Shown in pieces: positions 1 to 64,000 of a stretch of 64,000 nt of DNA. Numbering within the stretch: the first letter of the stretch is position 1; the number at the start of each line of letters is the position of its first letter. Below the pieces are notes generated by a model, which was given only the letters and a program-made list of their open reading frames with translations, was not told where the DNA came from and ran no database searches. Location: NCBI RefSeq assembly GCF_000009045.1, contig NC_000964.3:3286001-3350000 (forward strand), given 5' to 3'. Both the position numbers and the translations under genes were made by a program. The stretch comes from Bacillus subtilis subsp. subtilis str. 168. GTDB lineage: Bacteria > Bacillota > Bacilli > Bacillales > Bacillaceae.

Positions 1-1655
1 TCCAGCATGTAAGAAATGCGGTCGGCTGGAAACTCCGGATCAAGGGGGAGATACGCCGCACCAGTCTTGAGCACACCAAGCATTGAAGCCACCATCTCAG
101 GGGAACGCGGCAGCGCCAAAGCGACAAATTGCTCCGGACCAATCCCTTTTTCGATCAACAGACGCGCGAGGCGGTTTGCCTCTTCATTGAGCTTTCGATA
201 GTTGACTTGAATGTCATCACACATGAGAGCGATACGTTCTGGCGTAAGAACTGCCTGCTTTTCGAACATGTCCTGAAGGCTGACCAGCTTCTCGGATTTT
301 GCCGTCTCATTCCATTTAGAAATGACTTTTTCTTTCTCCTCTGGCAACAGAAGCTCCATTTGCCCAATCAGCATGTCCTCTCCGGCAGAAGCCGTTTGCA
401 GCAGCTGCAAAATACGCTGCTGATGAAGCTTAATATCAGACTCACTGTATACCTCGGGATTCGCATCAACATCAATTCGCAGCCCGCTGCCGTCTGTTCT
501 GTCATATACATTGATTGATAGATCATCAACAGGACCGGCTGAAAGATTATGCGTTGTGCCCCGGACGCCGGCAAAGTCGAGACCGTAATCAAACGGCATA
601 AGATTGATTTGAGGGCCAAATAATCTATGATTTTCTCCTATCAATTTCAGATCGCGCCTAAGCTCTTCATGGCGATACTTATGATGTCGCCGAATACTGC
701 GGATTTCCCGGGAAATTTGCTGAATCAGTTCAGAAAAGCTCATCGAAGAGCTTACCGTCAGCCGGAGCGGGAGAAGGTTCATCACCATAGCCGGTACATT
801 CAGTGACGCGGACCCTATCCGACCCATCATGGGCAGGCCGAGCACAACATCCTCAGAGCCGGTCATACGGTGCACATAAACAGCTGACACCGCAATCATG
901 ACTTCATGCCAGCTTCCTGAGAAATAGCGCGCCGCTTCTTTTAACGCGTTTACATCAGACGGAGGCAGATATGCCGTATGACGAAGAAAACTGTTAGATG
1001 TTCTTGGCGCCCGATCAGCCAAGCTCACAACTTCAGGTGCATCTGCAAAACGGTCCAGCCAGAATTGACGATCCTTCTCATACTGCTCTGATCCGCGATA
1101 ATCTGTATCCTCCTCCAAAATGGCCTGGAGAGACCCAAAGGAACGGCTTTTAGCTGTTTGTCCTTTTATAAGGGCAGTATATGTACTTGCCACACGCTGG
1201 GCTATCAGGGAAAAACCGAAGCCGTCGATCGCTATATGGTGAATGCGCTGATACCAAAAGAAACGATCAGGCCCGGCAATAAACAGAGCTTCATTGAACA
1301 AAGGGGCATACCCTAAATCAACCGGCTTTGCTAAATCAGCTTTCATCCAGTTTAATGCTGTTTTTTCCGGATCAGGCTCAGAGCTGACGTCAATGACGTG
1401 CAGCTGTACATCCGGAGACGGGTTTATCATCTGCCAAGGCCCGTCCATATTTTCACCGAAGCGGACATGCAGCGATTCCGCTTCCTTGATCACGTGCCGC
1501 AAAGCTTCTTCAAAAAGAGCAATATTGACTGGTCCATTGATTTCTATATATTCCGCTGTATTGTAGATTGGATTGTCCGGATCAAGCTGCTGAGCAAACC
1601 ATATGCCAGTTTGCGCCCCGGTCAAAGAATATTGAAGATCTTTTGTATCAGGCAT
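1..1655 (-). CDS. dhbF: Bacillibactin NRPS DhbF, 5' part only (runs off the left edge): starter condensation domain and start of an adenylation domain
   Basis: Hand translation from ATG at 1655 (AAGGAGG RBS upstream) gives MPDTKDLQYSLTGAQTGIWFAQQ, with C-domain motif HHIAIDG and A-domain start LKTGAAYLPLDP. Absent from the ORF track because its stop is outside the window. Confidence 0.97.
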   Translation of the reverse strand, partial: MPDTKDLQYSLTGAQTGIWFAQQLDPDNPIYNTAEYIEINGPVNIALFEEALRHVIKEAESLHVRFGENMDGPWQMINPSPDVQLHVIDVSSEPDPEKTALNWMKADLAKPVDLGYAPLFNEALFIAGPDRFFWYQRIHHIAIDGFGFSLIAQRVASTYTALIKGQTAKSRSFGSLQAILEEDTDYRGSEQYEKDRQFWLDRFADAPEVVSLADRAPRTSNSFLRHTAYLPPSDVNALKEAARYFSGSWHEVMIAVSAVYVHRMTGSEDVVLGLPMMGRIGSASLNVPAMVMNLLPLRLTVSSSMSFSELIQQISREIRSIRRHHKYRHEELRRDLKLIGENHRLFGPQINLMPFDYGLDFAGVRGTTHNLSAGPVDDLSINVYDRTDGSGLRIDVDANPEVYSESDIKLHQQRILQLLQTASAGEDMLIGQMELLLPEEKEKVISKWNETAKSEKLVSLQDMFEKQAVLTPERIALMCDDIQVNYRKLNEEANRLARLLIEKGIGPEQFVALALPRSPEMVASMLGVLKTGAAYLPLDPEFPADRISYML

Positions 1656-1674
1656 CCGTTTGTTTACCCTCCTT

Positions 1675-2613
1675 TTATAAATAATCCGCGTTTGGCAGCA
1701 CTTGCTGGCTGCGAGTTGTGAGCAATTTCTGCCATTCTTCGATCGTTGGGCGTTCAGCCAATTCCACGAAAGTCACCTCTGCCCCTTCACGGCGCCATTG
1801 TTCCACCAATGTCATGATCCTTACCGAATCAAGACCACGATCGAGCAAATCCTCTTGATCTGTGATGTCTTCCGGTGTTTCTTGTAGAAGCTCAGCAATT
1901 TGTTTACGGATATTCTCACATGTAAACACGTTCTTTTTGCCAGTGTTTGCTGACGTTTTTTGAACGTCTGCCGGCGCATTCTGCAGCTGATCAAGAAGAC
2001 TGTCAGTCATCACGGTAAACGCACAGCGTCCAGCCGCATATTCCAGCGCCATTTGATGTTTTTCTAATGAAAAATCAGCAACTGCATCTCCCACAAAAAA
2101 GGCTTTAATATCCTCCATAAATGCTTCACATGCTGTAACAAGACAGCCGATATGGGCGTAAATTCCTGTAATGATCAGCTGATCGCGTCCCTCTTTGCGC
2201 ATCATTTCAAGCAGATTCGTTCTCTTAAACGCGCTGTATCTCCATTTTGTCAGCACAAGATCATCATCCTCTGGTGCCAGCTCGGTTATAATTTTCTCCT
2301 CATAAGGACCGCTGTTTAATCCCGGGCCCCAAAAGTCTGTCAGCAGCGCACGGTCATCCGGATTTTGGCTTCCCGGCTGTGCGGTATAGACAACAGGAAT
2401 CCCAAGCTGAACACATTGATTCTTCAGCTTTCGTATATTCGCTGAAAGCTCTGTTACCGGAGACGCTCCCGCTGTGAAAGCATCAACAAAATAGTTTTGC
2501 ATATCGTGTATTAACAAGACAGCCCGATTCGGATCAGGCACCCATGATACTTTGTTTTGCGGCATATCAGATGCTGTCGGCATTTGATACGGCTGAATGG
2601 CAGGTATAGCCAT
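1675..2613 (-). CDS. dhbB: Isochorismatase / aryl carrier protein (312 aa)
   Basis: Isochorismatase domain (LLIHDMQNYF, KWRYSAF) plus C-terminal ArCP with GLDSVR phosphopantetheine Ser. Start trimmed to MAIPAIQ. Confidence 0.97.
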   Translation of the reverse strand: MAIPAIQPYQMPTASDMPQNKVSWVPDPNRAVLLIHDMQNYFVDAFTAGASPVTELSANIRKLKNQCVQLGIPVVYTAQPGSQNPDDRALLTDFWGPGLNSGPYEEKIITELAPEDDDLVLTKWRYSAFKRTNLLEMMRKEGRDQLIITGIYAHIGCLVTACEAFMEDIKAFFVGDAVADFSLEKHQMALEYAAGRCAFTVMTDSLLDQLQNAPADVQKTSANTGKKNVFTCENIRKQIAELLQETPEDITDQEDLLDRGLDSVRIMTLVEQWRREGAEVTFVELAERPTIEEWQKLLTTRSQQVLPNADYL

Positions 2614-2640
2614 ATGAACACTTCCTCTCAAATTGTTGTT

Positions 2641-4260
2641 TTATTTTTTAAATCCTGCAAGAAGCTTCTCGGAAATGGCTTCACGGAGCGCTTTTTTGCT
2701 GACTTTTCCTACTCCTGTCTGCGGGAAGGATTCGACAAATTCAACTCGATCAGGGATTTTATATGCCGCCAGTCCGCGCTCTCTCAAAAATGCTTTAAGC
2801 TCTGCGGCTTTTGGGGCTTCATCCCGGGGAATAATGAACACACAAGATCTTTCGCCAAGAAATTGATCAGGCATGGAGACCATTGCCGCATCATGGACAG
2901 CCGGATGCGCCAGCAGATGATTTTCTACCTCTTCAGCCGCAACCTTTTCTCCTCCACGGTTAATTTGATCCTTCGCCCGGCCTTCAACGACAATATAGCC
3001 GTCTCGTGTCAGCCTGACGATATCACCCGTACGGTAAAAACCGTCCTCAGTAAATGAAGCGGCGTTATGCTCTTCTGCCTTATAGTAACCTCGAATTGTA
3101 TACGGCCCCCGCGTCAGCAGATGGCCTGTTTCACCAGGTTTTACGTCGCGATCATGATCATCCCAAACACGCATTTCATCATATGGAGACATCGGTTTTC
3201 CTTGGGTGTTGACAATGATCTCCTCAGGATCATCCAATCTCGTATAATTGACGAGACCCTCTGCCATTCCGAACACCTGCTGCAGCGTGCAGCCGAAAAC
3301 AGCTTTTACCCTGCGCGCGGCTTCAGCACTAAACTTGGCACCGCCGACCTGCAGCACTTGAAGGCTGGATAAATCATCACGGCGTGAGGATGCCGCATCC
3401 ATCCATACCATCGCAAGAGGCGGAACAAGAGCGGTTATCGTGACCTTTTCCCGTTCAATTAAAGGAAATGCGTCATCTGGACTTGGAGAAGGAGATAATA
3501 CCACTCTTCCTCCAGCGTATAATACGCCGAGAACGCCGGGTGAGCTCAGCGGATAATTGTGTGCCATCGGCAGCGCGGCCAAGTACACCGTGCTGTGGTC
3601 GAGCCAGCAGACCTCCACACTCCGCTTCAGGCTGTATATGTAGTCATCGTGGGTCCTCGGAATCAGTTTCGATAGCCCGGTGCTCCCGCCAGAAAGCTGG
3701 AGGAACGCCACATCCGATGATTTGACTTCAGGCAGTTTTACAGGTTCTGCATGCAAATCCTCCAGCGGTAAAAATTCCTCTGCCTCACCTGCGACAATGA
3801 TGTTTTTCAAAGTCGGCAGCTTGCTTTGAACCTGTCTGGCAAGCGAACGGTAGTCAAAACCGGAATAAGCGTCGGGAATGATATATGCAGCCGCTTCAGC
3901 AAACTCGCAAAAATATGTAATTTCACTGCTTCGATGAGAAGGCAGTGCGAAGACTGGAAGCGCCCCCAGACGGAAAAGCGCGAAAATGACTTCAAAAAAC
4001 TCTTTGATATTTGGCAACTGCACCACAACACGATCCATCTGTTGAATGCCGAGCTTTTGAAATCCGGCAGCCAGGCGATCAGCCCTTGTGTCAAGCTCTC
4101 GATAGCTCCAATGGGTGTTTCCGCATGTAATGGCAATGCGATCACCATATTTGGCTGCCCGGTCCCTTAACAAATCTCCAAACGTCTCACCGGCCCAGCA
4201 GCCGTTCTTTCGATAGGTCTCAGCTAACTCATCAGGCCAAGGCGTAAATCCTTTCAGCAT
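2641..4260 (-). CDS. dhbE: 2,3-dihydroxybenzoate-AMP ligase (539 aa)
   Basis: Adenylation motifs [27 protein letters not shown]. Start MLKGFTPWP at 4260. Confidence 0.97.
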
Positions 4261-4288
4261 GTTGTATCCCTCCAGCAATTCATTCTGT

Positions 4289-5485
4289 TCATATGTGATC
4301 CACGCCCATTGCCCGCAGCATTGTCCGAAACTTTGCGGACGTCTCCTGAAGCTCGTCCTCAGGCTTTGAACCGGCCACAACACCAGCTCCAGCATACAGG
4401 CGGAGTGAGCGTTCTTCTGCTTCTGCACAACGGATGGTCACGATCCATTCTCCGTCACCGGCATCGTCACACCATCCGACCATGCCGGTAAAGAAACCGC
4501 GGTCAAATGGTTCAATGCTGAGAATCGCTTCTCTTGCAAGATCAGTCGGTGTTCCGCAGACGGCTGGCGTCGGGTGGAGCGCCGCCGCCAATTCAAGTGC
4601 GGTTACAGACGGGTCGGAAAGCTCTCCCTTAATCACGCTGGACAGGTGCCACATCGTTTCCGTTTTGATCAGTGAAGGCTTCTCCGGAACCTCCAGCGTC
4701 CGGCAGAAAGGTCTCAGCGCTGCCGCAACCGCGTCAGCGACAACCGCGTGCTCATGAAGATCCTTTGCGGAAGAAAGCAATTCAGCTGCCCGGCGCTGGT
4801 CTTCAACAGGATCATTACTGCGCGGTCTTGAGCCGGCTAATGGGTTGGAAACGACCTGTGTTCCCATCCTTGAAACGAGAAGCTCCGGACTTGCTCCGAG
4901 CAATGTTCTGCGGGGAGACGTTTCCTCCTGACTGGACACGTCTGCGGCAAACGTGTAGCCATGCGAGTTATGCTGAGCCAGATGGCGAAGCAATTCATCC
5001 GTCTGAATCGGTTCAGGCGATGTCAAATGCAGCGATCTGGACAGGACGATTTTGCTGAGTGTTCCATCGGCAATGCGTGCCAGCCCTTGTTCAACACCAT
5101 TTTTATAATCCTCAGGTTCAGGAACAGGCTTTATGTGGTATGTATGCCCAGCCTGCTGTTCCTTTTCCTCATGATCAAATTGAAGCGGTCCTGACCAGCG
5201 CACTTCTTCAGGTACAACGAGCCGCGCTGCTTTTACTTGATCAAAAGGAACGGCCCCGACAACAAGCGGCCGGCTTTGCCCTGATTGTTTTGCCTGACGT
5301 AACGCCTCTGCAATTCGGCCAGAAAGGGTTTCCATTTGGTTTTGCCCGTCTGCCTCCGGTACAATTTCACATATGCCTTTCGCTAACAGTACACGATGAG
5401 GAGACGCTAAGAAAAAGGCGCCCGGCTGATATTCATGAAGCAAATGCTCCGCTTTTGTTTCTGTTATAACGTTTTGATCCAACAT
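4289..5485 (-). CDS. dhbC: Isochorismate synthase (398 aa)
   Basis: MST-family motifs [28 protein letters not shown] lies 9 nt before the ATG at 5485. Confidence 0.96.
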
Positions 5486-5510
5486 TCTCATGAACCTCCT
5501 TTAAATTCAG

Positions 5511-6296
5511 TTACACGCCTAAGGTCGCGCCGCCATCTACGCATAAATTATGCATCGTAATATGCCCTGCCTGGCCAGAAACCAAAAAGAGCACCGCATC
5601 CGCAATATCCGAAGGCTTGGCTAGTTTTTTGAGCGGGATCCCTGTTTTAAATGTCTCAAGTGATCCTTTTATGACTTGCTCCGCTCCATTCTCGTCGGCC
5701 CATAATGACCACTGCATGTCTGTTTCCGTTGATCCGGGAGATACAATGTTGCAGCGAATATTGTATTCTGCAAGCTCAAGGCCAAGGCATTTCGTAAACA
5801 TCACAGCCGCAGCCTTTGAAGACGCATATGCCGCCATAGATGTTCTTGGTACACCGGCAGCATTCGATCCGACTGTTACAATCGAACCCGATCTTCGGTC
5901 CATCATATATTTGCTGACTGAACGCGAGGCGTTAAATACGCCAGTCGAATTCACTGAGAACGTCGCCTCCCATTCCTCATCGCTAAGCGAATGGATCAGT
6001 CCCGGGCGAAGGACACCCGCTACATTCACTAAAATATCAATCGGCCCCATTTCACGTTCGATGCGCGCCGTGATCTCGTCAATCGCCGCGCTGTCTCTCA
6101 CATCCGCAGGAAAAGCTTCTGCATGGCGGCCTTCTGCTTTGAGGCTGCTCACAACCTTTTCCAGCTTTTCAGGATTATAATCAACTGCCGCAATATGTGC
6201 GCCTTGACTGGCAAGCGTCCGCGCAACAGCTTCGCCTATTCCTTGGGCAGCCCCTGTTATAAAAGCAATTTTTCCCTCTATACCCTTTGCATTCAT
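5511..6296 (-). CDS. dhbA: 2,3-dihydro-2,3-dihydroxybenzoate dehydrogenase (SDR, 261 aa)
   Basis: TGAAQGIG Rossmann motif and YASSK catalytic motif; first gene of the dhb operon. Confidence 0.97.
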   Translation of the reverse strand: MNAKGIEGKIAFITGAAQGIGEAVARTLASQGAHIAAVDYNPEKLEKVVSSLKAEGRHAEAFPADVRDSAAIDEITARIEREMGPIDILVNVAGVLRPGLIHSLSDEEWEATFSVNSTGVFNASRSVSKYMMDRRSGSIVTVGSNAAGVPRTSMAAYASSKAAAVMFTKCLGLELAEYNIRCNIVSPGSTETDMQWSLWADENGAEQVIKGSLETFKTGIPLKKLAKPSDIADAVLFLVSGQAGHITMHNLCVDGGATLGV

Positions 6297-6379
6297 ATCA
6301 TCAATTCCTTTCTTCGCTCTAAATGCCAAACAGACATCCAGCGAAAAAGACTGCTGCGCCTTGAAAAACGCAATCTATT

Positions 6380-6398
6380 GATAATGATTATCATTATC
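6380..6398 (-). promoter_or_regulatory. Fur box for dhbACEBF
   Basis: Minus strand reads GATAATGATAATCATTATC, an exact match to the 19-bp Fur consensus, just downstream of the predicted promoter. Confidence 0.95.
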
Positions 6399-6411
6399 AA
6401 TTATAAAAATA

Positions 6412-6440
6412 ATCATATCCAAATGTCATGTGACAGTCAA
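6412..6440 (-). promoter_or_regulatory. SigA promoter of the dhb operon
   Basis: Minus strand TTGACT-17 nt-TATGAT. Confidence 0.8.
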
Positions 6441-6489
6441 ATATAATTTCAGTGACAAATATTTTTTTAAAGGCAAGGCTGAGTATGTC

Positions 6490-7359
6490 TCAGCCCATTG
6501 ATAGATGCGGTCCGTCAGGGTGAAGCGCAAAACGCAGCGCCCTGCTGACCAAAACAGGAAGAACTGAAATATGTCCTTCTCCTGAAAACTCGCAAAATTC
6601 TGCCCGTATACCTTGTTCAGATAAAACGGCCAGCCGCTCATAAAGCTCCCTTGCATTATCATTCATCCGGCTTTTATGATGCTGCTCTAATTCTCCTGCG
6701 GCAAGCAGGATATTGATAGGCTGATTGTTTTTCTTGGTGAGAGAGACGAAATGGTCCGTTTTCTTGAGAATAAACGGTTTATTCCAATGAATGGACGGAC
6801 TTCCCGCGATATACGTTTGAAACGCATCGGGCTTTGTTAGCAGCACCTGCAGCACGAAAAGCCCTCCGAGCGAATGGCCAAAGATTGTTTGTCTTTTTTT
6901 ATCAATCTGGTAATCTCGTTCTATCTCCGGTTTTAAATCCTCTTCAATAAATCTGAAAAAGCCCTCCGCTCCGCCATGCTCCGGCCATTCTCTGCCGTCG
7001 GGCCTTTCCGGCAGCTTCGATTGGGCTGTTGGCATTGTAAAATCCCGGTGGCGTGCTGAGGAGAACGGCTCCGCTGTCTCATAGCCAATGCCGACGATCA
7101 CTGCAGGGATCACCCCGGTTTTTTCGGGTCGGCGTCCCTGTATTCGAACGGCTTCCGTCATCGTTCCGAAGACAGAATTGGCATCCAGCAGATAAATCAC
7201 AGGATAACCAGCGGGTGGCGGCGGCGTACTAGGTTTCGAGATAAAAATGTGATAGGTACGGTTTTCATTGCGTGAAGACATCATACGCACTTCCGTACCA
7301 GGAATCGTAAATGCGTTTGATGTCCCGCCATTTGTCCGGTCTGTTGTTTGTTCTTTCAT
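6490..7359 (-). CDS. besA: Ferri-bacillibactin esterase (alpha/beta hydrolase, 289 aa)
   Basis: GHSLGG nucleophile elbow and C-terminal EGH; Fur box upstream. Start uncertain (7359 or 7371). Confidence 0.92.
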   Translation of the reverse strand: MKEQTTDRTNGGTSNAFTIPGTEVRMMSSRNENRTYHIFISKPSTPPPPAGYPVIYLLDANSVFGTMTEAVRIQGRRPEKTGVIPAVIVGIGYETAEPFSSARHRDFTMPTAQSKLPERPDGREWPEHGGAEGFFRFIEEDLKPEIERDYQIDKKRQTIFGHSLGGLFVLQVLLTKPDAFQTYIAGSPSIHWNKPFILKKTDHFVSLTKKNNQPINILLAAGELEQHHKSRMNDNARELYERLAVLSEQGIRAEFCEFSGEGHISVLPVLVSRALRFALHPDGPHLSMG

Positions 7360-7400
7360 GCAGTACGACATTCCTCTCCTTAAACTAAACCGCAATGTAT

Positions 7401-7419
7401 GATAATGATTTTCACTATC
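7401..7419 (-). promoter_or_regulatory. Fur box for besA
   Basis: Minus strand GATAGTGAAAATCATTATC, 2 mismatches to consensus. Confidence 0.85.
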
Positions 7420-7434
7420 AACTAGACACCTCAA

Positions 7435-7463
7435 ATAATAGGTTTTCTTCCAAAGAAAGTCAA
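7435..7463 (-). promoter_or_regulatory. SigA promoter of besA
   Basis: Minus strand TTGACT-17 nt-TATTAT, upstream of the Fur box. Confidence 0.75.
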
Positions 7464-7572
7464 CTTTTTCCCGAATAAAAAAGGCACCTTGATCAAATAA
7501 GGTACCTGCAGACTATCAATATGGAAGTAAAAACCTAATAAAGATGCGTATTGTCCTATTTGAAATAGAACC

Positions 7573-8169
7573 TTAATCCCATGTAAACCTTTGATTTTGC
7601 CAAGGGTCGCCTCTCATGTGATAGCCATTCCGCTCCCAAAAGCCAGGGTGATTTTCTTTCGTAAATTGGATGCCGCGCAGCCACTTGGCGCTTTTCCAAA
7701 AATACAGATGCGGAAATACACCCCGCAGCGGAAAGCCGTGTTCAGGGGTTAAAGGTTCGCCATTATGCGCATAAGCCAGAAGGGAAGTTTCCGCTAAGAA
7801 ATCATCAAGCGGCAGATTGGTCGTCCAGCCCTCTTCAGCATGTAAAATGACGTAGCCCGCTTCTTCTTTTACACCCGCTTTTTCCGCTATATCACAAGCC
7901 CGCACGCCTTGCCACACATTATCAAGCCTTGACCATCCCGTGACGCAATGAATGTCGTTTTTCGATTCATACCGTGGAAAGGCTTTGACATCTTCAAAGC
8001 TTAGCAGCATCGGATGGTCAACCAAACCGTATACTTGAAGATTCCATTTCGTCATATCTTCGTAATATGGGACATCTCCGGTATGAAGCACAGGAAATGA
8101 AGTGGTGACGTTTTGATTTGGCGGCACTCTTCCAGATTGATCGGACTGTCTTGTTTTTCCGAAATACAT
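7573..8169 (-). CDS. yuiH: Sulfite-oxidase-family (MsrP/YedY-like) molybdopterin-binding oxidoreductase, no signal peptide
   Basis: DIHCVTGWS (Mo-ligand Cys75), HGFPLR, KSAKWL; AGGAGG RBS. Confidence 0.88.
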   Translation of the reverse strand: MYFGKTRQSDQSGRVPPNQNVTTSFPVLHTGDVPYYEDMTKWNLQVYGLVDHPMLLSFEDVKAFPRYESKNDIHCVTGWSRLDNVWQGVRACDIAEKAGVKEEAGYVILHAEEGWTTNLPLDDFLAETSLLAYAHNGEPLTPEHGFPLRGVFPHLYFWKSAKWLRGIQFTKENHPGFWERNGYHMRGDPWQNQRFTWD

Positions 8170-8182
8170 ATGGGCCTCCTTT

Positions 8183-8213
8183 TTGTTAACCTAATTTAAA
8201 ATCATGTTGACAA
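8183..8213. promoter_or_regulatory. BirA (biotin repressor) operator between yuiH and bioY
   Basis: TTGTTAAC-15 nt-GTTGACAA matches the Firmicute BirA palindrome (TGTtAAC-N14/15-GTTaACA). The right half overlaps a -35 TTGACA of a TTGACA-17-TACTCT promoter (8207-8235) facing bioY. Confidence 0.85.
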
Positions 8214-8269
8214 TCTTTTTGTTCTTTATTACTCTATGATTGTGTATGTCAACCTAAGGGGGAACAACG

Positions 8270-8872
8270 ATGAAACAACGTAAACTTCGTGCGGGAGATA
8301 TGGCGCTGATTGGCATGTTCGCCGCACTTATGGCTGTCGGGGCCAACATTACATCAGTAGCACCCTTTTTACAAGTAGCCGGCATTCCGCTTTCGATGCA
8401 GCCGTTTTTCTGTCTCTTGGCAGCTTTGCTTCTTGGCAGCAAACGGGCAGCGATTGCCATGATTGTATATGCACTTGTGGGATTGGCCGGAGCGCCTGTG
8501 TTTGCTCAATTTTCAGCAGGCTTCGCACCGTTTGCAGGGAAAAGCGGCGGGTTTATTATCTCATACATTCCGGCAGCATTTGCAGCGGGATGGTTTTTAG
8601 AACGAAACATTCAGCCAAGTAAAATTCGATTTCTCATTGCTTCACTTATCGGAACGGCGATCATGTATCTCATCGGCACTACCTATATGTATCTTGCACT
8701 GAAGCTGTGGATTCATACGCCAGTGAGCTACGGCACGGCTTGGGGCTTTATGATTTGGTTTATGGTAAAAGATACAGCGCTGGCTGTGATACTGTCGTTT
8801 ATCGCACCAGCAATCTACCGCTCTATTCATAAAGCAACCGGCTTTAACAGAAATCACATATCATCTACGTAA
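8270..8872 (+). CDS. bioY: Biotin ECF transporter S-component BioY
   Basis: Hydrophobic 200 aa with GLAGAPVFAQFSAG and GGFI motifs; BirA site upstream. Confidence 0.92.
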   Translation: MKQRKLRAGDMALIGMFAALMAVGANITSVAPFLQVAGIPLSMQPFFCLLAALLLGSKRAAIAMIVYALVGLAGAPVFAQFSAGFAPFAGKSGGFIISYIPAAFAAGWFLERNIQPSKIRFLIASLIGTAIMYLIGTTYMYLALKLWIHTPVSYGTAWGFMIWFMVKDTALAVILSFIAPAIYRSIHKATGFNRNHISST

Positions 8873-8898
8873 AAACCGTTCTATTGGACGGTTTTTTT
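8871..8898 (+). terminator. Intrinsic terminator of bioY
   Basis: AAAAACCGT/ACGGTTTTT stem followed by a T-run. Confidence 0.75.
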
Positions 8899-8907
8899 AT
8901 CATAACG

Positions 8908-8940
8908 AGAAAAGGCTCCCCAGTAAAGGGGAGCCTTTTT
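8908..8940 (-). terminator. Intrinsic terminator of yuiF
   Basis: AAAAGGCTCCC/GGGAGCCTTTT hairpin next to the yuiF stop. Confidence 0.75.
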
Positions 8941-8941
8941 C

Positions 8942-10270
8942 CTATAAAACAAGCGCTGCAATCCAGCCAAAGATGACAAGCGGAATATTATAAAATATAA
9001 ATGTCGGCACACAAGTATCCCAAATGTGGTGATGCTGGCCGTCCGCACTCAAACCTGAAGTCGGCCCAAGCGTACTGTCACTGGCAGGTGAACCGGCATC
9101 GCCAAGCGCAGCAGCAGCCCCGATAATCGCAATCGTTGCCATCGGGCTGAATCCAAGCTGCATGCATAGAGGCACGAAAATGGTTGTGATAACAGGAATG
9201 GTCGCAAAAGAAGATCCGATCCCCATTGTAATTAATAAGCCGACAATGAGCATCAGCAATGCGCCCAAGGACTGACTGTGTCCGATAAAACCAGCTGACG
9301 TTTTGACCAGTGACTCGACATCTCCGGTTTTCGTCAATACGTTTGAAAATCCGGCTGCAACAAGCATGACAAAGCCGATAAAGGCCATTAAAACCATTCC
9401 ATCAGTAATCAGTGAGTCCGCTTCATCACGCTTCATCACACCGCTGACAAACAGAACAATCAGACCAGCGAGCGCCCCCATAATCATTCCTTCTACTCCC
9501 AAAGTCTGAGATAAGTAAAGCTGGACGCCGAGTGACACAACAATGGCTAGAACCGCGATACCAATACTTTTTCTCGTATATGGCGATGCTTCTGCACCTG
9601 AAATGTCTTTTGTTTCATATTGTTTCGGTTTACGGTATACGATCACTGATAAAATAAGGCCGACAACCATACCTGCAACTGGAATAATCAGTGCGTACGG
9701 AATATCAGCAAGCGGAACGTTTAACCCGGCATCCGCCATATTGTCCTTCAGCATGCCTTGGAAGATTTGGCCGAAACCGACCGGAAGCAAAATATAAGGA
9801 GCCGTTAAGCCAAATGTAATTACACACGCGATCAGACGGCGGTCCATTTCAAGTTCATTAAAGATTTTCAAAAGCGGCGGAATCAGCACCGGGATAAACG
9901 CGATGTGAACCGGAACGACGTTTTGCGAAAAACAAGATACAATTAAAATAATCAGCACAATCAGCACCTTAGACAGTGCTTTTTTTCGAGAATCTTCTTT
10001 ATTTCCGATTAATTTAACGGAGGCTTCCACCATTGCGTCCGGAAGACCCGTTTTCGTCAAAGCGGCGGCAAACGCGCCAAGCATGGCATAGCTAACTGCA
10101 ACGGTGGCATTTCCGCCGAGACCGTCTGTGAAAGCTTTAACCGTTTCGCCAAGACCGAGCCCGCCTGTTAACCCGCCGGCCAAGGCGCCTATAATTAATG
10201 CGATAACAATATTGACACGCAGCAGGCTTAATACAAGCATAAGCAGGACTGCGATGACGACTGCATTCAT
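8942..10270 (-). CDS. yuiF: Amino-acid permease, NhaC-like/YuiF family (442 aa; recalled as a histidine transporter)
   Basis: Polytopic membrane protein with MGIGSSFATIP and GDAGSPASDS motifs. Start trimmed to MNAVV behind GGAGG. Confidence 0.85.
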   Translation of the reverse strand: MNAVVIAVLLMLVLSLLRVNIVIALIIGALAGGLTGGLGLGETVKAFTDGLGGNATVAVSYAMLGAFAAALTKTGLPDAMVEASVKLIGNKEDSRKKALSKVLIVLIILIVSCFSQNVVPVHIAFIPVLIPPLLKIFNELEMDRRLIACVITFGLTAPYILLPVGFGQIFQGMLKDNMADAGLNVPLADIPYALIIPVAGMVVGLILSVIVYRKPKQYETKDISGAEASPYTRKSIGIAVLAIVVSLGVQLYLSQTLGVEGMIMGALAGLIVLFVSGVMKRDEADSLITDGMVLMAFIGFVMLVAAGFSNVLTKTGDVESLVKTSAGFIGHSQSLGALLMLIVGLLITMGIGSSFATIPVITTIFVPLCMQLGFSPMATIAIIGAAAALGDAGSPASDSTLGPTSGLSADGQHHHIWDTCVPTFIFYNIPLVIFGWIAALVL

Positions 10271-10377
10271 GATGATACCCCTCCAAAAATCCTTTAGTTT
10301 GCTAATGTAGTAGATAAATAAAGTACGAACGTATCGTATCATAACCGATCCACTTTAGTCAACTAAAGATTTCGGAA

Positions 10378-10415
10378 GAAAAAATCCCTGCCGCATCATA
10401 CAGCAGGGATTTTTC
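10378..10415 (-). terminator. Intrinsic terminator of pepA
   Basis: GAAAAAATCCCTGC/GCAGGGATTTTTC hairpin at the stop. Confidence 0.7.
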
Positions 10416-10416
10416 A

Positions 10417-11919
10417 TTACTCGTTTTTATCTTCTTCCAATGTAAATCGCTCCGCAAGTGTAGCCAGTGTTCTTGCCATAACGCCAGTAGCCCCGGCCGG
10501 TCCGAAGCAGGTTGCTTTATTGGCAGTCGCTGTGCCTGCAATATCAAGGTGAACCCAAGGTGTTGACTCAGCGAATTCACCAAGAAACGTTCCTGCCATA
10601 ATCGCATGTCCCTCGCGTCCCGGTGAATTGCTGAGATCCGCCATTTGGCTGCTTTTCACGCGTTTTTTATCCTTCTCTGTTATCGGCAGCTGCCAGATCG
10701 CCTCGCCGCACTCTTGTGCAGCATCAGCTACCTGCTGGTAAAAGCTTTGATCATTTGTCATTGCACCGGTTGTTTCTGTTCCTAATGCCACAACGACGCC
10801 GCCGGTAAGCGTAGCTACATCGACAAGAACTGATGCGCCATGCTGTTTCGCGTATGTAATGCCATCTGCAAGCACTAGCCTTCCTTCAGCATCCGTATTA
10901 AGGATTTCTATTGTTTTTCCGCTTAAAGATACGATCACGTCATCCGGCTTCATGGCCCCGCCGGAGATCATATTATCGGTTGATGGAATAACGCACAGCA
11001 CGTTTTGTTCAGGACGAAGCTCTCCGATCGTTTCCATAGCCCCGAGAACCGCAGCTGCTCCTCCCATATCTGATTTCATGCCAACAATTCCAGATTTCGT
11101 TTTAATGGAGTAGCCGCCTGTGTCAAAGGTAATTCCTTTCCCGACTAGTCCGACGACGTCTTCCCATTCCTTTTTGCCCTGATATTTCAACACAATCATT
11201 TTCGGCGGTTCGGTGGAGCCTTGGTTTACCGCAAGTATTCCGCCCATACCGAGCTCTTCCATCTCTGATTTCTCCAATATCTCACACTCAAAATCATATT
11301 TCGCCGCAAGCTCTTCAGCATACGAAGCGAGGTCAGTCGCTGTCAGCATGTTTCCCGGCATATTCACAAGCGTTCTAGCCGAATTTGTCCCTTGTCCGTA
11401 TGCCTGGCCGACGCGAAGCCCTGCCTGCACTTCCTGTGTATCTTCATCTGTTACAACATACACGGCTTCAATTTGTTTGTCAGGCTCATTTGATTTATGC
11501 TTATAATCCTGCACCTCATAGGAAGCAAGCAGGCAGCTCTCAGCTAAAGCATGAGCGGCATCGGCTGGAGGCACGTCTTCCGAAATAAACGTATCAAGCA
11601 GAACAGCAGTTTCTTGTTTTCGATCTTTATGAATGGCTTGAAAAACATGAGCAAAACGTTCCTTCGCCTGTTCAAACGAATAATTTGCTTCTCTCCCCAG
11701 GCCAACGAAATAAATCCGTTTCATACCCGCAGAAGATGGAGGGAATACTTTTGATACTTGATTCGGTTTCGCAGAGACATCACCCTCTTTTAAAAGCTGT
11801 GTCAGATGGCCTTCGAGCATTTCATCAATTTCCAACGCTTTTCCTGTCAGCTGGCTTTTTTGAAAAAGCCCGACAACAAGGGTTTCTGTATGCTCTGATT
11901 GTTGAACCGCATAAAACAT
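10417..11919 (-). CDS. pepA: Leucyl aminopeptidase, M17 family (500 aa)
   Basis: [17 protein letters not shown] and NTDAEGRL signatures. Confidence 0.96.
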
Positions 11920-12076
11920 GAGGCTTACACTCCTAACGTAATGGGTATTTGTAATGAACAATGGTATAATAGGAAAAACATTCTTTCCACTATACTTATT
12001 TTAACAAACAACAGTCTAAGACTTGCTTTTTTCTTTTGAAACACGAAGGATTTTTCAAATAGAAAGGATGTCGCCG

Positions 12077-12553
12077 ATGGAACTTTTAACGAATTTTCCT
12101 TTATTATCAAGCCTGGCCGCAATTATTTTTGCTCAGGTCATCAAAGTGCCCATACAGTTTATCGTGTCCAGAAAACTGGACTGGTCGCTGGTCACAAGCA
12201 CAGGCGGCATGCCTAGCTCTCACTCCGCAGCGGTCACTGCGCTTTCTACAGGCGTAGCCTTGGAGCATGGATTAGACTCCTCACTCTTTGCGGTTTCCGC
12301 CATTTTCGCCGTCATAACCATGTTTGACGCAACTGGCGTCAGACGTCACGCCGGTGAGCAGGCAACAGTCATTAATAAGCTTGTTATTGATTTTAACCGT
12401 TTCGTAAATGAAGCGAAGGACTTCCCTAAGGCTGCAGAGAAAGAAAAGCAAAAAAAGCTGAAAGAGCTTCTCGGACATCAGCCGATCGAAGTCTTTTTCG
12501 GAGGATTAACAGGTATTTTACTGACATTGGTACTCGCTTACTTTTTCATGTAA
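12077..12553 (+). CDS. yuiD: Divergent PAP2 / DUF212 membrane protein (158 aa)
   Basis: GGMPSSHSA, DATGVRRHAG, LGHQPIEV. Confidence 0.85.
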   Translation: MELLTNFPLLSSLAAIIFAQVIKVPIQFIVSRKLDWSLVTSTGGMPSSHSAAVTALSTGVALEHGLDSSLFAVSAIFAVITMFDATGVRRHAGEQATVINKLVIDFNRFVNEAKDFPKAAEKEKQKKLKELLGHQPIEVFFGGLTGILLTLVLAYFFM

Positions 12554-12583
12554 AAAAAACGCTCCTGCTTTCGCTGGAGCGTT

Positions 12584-12586
<3 letters not shown>
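12552..12586. terminator. Bidirectional terminator yuiD/yuiC
   Basis: AAAACGCTCC/GGAGCGTTTT stem flanked by A- and T-runs between convergent genes. Confidence 0.75.
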
Positions 12587-13240
<654 letters not shown>

Positions 13241-13343
13241 TCACCTCTCCTCCGAATCATTGTTCCCAAGTGGAGAGAGCATTATTCAAAATGGTGAATG
13301 AGCTGAACGCATAAAAAAAGCTTTCTTTAGAAGAAAGCGGCAT

Positions 13344-13664
13344 TTAAAACATTTGATATCCTCTTTTTCTAAGCATGTTGATCGCTATACCGGACACGAT
13401 GGCGCCGGCCAAACCGCTGACTAAAATCAGCACATCAGCAGCCGCTAATGATAAGACACGATGAAACAGGCTGGCAAAGGATTCTCCCGGCGACTGGACA
13501 TAGCTGATCAGCTTTTCTTTGCTGATAATGAAAAGGCATACAATTGGATAAATCACAGCCATAATCCAAGACATTCTCAGCAGCATGTTTAATAAGAAAC
13601 CGATTCCAAAAAACAAGACAAAAAACAAAACAATTGAGATGATTACGACTGGCAGACTAATCAA
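13344..13664 (-). CDS. yuiB: Small membrane protein (106 aa, TTG start)
   Basis: Hydrophobic ORF; GGGGGTGG RBS 6 nt before TTG at 13664. Confidence 0.8.
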   Translation of the reverse strand: MISLPVVIISIVLFFVLFFGIGFLLNMLLRMSWIMAVIYPIVCLFIISKEKLISYVQSPGESFASLFHRVLSLAAADVLILVSGLAGAIVSGIAINMLRKRGYQMF

Positions 13665-13717
13665 CCTATTCCACCCCCCTGCGTTGTTTTTAGTGTAACG
13701 CGGGGGCTGAAATAAAG

Positions 13718-13861
13718 TCAACGGCTGGAAAAAGAATGACTGTCTTTTCCTGTCCCCTGGCAAGACGGACAAGTCTCTGAACCGCCGAGAATCAATTGAA
13801 AATATCCTTTCCCTGAACAAAATGGGCATGCATGTGAAGCGGTTGTCGTTGCAGTTTTCAT
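13718..13861 (-). CDS. yuiA: 47-aa protein with two CxxCxGxG motifs
   Basis: Hand translation MKTATTTASHACPFCSGKGYFQLILGGSETCPSCQGTGKDSHSFSSR; AAGGGTG RBS; below the ORF-track cutoff. Confidence 0.85.
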   Translation of the reverse strand: MKTATTTASHACPFCSGKGYFQLILGGSETCPSCQGTGKDSHSFSSR

Positions 13862-13949
13862 CTAATCATCACCCTTTTTCTTAATTTTCTGATAATATAC
13901 CATATCAAGCTGTCAACAATAAAGTCAGATCATGTGACAAATCTTTTGA

Positions 13950-13963
13950 TGTAAGCGGAAACA
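13950..13963. promoter_or_regulatory. Candidate cre (CcpA) site upstream of yuiA
   Basis: TGTAAGCGGAAACA, one mismatch to TGWNANCGNTNWCA. Confidence 0.35.
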
Positions 13964-14011
13964 TACTTGTTTTCCTCTCGTTCTCTTTTTATTTTGGCGT
14001 TTTTTAATAAA

Positions 14012-14033
14012 GAAAACCCGCTTCCGCGGGTTT

Positions 14034-14034
<1 letters not shown>
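14012..14034 (-). terminator. Intrinsic terminator of yumB
   Basis: AAAACCCGC-TTCC-GCGGGTTTT. Confidence 0.75.
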
Positions 14035-15323
<1,289 letters not shown>

Positions 15324-15585
15324 TTATTGGCGGGATTTTATGAAATATATTGAAAAGTTTTTTGTGAAGTCCTTACCCGTAGCACTATTATCATGTTTAT
15401 CCGGCTGGCCCAAGAAACATTCAGAAAAAGATCATTTCATTTGGTTATTATCGTAGCGGCCTGCGGAAATATTTTCAAGAACGGATGGGCACGTTAGATC
15501 CTTACGATTTTTTCTGCTGACTCGTCAATTTGAACGGCAATATGGTATAATTAATAACAATTTTCATTTAGGAGGCAATTTTCGT

Positions 15586-16584
15586 ATGCGAGAGGATACA
15601 AAGGTTTATGATATTACAATTATAGGCGGGGGACCGGTCGGCTTATTCACCGCTTTTTACGGCGGGATGAGACAGGCAAGCGTCAAAATTATCGAAAGCC
15701 TGCCTCAGCTCGGCGGACAGCTTAGCGCCCTATACCCTGAGAAGTATATATATGATGTAGCGGGATTCCCGAAAATCCGCGCGCAAGAGCTTATCAATAA
15801 CCTAAAAGAGCAAATGGCGAAATTCGACCAAACCATTTGTCTGGAGCAAGCGGTTGAATCTGTTGAGAAACAAGCGGACGGCGTGTTTAAGCTTGTAACA
15901 AATGAAGAAACCCACTACTCTAAAACGGTCATCATAACTGCAGGAAACGGCGCATTCAAACCGAGAAAGCTGGAACTTGAAAATGCCGAGCAGTATGAAG
16001 GCAAAAACCTCCATTACTTCGTTGATGATCTGCAAAAATTCGCCGGCAGACGCGTTGCGATCCTTGGCGGTGGAGATTCCGCGGTTGACTGGGCGCTTAT
16101 GCTTGAGCCAATCGCAAAAGAAGTATCGATCATTCACCGCCGCGACAAGTTCCGAGCGCACGAGCACAGTGTGGAAAACCTTCATGCGTCGAAGGTTAAT
16201 GTCCTGACACCATTCGTCCCTGCGGAGCTGATCGGCGAAGACAAAATCGAACAGCTAGTGCTTGAAGAAGTGAAAGGCGACCGCAAAGAGATTTTAGAAA
16301 TTGATGACTTAATCGTCAACTACGGTTTCGTTTCATCTCTTGGACCGATCAAAAACTGGGGCCTGGACATCGAGAAAAATTCCATTGTCGTGAAATCAAC
16401 AATGGAAACAAATATCGAAGGCTTCTTTGCAGCAGGTGACATTTGTACATACGAAGGAAAAGTCAACCTGATTGCCAGCGGCTTCGGCGAGGCACCGACA
16501 GCAGTGAACAACGCCAAGGCTTACATGGACCCGAAAGCCCGCGTACAGCCTCTTCACTCAACAAGTCTTTTTGAAAATAAATAA
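15586..16584 (+). CDS. yumC: Ferredoxin/flavodoxin-NADP+ reductase (TrxR-like, no CxxC)
   Basis: GGGPVG, GGGDSA and HRRDKFRAH motifs; extended -10 TGGTATAAT upstream. Confidence 0.94.
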
Positions 16585-16585
16585 T

Positions 16586-16624
16586 AAAAAAAGGAGCTTG
16601 TGTCTGCGACACAGCTCCTTTTTT
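16586..16624. terminator. Bidirectional terminator yumC/yuzG
   Basis: AAAAAAAGGAGCT...AGCTCCTTTTTT. Confidence 0.75.
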
Positions 16625-16763
16625 ATTTGAAGATATTTATATAATTCAATGCAGTTCCTACAACCAGCGCAATCACAAGGGCTGCGACTACCCAGATCAT
16701 TGCCATAATAATGCGGTCCTGAATCTTTTGGGACTTCGGTGTTTTTTCTTCGTTTTGGGCCAT
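16623..16763 (-). CDS. yuzG: 46-aa single-TM protein
   Basis: Hand translation MAQNEEKTPKSQKIQDRIIMAMIWVVAALVIALVVGTALNYINIFK; AAGGAG RBS. Confidence 0.8.
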   Translation of the reverse strand: MAQNEEKTPKSQKIQDRIIMAMIWVVAALVIALVVGTALNYINIFK

Positions 16764-16952
16764 CTTATTCGCTCCTTTCCCATGTCCATGCCATAAAGAA
16801 AGCCTGGTGCTGAACGACCAAGCTTTGCTGAACGTATATCATTCGCGTTTTGATCCGCTCTCTAAGACCATTCGTTAAAACTATGATACCTAAACTCACC
16901 CTGCATGACAAGCTTCGGCACTTGCACCACACCTGCCAGCAAATCATAATGT

Positions 16953-17027
16953 TTGACATCCTAAATAAAACAGAGTACATTATATAAGGCGAACATTTCA
17001 TATATTATACTTTTAAATATTCGTTTT
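16953..17027 (+). promoter_or_regulatory. guaC SigA promoter with paired PurR boxes
   Basis: TTGACA-17 nt-TACATT (16953-16981), then inverted CGAA/TTCG boxes in a GAAC-N24-ATTC arrangement (16991-17022). Confidence 0.75.
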
Positions 17028-17041
17028 TAGGAGTGAAAACC

Positions 17042-18022
17042 ATGGAAAACGTATTTGATTACGAAGATATTCAGCTAATTCCTGCAAAATGCATTGTGAA
17101 TAGCCGTTCAGAATGTGATACATCCGTACGTTTAGGCGGACATACATTTAAATTGCCCGTCGTCCCTGCCAATATGCAGACGATTATAGATGAAAAACTA
17201 GCGATTTCATTAGCCGAAAATGGCTACTTTTATGTGATGCACCGATTTGAGCCTGAGACACGAATTGATTTTATTAAAGATATGAACGCACGCGGGTTAT
17301 TCTCTTCTATCAGCGTGGGCGTCAAAGATGAGGAGTATGAATTTGTCCGCCAGCTGGCAGAAGAAAATCTGACTCCTGAATACGTGACAATTGACATTGC
17401 TCACGGGCACTCAAATGCTGTCATTGAAATGATCCAGCACCTTAAAAAACATTTGCCGGACAGCTTTGTTATTGCTGGCAATGTCGGAACGCCGGAAGCG
17501 GTCAGAGAGCTTGAAAATGCGGGAGCGGATGCCACTAAAGTCGGCATCGGACCGGGAAAAGTATGTATTACGAAAATCAAAACAGGCTTCGGCACAGGCG
17601 GCTGGCAATTAGCAGCGCTGCGCTGGTGTGCCAAGGCTGCCAGCAAACCGATTATCGCGGATGGCGGCATCCGCACCCATGGCGACATCGCAAAATCAAT
17701 CCGATTCGGCGCAACGATGGTCATGATCGGTTCACTATTTGCCGGACACGAAGAATCGCCAGGCCAAACGATCGAAAAAGACGGAAAGCTTTACAAGGAG
17801 TACTTCGGCTCAGCCTCTGAATTCCAAAAAGGCGAAAAGAAAAATGTCGAAGGCAAAAAAATGCACGTGGCGCATAAAGGCTCAATCAAGGATACACTGA
17901 TTGAAATGGAGCAGGATCTTCAATCTTCTATTTCTTATGCAGGCGGAACAAAGCTTAACGCCATCCGCAATGTGGATTATGTGATTGTGAAGAATTCCAT
18001 TTTTAATGGGGATAAATATTAA
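17042..18022 (+). CDS. guaC: GMP reductase (326 aa)
   Basis: [12 protein letters not shown] catalytic loop, ADGGIR, GSASE. Confidence 0.96.
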
Positions 18023-18026
18023 TCAT

Positions 18027-18070
18027 AAAAAAACGCCAAGTCAGCGGTTCTCCGCTTGAGTTGGCGTTTT
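18027..18070. terminator. Bidirectional terminator guaC/paiB
   Basis: AAAACGCCAA...TTGGCGTTTT hairpin. Confidence 0.7.
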
Positions 18071-18095
18071 CTGCTACTTCTTCAGCAAAGTAAGC

Positions 18096-18719
18096 TTATA
18101 TTTGCTTTTTGAGTTTATCTTCCATCAGTTCTGCCATTTGTTTTGCATTTGGATTTTCTTCATTTTGCAACTGTTCAATGACGTTCATATAATCCGTTTC
18201 ATTTCGGTTCTGGCTTAATTTATATGCCGCTTGAATGTCTTCCACCTTAATCTTAAATCCAACAATACCTTTCAATTCACTTTCTAAGAGTTTTGGAGAA
18301 AGCTTATCCCATAACACAGGATTGTCACGATGTTTTTCGTATTTCTCCAACATGATTGTTAATTCTTCTGCTAATTCATCTTTCTCTAACATACTTGCTT
18401 TTCCATACATGTGGACAGCCTGATAATTCCACGTCGGAACATTTTCGCGCGAATACCAGGAAGAAGAAATATAAGCGTGCGGTCCCTGAAACATCACAAG
18501 CACATCTTCACAGGCTTCAAACGTTCTCCACTGAGGATTTCCATAAGCGAAATGCCCCGTAATATAGTAATGATCGTCTTTTTTATTGAATCCTAACGGC
18601 AAATGTGTGGCAATTGGTTTTCCTTGTTCTGTTGTGACAACCGTACCAAAGGAGTTTTCTTGTACAAAATTCCAAATTTCTTCAGCATTTGTGACTTTAA
18701 AATATTTTGGAATATACAT
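18096..18719 (-). CDS. paiB: PaiB, FMN-binding split-barrel / haem-binding family protein
   Basis: MYIPKYF start, GHFAYGNP, VPTWNY, KLSQNR. Confidence 0.9.
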   Translation of the reverse strand: MYIPKYFKVTNAEEIWNFVQENSFGTVVTTEQGKPIATHLPLGFNKKDDHYYITGHFAYGNPQWRTFEACEDVLVMFQGPHAYISSSWYSRENVPTWNYQAVHMYGKASMLEKDELAEELTIMLEKYEKHRDNPVLWDKLSPKLLESELKGIVGFKIKVEDIQAAYKLSQNRNETDYMNVIEQLQNEENPNAKQMAELMEDKLKKQI

Positions 18720-18742
18720 CATCATCCACCCTTCGAAAAATA

Positions 18743-19270
<528 letters not shown>

Positions 19271-19598
19271 TCAGCCCCTTTATTTAAAATTCAATTGTCT
19301 TGTGTCCCTTTTATATATTTAAACACGGAACACATACTGACCTTGTTACCATTCCAAAAATCTTCTTCATCACCAACTCCCTATCGTGATTTTGTTGTAA
19401 ATGCAATAAAATATACTCCGCATTAAATATATCGTAACTTTGCTGTATTTACAACAAAAATCAAACAACAAAGCAGCGTTTCTCTTGCCGAAGTTCCCGG
19501 AACTCTCTGCATCATTTCCCCATAATAAAAACGCCTCCCTTAACGATGATTTATCGCTAAGAAAAGCGTCAGTAATAGTTGCTATCCGTTTTTAGTGC

Positions 19599-19961
19599 TT
19601 AGCACTCTTCAGGCTTGCCTGCATTCGTTGCTGTTCTGAACGAAGAACCGCAGCCGCATGAAGCGATGGCGTTTGGATTGTCGATGGTGAAGCCGCCGCC
19701 GAGCATGGATTGTTTATAATCAATCACGGTGCCGTTCATGATGTCAAGGCTTTCTTTGTCAACTAGAACAGTGATGCCGTGCTGATCAAACACACTGTCT
19801 GATTCACTCTTTTCATGCTCAAAGCCCATGCCGTAAGAAAGTCCGCTGCAGCCGCCGCCTTTGACGCCTACACGCAGAAACGCGTTTTCTTCTTCATGCT
19901 CTTTCATCATATCTTTTATATGCAAAGCTGCTGCTTCTGTAATTGTTACCGGGTTGCTCAT
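19599..19961 (-). CDS. sufA: A-type Fe-S carrier (120 aa)
   Basis: GGGCSGLSY and CGCGSSF motifs. Confidence 0.93.
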   Translation of the reverse strand: MSNPVTITEAAALHIKDMMKEHEEENAFLRVGVKGGGCSGLSYGMGFEHEKSESDSVFDQHGITVLVDKESLDIMNGTVIDYKQSMLGGGFTIDNPNAIASCGCGSSFRTATNAGKPEEC

Positions 19962-20039
19962 CATTATGAACCTCCTTTTAAAAACCGGTTGCTGTCTTTT
20001 ATTATAAACATGATCGTTCCAATTCTCAAACAAGGTGTT

Positions 20040-20894
20040 TTACAAGAAATAGACACCCTCACAAACGGTTTCAGCCGGCCCTGTCATCATTACATGGCCG
20101 TTATCTTTCCAGTTTATCACCAAATCCCCGCCTGCTAAATGCACCGTGATGTCTTGATTTCGCTTTGATACGCCGTTTAATACAGATGCGACTGCCGCTG
20201 CACATGCTCCTGTCCCGCATGCCTGAGTAATCCCTGATCCCCGTTCCCAGACGCGGAAATGCAATTCTTGTTCATTCACGGTTTCAACGAATTCCACATT
20301 GATGCCTTCCGGAAATCTCGGATCTTTCTCAATCACCGGCCCCAGTGTCGTTAAGGGTGCCTGTTCAATGTCTGCGATCGGAAAAACGATATGCGGATTT
20401 CCCATTGAAACGGCAGTGCCTGTTAGTTCTACTTCACCAAATGCCATCGTTTCATTGATTGTGTGCTCTTCCCCGCCGTCAAGCATAGGAAGCTCGGATT
20501 TTGTCAAGCGCGGTTCGCCCATATCGACAGTGACCACATTCACTTTTCCGTTTTCGACTTGAACCTCCGCTTTCACAAGCCCGGAGAGAGTTTCAATCAG
20601 AAAAGATGTTTCCTCAACCAGCTTATGCTCATATGCGTATTTTGCGACGCAGCGCAGGCCGTTGCCGCAGTTTTTCCCTTCAGACCCGTCATTATTAAAA
20701 ATCCGCATTTTAACAGGCGCTTGGTCTGATGGGCATATCAGGATCATTCCGTCGGATCCGATCCCTGTATAAACAGAAGAAACCTGAATTGCAATCTCTG
20801 ACAGTTTTTCTTCTGGAAGCTGTTCTTCAAATTGATTCACATAAATATAACTGTTTCCCAGGCCGTGCATTTTGGTAAATCGAAATGAGTTCAT
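20040..20894 (-). CDS. dapF: Diaminopimelate epimerase (284 aa)
   Basis: [33 protein letters not shown]. Confidence 0.96.
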
Positions 20895-20978
20895 AGGTGC
20901 CTCCAACTTTTTTTCTTTTTCTTAGTATAAAAGCTATTATAAGCGGACACAATACAATTATCCCCCGTTTTTCATACA

Positions 20979-21012
20979 TAAAAGCTCCTTGCACTGACGC
21001 AAGGAGCTTTTA
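20979..21012 (-). terminator. Terminator after yutK
   Basis: AAAAGCTCCTTGC/GCAAGGAGCTTTT. Confidence 0.7.
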
Positions 21013-21016
21013 TCGT

Positions 21017-22231
21017 TTATATAAACATGCCGGCAATGGCTGCGCTGAGCAGATTGGCTAATGTTCCTGCAAGAACAGCCTTCAGGCCGAGACGTGCGAT
21101 ATCTGAACGGCGGCTGGGCGCTAAACCGCCAAGCGTACCAAGCATAATCGCAATTGATGAAAAATTGGCGAATCCGCATAACGCGAAACTGATAATGGTA
21201 GCAGTTTTCTTAGAAAACTCGCCGATGTGCGAACCGAAGTTAGAATAAGCGACAAACTCATTCAGCACCAATTTCTGGCCGATATAGCTTCCCGCCTGCA
21301 ATGCTTCATGCCAAGGCACGCCAATCAAAAAGGCGATAGGAGAAAACACATAGCCGAGAATGGATTCTAATGTTACGCCTTTTAAACCGAACAAGCCGAA
21401 AGCCCCGCCGAGAATACCGTTTACTACAGCGATTAACGCAACAAACGCAAGCAGCATCGCCCCAACATTTAACGCAATTTGCAGTCCTGTTGACGCTCCC
21501 TTTGCAGCTGCGTCAATGACATTGGCTGCGCCTTCGCCTTCATCCATTTTGAAATCGCTTTTTACGGTTTGCGTTTTTTCCGTTTCGGGTATAATCAATT
21601 TACCAAAGACTAGTCCAGCTGGAGCAGCCATAAAGCTGGCCGCCAGCAAGTACTCAATCGGAATACCGAGAAGCGCGTACCCAAACAAGGTAGATCCCGC
21701 AACTGCCGATAGACCGCTCGTCATAATCGTAAACAACTCAGAGCGCGTCAGCCCGGCAATCAGGGGTTTGATCACTAACGGAGATTCTGATTGTCCTACA
21801 AAAATATTGGCAGCAGCCGCCAGAGATTCCGTTTTGCTTGTTCCAAGGAGCTTCGACAATCCGCCGCCAATGACACGGAAAACGAGCTGCATGATTTTCA
21901 AATGATATAAAACTGCAATCAGTGCTGAGAAGAAAATGATAACGGGCAGTACACTTAATGCAAATGCCGGACTGTCTCCGACCTTTAGAAGCGGTCCAAA
22001 AATAAAACTGATGCCTTCATTCGCATAGTCAATCAGAAGCTGTACACGGCTTGAAAACCATAAAAAAACAGCGCGTCCCGCTTCCCATTTCAACACGATG
22101 TATCCAAACGCCACCTGTGTGCATAAACCAACGATGACGGTTCTTATCTTAATATTGCTTTTCTTTTCTGAAAATAAAAACGCGATAGCAATGATCGCAA
22201 CTGCGCCCAGCAGCCCCCACAGAACATTCAT
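21017..22231 (-). CDS. yutK: Concentrative nucleoside transporter (CNT/NupC family)
   Basis: NIFVGQSE, KLVLNEFVAY, LCGFANFSS motifs. Confidence 0.92.
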   Translation of the reverse strand: MNVLWGLLGAVAIIAIAFLFSEKKSNIKIRTVIVGLCTQVAFGYIVLKWEAGRAVFLWFSSRVQLLIDYANEGISFIFGPLLKVGDSPAFALSVLPVIIFFSALIAVLYHLKIMQLVFRVIGGGLSKLLGTSKTESLAAAANIFVGQSESPLVIKPLIAGLTRSELFTIMTSGLSAVAGSTLFGYALLGIPIEYLLAASFMAAPAGLVFGKLIIPETEKTQTVKSDFKMDEGEGAANVIDAAAKGASTGLQIALNVGAMLLAFVALIAVVNGILGGAFGLFGLKGVTLESILGYVFSPIAFLIGVPWHEALQAGSYIGQKLVLNEFVAYSNFGSHIGEFSKKTATIISFALCGFANFSSIAIMLGTLGGLAPSRRSDIARLGLKAVLAGTLANLLSAAIAGMFI

Positions 22232-22339
22232 GAATACTCGTACACCTCTTAAATTTTATTTAAAAAAATATCTTTTATACGATAACAATAATATTTTTTG
22301 ATGTCTACACATTTTTTTAGTTCTTTTGTACGGCAAAAT

Positions 22340-22365
22340 AAAAAAGGGCCTGTCCAGGCCCTTTT
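22340..22365 (-). terminator. Terminator after yuzB
   Basis: AAAAGGGCCTG/CAGGCCCTTTT. Confidence 0.7.
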
Positions 22366-22367
22366 CT

Positions 22368-22604
22368 TTAAAACATTGGATTTTCTTCAATAAAGGTATA
22401 TATATTCTCAACAAGCTCAGCAGGCGTTTCACCCATGACGACTTCTCCGTTTACCAGAGCGAAAAGCGATTCCATACATGTCCCGCAGTAGCTTAAGCAG
22501 CCATATTCAAGGACATCAAGGTTGGGATCCTTCTCCAAAATCGCCCGGGCTTCCTGAGAGCCGTGAGCCAGATTGCTGACACAAAATTCAATCATTGGAT
22601 TCAT
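22368..22604 (-). CDS. yuzB: Small Cys-rich protein (YuzB/DUF1450 family)
   Basis: 78 aa with C8 and C36-x3-C40-x2-C43; GAGGTG RBS. Confidence 0.85.
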
Positions 22605-22866
22605 GCGGTTTCACCTCACATATGTCCATTATCGCGAATTTTTCACTATTCGTCAAAGACAACGGATGATTCAAAATTTATTATCGTAACATATTATTTC
22701 TCAAATAACGTTTTACTAATTTGTGTTTTCAGGCTAAATTGTAGGTTATTTTGAAACTATTATTGTGATTTTAGATCAAATTCGATATAATTCTAGATGT
22801 TATTTTACATAGTTCGTATTTTCTTCAATGTATCTATCATACTCTTCGGATTAAAGGGGAATTCAA

Positions 22867-23934
22867 ATGAAAAAATTGGTCTTGATCGGCGGAGGTTACG
22901 GGAACATGCGCGTTCTTCATCGCTTATTGCCAAACCAGCTGCCTGATGATGTTTCAATCACGTTAATTGACAGAAATCCTTATCACTGCTTGAAAACAGA
23001 ATATTATGCCCTTGCCGCAGGCACAATTTCTGACCATCATATCAGAGTGTCATTCCCAGAGCACCCTCGCCTGGATGTCCAATACGGTGATATCACATCA
23101 ATTGATATTGTACAAAAACAAGTGCTGTTCCAAGATCGTGAACCGATTTCTTACGATGACGCCATAATCGGGCTCGGCTGTGAGGATAAATATCACAACG
23201 TGCCGGGAGCGCCTGAATTCACCTACAGTATTCAAACCATCGATCAGTCCCGCGAAACCTACCAAAAGCTGAATAATCTGAGCGCTAATGCCACCGTCGC
23301 CATTGTCGGAGCGGGCTTAAGCGGCGTTGAGCTTGCAAGTGAATTGAGAGAAAGCCGTGATGACCTGAACATTATTTTGTTCGACCGCGGTAATCTCATT
23401 TTATCAAGCTTTCCCGAGCGTTTAAGCAAATATGTGCAAAAATGGTTCGAAGAGCACGGTGTCCGCATTATTAACAGGGCAAATATCACAAAAGTAGAAG
23501 AAGGCGTTGTGTATAACCACGATGATCCGATTTCTGCAGACGCCATCGTGTGGACAGCCGGCATCCAGCCAAACAAAGTCGTCAGAGACTTAGATGTGGA
23601 GAAGGACGCACAAGGGCGTATTGTATTAACGCCTCATCATAATCTTCCAGGTGATGAACATCTGTACGTTGTCGGCGATTGCGCCAGTCTTCCTCATGCA
23701 CCGAGCGCCCAGCTGGCAGAGGCTCAAGCAGAGCAGATTGTCCAAATCTTGCAAAAACGCTGGAATGGAGAAGCCCTGCCTGAATCAATGCCGCAGTTTA
23801 AGCTGAAAGGCGTCCTCGGTTCACTCGGAAAAAAAGCCGGCTTCGGGCTTGTTGCTGACCGTCCGCTGATCGGCCGTGTTCCGCGTATGCTGAAATCCGG
23901 CTTGCTGTGGATGTATAAACACCATAACGGTTAA
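22867..23934 (+). CDS. yutJ: NDH-2-like FAD-dependent oxidoreductase
   Basis: GGGYGN and GAGLSG dinucleotide motifs, YVVGDCA. Confidence 0.88.
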   Translation: MKKLVLIGGGYGNMRVLHRLLPNQLPDDVSITLIDRNPYHCLKTEYYALAAGTISDHHIRVSFPEHPRLDVQYGDITSIDIVQKQVLFQDREPISYDDAIIGLGCEDKYHNVPGAPEFTYSIQTIDQSRETYQKLNNLSANATVAIVGAGLSGVELASELRESRDDLNIILFDRGNLILSSFPERLSKYVQKWFEEHGVRIINRANITKVEEGVVYNHDDPISADAIVWTAGIQPNKVVRDLDVEKDAQGRIVLTPHHNLPGDEHLYVVGDCASLPHAPSAQLAEAQAEQIVQILQKRWNGEALPESMPQFKLKGVLGSLGKKAGFGLVADRPLIGRVPRMLKSGLLWMYKHHNG

Positions 23935-23943
23935 TGATAGAGA

Positions 23944-23972
23944 AGAACCGCTGATCAAGTCAGCGGTTTTCT
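23944..23972. terminator. Bidirectional terminator yutJ/yuzD
   Basis: AACCGCTGA/TCAGCGGTT hairpin. Confidence 0.65.
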
Positions 23973-24286
23973 GTATACCCATGCTTCTCCATTTCCTCAT
24001 AAACGTCTTTTAATTTTGGATTGCCTTCACCGACAATTTTGTCTTCTACAAGCACAAGCGGATAAAAATACTCGTCATTTCTGATTTTTTCCGCAAGCTC
24101 TTTCGCATGTTCATTGTCAGGCGGCTCATGAATATCGATGTACTGCATCTCAAAAGGCTGATTTGGATATTTTCTTTTCAGCGCAGCCTCAAGCCACTCG
24201 TATGTATCCTTGGCTGTCGGCATATTTACACAGCTCGCACAAACGTTTTCTGCCCCGTACACGCTTAGCATGACTGGTTTCATCAC
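23960..24286 (-). CDS. yuzD: Thioredoxin-fold CxxC protein (108 aa, GTG start)
   Basis: CASC motif and YPLV (cis-Pro-like position). Start trimmed from the ORF track. Confidence 0.82.
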   Translation of the reverse strand: MMKPVMLSVYGAENVCASCVNMPTAKDTYEWLEAALKRKYPNQPFEMQYIDIHEPPDNEHAKELAEKIRNDEYFYPLVLVEDKIVGEGNPKLKDVYEEMEKHGYTENR

Positions 24287-24484
24287 TTGTAGACGCCCCC
24301 TTCTCCTATGTAAGTCCTTTCTTTTAAGTATACAGAGCCTAAGGGCGTTTTTATAGAAAAAAACCGTTTTTGTGTTGAAGTCTGAATGTGCTATAATAGG
24401 GAAAGCAACTTTGCAAACCAAACAATAGATTTTTATTGTTACACTGAATATAATGGTTTTATGACGACGAAAGGAGCGAATGTC

Positions 24485-24721
24485 ATGACTGAAGTTGAAA
24501 TGAAAGAACAGGTGCAGGAAGTACTGGACAAACTTCGTCCGTTTTTACTTCGTGACGGCGGTGACTGTGAGCTTGTAGACGTAGATGAAGGTATCGTTAA
24601 GCTTCGTCTTCTAGGCGCATGCGGCAGCTGCCCAAGTTCAACAATTACGTTGAAAGCCGGAATTGAGCGCGCTCTTCTTGAAGAAGTGCCGGGTGTCGTT
24701 GAAGTAGAACAAGTCTTTTAA
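24485..24721 (+). CDS. yutI: Nfu/NifU-C-type Fe-S carrier (78 aa)
   Basis: [10 protein letters not shown] and [10 protein letters not shown]; AAGGAG lies 8 nt before the ATG at 24485. Confidence 0.9.
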
Positions 24722-24727
24722 TAAAGC

Positions 24728-24762
24728 AGCCAGGCTGATATTTGATCAGCCTGGCTTTTTTA
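24728..24762. terminator. Bidirectional terminator yutI/yuxL
   Basis: AGCCAGGCTGAT/ATCAGCCTGGCT 12-bp stem with T-run. Confidence 0.8.
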
Positions 24763-26736
24763 TTAGAGATGTTGATCAAACCATGAGCTGATATAATTCA
24801 GGCGCTTGATCCGCTGTCTTGGGTGTCCGGTGCGTGATAAATTGTGCGATGCATTCGGAAAACGGACAAGCTTGGTTTCCTTGCCCATTTTTTTCAGAGC
24901 GATAAACAGCTGCTCCGCCTGCTCGATCGGGCATCGGTCATCCCGCTCGCCATGCAGTATCAAAAGCGGTGTCTCCACGTTTGCTGCGTATTTTAAAGGA
25001 GACCGGTCCCAGAGCTTTTCTGTGTCCTCAAACATGTCATGCTCAAGCTGCCAGTCTGTAAAGAAATAGCCGATATCACTGACGCCGTGAAAGCTGATCC
25101 AATTTGATATCGAGCGCTGGGTAACGGCAGCTTTAAAGCGGTTCGTCTGCCCGACGATCCAGTTGGTCATAAAACCTCCGTAGCTTCCGCCCGTGACACC
25201 GAGCCGCTTAGGATCAATATGCGGATCTCGTTTGATAGCCTCATCCACAGCCTGCATCACATCGTCATAATCCTTTCCCCCATAATCTCCTCTGACCGCA
25301 TTCACAAATTCCTGCCCGTAGCCGTGGCTTCCTCTCGGATTGATATAAACGACCGCGTATCCTTTCGCCGCCAGCACCTGAAACTCATGAAAATATGTAT
25401 GTCCGTACATCATATGCGGACCGCCGTGTATGTTAAGAATAAGTGGATATGTTGTCTCACCTTCCATTTGTGCAGGCCTCATCAGCCAGCCGTTCACCAT
25501 CACGCCGTCTTCTGTAGCATATTGAATCTCTTCAGGTATTGATATCGTATGCTCCCTGACAAACTTGTCATTCGCGCCAGTCAGCTGTTTCTCTTCCTGT
25601 CCAAGCGGGATACTGTAAAGCTCACTCGGTCTGTCCGGCTTTGTCACACTGGCAATAAAGTGCTGTTCATCAGGTGAAAGAGAAAAGCTATTGATGTACT
25701 CTTTTTCCAGACGAATCGGATACACAAGGCCTTCAATCGAAATATAATAGATGCCCGTACTGCCTTGATCTGTGCCGATGACATAAAACCCTTGGCTGTC
25801 CTTTGTCCAAATCGGGCGCTGTTCAGCACCACCGATCAATGAATCTCCAATCAGCGCATCCGCTAAATGAACGTCCAGCATCTCAGTAAGACATGTGAGG
25901 CGGCCTTGTTCGATATCATAGAGCCACGCCTTTGAGAGCGTAGCATTCTTATATTCCTTTTCATTTCCAAGCAAAGCAAGATACCTTCCGTCTGGTGAAA
26001 ATGAGCTTGATCCGAATGAGCCGCGATGAGGTGTAACCTGCTTAAGATCTCCAGACTCCAGTGACATTATGTAAACATCATGCGGCTTGCTGGCATCATC
26101 TGTTTCAGTTAAATTAGCTGAGAAAACAAGCCATTTGCCGTCAGGAGAAAAAGCAGGATCACCATGATCAGCTTTGTGACTTGTCAGCTCTTTCATCTCA
26201 CCCGACTTTACGCTGACAAGCACAAGCTGGGCATACGCACCTCTCGTCAGCCCTTTGCCGTCCCGTTTGTAGGAGAGGCCTTGCACTTCAACAGGTTCAT
26301 AGCTGTCCTGCTCTGTTTTTTCTCGGTCATCAATGCTTTCCCCCTCTCCCAAACTGACAGTGACCAGAATCGATTCACCGTCCGGGGACCATAGCGGCTT
26401 TGACACGCCATATGGGATATCAGTCAGTTTTCTTGCTTCTCCGCCTTCAGTGCTCATGATATAAAGCTGTGCCGCATCGCCTTCTCGATCAGAAATAAAG
26501 GCAAGCGTGCGCCCGTCCGGAGACCATCTTGGGTCGGTGCTTCGCTTTTCTCCATGTGTCCAAGGAACAGATCCTCCCGTTTTCGTTTCATAGATCCATA
26601 TATTTGATGTATACGAATCTTTCTCTTGATTTACTTGTGATTTTACATATGCGGCACGGGTACCGTCTGGGGCGTATTGAGGATCGGTCACAGAGACAAT
26701 CGCTGTGATGTCGTCTGCGGTTATCAGCTTTTTCAT
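24763..26736 (-). CDS. yuxL: S9 acylaminoacyl peptidase (657 aa)
   Basis: WSPDG/FSPDG beta-propeller repeats; GGSYGG Ser, DDRCP Asp, SHNL His. Confidence 0.92.
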   Translation of the reverse strand: MKKLITADDITAIVSVTDPQYAPDGTRAAYVKSQVNQEKDSYTSNIWIYETKTGGSVPWTHGEKRSTDPRWSPDGRTLAFISDREGDAAQLYIMSTEGGEARKLTDIPYGVSKPLWSPDGESILVTVSLGEGESIDDREKTEQDSYEPVEVQGLSYKRDGKGLTRGAYAQLVLVSVKSGEMKELTSHKADHGDPAFSPDGKWLVFSANLTETDDASKPHDVYIMSLESGDLKQVTPHRGSFGSSSFSPDGRYLALLGNEKEYKNATLSKAWLYDIEQGRLTCLTEMLDVHLADALIGDSLIGGAEQRPIWTKDSQGFYVIGTDQGSTGIYYISIEGLVYPIRLEKEYINSFSLSPDEQHFIASVTKPDRPSELYSIPLGQEEKQLTGANDKFVREHTISIPEEIQYATEDGVMVNGWLMRPAQMEGETTYPLILNIHGGPHMMYGHTYFHEFQVLAAKGYAVVYINPRGSHGYGQEFVNAVRGDYGGKDYDDVMQAVDEAIKRDPHIDPKRLGVTGGSYGGFMTNWIVGQTNRFKAAVTQRSISNWISFHGVSDIGYFFTDWQLEHDMFEDTEKLWDRSPLKYAANVETPLLILHGERDDRCPIEQAEQLFIALKKMGKETKLVRFPNASHNLSRTGHPRQRIKRLNYISSWFDQHL

Positions 26737-26843
26737 ATTCATCTCCTCCTTTTTACATGTATTTCGTTTTTCTAAATAAAAACTCCTTTATCTCCAGCAA
26801 AAAAAAGCGCCCTCCGCTGACGCTGAGGAACGCTTGGCATGAT

Positions 26844-27773
26844 CTATACACTTTTTACTTGATATAAAGGATTTCGCTCTATTATACTTCCCTCTTTCGG
26901 AACGGTCAAAGCGTCTACTTCACAATGAGGGAAATGAAGCGCGAGCTGTTCTTTTAGCTCTTCTCCCTTTCCTTTTTCGGTCATGACGAGAATCGTTGGG
27001 CCTGCTCCGCTGAGAGCCGTTCCATATGCGCCCTTCATCTCGGCGACGTGCTCTACTTTTGACAGCTCAGGCACAAGCATCGCCCGGTACGGCTGATGGA
27101 ACATATCCTTCTTCATGATTTTCCCGACAAGCGGCCAATCCTTGGACATGATCGCAGCAATGAGGATATTGCTGACAGCACTTGCTTTTACGGCATCGGC
27201 ATATGGAAACTCCTTCGGAAGCACGTCTCTCGCGTCTCTTGTCAGCACTTCATAAAAAGGAATGACAACGACTACGTCAATGTCAGCATTCGGGACGCGG
27301 ATCATTTGGGTCTCGTCATCCTCATGCAGGCCGATCACAAGTCCGCCGACGAGAGAAGCGCCAGCATTGTCCGGGTGTCCTTCTTCTAGACTCGCTAAAT
27401 GCAGCTTGTCCGCTTCAGACAGCTTTAAGCCGCATAATTCATCAGCCAGTTCAATGGCCGCTACAATCGCTGCGGCGCTGCTGCCAAGGCCGCGTGCAAG
27501 CGGGATGTCGCTCCACACCTTCACATGGACAGGAGGCATTTCTTTTCCGTACAAATCTGCGGTCCGTTTAGCCACTTGGTAGATCAGGTTATCTGTACCC
27601 GCCGGAATTCCGGCGACTGTTTCTGTTTCAGCCTCAAAAGACCATTTGTCGCTTTCAAAGACGGTCAGCTTCAAATATCTGCTGAGCGCCATTCCGACTG
27701 AATCAAAGCCGGGGCCTAGGTTAGCTGTGCTTCCGGGAACAGTGACAGAGAACAGCATGTCGGCTTCGTTCAT
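26844..27773 (-). CDS. thrB: Homoserine kinase
   Basis: ANLGPGFD and [15 protein letters not shown] motifs. Confidence 0.97.
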
Positions 27774-28828
27774 ACACGGGCCGCTCCTTTTACATATTCA
27801 AGGATGCTGTCTTCATCAGTCGGCAATGTGACAGGCTTGATTTCTGAAATGTCGACCGCTGTGTTCGGATCTTTCAGTCCGTTTCCTGTTAACACAGCTA
27901 CGACCTTGCTGCCTTTCGGAATTTCTCCGGATTTCACCTGTTTCAGCACTCCTGCGATAGACGCGCAAGAACCTGGTTCTGCAAACACGCCTTCTACACG
28001 GGCGATCAGCTGATATGCGTGAAGGATTTCATCATCAGTGACTTCGTCAATTTTCCCATTGGATTCCTCGGCTGCCTTTACAGCTTTGTCCCAGCTTGCC
28101 GGGTTTCCGATACGAATGGCTGTCGCTATTGTTTCCGGATTTTCAATCACTTCATTGCGCACGATTGCCGCCGCACCCTCAGCTTCAAAGCCGCGCATTT
28201 TCGGAAGGCCTGTGCCGTTTTTCTCATGATATTCCTTGAAGCCCTTCCAGTACGCAGTGATGTTTCCAGCATTTCCGACCGGGATCGCTAAAACATCAGG
28301 CGCTTCCCCCAGCTGTTCGCACACTTCGAAGGCAGCAGTTTTTTGGCCTTCAATGCGGTAAGGGTTGACTGAGTTGACAAGGGCAATCGGTGATTTCTCA
28401 CAGATGGAACGGACAATTTTAAGCGCATCGTCAAAGTTTCCGTCAATTGCGATAATCTCGGCTCCGTACATGACAGCTTGAGCGAGTTTTCCAAATGCAA
28501 TTTTTCCGTTCGGGATGATGACAATGCATTTCATGTTAGCACGGGCTGCATATGCTGCCGCAGCAGCGGAAGTGTTACCTGTTGACGCGCACATAATCGT
28601 GTCATTGCCTTCTTCTTTTGCCTTTGCCACAGCCATAACCATTCCGCGATCTTTAAATGATCCCGTAGGATTGACGCCTTCCGTTTTGACATGAAGCTCA
28701 ATTCCGAGCTGCTCAGACAGCTTCGGCAGGTGAATAAGAGGTGTGTTTCCTTCATGTAAAGTTAGCGCCGGTGTTTGATCTGTTACAGGTAAAAATTCTT
28801 TATATTGATGGATAAGTCCTTTCCACAT
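27770..28828 (-). CDS. thrC: Threonine synthase (352 aa)
   Basis: [13 protein letters not shown]-Lys motif. Stop overlaps thrB (ATGA) and start overlaps the hom stop (TAATG). Confidence 0.97.
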
Positions 28829-30129
28829 TAGCTCCAACCGTTCCCTTCTACACGATATGTGCTTTTGACTTCTTGAACGACTTCCAAATCATTTAGGTTT
28901 TGCAGGATATCACTGAAATCAGCTTCTGATGTATGATGTGTGACAATTACGATTTCAGCTAACTCATCATGGCCTTTAATTGGCAGCTGAAGGATTTTTT
29001 CAAAGCTCACGCCCCGCTCTGAGAACACAGATGTAATTTTCGAGAATGAACCAACCTCATCTTTTACATGAATTCTTAAAAACTGCTGTGCATAAATGTC
29101 AGACGGCGATTTCATGTTTTTCTCATATTGCGGTCCGACAAAGCTGTTGCCGGTTACACCTAGGCGCATATTTTTCATGACAGCGACGAGGTCAGAAACA
29201 ACGGATGTCGCTGTCGGCATGCTTCCGGCTCCCGGCCCGTAGAACATCGTCTCACCGACAGCCTCGCCGTATACATAAACAGCGTTAAACTCATTATGAA
29301 CAGCAGAAAGCGGATGATGGTCAGGAAGCAGTGTCGGCTGTACGCTGACCTCGATTTTGCTGCCGTCACGCTGAGCAATCCCGATCAGCTTCATTGTATA
29401 GCCGAGGCGTTTGCTGAAGCTGATGTCCTCGTCTGTAATTTGGGAGATCCCCTTTACTTTGACGTCTTCCAGATCCACGTTCATCGAGAAGCCGAGGCGC
29501 GCCAATATCGCCATTTTCCGTGCGGCGTCAAGCCCTTCCACGTCAGAAGTCGGATCAGCTTCGGCAAAACCGAGATCCTGCGCTTCCTTGAGCACTTCCT
29601 CGTATGGGCTTTTCTCTTTGATCATTTTGGTTAAGATAAAGTTTGTTGTGCCGTTCACAATTCCCATCATTTTTGTAATTCGATCTGATGAGAGGCCTTC
29701 CTCTAACGTGCGCAGAATCGGAATCCCGCCGGCAACACTGGCTTCAAAGTAGATATCGCATCCATTTTCCTTCGCTTCGGCAAGCAGCTCGGAGCCGTAC
29801 ACAGCCATTAAGTCCTTGTTTGCTGTGACAACATGCTTTTTCGATCTCAGCGCGTCGACCAAATATTGTTTTGTCTGTTCAACGCCGCCGATCACCTCGA
29901 TGACGACATCAACATCTGGATCATCAATGACATCATACACTTCTGTCGTGAGCACTTCCTTCGGCAAATCTACTTCTCTCTTTTTCTCTAAATCTTTTAC
30001 AAGCACTTTTTTTATCGTAACCGGACAGCCGACCTGATGCATAAGCTTATCCTGATGGTCTTGAATAATTTTAACGACACCGCTTCCGACGGTACCTAAA
30101 CCTAAAAGCCCTACACGAATCGCTTTCAA
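28828..30129 (-). CDS. hom: Homoserine dehydrogenase with C-terminal ACT domain (TTG start)
   Basis: [28 protein letters not shown]. Confidence 0.97.
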
Positions 30130-30206
30130 AAAAACTCCACCTTTCTTTTGATTGTCCTCTTGGAAAAGACAATTGTTAACTCAACACAGACATATAAGTT
30201 ACAAAC

Positions 30207-30235
30207 ATTATATAAGCCCGCTCCTGTTTTGACAA
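30207..30235 (-). promoter_or_regulatory. SigA promoter of hom-thrC-thrB
   Basis: Minus strand TTGTCA-17 nt-TATAAT. Confidence 0.8.
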
Positions 30236-30329
30236 GACATCATTAGGCTGAATTTTGCGAATGTAAACGCTTAACGCATTGATATGACAAGATTCTTTAT
30301 TTTCTAATTATTTTTGTCAGATTTTCTCC

Positions 30330-31349
30330 TCACCTTGAGCTGCCTTTGCCGAGCCAGCTGACGCGTGGAACAAACAGCTTCTGCGCCCGCATATTCATGA
30401 ATTCCTGCGCTGTATTGAGAAATTGTTCATAACGCCCACAGTCATTAAGAATGAAGTCAAGCTGTTCTTCAAAATAATGCTTTTCTGATTCTGATGACAT
30501 GTAATAGCTTTCTACGATTTCAAAATAATGAAGCGGGAAAAGCAGACGGCTGTATAAAAGGCGTTTCGAAAATGAAGACAGCGGTGTGACTTGCTCGTAT
30601 TCCTGTAAAAAGAGAAAGCCCTGCTGATTAAAATCTTGTCTGTGATGCAAAAACGTATGCCTCATATATTCAGCCAAATCACGGGAAGCGTGGTCAAACA
30701 CCCAATCCGCCGGAATCCTGATCAATGATTCCGGTGACCATGTATGCCTTTCCATCCGCTGATGGCATATCGTTCCTGAATCAGCGGCTTGGGGCTTGTC
30801 ATCCAGCTCAGTGTCCACTAAATATTGTATCGCGTTTTCTGACAGTCCTAAATAATATGGAAATGATTCGATCATTTTTTTATCGAATGGCTCATGCGGA
30901 GGGGTCTGAACCTTTCTCTGCCAAAATGCTTCCAGCTGATCAATTCGTTTTCCCCACAGATCCTTCCACTGGCCGATTCTTCCGGCCGCCTTCACCTCAT
31001 ATGGATATCCTCGGCCTTTTCGGTGAAATTCCGCAAGCTCCGCTCCAATGGAGAACGCCCTGTTTGAATAAGGGGGGGCCGCCTTCAGCAGAGCGTACGT
31101 TTTTCCCTCATGTTCAAATGTCAGTTCACCTTCTTTTGTAAAGATAAAAACCGAAACGTATGGGTCACTTTGTTCTTGTAAATACTGACTCATGTAATAA
31201 AGCTCCGCCAGCTCTGTTTCTGAGAATTGGGAAACGGGGACAATCAGAAAGTATGAATTAGGCGTCTGAAAGCATTGATATGTGTGCTGGTACATGGAAA
31301 GCTGCCTGATGTGAATGCCGTATTTTTCTTTTATTGTACCTTTCACCAT
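30330..31349 (-). CDS. yutH: Spore-coat kinase-like protein, CotS/YutH family (339 aa)
   Basis: LAEFHRKG and ICHQR...WVFDHASRDLAEY, a degenerate APH/choline-kinase fold. Confidence 0.85.
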   Translation of the reverse strand: MVKGTIKEKYGIHIRQLSMYQHTYQCFQTPNSYFLIVPVSQFSETELAELYYMSQYLQEQSDPYVSVFIFTKEGELTFEHEGKTYALLKAAPPYSNRAFSIGAELAEFHRKGRGYPYEVKAAGRIGQWKDLWGKRIDQLEAFWQRKVQTPPHEPFDKKMIESFPYYLGLSENAIQYLVDTELDDKPQAADSGTICHQRMERHTWSPESLIRIPADWVFDHASRDLAEYMRHTFLHHRQDFNQQGFLFLQEYEQVTPLSSFSKRLLYSRLLFPLHYFEIVESYYMSSESEKHYFEEQLDFILNDCGRYEQFLNTAQEFMNMRAQKLFVPRVSWLGKGSSR

Positions 31350-31501
31350 GATCACCTGCCTGTTGAATTAGGGCTCATCACATCGTAGTCATACACAGCC
31401 GGAATTATGAATACATATTTTAATCCGAAGAAGGCGCAAGAAAAAGTCGTAAACTTCTCAAGCATTTTGTATAAACTAGTAAAAAAGATTGGGTGAAGCT
31501 G

Positions 31502-32002
31502 ATGTCAGAAAACGAACAATTCAGTCAGATGGAAGCTAAAGCAAGAGCACGGATGAAGGAGCGCGGCGTTGAGGTATCAGACATTGCCGAGCTTGTCTTT
31601 TTTCTGCAGAAAAAATATCATCCGGATTTAACCATTGATGAATGCACGCTGAACGTCAATCGTGTTCTCGCAAAACGCGAGGTGCAAAACGCGATTTTAA
31701 CGGGCATTGAATTGGATGTTCTTGCTGAGCAGAAAAAATTGTCTGAACCGCTGCAAACGATGCTGGAAATAGATGAAAGCCTATATGGAGTAGATGAAGT
31801 TCTGGCATTTTCCATTGTGAACATTTACGGATCGATCGGGTTTACGAACTACGGTTACATCGACAAAGAAAAACCCGGAATCCTTAAACGATTGAATGAT
31901 AAATCAACCGGTGAATGCCATACCTTTTTAGATGACATCGTCGGAGCGATTTCCGCCGCGGCTTCAAGCAGACTTGCTCACCGCGCGCGGCATACAGAAT
32001 AA
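31502..32002 (+). CDS. yutG: PgpA-family phosphatase (166 aa)
   Basis: YGVDE, GFTNYGYIDK, FLDDIVGAI. Confidence 0.82.
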   Translation: MSENEQFSQMEAKARARMKERGVEVSDIAELVFFLQKKYHPDLTIDECTLNVNRVLAKREVQNAILTGIELDVLAEQKKLSEPLQTMLEIDESLYGVDEVLAFSIVNIYGSIGFTNYGYIDKEKPGILKRLNDKSTGECHTFLDDIVGAISAAASSRLAHRARHTE

Positions 32003-32029
32003 GGGCACCCTTTTAGGGCGCCCTTTTTT
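32001..32029. terminator. Bidirectional terminator yutG/yutF
   Basis: AAGGGCACCC/GGGCGCCCTT hairpin with T-run. Confidence 0.65.
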
Positions 32030-32799
32030 CAAATGTATGGAATCCATTCAGTCAGAGAGTCAATGGCGTGAGTCGGTTTTTCCATATCGTCTGTCATATG
32101 TTCTCTTTTCGTTACGCCTGTGTGAACGAGCAGCGTATCCATACCCGCGTTAATGCCGGCCATAATATCAGTGGCGTAGTTGTCGCCGACCATGAGTGTT
32201 TCAGACACATCTGTGCCGAGAACGCGCATCGCCTGCTCCATAATAATTGATTCCGGCTTGCCGATAAATACAGGCTGTACACCTGTAGATACGGTTAACA
32301 CCGATGTCAGTGAGCCGTTTCCCGGCAGGAGCCCTCTTTCAGTCGGAATCGCAATATCTCCGTTAGTGGAAATAAAGCGGGCGCCATTTCTGATTGCCAG
32401 GCAGCCAACAGCAAATTTTTCGTATGTAATGGAACGGTCGATGCCAACAACGACAAAATCCGCGTTTTCTCCGCCAAATGTCAGGCCGTTTTCTTCAATC
32501 GCCTGGCGGATTCCTTCCTCCCCAATCACATACACAGACGCGTCTTTTTTCTGCTGTGCAATGTGCTGGGCAGTTGCCATGCTGGTCGTGAAGACCTGCT
32601 CTTCTGTTGCCGGAATATCAAAAGACACGAGCTTGTCCGCTACCTGCTTCGGTGTGCGCGAAGAGTTGTTTGTCACGAAAAGATAAGGAACGCCGCGATC
32701 TTTCAGCGTTCTGACAAATTCACACGCCTCCTCGATTTTTTCCGTGCCATTGTACATCGTTCCGTCTAAATCAATTAAATACCCTTTATATGTTTTCAT
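32029..32799 (-). CDS. yutF: HAD IIA (NagD-like) phosphatase / 5'-nucleotidase (256 aa)
   Basis: DLDGT, TNN, GKP, VGDNYATDI. Confidence 0.92.
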   Translation of the reverse strand: MKTYKGYLIDLDGTMYNGTEKIEEACEFVRTLKDRGVPYLFVTNNSSRTPKQVADKLVSFDIPATEEQVFTTSMATAQHIAQQKKDASVYVIGEEGIRQAIEENGLTFGGENADFVVVGIDRSITYEKFAVGCLAIRNGARFISTNGDIAIPTERGLLPGNGSLTSVLTVSTGVQPVFIGKPESIIMEQAMRVLGTDVSETLMVGDNYATDIMAGINAGMDTLLVHTGVTKREHMTDDMEKPTHAIDSLTEWIPYI

Positions 32800-32827
32800 A
32801 TCCAACACTCCTGTGGCTTTCCAGTTG

Positions 32828-33262
32828 TTATTTAAACGCGGAAACAGGTCCTAGCTCTGTTTCCAAATAGCTTCTGATCCGTTTCGGGAAGTCCTGAAGA
32901 GCTGTTTGATGCGCCTTGATCAGCCTGTAAAGCTCGCCGCTGTCAGCGAGCAGATACTGTTGAACCAACGTTTTGCGGTAGGCGATCAATTTTTTGAGCT
33001 CATCACCCTCTTTTTCCGTGACAACTTTCTCATCAACAAGTATATCCATAATGTCGTCATAGCTGCCCGGGTCCCGCATAATAAAGCCGTCAATCATGTC
33101 ATTGCCTGTATCCAAAATGCATTCGATTAACAGATGGCCTATACGCTGAAGTGCCAATTCCCCGATTTCAGACTGCCAGTCTGTTTGTGAGTCAAATAGC
33201 GCCAGCTGGTGCTCGAAGAACCCTAGTGTTTTTTCGATTTTGCTTCTGTCAACAAAATACAT
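32828..33262 (-). CDS. yutE: DUF86/HEPN-like protein with a degenerate motif
   Basis: ALQRIGHLLIECILD and RKTLVQQY (compare canonical RNxLVHxY). Confidence 0.8.
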   Translation of the reverse strand: MYFVDRSKIEKTLGFFEHQLALFDSQTDWQSEIGELALQRIGHLLIECILDTGNDMIDGFIMRDPGSYDDIMDILVDEKVVTEKEGDELKKLIAYRKTLVQQYLLADSGELYRLIKAHQTALQDFPKRIRSYLETELGPVSAFK

Positions 33263-33285
33263 GACAGCATCCCCTTTGTGTATAT

Positions 33286-33561
33286 TTATTTTCTGATCCG
33301 TTTCAAGACAAAATACGCACAGCCGAAATTGCAGTATTCGTAAATATATTCATCTAATGTGCTGATTTTCGTTTCGAAGGTTGCCTTTTGATTCTGGTCG
33401 TCAAAGAAGCCCTTGAGCCTTAACTGACCGTATCCCCAGTCTCCCACAATATAATCGTATTTATTTAATATATCGGAGTAGCGGGCTTTAAAAGCCTCTT
33501 CGTTGAAGCCGTCTTTGAAATTGTGCACCAATTCAAATTCGGCATTTTGAATAAGAATCAT
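33286..33561 (-). CDS. yutD: YutD/DUF1027 family protein (91 aa)
   Basis: YDYIVGDWGYGQLRLKGF and EYCNFGCAYF; GAGGTG RBS before ATG at 33561. Confidence 0.85.
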   Translation of the reverse strand: MILIQNAEFELVHNFKDGFNEEAFKARYSDILNKYDYIVGDWGYGQLRLKGFFDDQNQKATFETKISTLDEYIYEYCNFGCAYFVLKRIRK

Positions 33562-33675
33562 GATCTCACCTCTTTTTTCACTCATTCCTATCATAATTCA
33601 TTGCCCCGTCCCCATCAATTGCTAAAGAATAAATCATGCGATTTGGCTACCCTACACATGAGGAGGGATTGATAA

Positions 33676-34308
33676 ATGAAACGAACCGCTGTCAGCCTCT
33701 GCCTGCTGACCGGACTATTATCCGGGTGCGGAGGCGCAGGATTGGATAATGCCCAAAATGTCCGGAATCAGACGCAGAATCAAACCAAACCCATTCATGT
33801 GTCGGACCGCAACGAGGCTTTTAACAGGCATAATGAGAACGAACAATTTGGCTATGTCCGCTATCAAAAAGAACAATTTGACGGAGAACAGCAGAAAACG
33901 CCGGTGATGAACCGGGAAGAAACCGCTCACATGATATCAAGTTTAACGGTTCAGCTCCCCCATATTCAAGATGCTGCGACATTGGTGACTGACCGAGAAG
34001 CGCTTGTCGTATACAAAACCGATTCTAAAAACCGGGAGCTGACCGCCGATCAGGTGAAAAAAACAGCGGCTTCTGTGATACCGCGATACTATCACGTGTA
34101 TATTTCCGATAATCCAAACCATATGCAATCCGTCGAAAATTACAGCAATCTCGGCTCTGGTTCAAGGGATATTAGAGAGATCATGTCGGGGACGATTCAA
34201 GAAATGAAAACCTCCCCGCAAGGAAGCCCTGTCTCAGAGAATGAAAATGCCAATGGAGAAACGCGTCAGGACATGAAAATCGATAGGAATGACAAAAACG
34301 CCAGATGA
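33676..34308 (+). CDS. yutC: Sporulation lipoprotein, YhcN/YlaJ-like
   Basis: Lipobox LLSGC; GAGGAGG RBS. Confidence 0.82.
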   Translation: MKRTAVSLCLLTGLLSGCGGAGLDNAQNVRNQTQNQTKPIHVSDRNEAFNRHNENEQFGYVRYQKEQFDGEQQKTPVMNREETAHMISSLTVQLPHIQDAATLVTDREALVVYKTDSKNRELTADQVKKTAASVIPRYYHVYISDNPNHMQSVENYSNLGSGSRDIREIMSGTIQEMKTSPQGSPVSENENANGETRQDMKIDRNDKNAR

Positions 34309-34320
34309 TCTGGCGTTTTG
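34293..34320. terminator. Bidirectional terminator yutC/lipA
   Basis: AAAACGCCAGAT/ATCTGGCGTTTT hairpin spanning the yutC stop. Confidence 0.7.
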
Positions 34321-34323
34321 GCA

Positions 34324-35220
34324 TTATGCTTGTGCTTGACGCTTTTTAGATGCTTCGTTTACTTGTTCATCCGCATGGTAAGAGGAACGGACAAGCGGAC
34401 CGGCTTCACAATGGCTGAAGCCTTTTTGCATCGCGATTTCTTTTAATTCTGCAAATTCATCAGGATGGTAGTATTTTTGGACTTTCAAGTGTTTCTTCGT
34501 CGGCTGCAGATATTGGCCGATTGCCATAATATCCACGTTGTTCGCCAAGAGGTCGTCCATTACTTCAATAATCTCTTCTTTTGTTTCGCCGAGTCCGATC
34601 ATGATACTTGATTTTGTCGGAATGTCAGGCTGCATTTCCTTCGCACGGCGCAAAAATTCCAATGAACGGTCGTACGTCGCACGCGCGCGGACTCTTGGCG
34701 TCAGGCGGCGAACCGTTTCGATATTGTGATTCAGGATGTCTGGGCGTGTATCCATCAAGGTTTTTAGGTTATCGTAGTTTCCGCCCATATCAGACGGCAG
34801 CACCTCAATTGTTGTGAACGGGCTTTTTCTGCGGATCGCACGGACAGTTTCCGCGAAAATGCCTGCCCCGCCATCTTTCTGATCGTCACGCGCAACAGCC
34901 GTAATGACCGCGTGTTTCAAATTCATAAGCGCGACTGAATCCGCTACGCGTTCCGGCTCTTGCAGATCAAGCTCAGTTGGAAGGCCTGTTTTGACAGCAC
35001 AGAAACGGCATGCTCTTGTACAAACAGAACCTAAAATCATAAATGTCGCTGTACGTCTGACCGCCCAGCATTCATGAATATTCGGACACTTTGCTTCTTC
35101 GCATACGGTATGCAGGTTGTTTTCCCGCATGAGTTTTTTGAGCCCTGTATAGTTTTCATTTGTATTTAATTTAATTTTAAGCCATTCGGGCTTTCTGAGG
35201 TGTTCGTCTTTCTTTGCCAA
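34324..35220 (-). CDS. lipA: Lipoyl synthase (radical SAM)
   Basis: [12 protein letters not shown] auxiliary motif, [12 protein letters not shown]. Confidence 0.98.
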
Positions 35221-35454
35221 TTCCCATCATCTCCAATATCCAATATACTCAATTTCTGACACGAAACATTCTGAAAACGAGAAAGGTGCAGGTTTTAGTT
35301 CTGCAACAAAAATAATGTTTTTCTAACTAAAGAAAGTCTTTTCTTTAGACACTTTAACATAGGAAAAATTTCTCGACAAGGGAAGATGATTACTGACATT
35401 TTTAAGCCGGGTTGCCGCAAACTATGTGTATTCAATATGAAAGGAGATTATTTT

Positions 35455-36435
35455 GTGAAAGTTTTGTTATCCGCTCTTCTTCTCCTTTTGTTTGCATTTG
35501 AGCCTTCTGCGTCTGGAAAAAAACTTTCAGATCCAGTGCTGTCGAAACGGATGGAATTATATCATAAAATCGAAGCTGTGACGCAGATCCCTTGGTATGC
35601 GCTCGCCGCTGTTGATCAATACGAAGAAAACGTGCGGAGCAACCGGAAAGATCTGCCTGAAAAGGCGGGAATCATCAGCATCTATATACCCGATGATATC
35701 TGGAGCGGGCCTGAAAACCCGAATCCGAAAGACGATGCGCCGTTAAGCATTAAAGTGTTTGACGGAATCGGAATGGATGGCGATGGAGACGGGAAAGCCG
35801 AGGTCAGCAACGATGAAGATATCTTGTATACGTTCAGCCAATACTTACTGTCGTATGGCACAGATGAAGACAACATCCGGATCGGGCTTTGGAATTATTA
35901 CCGGCGTGATCAGACAGTGGGGATTATATCTGAATTCATGAAGCTGTTTAAAGCCTACGGCCATATTGATCTGGGCGAGCATGCATTCCCGCTTCCGATC
36001 AGAACCGATTACAGCTACCGAAGCACGTGGGGAGATGCCCGCGGCTTCGGTGGAAGGCGGATTCATGAAGGTACGGATATCTTTGCCCATTACGGCCTTC
36101 CTGTCAAATCCACATGTTACGGCGTAGTTGAAATGAAGGGCTGGAACCGCTTCGGAGGATGGAGAATCGGCATCAGGGACATTAACAATACGTATCATTA
36201 TTTTGCCCATCTCAATGGGTTTGCCAAAGGGATTAAAACAGGACAAATCGTTGAGCCTGGCCAAGTGATCGGATCAGTCGGCAGCTCCGGATACGGCCCG
36301 CCGGGAACCGCCGGGAAGTTCCCGCCGCATCTGCACTATGGCATGTACAAAGATAACGGAAGAACCGAATGGTCATTTGATCCATACCCGCATTTGAGGG
36401 CGTGGGAGCGATATGAATACCAAAAAAAGAAGTAA
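35455..36435 (+). CDS. lytH: M23 peptidoglycan endopeptidase LytH (326 aa, GTG start)
   Basis: AAAGGAG RBS, signal peptide, HEGTD and HLH Zn motifs. Confidence 0.9.
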   Translation: MKVLLSALLLLLFAFEPSASGKKLSDPVLSKRMELYHKIEAVTQIPWYALAAVDQYEENVRSNRKDLPEKAGIISIYIPDDIWSGPENPNPKDDAPLSIKVFDGIGMDGDGDGKAEVSNDEDILYTFSQYLLSYGTDEDNIRIGLWNYYRRDQTVGIISEFMKLFKAYGHIDLGEHAFPLPIRTDYSYRSTWGDARGFGGRRIHEGTDIFAHYGLPVKSTCYGVVEMKGWNRFGGWRIGIRDINNTYHYFAHLNGFAKGIKTGQIVEPGQVIGSVGSSGYGPPGTAGKFPPHLHYGMYKDNGRTEWSFDPYPHLRAWERYEYQKKK

Positions 36436-36436
36436 C

Positions 36437-36467
36437 AAAAAGCCGCCTCTTCAACAGGCGGCTTATT
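36437..36467. terminator. Bidirectional terminator lytH/yunB
   Basis: AAGCCGCCT/AGGCGGCTT hairpin. Confidence 0.7.
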
Positions 36468-37227
36468 TGCTGCTTTTTTCTTTTTTTGAATCGGCACCGT
36501 TTTCTTTGCTGCTCGGAAGCTGGACAGAAGGCGTGACACCCGAGCCGCCGCTTCCATTATAAAACTGCGGCACTTCGCCCTGCACTGCTTTAATCGATAC
36601 AGGAACATTATTTGTGACGACAGCGGTTTTGCTGGCAAATGGAATGATGACCTTCACTTTAATTTCGACAAAGATGCTGATATCAATAAGTGCGTTATTT
36701 ATGCCATACGGCTTGATTTTGGTTTTGACATCTGTAAAAGCGTCACCGATTAAATTGAACCGGACCGGGATTTTCGGCCCGAGGTTTCCAAGAAGGCTGT
36801 TGCCGGTTACCTGTCCCAGCGGAATGTTGATCATAATGTTTTCACTGGCGCCGCTGTGTCCGGTATGGGTTTCCATCTCTTTCAAATGAGCCTGAAGCTG
36901 CTTTGTCACTTTTGTTTTCACACTGTTTACAACCTGTGTATTAAAATCGATTGTCGTTAAGTTTCCGTTTTCATCAGAATTCATTTGAAACATATCTTTC
37001 ATATTTTCACTGTCAGACATATAGTCCTCAATCGAATCCTGGATCACCTCTGTCGCTATACGCTTCGTTTCCATCTCGCCGATGTCCATTAAAACAGGTT
37101 TGATCGAGCCATTGATCATCCAAAGGCTGACCGTTGTTGACAGGATAAAAAAGACAACGGACAGGAGCATCACGTAACGGAAAGGCAAAGGTCCTCTCTT
37201 GCGAAAAGGGCCGCGATATCTTGGCAA
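36463..37227 (-). CDS. yunB: Sporulation protein YunB
   Basis: N-terminal TM segment, IPLGQVTGN, YGINN, QGEVPQFY. A SigE-like -10 CATACATT lies at 37251-37258. Confidence 0.88.
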   Translation of the reverse strand: MPRYRGPFRKRGPLPFRYVMLLSVVFFILSTTVSLWMINGSIKPVLMDIGEMETKRIATEVIQDSIEDYMSDSENMKDMFQMNSDENGNLTTIDFNTQVVNSVKTKVTKQLQAHLKEMETHTGHSGASENIMINIPLGQVTGNSLLGNLGPKIPVRFNLIGDAFTDVKTKIKPYGINNALIDISIFVEIKVKVIIPFASKTAVVTNNVPVSIKAVQGEVPQFYNGSGGSGVTPSVQLPSSKENGADSKKEKSSK

Positions 37228-37299
37228 GAAAATCCCCCCTTACATATCACAATGTATGCTTGTAAGAGGGGACATAGTAATAGCCGGGGCCAATTTATT

Positions 37300-37605
37300 T
37301 TATTTCATCATTTTTAAAAGCGCTTCTCTGCCGCTCATGCCGACTTTGATGCCAAGATCTTCCGCAGCGTACGTGACGGATTCTAAAGGTGCGTCTAACA
37401 GCTGGTCAATGGTGCGGACACCAACTGCGCGTCCCGCCACGATGCCGCGCTCCTTTAATTTTTCATTCAGCAGCGCCACATCAAGCGCGCCGCACATAAT
37501 GTATCCGTGATCATTGGCGACGGCCATAAAATTCGTTTTGGGAAGCTTTACTGTCACAGCTGTAAAAGGCTGTCCTTCTATCATGATCGGTGTCAGGTTT
37601 ACCAC
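37300..37605 (-). CDS. yunC: YunC/DUF1805 protein (101 aa, GTG start)
   Basis: GYIMCGALDV and GIKVGMSGREAL. Confidence 0.8.
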   Translation of the reverse strand: MVNLTPIMIEGQPFTAVTVKLPKTNFMAVANDHGYIMCGALDVALLNEKLKERGIVAGRAVGVRTIDQLLDAPLESVTYAAEDLGIKVGMSGREALLKMMK

Positions 37606-37669
37606 GTCAACCACTCCCTTCATTCATCACTTTATGATGAAGGGCACAGCTTGTTGTGGGCTGACTGCC

Positions 37670-39058
37670 TTATTGTGCAAGCTTCCAAGCAAGCAGATCC
37701 CGCAAAAATTCCGGCATAAAATATTCTTTTTCTGCAGCGTCGCGAATCAACGGAAACAGTTTGCCGAGCGTAAACATATCAAGCACCGCAACGGAGTATT
37801 GTTTATGTTTTTCAATATCTTCCCCGTTCAGTGTGATCCGAGTGACGTGGGTGATCCCGTCATCGAGCCGTTTCGTTTCTACCTCAACGCCGGCATACAC
37901 CATTTTCCCCATCACTTCTCCGCGGAAGCCGAGTCCTTTGATCCGGAGCTGCTCCATTTGTTCGGAAGCGGCATGGACAATGGTTTCCTTCAGTTCTTCT
38001 CCCGTCAGGCGGACAGCCACCGGGTTGATCGGATGCGGACAGATGCGGTGCAGATCCAGCTTTGTCACAGGACCTGCTTTTAGCGGACCGAGAATGACAC
38101 CTGAATTGACCATACTGATGTCCGTCTCGCACCATTCCTTTAAGGCGTATGCCAAAAGCAAAGGCAGCTCTGATTCTTCAAACCACTTCACCTCAGCATC
38201 TTGTGCAAGCTCTGCAACGGCATCGGACAGTTTCTCCTCGGCTTCACGTTCTTTTTCATTGAGAAACGCTTTAGTTTCTGCGGATTCTCCTGTCCATTCC
38301 GCCATGTTCTGCACAGAAGCCGTTTTGCTGTTGATGCTTCGCTGTACGCTGTCCACCGTGATTTCTACACAGCCGACATAATGCCCGTATTTCTCGGCGC
38401 TGGCCAGCAGTACCCCATTAACCACTTGTCCATCTTCGAGCAAATGATGGGTATGTGATTCGAGGATTACATCAATCTCAGGCACCGCTTCAGCCACTGC
38501 TTGATCATCAAGAATGCCTAAATGTGACAGCAGAACGATAATATCAGCCTGCCCTTTCACTTCCAGAATGGTTTCCTTTATGCTTTCAAGGGCATCCGTA
38601 ACTGTCCATCCCAGCTTGTCATATACAGGATAATACGGCACAGTTACACCTAAGAAAGCAATGGACATACCGTTTTTCAATGATTTGATATGGTAAGGCA
38701 CCGCCCAGGACGGACGGTTTCCATTTTTATCAAACAGGTTAGAGACGATGACAGGAAATTCAGCATGATCATATAAGGCAGCAAGCTCTTCATGCGGAAG
38801 CGTAATCCCTTCGTTATTGCCGATCGCCGCTCCATCAATGTGAAGGCGGTTTAAGAGATCGACATTCGCTTTTCCGAATGTCGCCTCTGTCACGAATTGA
38901 AAACGATCAAGATGATCGCCAATATCAAAAACGAGCGTCTCTTCGCCGTCTGACTGATGCTCTTTTCTTTTCTGCTCGATATAATCTACAATTTTCGGCC
39001 AGTTTTCAAAATGGCTGTGCAAATCATTTGTATGATATAAGCGGAGCTTCTCCTTCAT
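37670..39058 (-). CDS. yunD: 5'-nucleotidase/SoxB-family metallophosphoesterase (462 aa)
   Basis: HTNDLHSH, DIGD, GNNE, SHLG, SHTH, and C-terminal NSG...L..GPVT. Confidence 0.85.
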   Translation of the reverse strand: MKEKLRLYHTNDLHSHFENWPKIVDYIEQKRKEHQSDGEETLVFDIGDHLDRFQFVTEATFGKANVDLLNRLHIDGAAIGNNEGITLPHEELAALYDHAEFPVIVSNLFDKNGNRPSWAVPYHIKSLKNGMSIAFLGVTVPYYPVYDKLGWTVTDALESIKETILEVKGQADIIVLLSHLGILDDQAVAEAVPEIDVILESHTHHLLEDGQVVNGVLLASAEKYGHYVGCVEITVDSVQRSINSKTASVQNMAEWTGESAETKAFLNEKEREAEEKLSDAVAELAQDAEVKWFEESELPLLLAYALKEWCETDISMVNSGVILGPLKAGPVTKLDLHRICPHPINPVAVRLTGEELKETIVHAASEQMEQLRIKGLGFRGEVMGKMVYAGVEVETKRLDDGITHVTRITLNGEDIEKHKQYSVAVLDMFTLGKLFPLIRDAAEKEYFMPEFLRDLLAWKLAQ

Positions 39059-39077
39059 AATATCTCTCCCTAATCGT

Positions 39078-39899
39078 TCAGCTGAAAATGCCTTCATAAA
39101 TGAGCTGGCAGCCGATCAAAATCAATACGATCCGCATGATCATAACGATCGTTTTCGTCTGCATTTTTCTGTTGATGGCGGCGCCAAGCTTTCCGCCGAA
39201 CCAAGCGCCGGGCACAAGCGCGAGGGCGTACAGCCAATTGACGTGCCCGGAAATCATATGTGAAACAGACCCTGTCATAGAAGACAGGAAAATAATAAAC
39301 ATGGACGTTGCCACCGCAACCTTCGGCGGAAACAGAAATAACAGCATCATCGCCGGAACCATCAGTGATCCGCCGCCTATACCGAAAAGTCCGCCTAAAA
39401 AACCGACAACAAAGGCAATGGCAATACCGACAGAGGCCTGATATGAGTACGTATAAGGCTCACCGGCATCATCCTGAAATGTCCGGATAATTCCTTTGTG
39501 CGCTTTGTTGATTGGCCGGGCTTTCGCTTTCAGCATTAAGGATAATGAAATCAGAATCATAAAAATGCCAAACCAAACGGAAAACGAGTTTGAATTGAAC
39601 AGCTTTGACACGTAAGCCCCGATCATGCTGCCGGGACCCGAACCGATAAAGAAAATGAGTCCGCTCTTATAATCAACTGTTTTATATTTAATATAAGCCA
39701 AAGTTGAAGAAAGGCCCGTAAAAATAATGACCAAAAGCGAAGTTCCAATCGCAACCTGCGGCGTCACATCCTGAAACAGCTGCGTCACTGTGCTTAAAAA
39801 CATCAGAGATGGCACAATGACAATTCCGCCGCCAAGCCCGATCAGACTTCCTACCGTACCTGCGATTAATCCCAGTACGACCAAAATCACAAACGACAT
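39078..39899 (-). CDS. yunE: TauE/SafE (TSUP) family exporter
   Basis: Two repeats of GLGGG/GIGGG and AIGTS/AVATS. Confidence 0.88.
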   Translation of the reverse strand: MSFVILVVLGLIAGTVGSLIGLGGGIVIVPSLMFLSTVTQLFQDVTPQVAIGTSLLVIIFTGLSSTLAYIKYKTVDYKSGLIFFIGSGPGSMIGAYVSKLFNSNSFSVWFGIFMILISLSLMLKAKARPINKAHKGIIRTFQDDAGEPYTYSYQASVGIAIAFVVGFLGGLFGIGGGSLMVPAMMLLFLFPPKVAVATSMFIIFLSSMTGSVSHMISGHVNWLYALALVPGAWFGGKLGAAINRKMQTKTIVMIMRIVLILIGCQLIYEGIFS

Positions 39900-39916
39900 C
39901 AATCAAAACCTCTTTT

Positions 39917-40765
39917 CTAAAATAAATCGAGCTGTCTCGGAGCAAGTCCGCTGTACTCGATATCAAGCAGTTCAAGCATCTGCTTGCCATTATCCGCAGC
40001 GTCACCGCCGGAATTGTTGTTGAACAGGACAAAAACATCCTTACATTGCTGCTGCAATTCATTCAGGTGCTTTTTCCAATCCTCCAGCTCCTGTTGGTTG
40101 TAGCGGTATAAGTACCTGACCTCCCGCCAGTTTTTCCCGCCATCAGGCTTCATCCAGCCCTGCTTGTTGCGTCCGTGAAACCTGACGAGCGTTTTGTTTT
40201 CATCGGTCGCGCGCAACACGGTCGGAACGCTGCCTTCTCCGATTTGCGGTTCATCACAGACACTGTGAATCCAGCCTTCCGCTTTCATAAATGAAAGCGT
40301 CTGCTCATAAAATGGCGGCGAGAACCAGGAACGGTTTCTGAATTCAAGCGCGCAAGGAATATCTCCCATTTGGTGCTTACACCATCTCAAATAGGCGACA
40401 TTCTCCTTCTTGCAGTCAAACCACGGCGGAAATTGAAACAGCACCATGGCGAGCTTATTGCTATGTAAATATGGCGTTAAAGACACCTTAAACGCATCAA
40501 ACATCTCCTCTTTTGAGTCAAAGGGAATTTCGCCGCGCTGATGCCCTGTCATGCCCTGATATGCTTTCACGATAAATTGGAAGGTTTCGGGCGTTTCCTT
40601 CACCCACTTTTCATTATTGCGCGCCGGCTGAATCGCGTAAAAGCTCGCGTCTAATTCCACGATCGGAAAATGGGAGGAATAGGCCTGCAATTTTTTCTGG
40701 CTGGCCGTTTTCGGCGGATAGATGCTGTCATGATCCCCCCATCCCGTCAGTCCGATATAAATCAC
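39917..40765 (-). CDS. yunF: DUF72-domain protein (282 aa, GTG start)
   Basis: IGLTGW, VELDASFY, LFQFPP, LEFRNRSW, RFHGRN, FNNNSGG. Confidence 0.85.
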   Translation of the reverse strand: MIYIGLTGWGDHDSIYPPKTASQKKLQAYSSHFPIVELDASFYAIQPARNNEKWVKETPETFQFIVKAYQGMTGHQRGEIPFDSKEEMFDAFKVSLTPYLHSNKLAMVLFQFPPWFDCKKENVAYLRWCKHQMGDIPCALEFRNRSWFSPPFYEQTLSFMKAEGWIHSVCDEPQIGEGSVPTVLRATDENKTLVRFHGRNKQGWMKPDGGKNWREVRYLYRYNQQELEDWKKHLNELQQQCKDVFVLFNNNSGGDAADNGKQMLELLDIEYSGLAPRQLDLF

Positions 40766-40802
40766 ACTCATTCACCTCTCTTCCAGTTTATCACACGTGT
40801 TT

Positions 40803-41150
40803 TCAGGTTTCCTCGGAAATGCTGTTCATATGGCGGGAAAATGCCTCACGCAAATGCTGATATTGTTCCTCATTCGTATCTAAAAACGCCTCTTCTCTTG
40901 AGGAAGGAATGTGCTGATATTCAATAGGCGCCTGAAACTGCTCACTCGTAAAATCGTACACCACACCATTGATGCTGTTATAAAAATGCCAGCTCTCATC
41001 GACTCTTGTTTTGAAAATCGTGCCGCCGAAATGGTCTTGAATCACCAATGCCGTCACGCCGCATTGGCCGCATGACGGGCATTCTTCCGTCCATTTAGAG
41101 CTCGAATGGCGCGACCAGGATTGCTTAAGTATGTATTTGACATGCTCCAT
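40803..41150 (-). CDS. yunG: YunG, small protein with a putative Cys-His-Asp triad (115 aa)
   Basis: GGAGG RBS; GQCGVTA, WHFYN, YDFT. Confidence 0.8.
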   Translation of the reverse strand: MEHVKYILKQSWSRHSSSKWTEECPSCGQCGVTALVIQDHFGGTIFKTRVDESWHFYNSINGVVYDFTSEQFQAPIEYQHIPSSREEAFLDTNEEQYQHLREAFSRHMNSISEET

Positions 41151-41217
41151 TGCCTCCGCCTCCTTTAAAAAAAGATACCACGTTGATGAGATTTTAAAAA
41201 CTAGAACGGAGGAAATC

Positions 41218-41248
41218 AAAAAACCCGGCGGTAAAATCCGCCGGGCTT
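41218..41248 (-). terminator. Terminator of pucH
   Basis: CCCGGCGG/CCGCCGGG stem with T-run on the minus strand. Confidence 0.75.
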
Positions 41249-42587
41249 ACGAAGGAACGACCAGAGCTCCGTCAATTTCAGTGACTTTTTCCCCATCATT
41301 GTACACGCACCGGCCTTTGCTGTAAGTGGCCGAAATGCTGCAGGGAAATGTATGTCCTTCGTAAATGCTTTTTTTATGCTTTGCAAACATCGATTCTCTT
41401 GTAACAGTGTACGGCTCCATGCTGACGAGCACGAAATCTGCATCACACCCCGCCTCAAGCCGCCCTTTTTTCTGAAGGCCGAATCGTTTTGCAGGGGCCG
41501 CCGCTGTCCATTCTGCGATGGTTTCAAATGGAATCTGATGCTCAAGCGCCAGTTCCAGCATTCCTAATAAAGTGAACTGCCCGCCGCTGATTCCGCCCCA
41601 TGATAAAAACATGTTATCCTCCCGCTTCAAGGATGGACGGCAAGGGGAATGGTCTGAGGAAACCATGTCAATGTCCCCGGCAATGAGCGTCTCGATCAGC
41701 GTCTCTTTTGATTGCCGTGACCGGAGCGGAGGCGCGCATTTTGCGACAGAGCCCCTTTGCCGTAAATCGTCATGGCTGAACAAGACATAATGCGGACATG
41801 TTTCAACCGAAACATCAAGACCTTCCTGTTTCGCCTCTCTGATCAGCCGGACCGCTTTCGCCGTGCTGATATGGACAAAATGAACCGGACAGCCTGTCAC
41901 CTTCGCATACTGAATCGTGCGATACACCGCTTCAACTTCTGCTTCCTCCGGGCGGGAGGCGGCGTACGCATCCGCATCCACCTTTCCTTTATTGGCCAAA
42001 ACCATCTGCAAGTAGCTTGTGATCGCGTCGCTTTCCGCGTGGAGAGCGAGGATTTTTCCTGCAGCCGCGATTTCTGCCATGCCTTTGAGCAATGTCCGTT
42101 CATCAACAGAGCGGAACTCATCAGTGCCTGACTTTGATAAAAACGCTTTAAACCCGATCGCTCCCGCTTCAGCCATCGGACGGATGTCCTCGATATGGCC
42201 TGGCACAAGGCCGCCCCATAGCGCAAAATCCACGGCAGATTTTTGCCTGCCTAGCTCAGCTTTTGCGAGAAGATGCTCTGCCGTCACGGTTGATGGAATA
42301 CAGTTGAGCGGCATATCAAAATAGGTAGTGCAACCGCCTGCGGCCATCATTTGAGAACCTGTTTCAAACCCCTCCCAATCCTCCCTGCCCGGTTCATTAA
42401 AATGAACATGGCAATCTATCACACCAGGAAACACGTATTTCCCGTCTGCCTGGATGATTTCCGTCCCGCTTGCTTCAATGTCAGAACCTATCTCGGCAAT
42501 GACACCGTTTTGAACTACAATATCAGCTTCTATAACGCCATCTGGCGTAACTGCCTTCGCACCTTTTATCACCATATCGTAAGCCAT
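41247..42587 (-). CDS. pucH: Allantoinase
   Basis: [29 protein letters not shown]. Confidence 0.95.
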
Positions 42588-42621
42588 ATTGATCCCCCCA
42601 TGTCAGGATGACGATTTTCCA

Positions 42622-42638
42622 TGTCAGTTTATGTAACA
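42622..42638. promoter_or_regulatory. TnrA/GlnR box between pucH and pucR
   Basis: TGTCA-GTTTATG-TAACA, exact TGTNA-N7-TNACA. Confidence 0.8.
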
Positions 42639-42726
42639 CAACCAGTTCTATTTTCAACAGTTTACTGCTACTATGATCGTATTACATCAGCAAAACCGCT
42701 AGAATTCCTATTGAAAATTATTCACC

Positions 42727-42739
42727 TTAACCAATGTTT
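42727..42739 (-). promoter_or_regulatory. PucR box
   Basis: Minus strand AAACATTGGTTAA, matching WWWCNTTGGTTAA. Confidence 0.8.
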
Positions 42740-42761
42740 TTATAGAAAAGGAGAATGCGCT

Positions 42762-44357
42762 ATGAATATTCTTGATGTGATGAAAATACCGGCTTTTGAA
42801 AACGCCAATTTAATCGCTGGAAAAGCAGGAGGGGAAAGAGAGGTTCAGCATGTCAATATGATGGACGCTCCGGATATCGTAGACTTTTTGCATAAGAATG
42901 AATTGCTCGTCACCACCGCCTATCACCTGAAGGATCACCCGCATCAATTATCTGAACTGATTCGGCAAATGGCAAAACGCGGCTGCGCGGGCCTCGGCAT
43001 TAAAACAAAGCGCTATCTGGAAGATATCCCGAAGGAAATCATCGAACTGGCCGATTCATATGCGTTTCCGATCATTGAGCTTCCGGAACACATCCGACTC
43101 GGCGATATTGTGAATGCCACACTCAGCCATATTCTCGATATGCGTTCTAACGAGCTGCAGCAAGCCATTTACGCGCACAAAAAATTCACAAACCACATTA
43201 TGAGCGGCAAGGGGCTGCAATCCCTCCTCAAAAAGGTGTCAGACATCCTTCAGCTTCCCGTGCTGCTGCTTGACCAGCATGCCAAAATGCTGTCTGCGTC
43301 TCATCAGATTTCAGTTGAGACCGAAAAGCTGAAAGGCACCCTGAATACCGTATCCGGGCCATTTTTCACTTGTTTCTCTACAATCTCAGATCAGAAAACA
43401 TATTCTGTCCTGCCTATTTATAATCACGAAAAAAACTGCGGCTACCTGCTGATACCCGACATGGTGCAGGCAGGCGACAAAGGATTGATCCTCACGATTG
43501 AACAAGCGGCCAACGTCATTTCCTTTGAACTGCTGAAGGAAAATGCGCTGAAGCAGTTCAGCCGGCGGGCCCGCAATGAGTTTTTCAACAATTTTATTGA
43601 GCGGACCTTTTCTTCAGATGACGAAATCAAAAACCGGGCGAAAGAATTCAAGCTGCGCTGGGATCAAAAATACATGTGCATCGCCGGCAAACTCGATCGC
43701 AATGACGAATCAATCAGCTTTACAGAAAATCAGCTCGCTTCCGACAGCGTATTCGAATTTCTTGAAGGTGAATTATCAGCCTTCCCGTTTCCACCTCACT
43801 TCTTTATGAAAGGAAATGTCGGCATTATTCTAATCGAGGCGACAGACAGCTGGAGTGAAATGCACGCCTCGGTGATCAGCTTTTTAGAACAGTTTCAAAC
43901 ACAGGTCAGCGCTCAATTTAAACGAACCGTGTCCTTTGGCATCAGCAATATCTGCCAAAAGCTCATTGATGTTCCCGACGCTTTCACAGAAGCTTCTGAT
44001 GCTCTGCAATCGGGGCATTTGTCAAGAAGCACCGCATTTATCCAGGTGTATCACGCCAAAGATGTGCCTGAGCTTCTGCGCTTGCTCCCAGTTGAGGATT
44101 TGAAGAAATTTTACAACTCCACGCTTCAGAGCCTCGCTGAAAAACAGCAGGAGGATCAAAGCCTGCTTCATACGCTTTCCGTCTATTTAGAGACACACTG
44201 CCAAATTTCAGAGACGGCAAAGCGTCTGTACGTTCATCGCAATACGGTCATATACCGCCTTGAAAAATGCGAAGAGCTTCTGGGGAAAAGCTTAAAAGAT
44301 CCTGAAACAACGATGCGTTTGCGGCTTGCATTACGTATGCAGCGGCTGATCAGCTAA
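42762..44357 (+). CDS. pucR: Purine catabolism regulator PucR (531 aa)
   Basis: N-terminal PucR domain (ELLVTT) and C-terminal HTH (TAKRLYVHRNTVIYRL). Confidence 0.95.
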   Translation: MNILDVMKIPAFENANLIAGKAGGEREVQHVNMMDAPDIVDFLHKNELLVTTAYHLKDHPHQLSELIRQMAKRGCAGLGIKTKRYLEDIPKEIIELADSYAFPIIELPEHIRLGDIVNATLSHILDMRSNELQQAIYAHKKFTNHIMSGKGLQSLLKKVSDILQLPVLLLDQHAKMLSASHQISVETEKLKGTLNTVSGPFFTCFSTISDQKTYSVLPIYNHEKNCGYLLIPDMVQAGDKGLILTIEQAANVISFELLKENALKQFSRRARNEFFNNFIERTFSSDDEIKNRAKEFKLRWDQKYMCIAGKLDRNDESISFTENQLASDSVFEFLEGELSAFPFPPHFFMKGNVGIILIEATDSWSEMHASVISFLEQFQTQVSAQFKRTVSFGISNICQKLIDVPDAFTEASDALQSGHLSRSTAFIQVYHAKDVPELLRLLPVEDLKKFYNSTLQSLAEKQQEDQSLLHTLSVYLETHCQISETAKRLYVHRNTVIYRLEKCEELLGKSLKDPETTMRLRLALRMQRLIS

Positions 44358-44361
44358 AGTT

Positions 44362-44378
44362 TGTTACATTTTCTTACA
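44362..44378. promoter_or_regulatory. TnrA box upstream of pucJKLM
   Basis: TGTTA-CATTTTC-TTACA, exact TGTNA-N7-TNACA. Confidence 0.82.
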
Positions 44379-44501
44379 AAACGAATCGTTTTTCGTCACT
44401 TTCAGCAATCACACCTGTCTTTTTCAGCTACTGTATCCAATGACACCCCTCGACCGGAACGATATTATGTTACTAAAGTTCACATACAGGGAGGGACTAT
44501 A

Positions 44502-45851
44502 GTGAAAAAAAGATCGTTTAAGGTGTTTACACTTAGCCTGCAGCATGTGCTCGCCATGTATGCAGGTGCGATTTTGGTGCCCCTGCTTGTCGGCAGGGCG
44601 CTGAATGTAACAACTGAACAGCTGTCCTACCTATTGGCGATTGACCTGTTAACATGCGGCGTCGCTACGCTTTTGCAAACCTTGCGCGGAACATACATCG
44701 GCATCGGGCTTCCCGTCATGCTTGGCAGTTCATTTGTGGCCGTCACCCCAATGATTGCAATCGGCAGCAATTACGGCATTCACGCGATTTATGGTTCCAT
44801 CATTGCGGCCGGTGTGTTCATCTTTTTGTTTGCGCGTTTTTTCGGCAAGCTGACTGTGTTATTTCCTCCTGTCGTAACAGGTACCGTTGTGACCTTGATC
44901 GGCCTTTCACTTGTTCCGACAGGTGTGAAAAATATGGCTGGCGGCGAAAAAATAAACGGCAGCGCCAACCCCGAATACGGTTCGCTCGAAAACCTTCTTC
45001 TCTCTGTCGGTGTCCTTGTTCTGATCTTAGTCCTCAACCGCTTTCTCAAAGGATTTGCCCGAACACTGTCCGTTCTGATCGGCATCGCCGCCGGAACAGC
45101 GGCAGCAGCGATCATGGGCAAAGTCAGCTTTTCTTCTGTTACAGAAGCACCGTTCTTCCAAATCCCGAAGCCTTTTTACTTCGGAGCCCCTGCGTTTGAA
45201 ATCGGTCCGATCTTAACGATGCTGATCGTCGGAATCGTCATTATTGTGGAATCAACCGGCGTTTTTTACGCAATCGGAAAGATATGCGGCAGACCTTTAA
45301 CTGACAAAGATCTCGTCAAAGGCTATCGAGCGGAAGGAATCGCCATTCTCATCGGCGGGCTGTTCAATGCCTTTCCTTATAATACCTTTGCGCAAAACGC
45401 CGGCTTATTGCAGCTGACCAAAGTGAAAACAAGAAACATCGTCGTTACCGCAGGCTGTATCCTTGTCTGTCTCGGACTGATTCCGAAGATTGCCGCCCTT
45501 GCATCTGCCGTTCCTGCTGCTGTACTTGGCGGCGCGACCGTCGTCATGTTCGGCATGGTGATTGCCTCCGGCGTCAAAATGCTCAGCACAGCGGATCTCA
45601 AAAATCAATACCACCTCCTGACCATCGCATGCTCAATCGCACTCGGCATCGGCGCCAGCACGGCCCCCGGGATTTTTGCTGAATTCCCCGCTCCGATCCG
45701 GATTCTGGTCAGTGACGGCACCATCACCGGAAGCCTAACCGCCATCTTTTTGAATCTATTTTTCAGCTTGCGCGACAAAAAAGAATTAACAGCACAGCAA
45801 ACAGAACTTCCGGTATTAGAACATACACTCGCATTAGAAAAAGAGGTGTAA
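44502..45851 (+). CDS. pucJ: NAT/NCS2 uric-acid permease (449 aa, GTG start)
   Basis: QHVLAMY and QNAGLLQLTK NAT motif. Confidence 0.93.
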   Translation: MKKRSFKVFTLSLQHVLAMYAGAILVPLLVGRALNVTTEQLSYLLAIDLLTCGVATLLQTLRGTYIGIGLPVMLGSSFVAVTPMIAIGSNYGIHAIYGSIIAAGVFIFLFARFFGKLTVLFPPVVTGTVVTLIGLSLVPTGVKNMAGGEKINGSANPEYGSLENLLLSVGVLVLILVLNRFLKGFARTLSVLIGIAAGTAAAAIMGKVSFSSVTEAPFFQIPKPFYFGAPAFEIGPILTMLIVGIVIIVESTGVFYAIGKICGRPLTDKDLVKGYRAEGIAILIGGLFNAFPYNTFAQNAGLLQLTKVKTRNIVVTAGCILVCLGLIPKIAALASAVPAAVLGGATVVMFGMVIASGVKMLSTADLKNQYHLLTIACSIALGIGASTAPGIFAEFPAPIRILVSDGTITGSLTAIFLNLFFSLRDKKELTAQQTELPVLEHTLALEKEV

Positions 45852-45856
45852 AAAAG

Positions 45857-47149
45857 ATGAAGGAACAGCACAATGCCTTACAGCTAATGATGCTGGGGCT
45901 TCAGCACATGCTTGCCATGTATGCGGGAGCCATTCTCGTTCCGTTGATCGTCGGAGCAGCGATCGGGCTGAATGCGGGGCAGCTGACGTATTTAATCGCG
46001 ATTGATTTGTTTATGTGCGGGGCGGCAACTCTTTTGCAGCTCTGGAGAAACCGATATTTCGGCATCGGCCTTCCCGTTGTGCTCGGATGCACGTTTACCG
46101 CAGTCGGCCCGATGATTTCCATCGGAAGCACTTACGGTGTCCCAGCGATATATGGTGCCATTATCGCCGCAGGACTGATTGTCGTCTTAGCCGCGGGCTT
46201 CTTCGGGAAGCTTGTCCGTTTTTTTCCGCCTGTCGTAACCGGATCAGTCGTCATGATCATCGGCATCAGCCTGATTCCAACGGCAATGAATAACCTGGCC
46301 GGAGGTGAAGGAAGCAAAGAATTCGGCTCACTCGACAACGTGCTCCTCGGGTTTGGCGTCACAGCTTTTATCTTATTGCTGTTTTATTTCTTTAAAGGCT
46401 TTATCCGCTCCATAGCGATTTTACTCGGTCTTATCGCAGGAACAGCGGCTGCATATTTCATGGGAAAGGTCGATTTTTCTGAGGTTTTGGAGGCGTCTTG
46501 GCTTCATGTTCCGTCTCTGTTTTATTTCGGACCGCCAACCTTTGAGCTGCCGGCTGTTGTCACGATGCTTCTCGTTGCAATTGTCAGCCTCGTTGAATCG
46601 ACAGGCGTTTATTTTGCCCTCGCTGATATCACAAACCGCAGGCTGTCGGAGAAGGATCTGGAAAAAGGCTACCGGGCAGAAGGCCTTGCGATTTTGCTGG
46701 GCGGCTTATTTAACGCGTTTCCCTATACAGCTTTCTCGCAGAATGTCGGCATCGTTCAGCTCTCAAAGATGAAAAGTGTCAACGTCATCGCCATCACAGG
46801 AATCATACTGGTCGCGATCGGGCTGGTTCCAAAAGCAGCGGCCCTGACAACAGTGATCCCCACCCCAGTTCTCGGCGGCGCAATGATCGTCATGTTCGGC
46901 ATGGTCATTTCTTACGGGATCAAAATGCTATCCAGCGTTGACCTTGATTCGCAAGGCAACCTGCTGATTATCGCCTCTTCCGTCAGCTTGGGGCTTGGCG
47001 CTACAACAGTTCCCGCGTTGTTTTCATCTCTTTCGGGCGCGGCCTCTGTCTTGGCAGGAAGCGGAATTGTGATCGGCAGTTTGACGGCCATTGCACTGCA
47101 CGCTTTTTTTCAAACCAAACAGCCGAATAGCGCAGACATAAAAACGTAA
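45857..47149 (+). CDS. pucK: NAT/NCS2 uric-acid permease
   Basis: QHMLAMY and QNVGIVQLSK NAT motif. Confidence 0.93.
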   Translation: MKEQHNALQLMMLGLQHMLAMYAGAILVPLIVGAAIGLNAGQLTYLIAIDLFMCGAATLLQLWRNRYFGIGLPVVLGCTFTAVGPMISIGSTYGVPAIYGAIIAAGLIVVLAAGFFGKLVRFFPPVVTGSVVMIIGISLIPTAMNNLAGGEGSKEFGSLDNVLLGFGVTAFILLLFYFFKGFIRSIAILLGLIAGTAAAYFMGKVDFSEVLEASWLHVPSLFYFGPPTFELPAVVTMLLVAIVSLVESTGVYFALADITNRRLSEKDLEKGYRAEGLAILLGGLFNAFPYTAFSQNVGIVQLSKMKSVNVIAITGIILVAIGLVPKAAALTTVIPTPVLGGAMIVMFGMVISYGIKMLSSVDLDSQGNLLIIASSVSLGLGATTVPALFSSLSGAASVLAGSGIVIGSLTAIALHAFFQTKQPNSADIKT

Positions 47150-47161
47150 AGGAAGATGCCA

Positions 47162-48990
<1,829 letters not shown>

Positions 48991-48994
48991 GAAG

Positions 48995-49024
48995 GAAGCC
49001 CGCCTCACCGGCGGGCTTCTTTTT
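48995..49024 (+). terminator. Terminator of pucJKLM
   Basis: GAAGCCCGCC/GGCGGGCTTC stem plus TTTTT. Confidence 0.85.
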
Positions 49025-49413
49025 GCACTTCAATTAACTTTTGATCCTAGGACAGTACTTGAAGTGATCCCCACACTTAGTGAAACAACAGCTAGAATAA
49101 ACATTCACCTATATTTTTCAGGATAATTGCCTACGAGAAAAATACCCTGTAGTCCTTTCATTTATAAATCGAGGTTTCAAACTAATAAGTCAGCTCTTAG
49201 CAGCCGAGCTCCCTTCTCCAATCCTATAAACAGACCGCGTTTTTTCTCGAAAAAATACTCTGAAGACAATTGCTGCGTTTTTAATAGTTTTGATAACGCG
49301 TTCTCTCTTACACCTTTAGACAAAATATTCATTTTTTCTTTTTTAGACTTAAATCTATGTCGAAAATAATCGTTGGCATATCTTATCCTATCTCCACTAA
49401 AGGAGGTGACATT

Positions 49414-49545
49414 ATGGGATTCTACAATTCTGGTGGATACAGTGGAAACTCTGGTTACTCAAACGGTTTCGGGAGCTCCTTCGCTTTGATCGTGGTGCTA
49501 TTCATTTTGTTGATCATTGTTGGAGCAGCTATCTTTAATTATTAA
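49414..49545 (+). CDS. yuzJ: YjcZ-family small sporulation protein (43 aa)
   Basis: AAAGGAGGTG RBS; Gly/Tyr-rich N-terminus, then FALIVVLFILLIIVG. Confidence 0.85.
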   Translation: MGFYNSGGYSGNSGYSNGFGSSFALIVVLFILLIIVGAAIFNY

Positions 49546-49592
49546 GTTTAACTTTCCTTGCCTCCGCCGTATCCAACACCTCCCTGTCCGAC

Positions 49593-49623
49593 AGACGCCA
49601 TAAGAAGTTTTTATGGCGTCTTT
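49593..49623 (+). terminator. Terminator after yuzJ
   Basis: AGACGCCATAA/TTATGGCGTCT stem. Confidence 0.65.
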
Positions 49624-49735
49624 GCTATGTGTTCACTAATCTTTTTGTAATCCAGAAGCTGTCAAGTTCTACGAGATTTATCGTGTGTTTTCCCACAACG
49701 CTTCTGCGTCTTGATCGCGCTGTCTGACTGAGGCT

Positions 49736-49764
49736 AAAAAAGTCCGGCTTTTAAAAGCCGGACT
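49736..49764 (-). terminator. Terminator of pucABCDE, overlapping the pucE stop codon
   Basis: Perfect 24-bp palindrome AGTCCGGCTTTTAAAAGCCGGACT followed by a T-run on the minus strand. Confidence 0.75.
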
Positions 49765-50272
49765 CCCGTCTACCCCCGTTCAACTCTCTTCTAATCCTGC
49801 AAGCTGACCGCATAATCCCGCCATACCCGGTACACCGGCACAAATTCCCCGCCAGCCCTTCTTCTATATCTTTGTCAGAAGGTTGAGGGGTTTCCCGAAA
49901 CAATGCTTTAAGCGCAATGATCATTCCCGGCGTACAGTAGCCGCATTGGAAGCCGCCTTCTTCCAGGAAAGCGGTTTGACACATATCCAGCTCTTCTTTT
50001 TGAAGCCCCTCGATGGTTGTGATGGAATGGCCGTCTGCTTGATAGGCCATCGTCATGCACGCATTGGCCAGTTTTCCGTCGATTAAAATAGAGCAGGCTC
50101 CGCAGCGGCCGATTCCGCAGGACACCTTTGTCCCGGTCAGCTGAAATTCCTTTCTAAGCAGGTCACTCAGATGTGTCGTAGGAACGGCAGCAACCTCCCA
50201 CGCCTGACCATTCACGGTCATCCGGAACTGTTCCTTTTTTACAGGAAATGGCCCGGCCTCTTTTATGTCCAT
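49751..50272 (-). CDS. pucE: Xanthine dehydrogenase 2x[2Fe-2S] subunit
   Basis: CGIGRCGAC...C and QCGYCTPG...NLCRCTGY. Confidence 0.95.
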   Translation of the reverse strand: MDIKEAGPFPVKKEQFRMTVNGQAWEVAAVPTTHLSDLLRKEFQLTGTKVSCGIGRCGACSILIDGKLANACMTMAYQADGHSITTIEGLQKEELDMCQTAFLEEGGFQCGYCTPGMIIALKALFRETPQPSDKDIEEGLAGNLCRCTGYGGIMRSACRIRRELNGGRRESGF

Positions 50273-52500
50273 TGCTTCAGCCCCTTTCTGTCGATCGCTT
50301 CAAGCAACTCTTCTCTTGAAATTGGCAGCTTGTTTATCCAGCATCCGACCGCATCATGTACTGCCTTTACAATCGCCGGAGTGATGGCGATTGTTCCGAT
50401 TTCACCAACACCGCGCGGTCCATATACGTCTCCCTTCATTAAGTCTTCTATTGCAATCAGCTTCATGTCAGGAACATCTTTGATTCCGGGAATCAAATAG
50501 TGATCGAGATTTTCCGCAGCATAACGGCCATCCGTCATTTTCGCTTCCTCCATCAGTGTGTAGCCGAGTGCCATGGCAGCGCCGCCTTCAATTTGACCTC
50601 GATATCCCTGCGGACTGACAACCGGACCTGCCGCAATAGCGTGCTCACAATCTATCAATTTGACATCGCCTGTTAACAGATCTACCTCCACCTCAACGGC
50701 AGCCGCTCCAAATGAGTAGAGGAAATGGCCGCCCACCACAGGATCAGGCGTTGTTGGAAAGTCAAAGGCCGTTTCCTCTGCCAAAGGGCCTTTTTCAGCC
50801 AGCTCCTTATACGTCACCACGAGCGCCTTTGTGTTTTTGTCACGCAAGCCTGCAGCGCCGGGAATAAGATTTTCCGCTGAACAGCCGCTCCATTCTGCCG
50901 CCCGTTTTTTCAACTGAGCTAGAAACGGCTTCTTCAAACGCTGGATCGCGTGCCACACCATGCTTGTGCCGCGGGATGCTGTGGAGGAGCCTGACTTCGG
51001 CACTTTTGCGGTATCCCCAATAACAATGGAAATATCCTCTGCGGCACAACCCAGCTCCTCCATGACAATCTGTTCAATCGCTGCTAGAATCCCCTGTCCG
51101 CATTCTTCAAATCCAAACGAAGCAGTGATTTTGCCTTCACTCGAAAGAGACAAACGGCCTCCTGCCGCATCCATTCGGCCAAACCCCAGCCCGCCGCCGT
51201 GCATTGTAATTGCCGCTCCCGTGCCTCTTTGCAGATACCCGCAGTTCCGGCTTGTTTTTTTAAGAATGGGAGATTTAGATATGGCATTCAACACCTGTGC
51301 CGCTCCGTCAGTTGGTGCAATTCGATGCTCAAGCGGCCCCAAGTCATGCGGTTTTCTGATATTTTTTCTTCTCAGCTCGAGCGGGTCGATGCCAAGCATG
51401 CCGCTGAGACGATCGAGATGGGTTTCGAGTGCAAATGTGATTTGGTTGCCGCCAAAGCCCCGAAATTCCCCCGCCACCCCGTTGTTCGTAAATACTGATA
51501 TTCCTTCAGTCCGGATATTCGGAATACGGTACGGCCCCGCGGCATGCTCGACAGAAAAATCAAGAACAGCCGGTCCGAGCGTAGCGTAAGCGCCTGTGTC
51601 CGCCACAATTTTCACGTCGTGCGCCAATAGATTTCCCGAATGATCTGCACCCGTTTTTATCGTAATCTTCATCGGATGGCGCTTAATGCCAGAACGTACA
51701 GATTCCTTTCGTGTCTGATGAATTTTGACAGGGCGTCCGCTTTTCAGGGCCAAAAGCGCAGCATACGGCTGAATATTCAGCTCATCCTTCCCTCCGAACG
51801 AGCCGCCCATCGGACTTGACACAATTCTGATCTTCTCTTCAGGAATATCAAAAATACGGGCAAGCTGGAAACGGTCTTTATAGCCGTGCTGGGTTCCTGC
51901 ATACATCGTAAAACCCCCGTCGTCTTCCGGAACGGCTACACCTCCCTCCGTTTCCATATACGTATGCATCTGCCGCGGCAGCTCATAGGTTTCTTCAAAG
52001 ACTGTGTCAGATGCTTGAAACCCTTCTTCCACATCACCGTTTGAAAAAAATGCGCGGTGCAGGATATTCCCGTCCTCATGCAGTCTTTGCGCATTCGGCC
52101 GAAGCGCTTTTTCTGGTGAATCCATGACTTCCAGCTCTTTATACTCAACTTGAATCAGCTCCAGCGCCGCTTCCGCGATTTCTTCCGTTTCCGCAGCAAC
52201 TGCGGCGATCGCATCCCCGACATACCGCACCCTGTCCTCACATAAAACCGGCTGATCAGGGATGACAATGCCAAATCGGTTTAAGCCGGGAACGTCTTTA
52301 TGTGTGACGACGGCCTGCACGCCTTCCATTTTCTCAGCTTTTATGGTGCAAACCGACACAATCTCTGCATGAGGATAAGCACTTCTCAGCACCTTGCCAT
52401 ACAGCATTCCTGGAAAGCTGAGATCGGTCATATATTTCAATTCCCCTGTGACCTTACCCCTTCCATCCGGCCTGACTCTTGACGGTTTGTTGATGATCAT
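50263..52500 (-). CDS. pucD: Xanthine dehydrogenase-family molybdopterin subunit
   Basis: GGSFGGK, FRGFG, GQG, ASRG, GQIEGG, GVGE. Confidence 0.93.
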   Translation of the reverse strand: MIINKPSRVRPDGRGKVTGELKYMTDLSFPGMLYGKVLRSAYPHAEIVSVCTIKAEKMEGVQAVVTHKDVPGLNRFGIVIPDQPVLCEDRVRYVGDAIAAVAAETEEIAEAALELIQVEYKELEVMDSPEKALRPNAQRLHEDGNILHRAFFSNGDVEEGFQASDTVFEETYELPRQMHTYMETEGGVAVPEDDGGFTMYAGTQHGYKDRFQLARIFDIPEEKIRIVSSPMGGSFGGKDELNIQPYAALLALKSGRPVKIHQTRKESVRSGIKRHPMKITIKTGADHSGNLLAHDVKIVADTGAYATLGPAVLDFSVEHAAGPYRIPNIRTEGISVFTNNGVAGEFRGFGGNQITFALETHLDRLSGMLGIDPLELRRKNIRKPHDLGPLEHRIAPTDGAAQVLNAISKSPILKKTSRNCGYLQRGTGAAITMHGGGLGFGRMDAAGGRLSLSSEGKITASFGFEECGQGILAAIEQIVMEELGCAAEDISIVIGDTAKVPKSGSSTASRGTSMVWHAIQRLKKPFLAQLKKRAAEWSGCSAENLIPGAAGLRDKNTKALVVTYKELAEKGPLAEETAFDFPTTPDPVVGGHFLYSFGAAAVEVEVDLLTGDVKLIDCEHAIAAGPVVSPQGYRGQIEGGAAMALGYTLMEEAKMTDGRYAAENLDHYLIPGIKDVPDMKLIAIEDLMKGDVYGPRGVGEIGTIAITPAIVKAVHDAVGCWINKLPISREELLEAIDRKGLKQWT

Positions 52501-53334
52501 TTATTCCCCTCCCTCAGCCATCAGCTCTGCCATGATGACGTTGGCAGCGGCTTTTTTTCTGTATGCCGCTGACATAAAAACATCTGAGGAAAACGGCAGC
52601 TCATGGATAAGTGTTTTGTACAGCTCATGCGGGTCCCACCCTGGTGCCATCCATTTCGCTTCGCTGTCCAATAATCTCCTAGGAGTGATATCGGCATGGC
52701 CAGCGGCGAGGCGAATGCTGCCGTCTTTCAAAAAACGTCCAGCTGCAACAGCAGCCGCTCCGGTAAAAGCCTGGCGCCTTCCAAGCTTGTGATAAAATAC
52801 ACGCTCTCCCTCCGCCCGCGGGATGATGACACGCGTGACGATAGCCGTTCTAAAGTCTTCCTCACTGAGCCAAGCGCCAAGCGGCAGCCTGATTAGCTCC
52901 TTTTGATATACGATAAGCTCAGCACCAAGCACAAGCAGAAGCGGAATGAAATCACCGATTTTACTCGCTATGTTGCCGCCAATCGTGGCACGGCTGCGAA
53001 TCCCCGGTGCAGCGACAGCGGAAGCAGCGTCACTGAAACAGCTAAGCGCTCTCTTAATCAAAGGGTTCTTTCTGCATTCATTCAGTGATGTGAGCCCCCC
53101 GATCGACACGTGGGTGTCACTGGTGCTGATCCCTCGCATTTCGTCAATCCCTTCAAGGCTGACAAGGTGCTGTTTCGGTAGAGTTCCTTTGTCCCACTGA
53201 AGCTGAAGGAGCGTGCTTCCCGATGCGGCACACACATCCGGAGCAAGCTTCTCTAAAAGCGAATAGGCCTCATCAAGCGCTGCCGGTCTCCATAATTGAA
53301 TATTCATCCTTGCTTTTGTCACTTGGCCGTTCAA
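52501..53334 (-). CDS. pucC: Xanthine dehydrogenase FAD subunit
   Basis: ASGST and [10 protein letters not shown] motifs. Confidence 0.9.
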
Positions 53335-53948
53335 GACATCGCCCTCCTTACCATGTCATATTCCTCGGGTGTATCAATATCGTCCAACTCACCGCTATCC
53401 TTTGCCTCCAAAACCGCTCCTGCTCCAAGCTGTCCGCTTTTCAGGAGCCTGCGAGCCCCTTCATCTCCCTTTAATCCCTTTACATAAGGAAAACATGTCG
53501 ACGAGAAGTAGATTGGCGGGGTGAACGCCCCTAAAAACGATGACACGGCAAATGACTCAGGAGCCAGAGCCACAAGGGCATTGAGATGATCGACGGAAAG
53601 CTGAGGCTGGTCGGCTAACAAAATGACAATGCCGTCCGCCCCCATGCTTTCTGCTTTTCTCACCCCGCTGCTGACTGAATGCCCCTGACCCTTTTCTGCG
53701 TCTTGGCAAACGTGCAGGCTCCAGCGTTTTTGAAAAGGCGGAGCGTGATACGGCGCTCCTATCCACTCAAGGGAGGCATGTTCTGTCCGCTCGACGACCA
53801 GCACGTGATCAAGGCGGGACGACAGAGCAGTTTTCAAGGAAAGTGAGCCTATGTTTTCTCCTTTTAGCGGCAAAGCCAGCTTGTTTTGTCCCATTCTTCT
53901 GCTTTTGCCGGCAGCGAGAAACACGCCGATCAGATAGGGGCTTCTCAT
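53331..53948 (-). CDS. pucB: Molybdenum cofactor cytidylyltransferase (MocA-like)
   Basis: [32 protein letters not shown]. Confidence 0.9.
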
Positions 53949-54937
53949 ACAACCGCCACCCGTTTTCTTGTTTGAATGATTTCTGCAACTACACTTACCG
54001 CAATTTCCTCGGGACCTTCCGCACCGATTTTCAGCCCGACCGGACTGTAAAAGTGAGACGGAGGATGTTTTCCGCTCAGCAGCCGTTTCGTGCGGTTTGC
54101 CGAACCCAACAGTCCAATATAATGGAGGTTTTGAGAAAATAAGAAGTTGATGATCGTTTGATCGTGCTGATAATGATGGGTTGCCACAACAGCTGCATCA
54201 TGCGGAAAAAATTGAAATTCGCTAAGCATTTGTTCCGGAAAAGCGGTGATCAGCTGATCCGCTTTTGGAAAAAGAGAGGATGTACAATAAGCGGGCCGCC
54301 AATCCGTCACGATAACAGAAAACCCTGTGTCAGCCGCCAAATTGGCCAGCGGTACATTATCCGGTCCCGCCCCAAACAGAATGAGACGCGGCTTCGGTTC
54401 AATTCGCTGAATAAACATGTTAGTGGTTTGATCGAAATGCGGTAAATGAAGCGTTGAAACAGTACGTTGAATATCTTGCAGAGGCGCGTCCGGCCAGTTC
54501 CCAAAATGTCCGTTCTCCGTCAGAAATAAATAATGGGAGGATTCAATCTTTATAACGGAAGTGACAGCTTTGCCTGAATGAAGGCAGTCCCTCACTTTCT
54601 CATAGTGCCGCCTTTTTTCCTGAGTGATTCGCTCTGCATGAACATGAATAATGCCATTGCACCCGGCTCCCATGCCCCAAGAAAGATCGTCCTCCGACCG
54701 CATGTCGTAGGGAATCAGCGTTGATGTGAGCTGATCGCCCAGCGCACTGATTCTTTGGAATACATCTTCTTCCACACACCCGCCGCTCAGCAAGCCAATC
54801 CGTCTGCCTTTTTTCTTAAAGAGCATAGAGGCGCCTGCTTTTCGATACGCGGAGCCTTCAACTTGAACAATTGTCGCCAGTACAGCCTCCTCCTGGTCTT
54901 CCAGGAGCGCATCTAACATCGTGTGAAAATTCCCCAA
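53945..54937 (-). CDS. pucA: XdhC/CoxI-family Moco insertion chaperone (TTG start)
   Basis: GSAYRKAGA, SGGCVE, GCNG, YIGLLGS, PVGLKIGAEGPEEIAVS. Confidence 0.9.
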   Translation of the reverse strand: MGNFHTMLDALLEDQEEAVLATIVQVEGSAYRKAGASMLFKKKGRRIGLLSGGCVEEDVFQRISALGDQLTSTLIPYDMRSEDDLSWGMGAGCNGIIHVHAERITQEKRRHYEKVRDCLHSGKAVTSVIKIESSHYLFLTENGHFGNWPDAPLQDIQRTVSTLHLPHFDQTTNMFIQRIEPKPRLILFGAGPDNVPLANLAADTGFSVIVTDWRPAYCTSSLFPKADQLITAFPEQMLSEFQFFPHDAAVVATHHYQHDQTIINFLFSQNLHYIGLLGSANRTKRLLSGKHPPSHFYSPVGLKIGAEGPEEIAVSVVAEIIQTRKRVAVV

Positions 54938-55134
54938 TGCCGCATCCTCCTCTCGAAAATTGCCGTGAGAAACAACTAGTTCAGCGTGATTTTATAGGTA
55001 ACTTGTATAAAGAATAGACGATGGAAGAAAAAATGACTCATGATTTGTCAGAAAATGAAACACATAGAAAGAGGATTTGTAAAAAGAGTCAAACGAAGAA
55101 AATCAGATTGGAGAAAACACGAAATCATATCGTT

Positions 55135-55163
55135 AAAAAGCTTGCGGAGTTCCGCAAGCTTTT
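55135..55163 (-). terminator. Terminator of pucFG
   Basis: AAAAGCTTGCGGA/TCCGCAAGCTTTT hairpin. Confidence 0.8.
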
Positions 55164-55165
55164 CT

Positions 55166-56416
55166 TTACACCGCTGCCTGGCGGCCAGCGTTTTCATACA
55201 CATCCAGCGCTGCTTGGAGCGCTTTTCCTGCTTCGATTCCTGCGTTATGTCTGAGAAGCACAGCCTCTAACCCGGCAAGCACGAATAGCACGTTTTCTTT
55301 TCTGCAGCTGTACCCCATCGTGCCGATCCTCCAGATCTTCCCTGCAAGCGGGCCGAATGAGCTGGCGATTTCAATGCCGAATTGTGCCAGCAGCATGTCA
55401 CGGACAGACTCGCCGTCAATGCCGCCGGGAATTTCGACACAGGTGACAACAGGCATTTTGCAGCTGTCATCTCCAAACAATCTTAGCCCCATTGCCTTTA
55501 TCCCTGCTGCTAATGCGGCTTCATGGTGCCGATGCCGCTCGAAACGCGTCTCAAGACCTTCTTCAAGCACCAGTCTGACTCCCTCACGTAAGGCGTACAG
55601 CATCGTCGTCGCTTCTGTATGATGATTGAGCCGTCTTTCGCTCCAATAATCCTCAAGCTGGCTCAAATCAAAGTAGTTGCTTGTAATTGGCCGATTTCCC
55701 GAAAGTGCTGCCCTGTCAGCTTGTGTCGCAATCCCGCGTTCCACCTTTTTGCGAGCTGCAATCACGTCCGCCACCCGCTCATTATATGTAATCGGCGCCA
55801 TTCCTGAAGGCACAGACAAACATTTTTGCGTTCCGCCGATGGCAGCGTCAATCTTCCATTCATCGACTTTAACCTCGCAGCCCCCAATCGTTGCGACTGC
55901 ATCGACGATAAACAATGCATCCTCGGTGCGGCAGGCTTCGCCGATGGCTTTCAGCGGGTGAATCCGTCCTGTCGATGTTTCTCCATGCACCATGGCCACA
56001 ATTTTCGGCTTCACTTTTTTTATCTCCCGTATGATGTCCTCCGGGTCAAAAACCGTTCCCCATTCGCACTCCAGCATATGAACATTTGCCCCATATCGCT
56101 CGGCGATTTCAGTCAGCAAATAACCGAAACGGCCGTAAATGGGAATGAGCACATCATCTTCCGGCTCTATCACACTAGCCAGCACTGCTTCAATTCCCGC
56201 CCGTGAAGTGCCGTCAATCGGGTATGCCCAGCGGTTTTTTGTTTGGAACAGCTCCCGAAGCATCTCCATCGTTTCATTCATAATACCTGTAAACGCCGGA
56301 TCAAATTGGCCGACAACCGGGGTGCTCATTACTCTTAATACACGCGGATCAACCTCAACAGGCCCCGGTGTCATAATCGTTCTTAACGGGGTGCATAATT
56401 CTCTTCTGCCTGACAC
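55166..56416 (-). CDS. pucG: (S)-ureidoglycine-glyoxylate aminotransferase, class V PLP (416 aa, GTG start)
   Basis: TPGP, VHGETSTG, DAVAT, GTQKCL (PLP Lys). Confidence 0.94.
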   Translation of the reverse strand: MSGRRELCTPLRTIMTPGPVEVDPRVLRVMSTPVVGQFDPAFTGIMNETMEMLRELFQTKNRWAYPIDGTSRAGIEAVLASVIEPEDDVLIPIYGRFGYLLTEIAERYGANVHMLECEWGTVFDPEDIIREIKKVKPKIVAMVHGETSTGRIHPLKAIGEACRTEDALFIVDAVATIGGCEVKVDEWKIDAAIGGTQKCLSVPSGMAPITYNERVADVIAARKKVERGIATQADRAALSGNRPITSNYFDLSQLEDYWSERRLNHHTEATTMLYALREGVRLVLEEGLETRFERHRHHEAALAAGIKAMGLRLFGDDSCKMPVVTCVEIPGGIDGESVRDMLLAQFGIEIASSFGPLAGKIWRIGTMGYSCRKENVLFVLAGLEAVLLRHNAGIEAGKALQAALDVYENAGRQAAV

Positions 56417-56432
56417 AGCCATTCCTCCTTTA

Positions 56433-57671
56433 TCAGTAAGCCAGTTTGTATAATAAATCAGTCAGTGCGCGGACGCCGATCTCAAGCTGTCTGGCTGACG
56501 TATATTCCTTCGGTGAGTGGCTGACGCCGCCTCGGCTCGGCACAAACAGCATACAAGCAGGATAGCGCCTTCCGATCATTTGCGCGTCATGCCCTGCTCC
56601 GCTCACCATTTCCTCACAGCTGAAGCCGTTTTCTAATGCTGTTTCAAAAGCCGCAGCCTTCAGCCTTTCGTCCATCGGCACAGGCTCTATCCGCATATAT
56701 TCATCAATCACAGCGCGAATTCCTTTTTGTAGGCAAATGCCGTTGATCAAAGCAACCATGTCTTGATGAAACTGTTCCAGCACATGCTGATGCTGATGGC
56801 GAATATCGATTGAAAACTGGACGCGGCCCGGTATGACATTGGCTACATTGGGCTCTGCCGTTATTTTTCCGCATGTCAGACGGAGCTCATCCGGCAGCTC
56901 ATCCGACCGCAGCAGCAGCTCATGAATGATACGGCTGCTGGCTGCGAGCGGGTCCTTGCGCCATTTCATGGAGGTGGTTCCTGCGTGATTGCATTCTCCT
57001 TCGAGCGTGACGAGATATCGTCTCTGCCCCGCAATACTTGTCACGATGCCGAGATCCCGGCCTGACATTTCCAACGTCTTCCCCTGTTCAATATGCAGCT
57101 CAACAAACGCGCTGATATCTGTCCTATATGCTGACTGAAACACACCTTTGCCAAAACCGCTCTCATGCATCGCTGTTTGGAGGGAGACTCCCGACTCGTC
57201 TCTTGGCTCTTTTGCATCTTGTTCTGAAAAAACACCCGTCATATTCCCCGACCCCCAATAGGTCATTGGAAAACGGCTGCCTTCCTCCTCACATAAGGAG
57301 ACCGCCTCGAGCGTTTTTTTTGGCGCTCCGTATGTTTCCTTGAGCTGCTTTAACGCGAGCATTGCCGCCAGAACGCCATAGGCGCCGTCGTATTTTCCTC
57401 CATTGATGACAGTATCGATATGTGAACCGGTTACAATGACTTCATCCGGAGACTGGGTGCCCGAAAGCCTTCCAAACACATTGCCGACATCGTCGAATCT
57501 TGTTTCAAGCCCGAAAGAAGACATTTCCGTTTTCACAGCAAGCTGTGCGTCCATCCACTCTTTTGTGTATAAAAGCCTCGTTACGCCGCCATCCGCAGAC
57601 GCACCGTATTGGGCGAGCCATTCAATATAATCTGTGATGCTGTTTTTTACTGAAAGCTTCTGCTTTTCCAT
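56433..57671 (-). CDS. pucF: Allantoate amidohydrolase (M20 family)
   Basis: GSHIDT, GKYDG, EEEG, ELHIEQG, NHAGT, SGAGHDA. Confidence 0.94.
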   Translation of the reverse strand: MEKQKLSVKNSITDYIEWLAQYGASADGGVTRLLYTKEWMDAQLAVKTEMSSFGLETRFDDVGNVFGRLSGTQSPDEVIVTGSHIDTVINGGKYDGAYGVLAAMLALKQLKETYGAPKKTLEAVSLCEEEGSRFPMTYWGSGNMTGVFSEQDAKEPRDESGVSLQTAMHESGFGKGVFQSAYRTDISAFVELHIEQGKTLEMSGRDLGIVTSIAGQRRYLVTLEGECNHAGTTSMKWRKDPLAASSRIIHELLLRSDELPDELRLTCGKITAEPNVANVIPGRVQFSIDIRHQHQHVLEQFHQDMVALINGICLQKGIRAVIDEYMRIEPVPMDERLKAAAFETALENGFSCEEMVSGAGHDAQMIGRRYPACMLFVPSRGGVSHSPKEYTSARQLEIGVRALTDLLYKLAY

Positions 57672-57739
57672 GTACTCCCCCCTCTGGCCGCTATGGTGAC
57701 TTCATTATAGAAGGAGCAACATGATAGTTCATTGACAGA

Positions 57740-57752
57740 TTAACCAAAAAAA
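57740..57752 (-). promoter_or_regulatory. PucR box upstream of pucF
   Basis: Minus strand TTTTTTTGGTTAA, one mismatch to WWWCNTTGGTTAA. Confidence 0.65.
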
Positions 57753-58112
57753 CGTTTATTTTTTAGCCACAGTATCCATCCAGCAACCAGATACACCCTA
57801 CATGTCACAACTATTTTGATGTAAAGGTCAAAAGAAAACACGGTAAGGAAGAGAGCCAGCAAGAGCGAAAGAGAGGGTCAAAATGCCTTTCATATGAACA
57901 AGCTAAGCTGGAGAGGCGATGTTCGCGGAACGGATGAAAACAGAAATGCCGGCAGCCCGCAAAAACAGGACCTAAAGATATGGAAACAGGAGATTTCCGC
58001 CTCCTCCAAAGGGACTAATTTACAATTTTAATGAAAAATATACAAAATGACACTTCTATCCTTTATTTCAATTTTAGATAATAGATATGATCTGATAAAA
58101 GGAGGGCAAGTG

Positions 58113-58979
58113 ATGACAAAAAAAGCATGGTTTCTGCCGCTCGTCTGTGTATTACTGATTTCCGGATGGCTTGCGCCAGCAGCTTCAGCAAGCGCGCAAA
58201 CCACATTAAGCCTTAATGACCGATTGGCGTCTTCCCCTTCAGGAACGGGAAGCCTTCTCTCATTAGCCGCCCCCGCTGCACCCTATGCTGACACAGATAC
58301 CTATTATGAAGGGGCTGAAGGTAAAACAGGAGACTCGCTAAAAAGCACCCTGCACCGTATTATCAGCGGACACACGATGCTGTCCTACAGCGAAGTGTGG
58401 AACGCGCTGAAAGAAACGGATGAAGACCCAAGAAATCCGAATAACGTCATCCTGCTCTATACGAATGAATCGCGTTCCAAAAACCTGAACGGCGGCAATG
58501 TCGGCGATTGGAACCGCGAGCATGTCTGGGCGAAATCCCATGGCGATTTTGGTACGAGCAAGGGACCTGGTACTGATATTCATCATTTGCGCCCGGCTGA
58601 TGTTCAAGTTAACAGCGCCAGAGGAAATATGGATTTTGACAATGGCGGCACTGAATATGCGAAGGCACCCGGAAATTATTATGACGGCGATTCATGGGAG
58701 CCCCGCGATGATGTGAAAGGCGATGTTGCCCGCATGCTGTTTTACATGGCTGTCCGTTACGAGGGTGATGACGGCTATCCTGATCTTGAGCTTAATGATA
58801 AGACAGGCAACGGCTCAGCTCCTTATCATGGCAAACAATCTGTCCTGCTCGAATGGAATAAGCAGGATCCGGTTGACGACCGCGAGCGGAAAAGAAATGA
58901 AATCATTTATGAAAAATATCAGCACAACCGCAATCCATTTATCGACCACCCTGAATGGGCGGATGAGATTTGGCCGTAA
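58113..58979 (+). CDS. bsn: Secreted ribonuclease Bsn (endonuclease I / Vvn family, 288 aa)
   Basis: AAAGGAGG RBS, signal peptide, WNREHVW, DIHHLRP, VNSARGN, GDVAR...Y, HNRNPFID. Confidence 0.94.
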   Translation: MTKKAWFLPLVCVLLISGWLAPAASASAQTTLSLNDRLASSPSGTGSLLSLAAPAAPYADTDTYYEGAEGKTGDSLKSTLHRIISGHTMLSYSEVWNALKETDEDPRNPNNVILLYTNESRSKNLNGGNVGDWNREHVWAKSHGDFGTSKGPGTDIHHLRPADVQVNSARGNMDFDNGGTEYAKAPGNYYDGDSWEPRDDVKGDVARMLFYMAVRYEGDDGYPDLELNDKTGNGSAPYHGKQSVLLEWNKQDPVDDRERKRNEIIYEKYQHNRNPFIDHPEWADEIWP

Positions 58980-59013
58980 GAAAAAGGTGCTCCTTTTGAG
59001 GAGCACCTTTTTC
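58979..59013. terminator. Bidirectional terminator bsn/frlP
   Basis: AGAAAAAGGTGCTCCT/AGGAGCACCTTTTTCT 16-bp stem. Confidence 0.85.
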
Positions 59014-60116
59014 TAATACACAGCCTCTTCCGTTTCCGCATCGAAAAAGACGACGTGGTCCATTTTCACTGAGAGCTGGATTGAATCGCCTGCATCGATT
59101 CGCGTGTTTCCGTCCAGGCGGACCTTGAGCCGCTCGTCCCCAGCCATGACATGCACTATGAGCTCCGAGCCCAGATTTTCATTCACTTCCACGTTCGCTT
59201 GAAACACTGAATCAAACAACTGGTCATTTCCTGTCATTTGTGTGATGTGCTCCGGCCGTACACCGGCAATCATCTGTTCTCCGGCATATCCCTTTTCCTT
59301 CAGCCGCTTTGCTTTTTCTTCAGGAATATGAAGCCGGATCGAAGAATTTGTGAAAAACAGCTCGCCATGCTGCTGTTCTATGATGCCTTTCAAAAAGTTC
59401 ATTCCGGGAGAGCCAATGAAGCCTGCGACAAACAAATTGGCCGGGTAATGATAAATGTCATGAGGTTTCGCCACTTGCTGAATTTCCCCTTCATTCATGA
59501 CGACAATCCGATCTCCCATTGTCATTGCTTCGGTCTGGTCATGCGTGACATAAATGATCGTTGCCTCTAATCGCTGGTGCAGCTTGCTGATTTCTGTCCG
59601 CATCGTCACTCTTAGTTTTGCATCCAGATTAGAAAGCGGCTCGTCCATTAAAAAGACCTTCGGCTCCCTCACAATCGACCTGCCAAGCGCCACCCTTTGC
59701 CGCTGCCCGCCGGAGAGCGCCTTCGGTTTTCTCTTCAGCAAATGTTCAATTTCTAAAATTCTGGCTGCCGCATGAACCCGCTCGGCAATTTCCTGTTTCG
59801 CCATCTTTCTGAGCTTTAATCCAAACGCCATATTATCAAAAACCGTCATATGCGGATAAAGCGCATAGTTCTGGAATACCATCGCAATATCACGTTCTTT
59901 CGGCGGAAGATCATTGACCCGCTCCCCATCAATAAGAAGATTTCCTTCAGAAATGCTTTCTAATCCAGCCACCATCCGCAGCGTTGTTGATTTTCCGCAT
60001 CCTGACGGCCCCACCAGCACCAAAAGCTCCTTATCCTTTACATCTAAATCAAAGTCCTTCACGGTTAATTGTGAGTGATATGATTTTTTGACGTGTTCAA
60101 ATGTTAATGAAGCCAT
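59013..60116 (-). CDS. frlP: Sugar ABC transporter ATPase (MalK/MsmX-like; yurJ)
   Basis: [27 protein letters not shown]-terminal TOBE domain. Confidence 0.9.
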
Positions 60117-60297
60117 CAGAAAAGTCCCCCTATCTTTTGACCCGTTATTTCGTCACTGGAAACAACTTGGTCTTTCTGTTATTTTTAGAGTAATCGATTC
60201 CCATTTTTGCTATATTTCTAAAATAAAAAATGTAAATTTGTATTATAACGTCATAATACATTATAATATAAATAATAGGTTAAAAGGAGGCTACCCT

Positions 60298-61026
60298 TTG
60301 TTAAACAACGGAAGTTCTACACCTTTATACATTCAGCTAAAACAAATCATCACTGATGACATCAAAAAGGGCGTGTATTCCCCAACCGCCAAGCTGCCTA
60401 CCGAAAACGAGCTTTGCACCAAGTATAACGTCAGCCGCATCACCGTCAGGAAAGCCATTCTCGATTTAGTCGAAGAAGGCTATCTGATCAGGCAGCAGGG
60501 AAAGGGAACGTTCGTTAAAAGCCCTAAATTAAAACGAGAGCTGATCGCTGTAAACGGCTACTCGGAATTTATGGAATCAACCGGCAAAAAACCGAAGCAT
60601 CATGTGCTGTCCCATGACATCATTCCAGCGTCAAAACCCATCGCCGAAAAGCTTCAAATCCAACCCGAGAGCCCTGTGGTTGAATTAAAACGGATTTTAT
60701 ATAATGATGATCAGCCTCTCACCTTTGAAGTGACGCATTATCCGCTTGATTTGTTTCCCGGCATTGATACCTTTATTGCTGACGGCGTCTCCATGCATGA
60801 TATTTTGAAACAGCAATACAAAGTTGTACCCACGCACAATACGAAGCTATTAAACGTTGTATATGCCCAACAGGAGGAAAGCAAATACCTGGATTGTGAT
60901 ATCGGGGATGCGCTGTTTGAAATTGATAAAACGGCTTTTACATCAAACGACCAGCCAATCTATTGCTCATTGTTTTTGATGCACACAAACCGTGTCACTT
61001 TTACCATCAACAGCCCCTACACATAA
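60298..61026 (+). CDS. frlR: GntR/HutC-family repressor (242 aa, TTG start; yurK)
   Basis: AAAAGGAGG RBS; LPTENEL...VSRITVRKA HTH and UTRA domain. Confidence 0.92.
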   Translation: MLNNGSSTPLYIQLKQIITDDIKKGVYSPTAKLPTENELCTKYNVSRITVRKAILDLVEEGYLIRQQGKGTFVKSPKLKRELIAVNGYSEFMESTGKKPKHHVLSHDIIPASKPIAEKLQIQPESPVVELKRILYNDDQPLTFEVTHYPLDLFPGIDTFIADGVSMHDILKQQYKVVPTHNTKLLNVVYAQQEESKYLDCDIGDALFEIDKTAFTSNDQPIYCSLFLMHTNRVTFTINSPYT

Positions 61027-61033
61027 CAGGCAT

Positions 61034-61070
61034 AAAAAACGAGACACTGCTTATAGTATTCTCGTTTTTT
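61034..61070. terminator. Bidirectional terminator frlR/frlD
   Basis: AAAAAACGAGA/TCTCGTTTTTT hairpin. Confidence 0.65.
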
Positions 61071-61905
61071 CACTGCTTCCCCCGTCCTCCAAGCGATAAG
61101 GATAGCCATAGCCGAAAGCTCCGTACACACCGCAAGTTTTCGCAGCCGTTTCAGCAGCCTGGCGCAAAGCATACGTTATATCCTGCTTCACGCAAAAGGC
61201 AGTCAAAAAGCCTGCTATAAAAGAATCTCCCGCTCCAAGTGTATCTATTATATCAGCTTCCACAATCGGCTGATGATAGACTCGATCACCCGCAGACAGG
61301 ATTGCTCCTTGGCCCCCTCGGGTCATACAAACCATTTTGGCTCCGTACCCATGAGCTGTTTTGGCAAGCTCACCGCATTCCGACTCACTCAAATCGCTTC
61401 CTGAAAAAAACGCATACGTCACATAAGGACAGACCCTCCTCAAATAATCATCCTCCCGATTGGTTGAAAAATCAAATGAGACCGGGACCAGCCCGCACAG
61501 CTGCGGAAGATCGTTCTCAAGCCTGCTGTACACGCTCGTATGCAGCAGATCATGCCCGCTGATAAAAGATACATCTTTCTCCTGAAACGCGAGGCGAAGC
61601 CGGGACTGAATGCCGCCTTTATTTGATCTGACAAAAATGCGGTCCCCCTGTTCATCAAGGGTGACAATCGCCATCCCGTTTTCTCCGTGCGCCTGGCGGA
61701 TATAATCTGCATTGACCTGCTCCAGCTTGAGAACGTTCAACAGATGCGCCGCGGCTTCGTCATTGCCGACGATTCCGATATAGGAAGACTCATGCCCGAG
61801 CCGCTTGGCAAGCACAGCAACGTTTAAGGCATTTCCTCCCGGGTAAAATGTTTCTTGATCCTGGTAGTAATCTACAACATTATCTCCAACCGCAATCAAT
61901 TTCAT
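61051..61905 (-). CDS. frlD: Fructosamine/fructoselysine 6-kinase (PfkB family)
   Basis: GGNALNVA and DTLGAGDSF. Confidence 0.92.
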   Translation of the reverse strand: MKLIAVGDNVVDYYQDQETFYPGGNALNVAVLAKRLGHESSYIGIVGNDEAAAHLLNVLKLEQVNADYIRQAHGENGMAIVTLDEQGDRIFVRSNKGGIQSRLRLAFQEKDVSFISGHDLLHTSVYSRLENDLPQLCGLVPVSFDFSTNREDDYLRRVCPYVTYAFFSGSDLSESECGELAKTAHGYGAKMVCMTRGGQGAILSAGDRVYHQPIVEADIIDTLGAGDSFIAGFLTAFCVKQDITYALRQAAETAAKTCGVYGAFGYGYPYRLEDGGSSEKTRIL

Positions 61906-61918
61906 AGCGCTTCCTCCT

Positions 61919-62821
61919 TTATCCTTTTACACTGCCGCTTGCAATCCCGCGGACAAAATATTTCTGCATCAATAAAAATAGAATAATAATCGGCGCGGCT
62001 GAAATCGTTAACCCCGCCAGCAGGACGCCCCAGTCTGTCTGCAGCGCGTCTCTGAACTGCATCAGCCCGGCTGGAATGGTCCGTAAATTCTCATCATCTA
62101 TGAAAATAATCGCAAACATAAACTCATTCCATGTATGGTAAGCCGTCAAAATGCCGGATGTCACCAAAATCGGCACGCTCATTGGTAAGAAAATTCTGAA
62201 AAATACTCCAAAACTTGTACACCCATCCAAATAGGCCGCCTCCTCCAATTCTTTTGAAATAGAAAGAAAATAAGAGCGGATCAAAATGATGGTGAATGGG
62301 ATCCGATAAGCCGCATACGGCAAGATTAACGCCCAATACGTATTGTACAGGCCCAGCGACTGAATAATAGAATAAAGCGGCACAAGACTGACCTGCGGCG
62401 TCAGCATCAATCCGCCAAGACATAGCACCAAAAAGAATCCTTTTCCTTTAAACTCAAACCGGGAAAGGCCATACGCTGCCCATGCACTGATAAAGACAGT
62501 GATCACACACGTCAGCGCCGTAACGATGACACTGTTCATAAAATAAGAAGAAATCCCCTGATTCCAGGCGGAAACAAAATTTTCCGGATGCCACGAAGAC
62601 GGCAGCGACCAGCTGTGCTCAAAAATATCGTCAGAGTTTTTAAAGGCGCTCATCACCATCCAGAGAAGCGGATAGGCAATCGCAATCAGATAAAGAAACA
62701 GAAAAACCCACACAGACGTTTCTCCGATATACCATTTTCGTCTAGGCTTATCTTTCACCTCAATGTGCTGGTCAGGCACCGGCTCCAATCTGAACGAATC
62801 TGTCTTCTTCTGAGGCAGCAT
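61919..62821 (-). CDS. frlM: Sugar-amine ABC permease (MalG-like)
   Basis: EAA loop ELEEAAYLDGC. Confidence 0.9.
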   Translation of the reverse strand: MLPQKKTDSFRLEPVPDQHIEVKDKPRRKWYIGETSVWVFLFLYLIAIAYPLLWMVMSAFKNSDDIFEHSWSLPSSWHPENFVSAWNQGISSYFMNSVIVTALTCVITVFISAWAAYGLSRFEFKGKGFFLVLCLGGLMLTPQVSLVPLYSIIQSLGLYNTYWALILPYAAYRIPFTIILIRSYFLSISKELEEAAYLDGCTSFGVFFRIFLPMSVPILVTSGILTAYHTWNEFMFAIIFIDDENLRTIPAGLMQFRDALQTDWGVLLAGLTISAAPIIILFLLMQKYFVRGIASGSVKG

Positions 62822-62824
62822 CAG

Positions 62825-63703
62825 TTACTCCTCCTTTCCGGTTTTAAAGAACTTCATTTGCATGAGCGATAATGCAAGCGTAATGATTAACACGACAGTG
62901 GCAATCGCTGAGGCGTAGCCCATCATATCCTTTGTAAAGGCGCTTTTATATAAAAACGTGCTCAAGACTTCTGACGCTTTTCCCGGCCCGCCGCCTGTCA
63001 AAATGTACGGCTCATTAAAGACCGTAAAGGCTCCGGTCAGCGTCATGACCACCGCAACAAAAGACATCTCTTTCGTCTGGGGAACAGTAATATGAAAAAA
63101 CTGCTGAATTTTACCCGCGCCGTCAAGCCGGGCCGCTTCATACAGTTCATCCGGTATTTTTTGAATCGACACGATGTACAGCATCGCAATATAACCGACA
63201 GATTGCCACTGGGACACAAAAATGACAGAAAGCATAGCTGTGCTGTCATCCCCGAGCCAGGCCCTCGTCAGCTGATCAAGACCGATGGCCTGAAGCAGCT
63301 GATTCAAAAGCCCTGTCTCCGGATTGTAAATAAAATCAAACAAAAGCGCGATCACCGTCATTGAGATGACAACCGGCAAAAAGAAAACGGTACGAAAAAA
63401 CGGCGACCATTTTCTGACCAGCTTATCCTCAAGCACCGCCGCCAAAATCAAACCGCCAAATACCTGGCATACAATTGAGATCACTGCATAAAGCACATTA
63501 TTGGTAAGTGCCTGATAGAAGACAGGATCATGAAATAATTCAACATAGTTTTTTAAGCCGATAAACGTTTTTTCCGGAGAAAATGAGCTCCACTGAAACA
63601 GGCTGAGGAATACATTCTCAAAAATCGGGATATAAACGAAAAGTAAAAAAACGAGAGCGGGCACCAAAAACAAATAGGGGATTATTTTATTCTGATTGAC
63701 CAA
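62825..63703 (-). CDS. frlN: Sugar-amine ABC permease (MalF-like, 292 aa, TTG start)
   Basis: EAA loop ELYEAARLDGAG; AAGGAG RBS. Confidence 0.9.
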   Translation of the reverse strand: MVNQNKIIPYLFLVPALVFLLFVYIPIFENVFLSLFQWSSFSPEKTFIGLKNYVELFHDPVFYQALTNNVLYAVISIVCQVFGGLILAAVLEDKLVRKWSPFFRTVFFLPVVISMTVIALLFDFIYNPETGLLNQLLQAIGLDQLTRAWLGDDSTAMLSVIFVSQWQSVGYIAMLYIVSIQKIPDELYEAARLDGAGKIQQFFHITVPQTKEMSFVAVVMTLTGAFTVFNEPYILTGGGPGKASEVLSTFLYKSAFTKDMMGYASAIATVVLIITLALSLMQMKFFKTGKEE

Positions 63704-63760
63704 GGGTATCTCATCTCCTTTATAAAAAGAAAAGGTGCGAAGCTTCACCTTTTCTTTGAT

Positions 63761-64000
63761 TTATTCAGCTGACGCCCTCACCTGCTTTGCTGCCTTTTGA
63801 ACGGCTTTCATCACCTGCTGCGGTGTCATGTCGCCGCCAAGCATTTGCTGGACGCCCGTTAGGTACGCATCTGCGACTTCAACATCGACATCCATATCAA
63901 ACCATGGAACCATTGATTTGGCATCAACAATATGCTGAACGGCTTCACGCTGAATGGCTGTTGCATTTTCTTCAGTAGCCGTACCTTGCACTGCACTGTA
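63761..64000 (-). CDS. frlO: ABC solute-binding protein, 3' end only
   Basis: Frame open from the right edge to TAA at 63761; ending [21 protein letters not shown] is typical of sugar SBP C-termini. Confidence 0.82.

Follow-up and report, generated by a model that had tools for sequence, protein, structure and literature searches.

In Escherichia coli, a single BirA operator, bioO, controls the divergent bioA and bioBFCD promoters, and both divergent units consist of biotin genes that respond to biotin. Of the BirA operators of Bacillus subtilis (bioO of bioWAFDBI, yhfU and yuiG), that of yuiG is characterised by an inverted TGTTAAC-N-GTTGACA repeat, binding of BirA in vitro that depends on biotin and ATP, and an overlap with the -35 box of the transporter gene. 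For yuiG (bioYB), EMSAs demonstrated that BirA shifts a 125-bp fragment only if both biotin and ATP are present (Henke and Cronan 2014, PMC4016012), and the gene is listed as a BirA target in PMC4016012 as well as in PMC6323116. As far as an earlier genome-wide biotin/BirA array is summarised in PMC4016012, its additional targets were only yuiG and yhfUTS.

The gene diverging from bioYB, yuiH, encodes a molybdoenzyme for which two described proteins can be used for comparison. MsrP (YedY), a methionine sulfoxide reductase of the SUOX family, shares with YuiH the fold (TM 0.69 to 1xdq) and the C-V-x-x-W-S sequence around the Mo-ligand cysteine, at an identity of 25% over 157 residues. It differs by its length and location, since MsrP is a periplasmic protein of 334 residues, while YuiH comprises 198 residues, lacks a Tat signal and is encoded by a genome without MsrQ. 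BisC of the DMSO reductase family, which reduces biotin sulfoxide and free Met-S-sulfoxide, is, like YuiH, a cytoplasmic molybdoenzyme, and the two enzymes would also have their substrate in common if YuiH were a biotin-sulfoxide reductase co-regulated with biotin uptake, as the initial annotation of the locus had proposed. However, BisC has an unrelated fold and a bis-MGD cofactor. This enzyme demonstrates that salvage of biotin sulfoxide occurs in bacteria (PMC7759655).

The locus was analyzed within a window of 64,000 nucleotides of the B. subtilis 168 chromosome (positions 3286001-3350000), which is the whole stretch of DNA under study. Open reading frames and Pfam domains revealed the gene order dhb, besA, yuiH, yuiG/bioYB, yuiF, yuiE. 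The relevant features are, in window coordinates:

6490-7434, minus strand: besA, esterase (open reading frame and Pfam)
7482-7507, minus strand: hairpin with T-run, terminator-like, 3' of yuiH (terminator scan)
7573-8169, minus strand: yuiH, Oxidored_molyb (PF00174), 198 amino acids (open reading frame and Pfam, 2.7e-42)
8167-8169, minus strand: ATG of yuiH (complement; read from the sequence)
8175-8180, minus strand: Shine-Dalgarno sequence AGGAGG of yuiH (complement), 5 nt before the ATG (read from the sequence)
8183-8213: BirA operator of bioYB, TTGTTAAC-N15-GTTGACAA (sequence, EMSA in PMC4016012, conservation)
8207-8235, plus strand: bioYB promoter, -35 TTGACA, 17-nt spacer, -10 TACTCT (conservation)
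8247-8252, minus strand: TTGACA hexamer pointing at yuiH, TGTCAA on the plus strand (read from the sequence)
8270, plus strand: ATG of bioYB (read from the sequence)
8270-8872, plus strand: yuiG/bioYB, BioY-family S component of the biotin ECF transporter (PF02632 at 6.7e-32)
8942-10342, minus strand: yuiF, Na_H_antiporter (open reading frame and Pfam)

The BirA operator between yuiH and bioYB

The half-sites of the operator, TTGTTAAC at 8183-8190 and GTTGACAA at 8206-8213, are separated by 15 nt, and the inverted repeat of Bacillus-type BirA operators (TGTWAAC, a spacer of 14-16 nt, GTTWACA) was found at 8183-8213. The palindrome pattern matched only once in the 64-kb window, and 100 shuffles gave no match. 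With a stricter core pattern just three matches were obtained in the 4.2-Mb genome: this site, a site at 3095511, presumably the bioW operator, and one elsewhere. A looser pattern added a site at 1112544 that adjoins a yhfU-like BioY gene and is presumably the yhfU operator. The primers SKH018/019, by which the EMSA fragment had been amplified (PMC4016012), map to about 8138-8262 and hence enclose the palindrome. The initial annotation had recognised it as a BirA site, and it is the published BirA operator of yuiG/bioYB, i.e. a regulatory element that was already known.

The right half-site contains the -35 box TTGACA of bioYB (8207-8212), followed 17 nt further by TACTCT (8230-8235). This promoter, which scores below the threshold of the consensus promoter scan, was inferred from its conservation, since in relatives the initial T-A and the final T of the -10 box are retained (TAnnCT). 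The operator thus overlaps the promoter of a biotin transporter gene, with which it has been conserved. Through this site, BirA carrying biotinyl-5'-AMP represses bioYB, the -35 box of which is covered by the bound protein. On the other side, merely 2 bases lie between the Shine-Dalgarno sequence of yuiH (8175-8180) and the start of the operator at 8183. Both contacts, the one with AGGAGG and the one with the -35 box, had been described correctly from the letters alone, and the literature searched does not mention that only 2 nt separate the yuiG operator from the ribosome-binding site of yuiH on the opposite strand.

As in E. coli bioO, there is a single BirA site between two divergent genes, and one bound dimer could shut both directions. 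Unlike the divergent units of bioO, yuiH did not respond in the data sets consulted, and a promoter could not be recognised for it.

Position of the operator and expression of yuiH

Any RNA carrying the Shine-Dalgarno sequence of yuiH has to start inside the operator or to the right of it, so that bound BirA would occlude or block it. On this point of geometry the initial annotation was right, and the operator is placed to affect yuiH transcription in 32 loci, in which it lies 14-25 nt before the start codon. Gating of yuiH by BirA is thus geometrically plausible. A second TTGACA facing yuiH is indeed present at 8247-8252, but it pairs only with TAAAGA (18-nt spacer), a -10 hexamer without the key final T, and it is not conserved, being replaced by TTTACA in most close relatives and absent in more distant ones. 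The promoter scan of the yuiH strand in B. subtilis did not detect any sigma-A-like site matching at least 9 of 12 positions. The best candidates on this strand vary by genus; one genus has TTTACA-18-TAGACT, while in other genera they are -10-like hexamers within the operator spacer. A comparison by eye of the yuiH strand with the sporulation sigma consensus motifs revealed no conserved match.

Two data sets were used to assess expression. The table of significantly changed genes of the BRIC-21 RNA-seq study (PMC6323116) lists bioY (log2 3.8), yuiG (log2 2.7), besA (2.3), yhfS and yhfT as up, and according to the text and Table 1 of the same paper the bio biosynthetic genes rise too. By contrast, BSU32020 (yuiH), whose place would be between besA and yuiG, is missing from the list of differentially expressed genes, in which both BSU32010 and BSU32030 are present. 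In a Ribo-seq run, of which about 6% was sampled, sense depth was 9-376 over bioYB and 26-65 at the 5' end of besA, but 0 over 7727-8214, i.e. most of yuiH, and at most about 1 at the 3' end of this gene. The Ribo-seq run alone is not decisive, since silence of yuiH would also agree with repression, provided that BirA occupied the operator in the culture sampled. Yet derepression of the regulon was not accompanied by a rise of yuiH. We conclude that the release of BirA is insufficient for yuiH expression and that another signal is needed. As yuiH is also outside the additional targets of the biotin/BirA array, to the extent that these are summarised in PMC4016012, the proposed co-regulation of yuiH with biotin uptake is not supported. 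The verdict that yuiH expression does not follow biotin or BirA is provisional, as it is based on one Ribo-seq run and one RNA-seq contrast. On the other hand, yuiH is under strong purifying selection (dN/dS 0.04-0.06, a constraint at least equal to that on bioYB) and must therefore be expressed in some condition.

Conservation of the yuiH-operator-bioYB arrangement

Within the GTDB-level family, a bioYB-type gene is present in all 91 genomes, and an ortholog of YuiH (66-100% identity) in 68 of them; 21 genomes gave no YuiH match. All of the 68 yuiH-bearing genomes show the divergent yuiH-operator-bioY layout with bioYB about 100-130 bp away, which was determined for 35 loci by tblastn and for the remainder by coordinates; as family genomes are not independent, common descent contributes to this number no less than selection. 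The intergenic regions examined revealed a constant order: the start of yuiH, a Shine-Dalgarno-like stretch, a few bases, the operator, and TTGACA-17-TAnnCT for bioYB. The purine-rich stretch at the position of the yuiH Shine-Dalgarno sequence was seen in 30 related regions, and the distance between operator and ribosome-binding site is 2-8 nt in most of the regions. At the search stringency used, the palindrome was found at 32 of 37 yuiH-bearing family loci, ending at the 14-25 nt from the yuiH start given above. The linkage to besA has been lost across the same evolutionary span over which the yuiH-bioYB pair was kept. In the family and Fictibacillus, this pair persists down to identities of 62% for YuiH and 48% for BioY.

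The 21 Bacillus species lacking yuiH possess without exception a bioYB ortholog (57-64% identity). At nine such loci that were examined, the operator and a TTGACA-17-TAATCT promoter are intact; they immediately follow the terminator of an unrelated gene located upstream, and yuiF has been retained on the downstream side. Thus, the operator belongs to bioYB, and yuiH is dispensable for either of them. The linkage of yuiH, bioY and operator across the Bacillaceae, which had been named as a touchstone for a functional pair, hence holds wherever yuiH occurs in the family and also in Fictibacillus, but the operator is retained just as well at all nine yuiH-less loci. Loss of molybdenum cofactor synthesis was considered as the cause for the absence of yuiH in some Bacillus species and rejected, as MoaC was found in 91 of 91 genomes.

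Outside the family, the picture changes. Other families of the class encode YuiH orthologs with 57-66% identity, and homologs with 35-60% identity are distributed more widely. At 43 loci of such families, neither a BioY gene nor a palindrome resembling the operator was present within 1.5-4 kb, and among 80 loci of a named species collection the pair with the operator was detected only in Metabacillus niabensis and Fictibacillus solisalsi. Without these two, the sample outside the family amounts to 121 loci (43 + 78), none of which had bioY or the operator near yuiH. The linkage of operator and yuiH is therefore restricted to one family and Fictibacillus, rather than occurring in independent lineages.

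Other neighbours were found instead. At loci L036 and L037 and in Pseudalkalibacillus hwajinpoensis (L110), yuiF and yuiH directly adjoin each other in the same orientation, without bioY, and yuiH of P. hwajinpoensis has a good promoter of its own, TTGAAT-16-TATAGT. In another large family, yuiH lies downstream of a CoA_binding_2 gene and a pepA-like gene, the latter presumably yuiE-like to judge from its resemblance to yuiE of the window. A partner gene common across phyla was not identified; the neighbours are varied transporters, or housekeeping genes such as those for FolD/CoaE, GltX, RluD and DNA ligase. The simplest reading of these gene orders is that a cassette composed of bioY and its operator came to lie between yuiF and yuiH, which are direct neighbours in some outgroups, in one ancestor of the Bacillaceae and Fictibacillus, from which the arrangement would then have been inherited.

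In Paenibacillus, Mesobacillus and Neobacillus, a YuiH paralog of about 50% identity is encoded between a PnrA/Bmp-type ABC importer and a PNP_UDP_1 phosphorylase. This context hints at a nucleoside- or base-related substrate of the paralog.

The YuiH protein and its possible role

YuiH matches Pfam PF00174 (Oxidored_molyb) with 144.6 bits at a cut-off of 24 (2.7e-42). This is the sole Pfam domain of the protein, and yuiH is the single PF00174 gene in the whole genome. In alignments, Cys75 (DIHC75VTGWS) corresponds to residue 98 of plant sulfite oxidase (1ogp), presumably the Mo-ligand cysteine of that enzyme, and to the cysteine of RMRCVEAWS in E. coli MsrP. It is unchanged in 16 diverse homologs, and across 16 aligned sequences of the class Bacilli 38 positions are invariant, including D-x-H-C-V-T-x-W. 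The N-terminus exhibits neither a hydrophobic nor a twin-arginine signal, so that the initial annotation was correct about the Mo-ligand cysteine and about the missing Tat/Sec signal. It had also noted that there is no MsrQ-like partner nearby; in fact, a Ferric_reduct gene of the MsrQ type is absent from the entire genome. The AF2 model (pLDDT 86.5) has the SUOX fold. Using Foldseek, the model matched SorA (3.6e-15) and YedY (7.6e-14) with TM about 0.7, and it resembles SorA, YedY/MsrP, nitrate reductase and sulfite oxidase about equally well (TM about 0.7); none of the matches was of the YuiH type. YuiH is thus a cytoplasmic single-domain SUOX-fold molybdoenzyme.

The protein did not reach the cut-offs of described families. 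It obtained 55.8 bits with the MsrP equivalog NF003767 (cut-off 207) and 68, 56 and 27 bits with the NCBIfam models for SoxC, SorA and SorT (cut-offs 420, 600 and 570). Traits of sulfite-oxidising enzymes are missing as well, as neither a dimerisation domain (198 residues, one Pfam domain) nor arginines after the cysteine are present. In sulfite oxidases, the arginines of GNRR after the cysteine hold sulfite (CAGNRR motif). The VTGWS of YuiH is similar to the VEAWS of MsrP and unlike GNRR, which makes a reductase of neutral S- or N-oxides likelier than a sulfite oxidase. Judged by its sequence, YuiH most likely acts as a reductase of small-molecule S-oxides or N-oxides. Homologs with 45-57% identity are encoded by Chloroflexota, Acidobacteriota, Gemmatimonadota, Actinomycetota, Bradyrhizobium, Rhizobium, Pseudomonas koreensis and several archaea. 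The literature searched reports neither a function of yuiH nor a link of this gene to biotin or biotin sulfoxide; the sole mention of yuiH/BSU32020 is an uncharacterised entry in a Paenibacillus proteome.

How can the vicinity of this enzyme gene to a BirA operator be explained? In our opinion, the locus probably consists of the known bioYB operator beside a separate, conserved molybdoenzyme gene, and the proximity of the two reflects a lineage-specific gene order. The closeness of the operator to the ribosome-binding site of yuiH would then be a side effect, by which BirA probably blocks weak transcription entering yuiH. Several observations count against a mere gene order. The pair was kept in all 68 genomes and in Fictibacillus, longer than many genes that are neighbours by chance; no yuiH transcript can escape BirA control, given the geometry; an enzyme resembling sulfoxide reductases is located beside a biotin importer in a genome without a protein at bisC_fam level; and the purifying selection on yuiH implies expression in some condition that was not sampled.

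It is conceivable, though rather unlikely, that YuiH serves in general repair or detoxification by reducing a different oxidised compound of low molecular weight, for example free methionine sulfoxide or purines and nucleosides that are N-oxidised or N-hydroxylated. The enzyme would then be induced by stress or development independently of BirA. The occurrence of the family in Bacillota, Chloroflexota, Acidobacteriota, Bradyrhizobium and archaea suggests a universal substrate. Purines or nucleosides come into play by the paralog of about 50% identity beside the PnrA/Bmp-type importer and PNP_UDP_1, and induction by stress or development would agree with a gene that is silent in the sampled laboratory condition yet under purifying selection. 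However, no partner gene is consistent across phyla, and the nucleoside context is that of the paralog, not of the yuiH ortholog. Even so, a role as a general or other S-/N-oxide reductase is more likely than biotin sulfoxide repair.

According to the proposal of the initial annotation, YuiH would be a molybdenum cofactor-dependent biotin sulfoxide reductase, a non-homologous replacement of BisC that is co-repressed with bioYB by BirA and repairs imported oxidised biotin when this vitamin is scarce. The operator abutting the Shine-Dalgarno sequence of yuiH while covering the bioYB -35 box, the layout retained in the whole set of 68 family genomes and Fictibacillus, the MsrP-type cysteine motif of a cytoplasmic protein, and the precedent of bacterial salvage set by BisC (PMC7759655) all fit this idea. 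The genome does not contain a BisC-level match either, as no B. subtilis protein attained the bisC_fam cut-off of 1018 bits. Two uncharacterised cytoplasmic MGD enzymes encoded at 4.20 and 2.03 Mb scored 176 and 198 bits, respectively, with this model. These proteins, presumably YyaE and YoaE, are equally open candidates for a biotin sulfoxide reductase. The proposal nevertheless appears improbable, because yuiH is unlisted in BRIC-21 despite derepression of the entire BirA regulon, does not belong to the additional array targets as far as PMC4016012 summarises them, and is largely devoid of ribosome footprints in a sample in which bioYB is translated. Furthermore, bioYB is kept in 21 of 21 species without yuiH, with the operator at each of the nine loci examined, the family extends over many phyla and archaea (45-57% identity) without biotin genes nearby, and paralogs occur in nucleoside-uptake operons. 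A broader version would make YuiH the founding member of cytoplasmic single-domain SUOX-fold sulfoxide reductases, whose Bacillaceae representative is wired by BirA as a biotin sulfoxide reductase working with BioYB. It is likewise doubtful and, as yuiH is silent in the data, would need a second signal for expression. Finally, activity as a sulfite oxidase or dehydrogenase, as implied by what we take to be the usual database name 'putative sulfite oxidase', is very improbable: the best sequence and fold matches do include plant sulfite oxidase and SorA, and there is a weak match to SoxC, but the SoxC, SorA and SorT scores are far below their cut-offs, the 198 residues form a molybdenum cofactor domain alone, no haem partner was seen among the neighbours, and the cysteine is followed by VTGWS as in MsrP and not by the sulfite-holding GNRR.

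The operator of this locus is textbook knowledge, the link between yuiH and biotin is unproven, and a role of YuiH in the repair of biotin sulfoxide is a long shot. What has been added here is a map of where the linkage of yuiH, operator and bioY holds and where it does not. Should the idea of the initial annotation prove true, it would assign a function to the YuiH family, which ranges from Bacillus to archaea and has no characterised member in the literature searched. It would also establish a second, unrelated type of enzyme for the repair of biotin, and the BirA regulon, a small one in this model organism, would gain a further gene.

Gene order of yuiF, bioYB and yuiH in relatives

In the very close relative G039 (locus L003), whose YuiH is 97% identical to that of B. 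subtilis 168, the match to the ortholog of the biotin transporter gene bioYB (approximately 801-1399) is split into two overlapping segments, which a TGA separates. Due to this arrangement, the ortholog is probably a frameshifted pseudogene. Both yuiH and the BirA operator beside it are intact. In outgroup genomes, among them Pseudalkalibacillus hwajinpoensis, yuiF and yuiH are directly adjacent and co-directional without bioY (L036:217-2097, L037:1498-3521 and L110:2359-4597). This adjacency agrees with an insertion of a bioY-operator cassette in the ancestor of Bacillaceae/Fictibacillus.

Transcription signals and operator-like sites

Ribo-seq data revealed 273 molecules starting exactly at position 8252 on the plus strand, with the bioYB start codon 18 nt further on. 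The pile marks either the edge of the footprint left by an initiating ribosome or the point at which the mRNA begins. Should it be the mRNA 5' end, the -10 box of B. subtilis bioYB could be TATGAT (8235-8240) rather than TACTCT (8230-8235).

At the other end of yuiH, two features were detected at the junction with besA (7435-7507), the promoter-like site following directly after the hairpin:

7482-7507, minus strand: terminator hairpin of yuiH
7463-7435, minus strand: strong promoter-like site TTGACT-17-TATTAT upstream of besA

A strict search of the B. subtilis 168 genome with the core pattern of the BirA operator gave a third match, with a 16-nt spacer, at 2221496, outside the window. No ORF of more than 120 codons lies within approximately 400 bp on either side of this site, which may be a chance match.

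Further oxidoreductases and a YuiH paralog

B. subtilis 168 encodes two 680-aa proteins of the DMSO-reductase family at 4201691-4202896 and 2025598-2026818 (L194:880-2919 and L195:1303-3345), which, by their map positions, we take to be YyaE and YoaE. Both fall under all NCBIfam cut-offs, their best partial matches being the Fdh-alpha, DmsA/YnfE and bisC families, and they are equally open candidates as putative agents of cytoplasmic S-/N-oxide reduction.

A YuiH paralog of approximately 50% identity is located within an apparent operon in Paenibacillus, Mesobacillus and Neobacillus (L134:1-5375, L142:259-5327; also L133, L145 and L159). There, genes for a PnrA/Bmp-type binding protein, a double ABC ATPase and two BPD_transp_2 permeases are followed by the YuiH-like gene and a PNP_UDP_1 phosphorylase gene. 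This placement between a PnrA/Bmp-type importer and a phosphorylase suggests that the substrate of this branch is related to nucleosides or bases.
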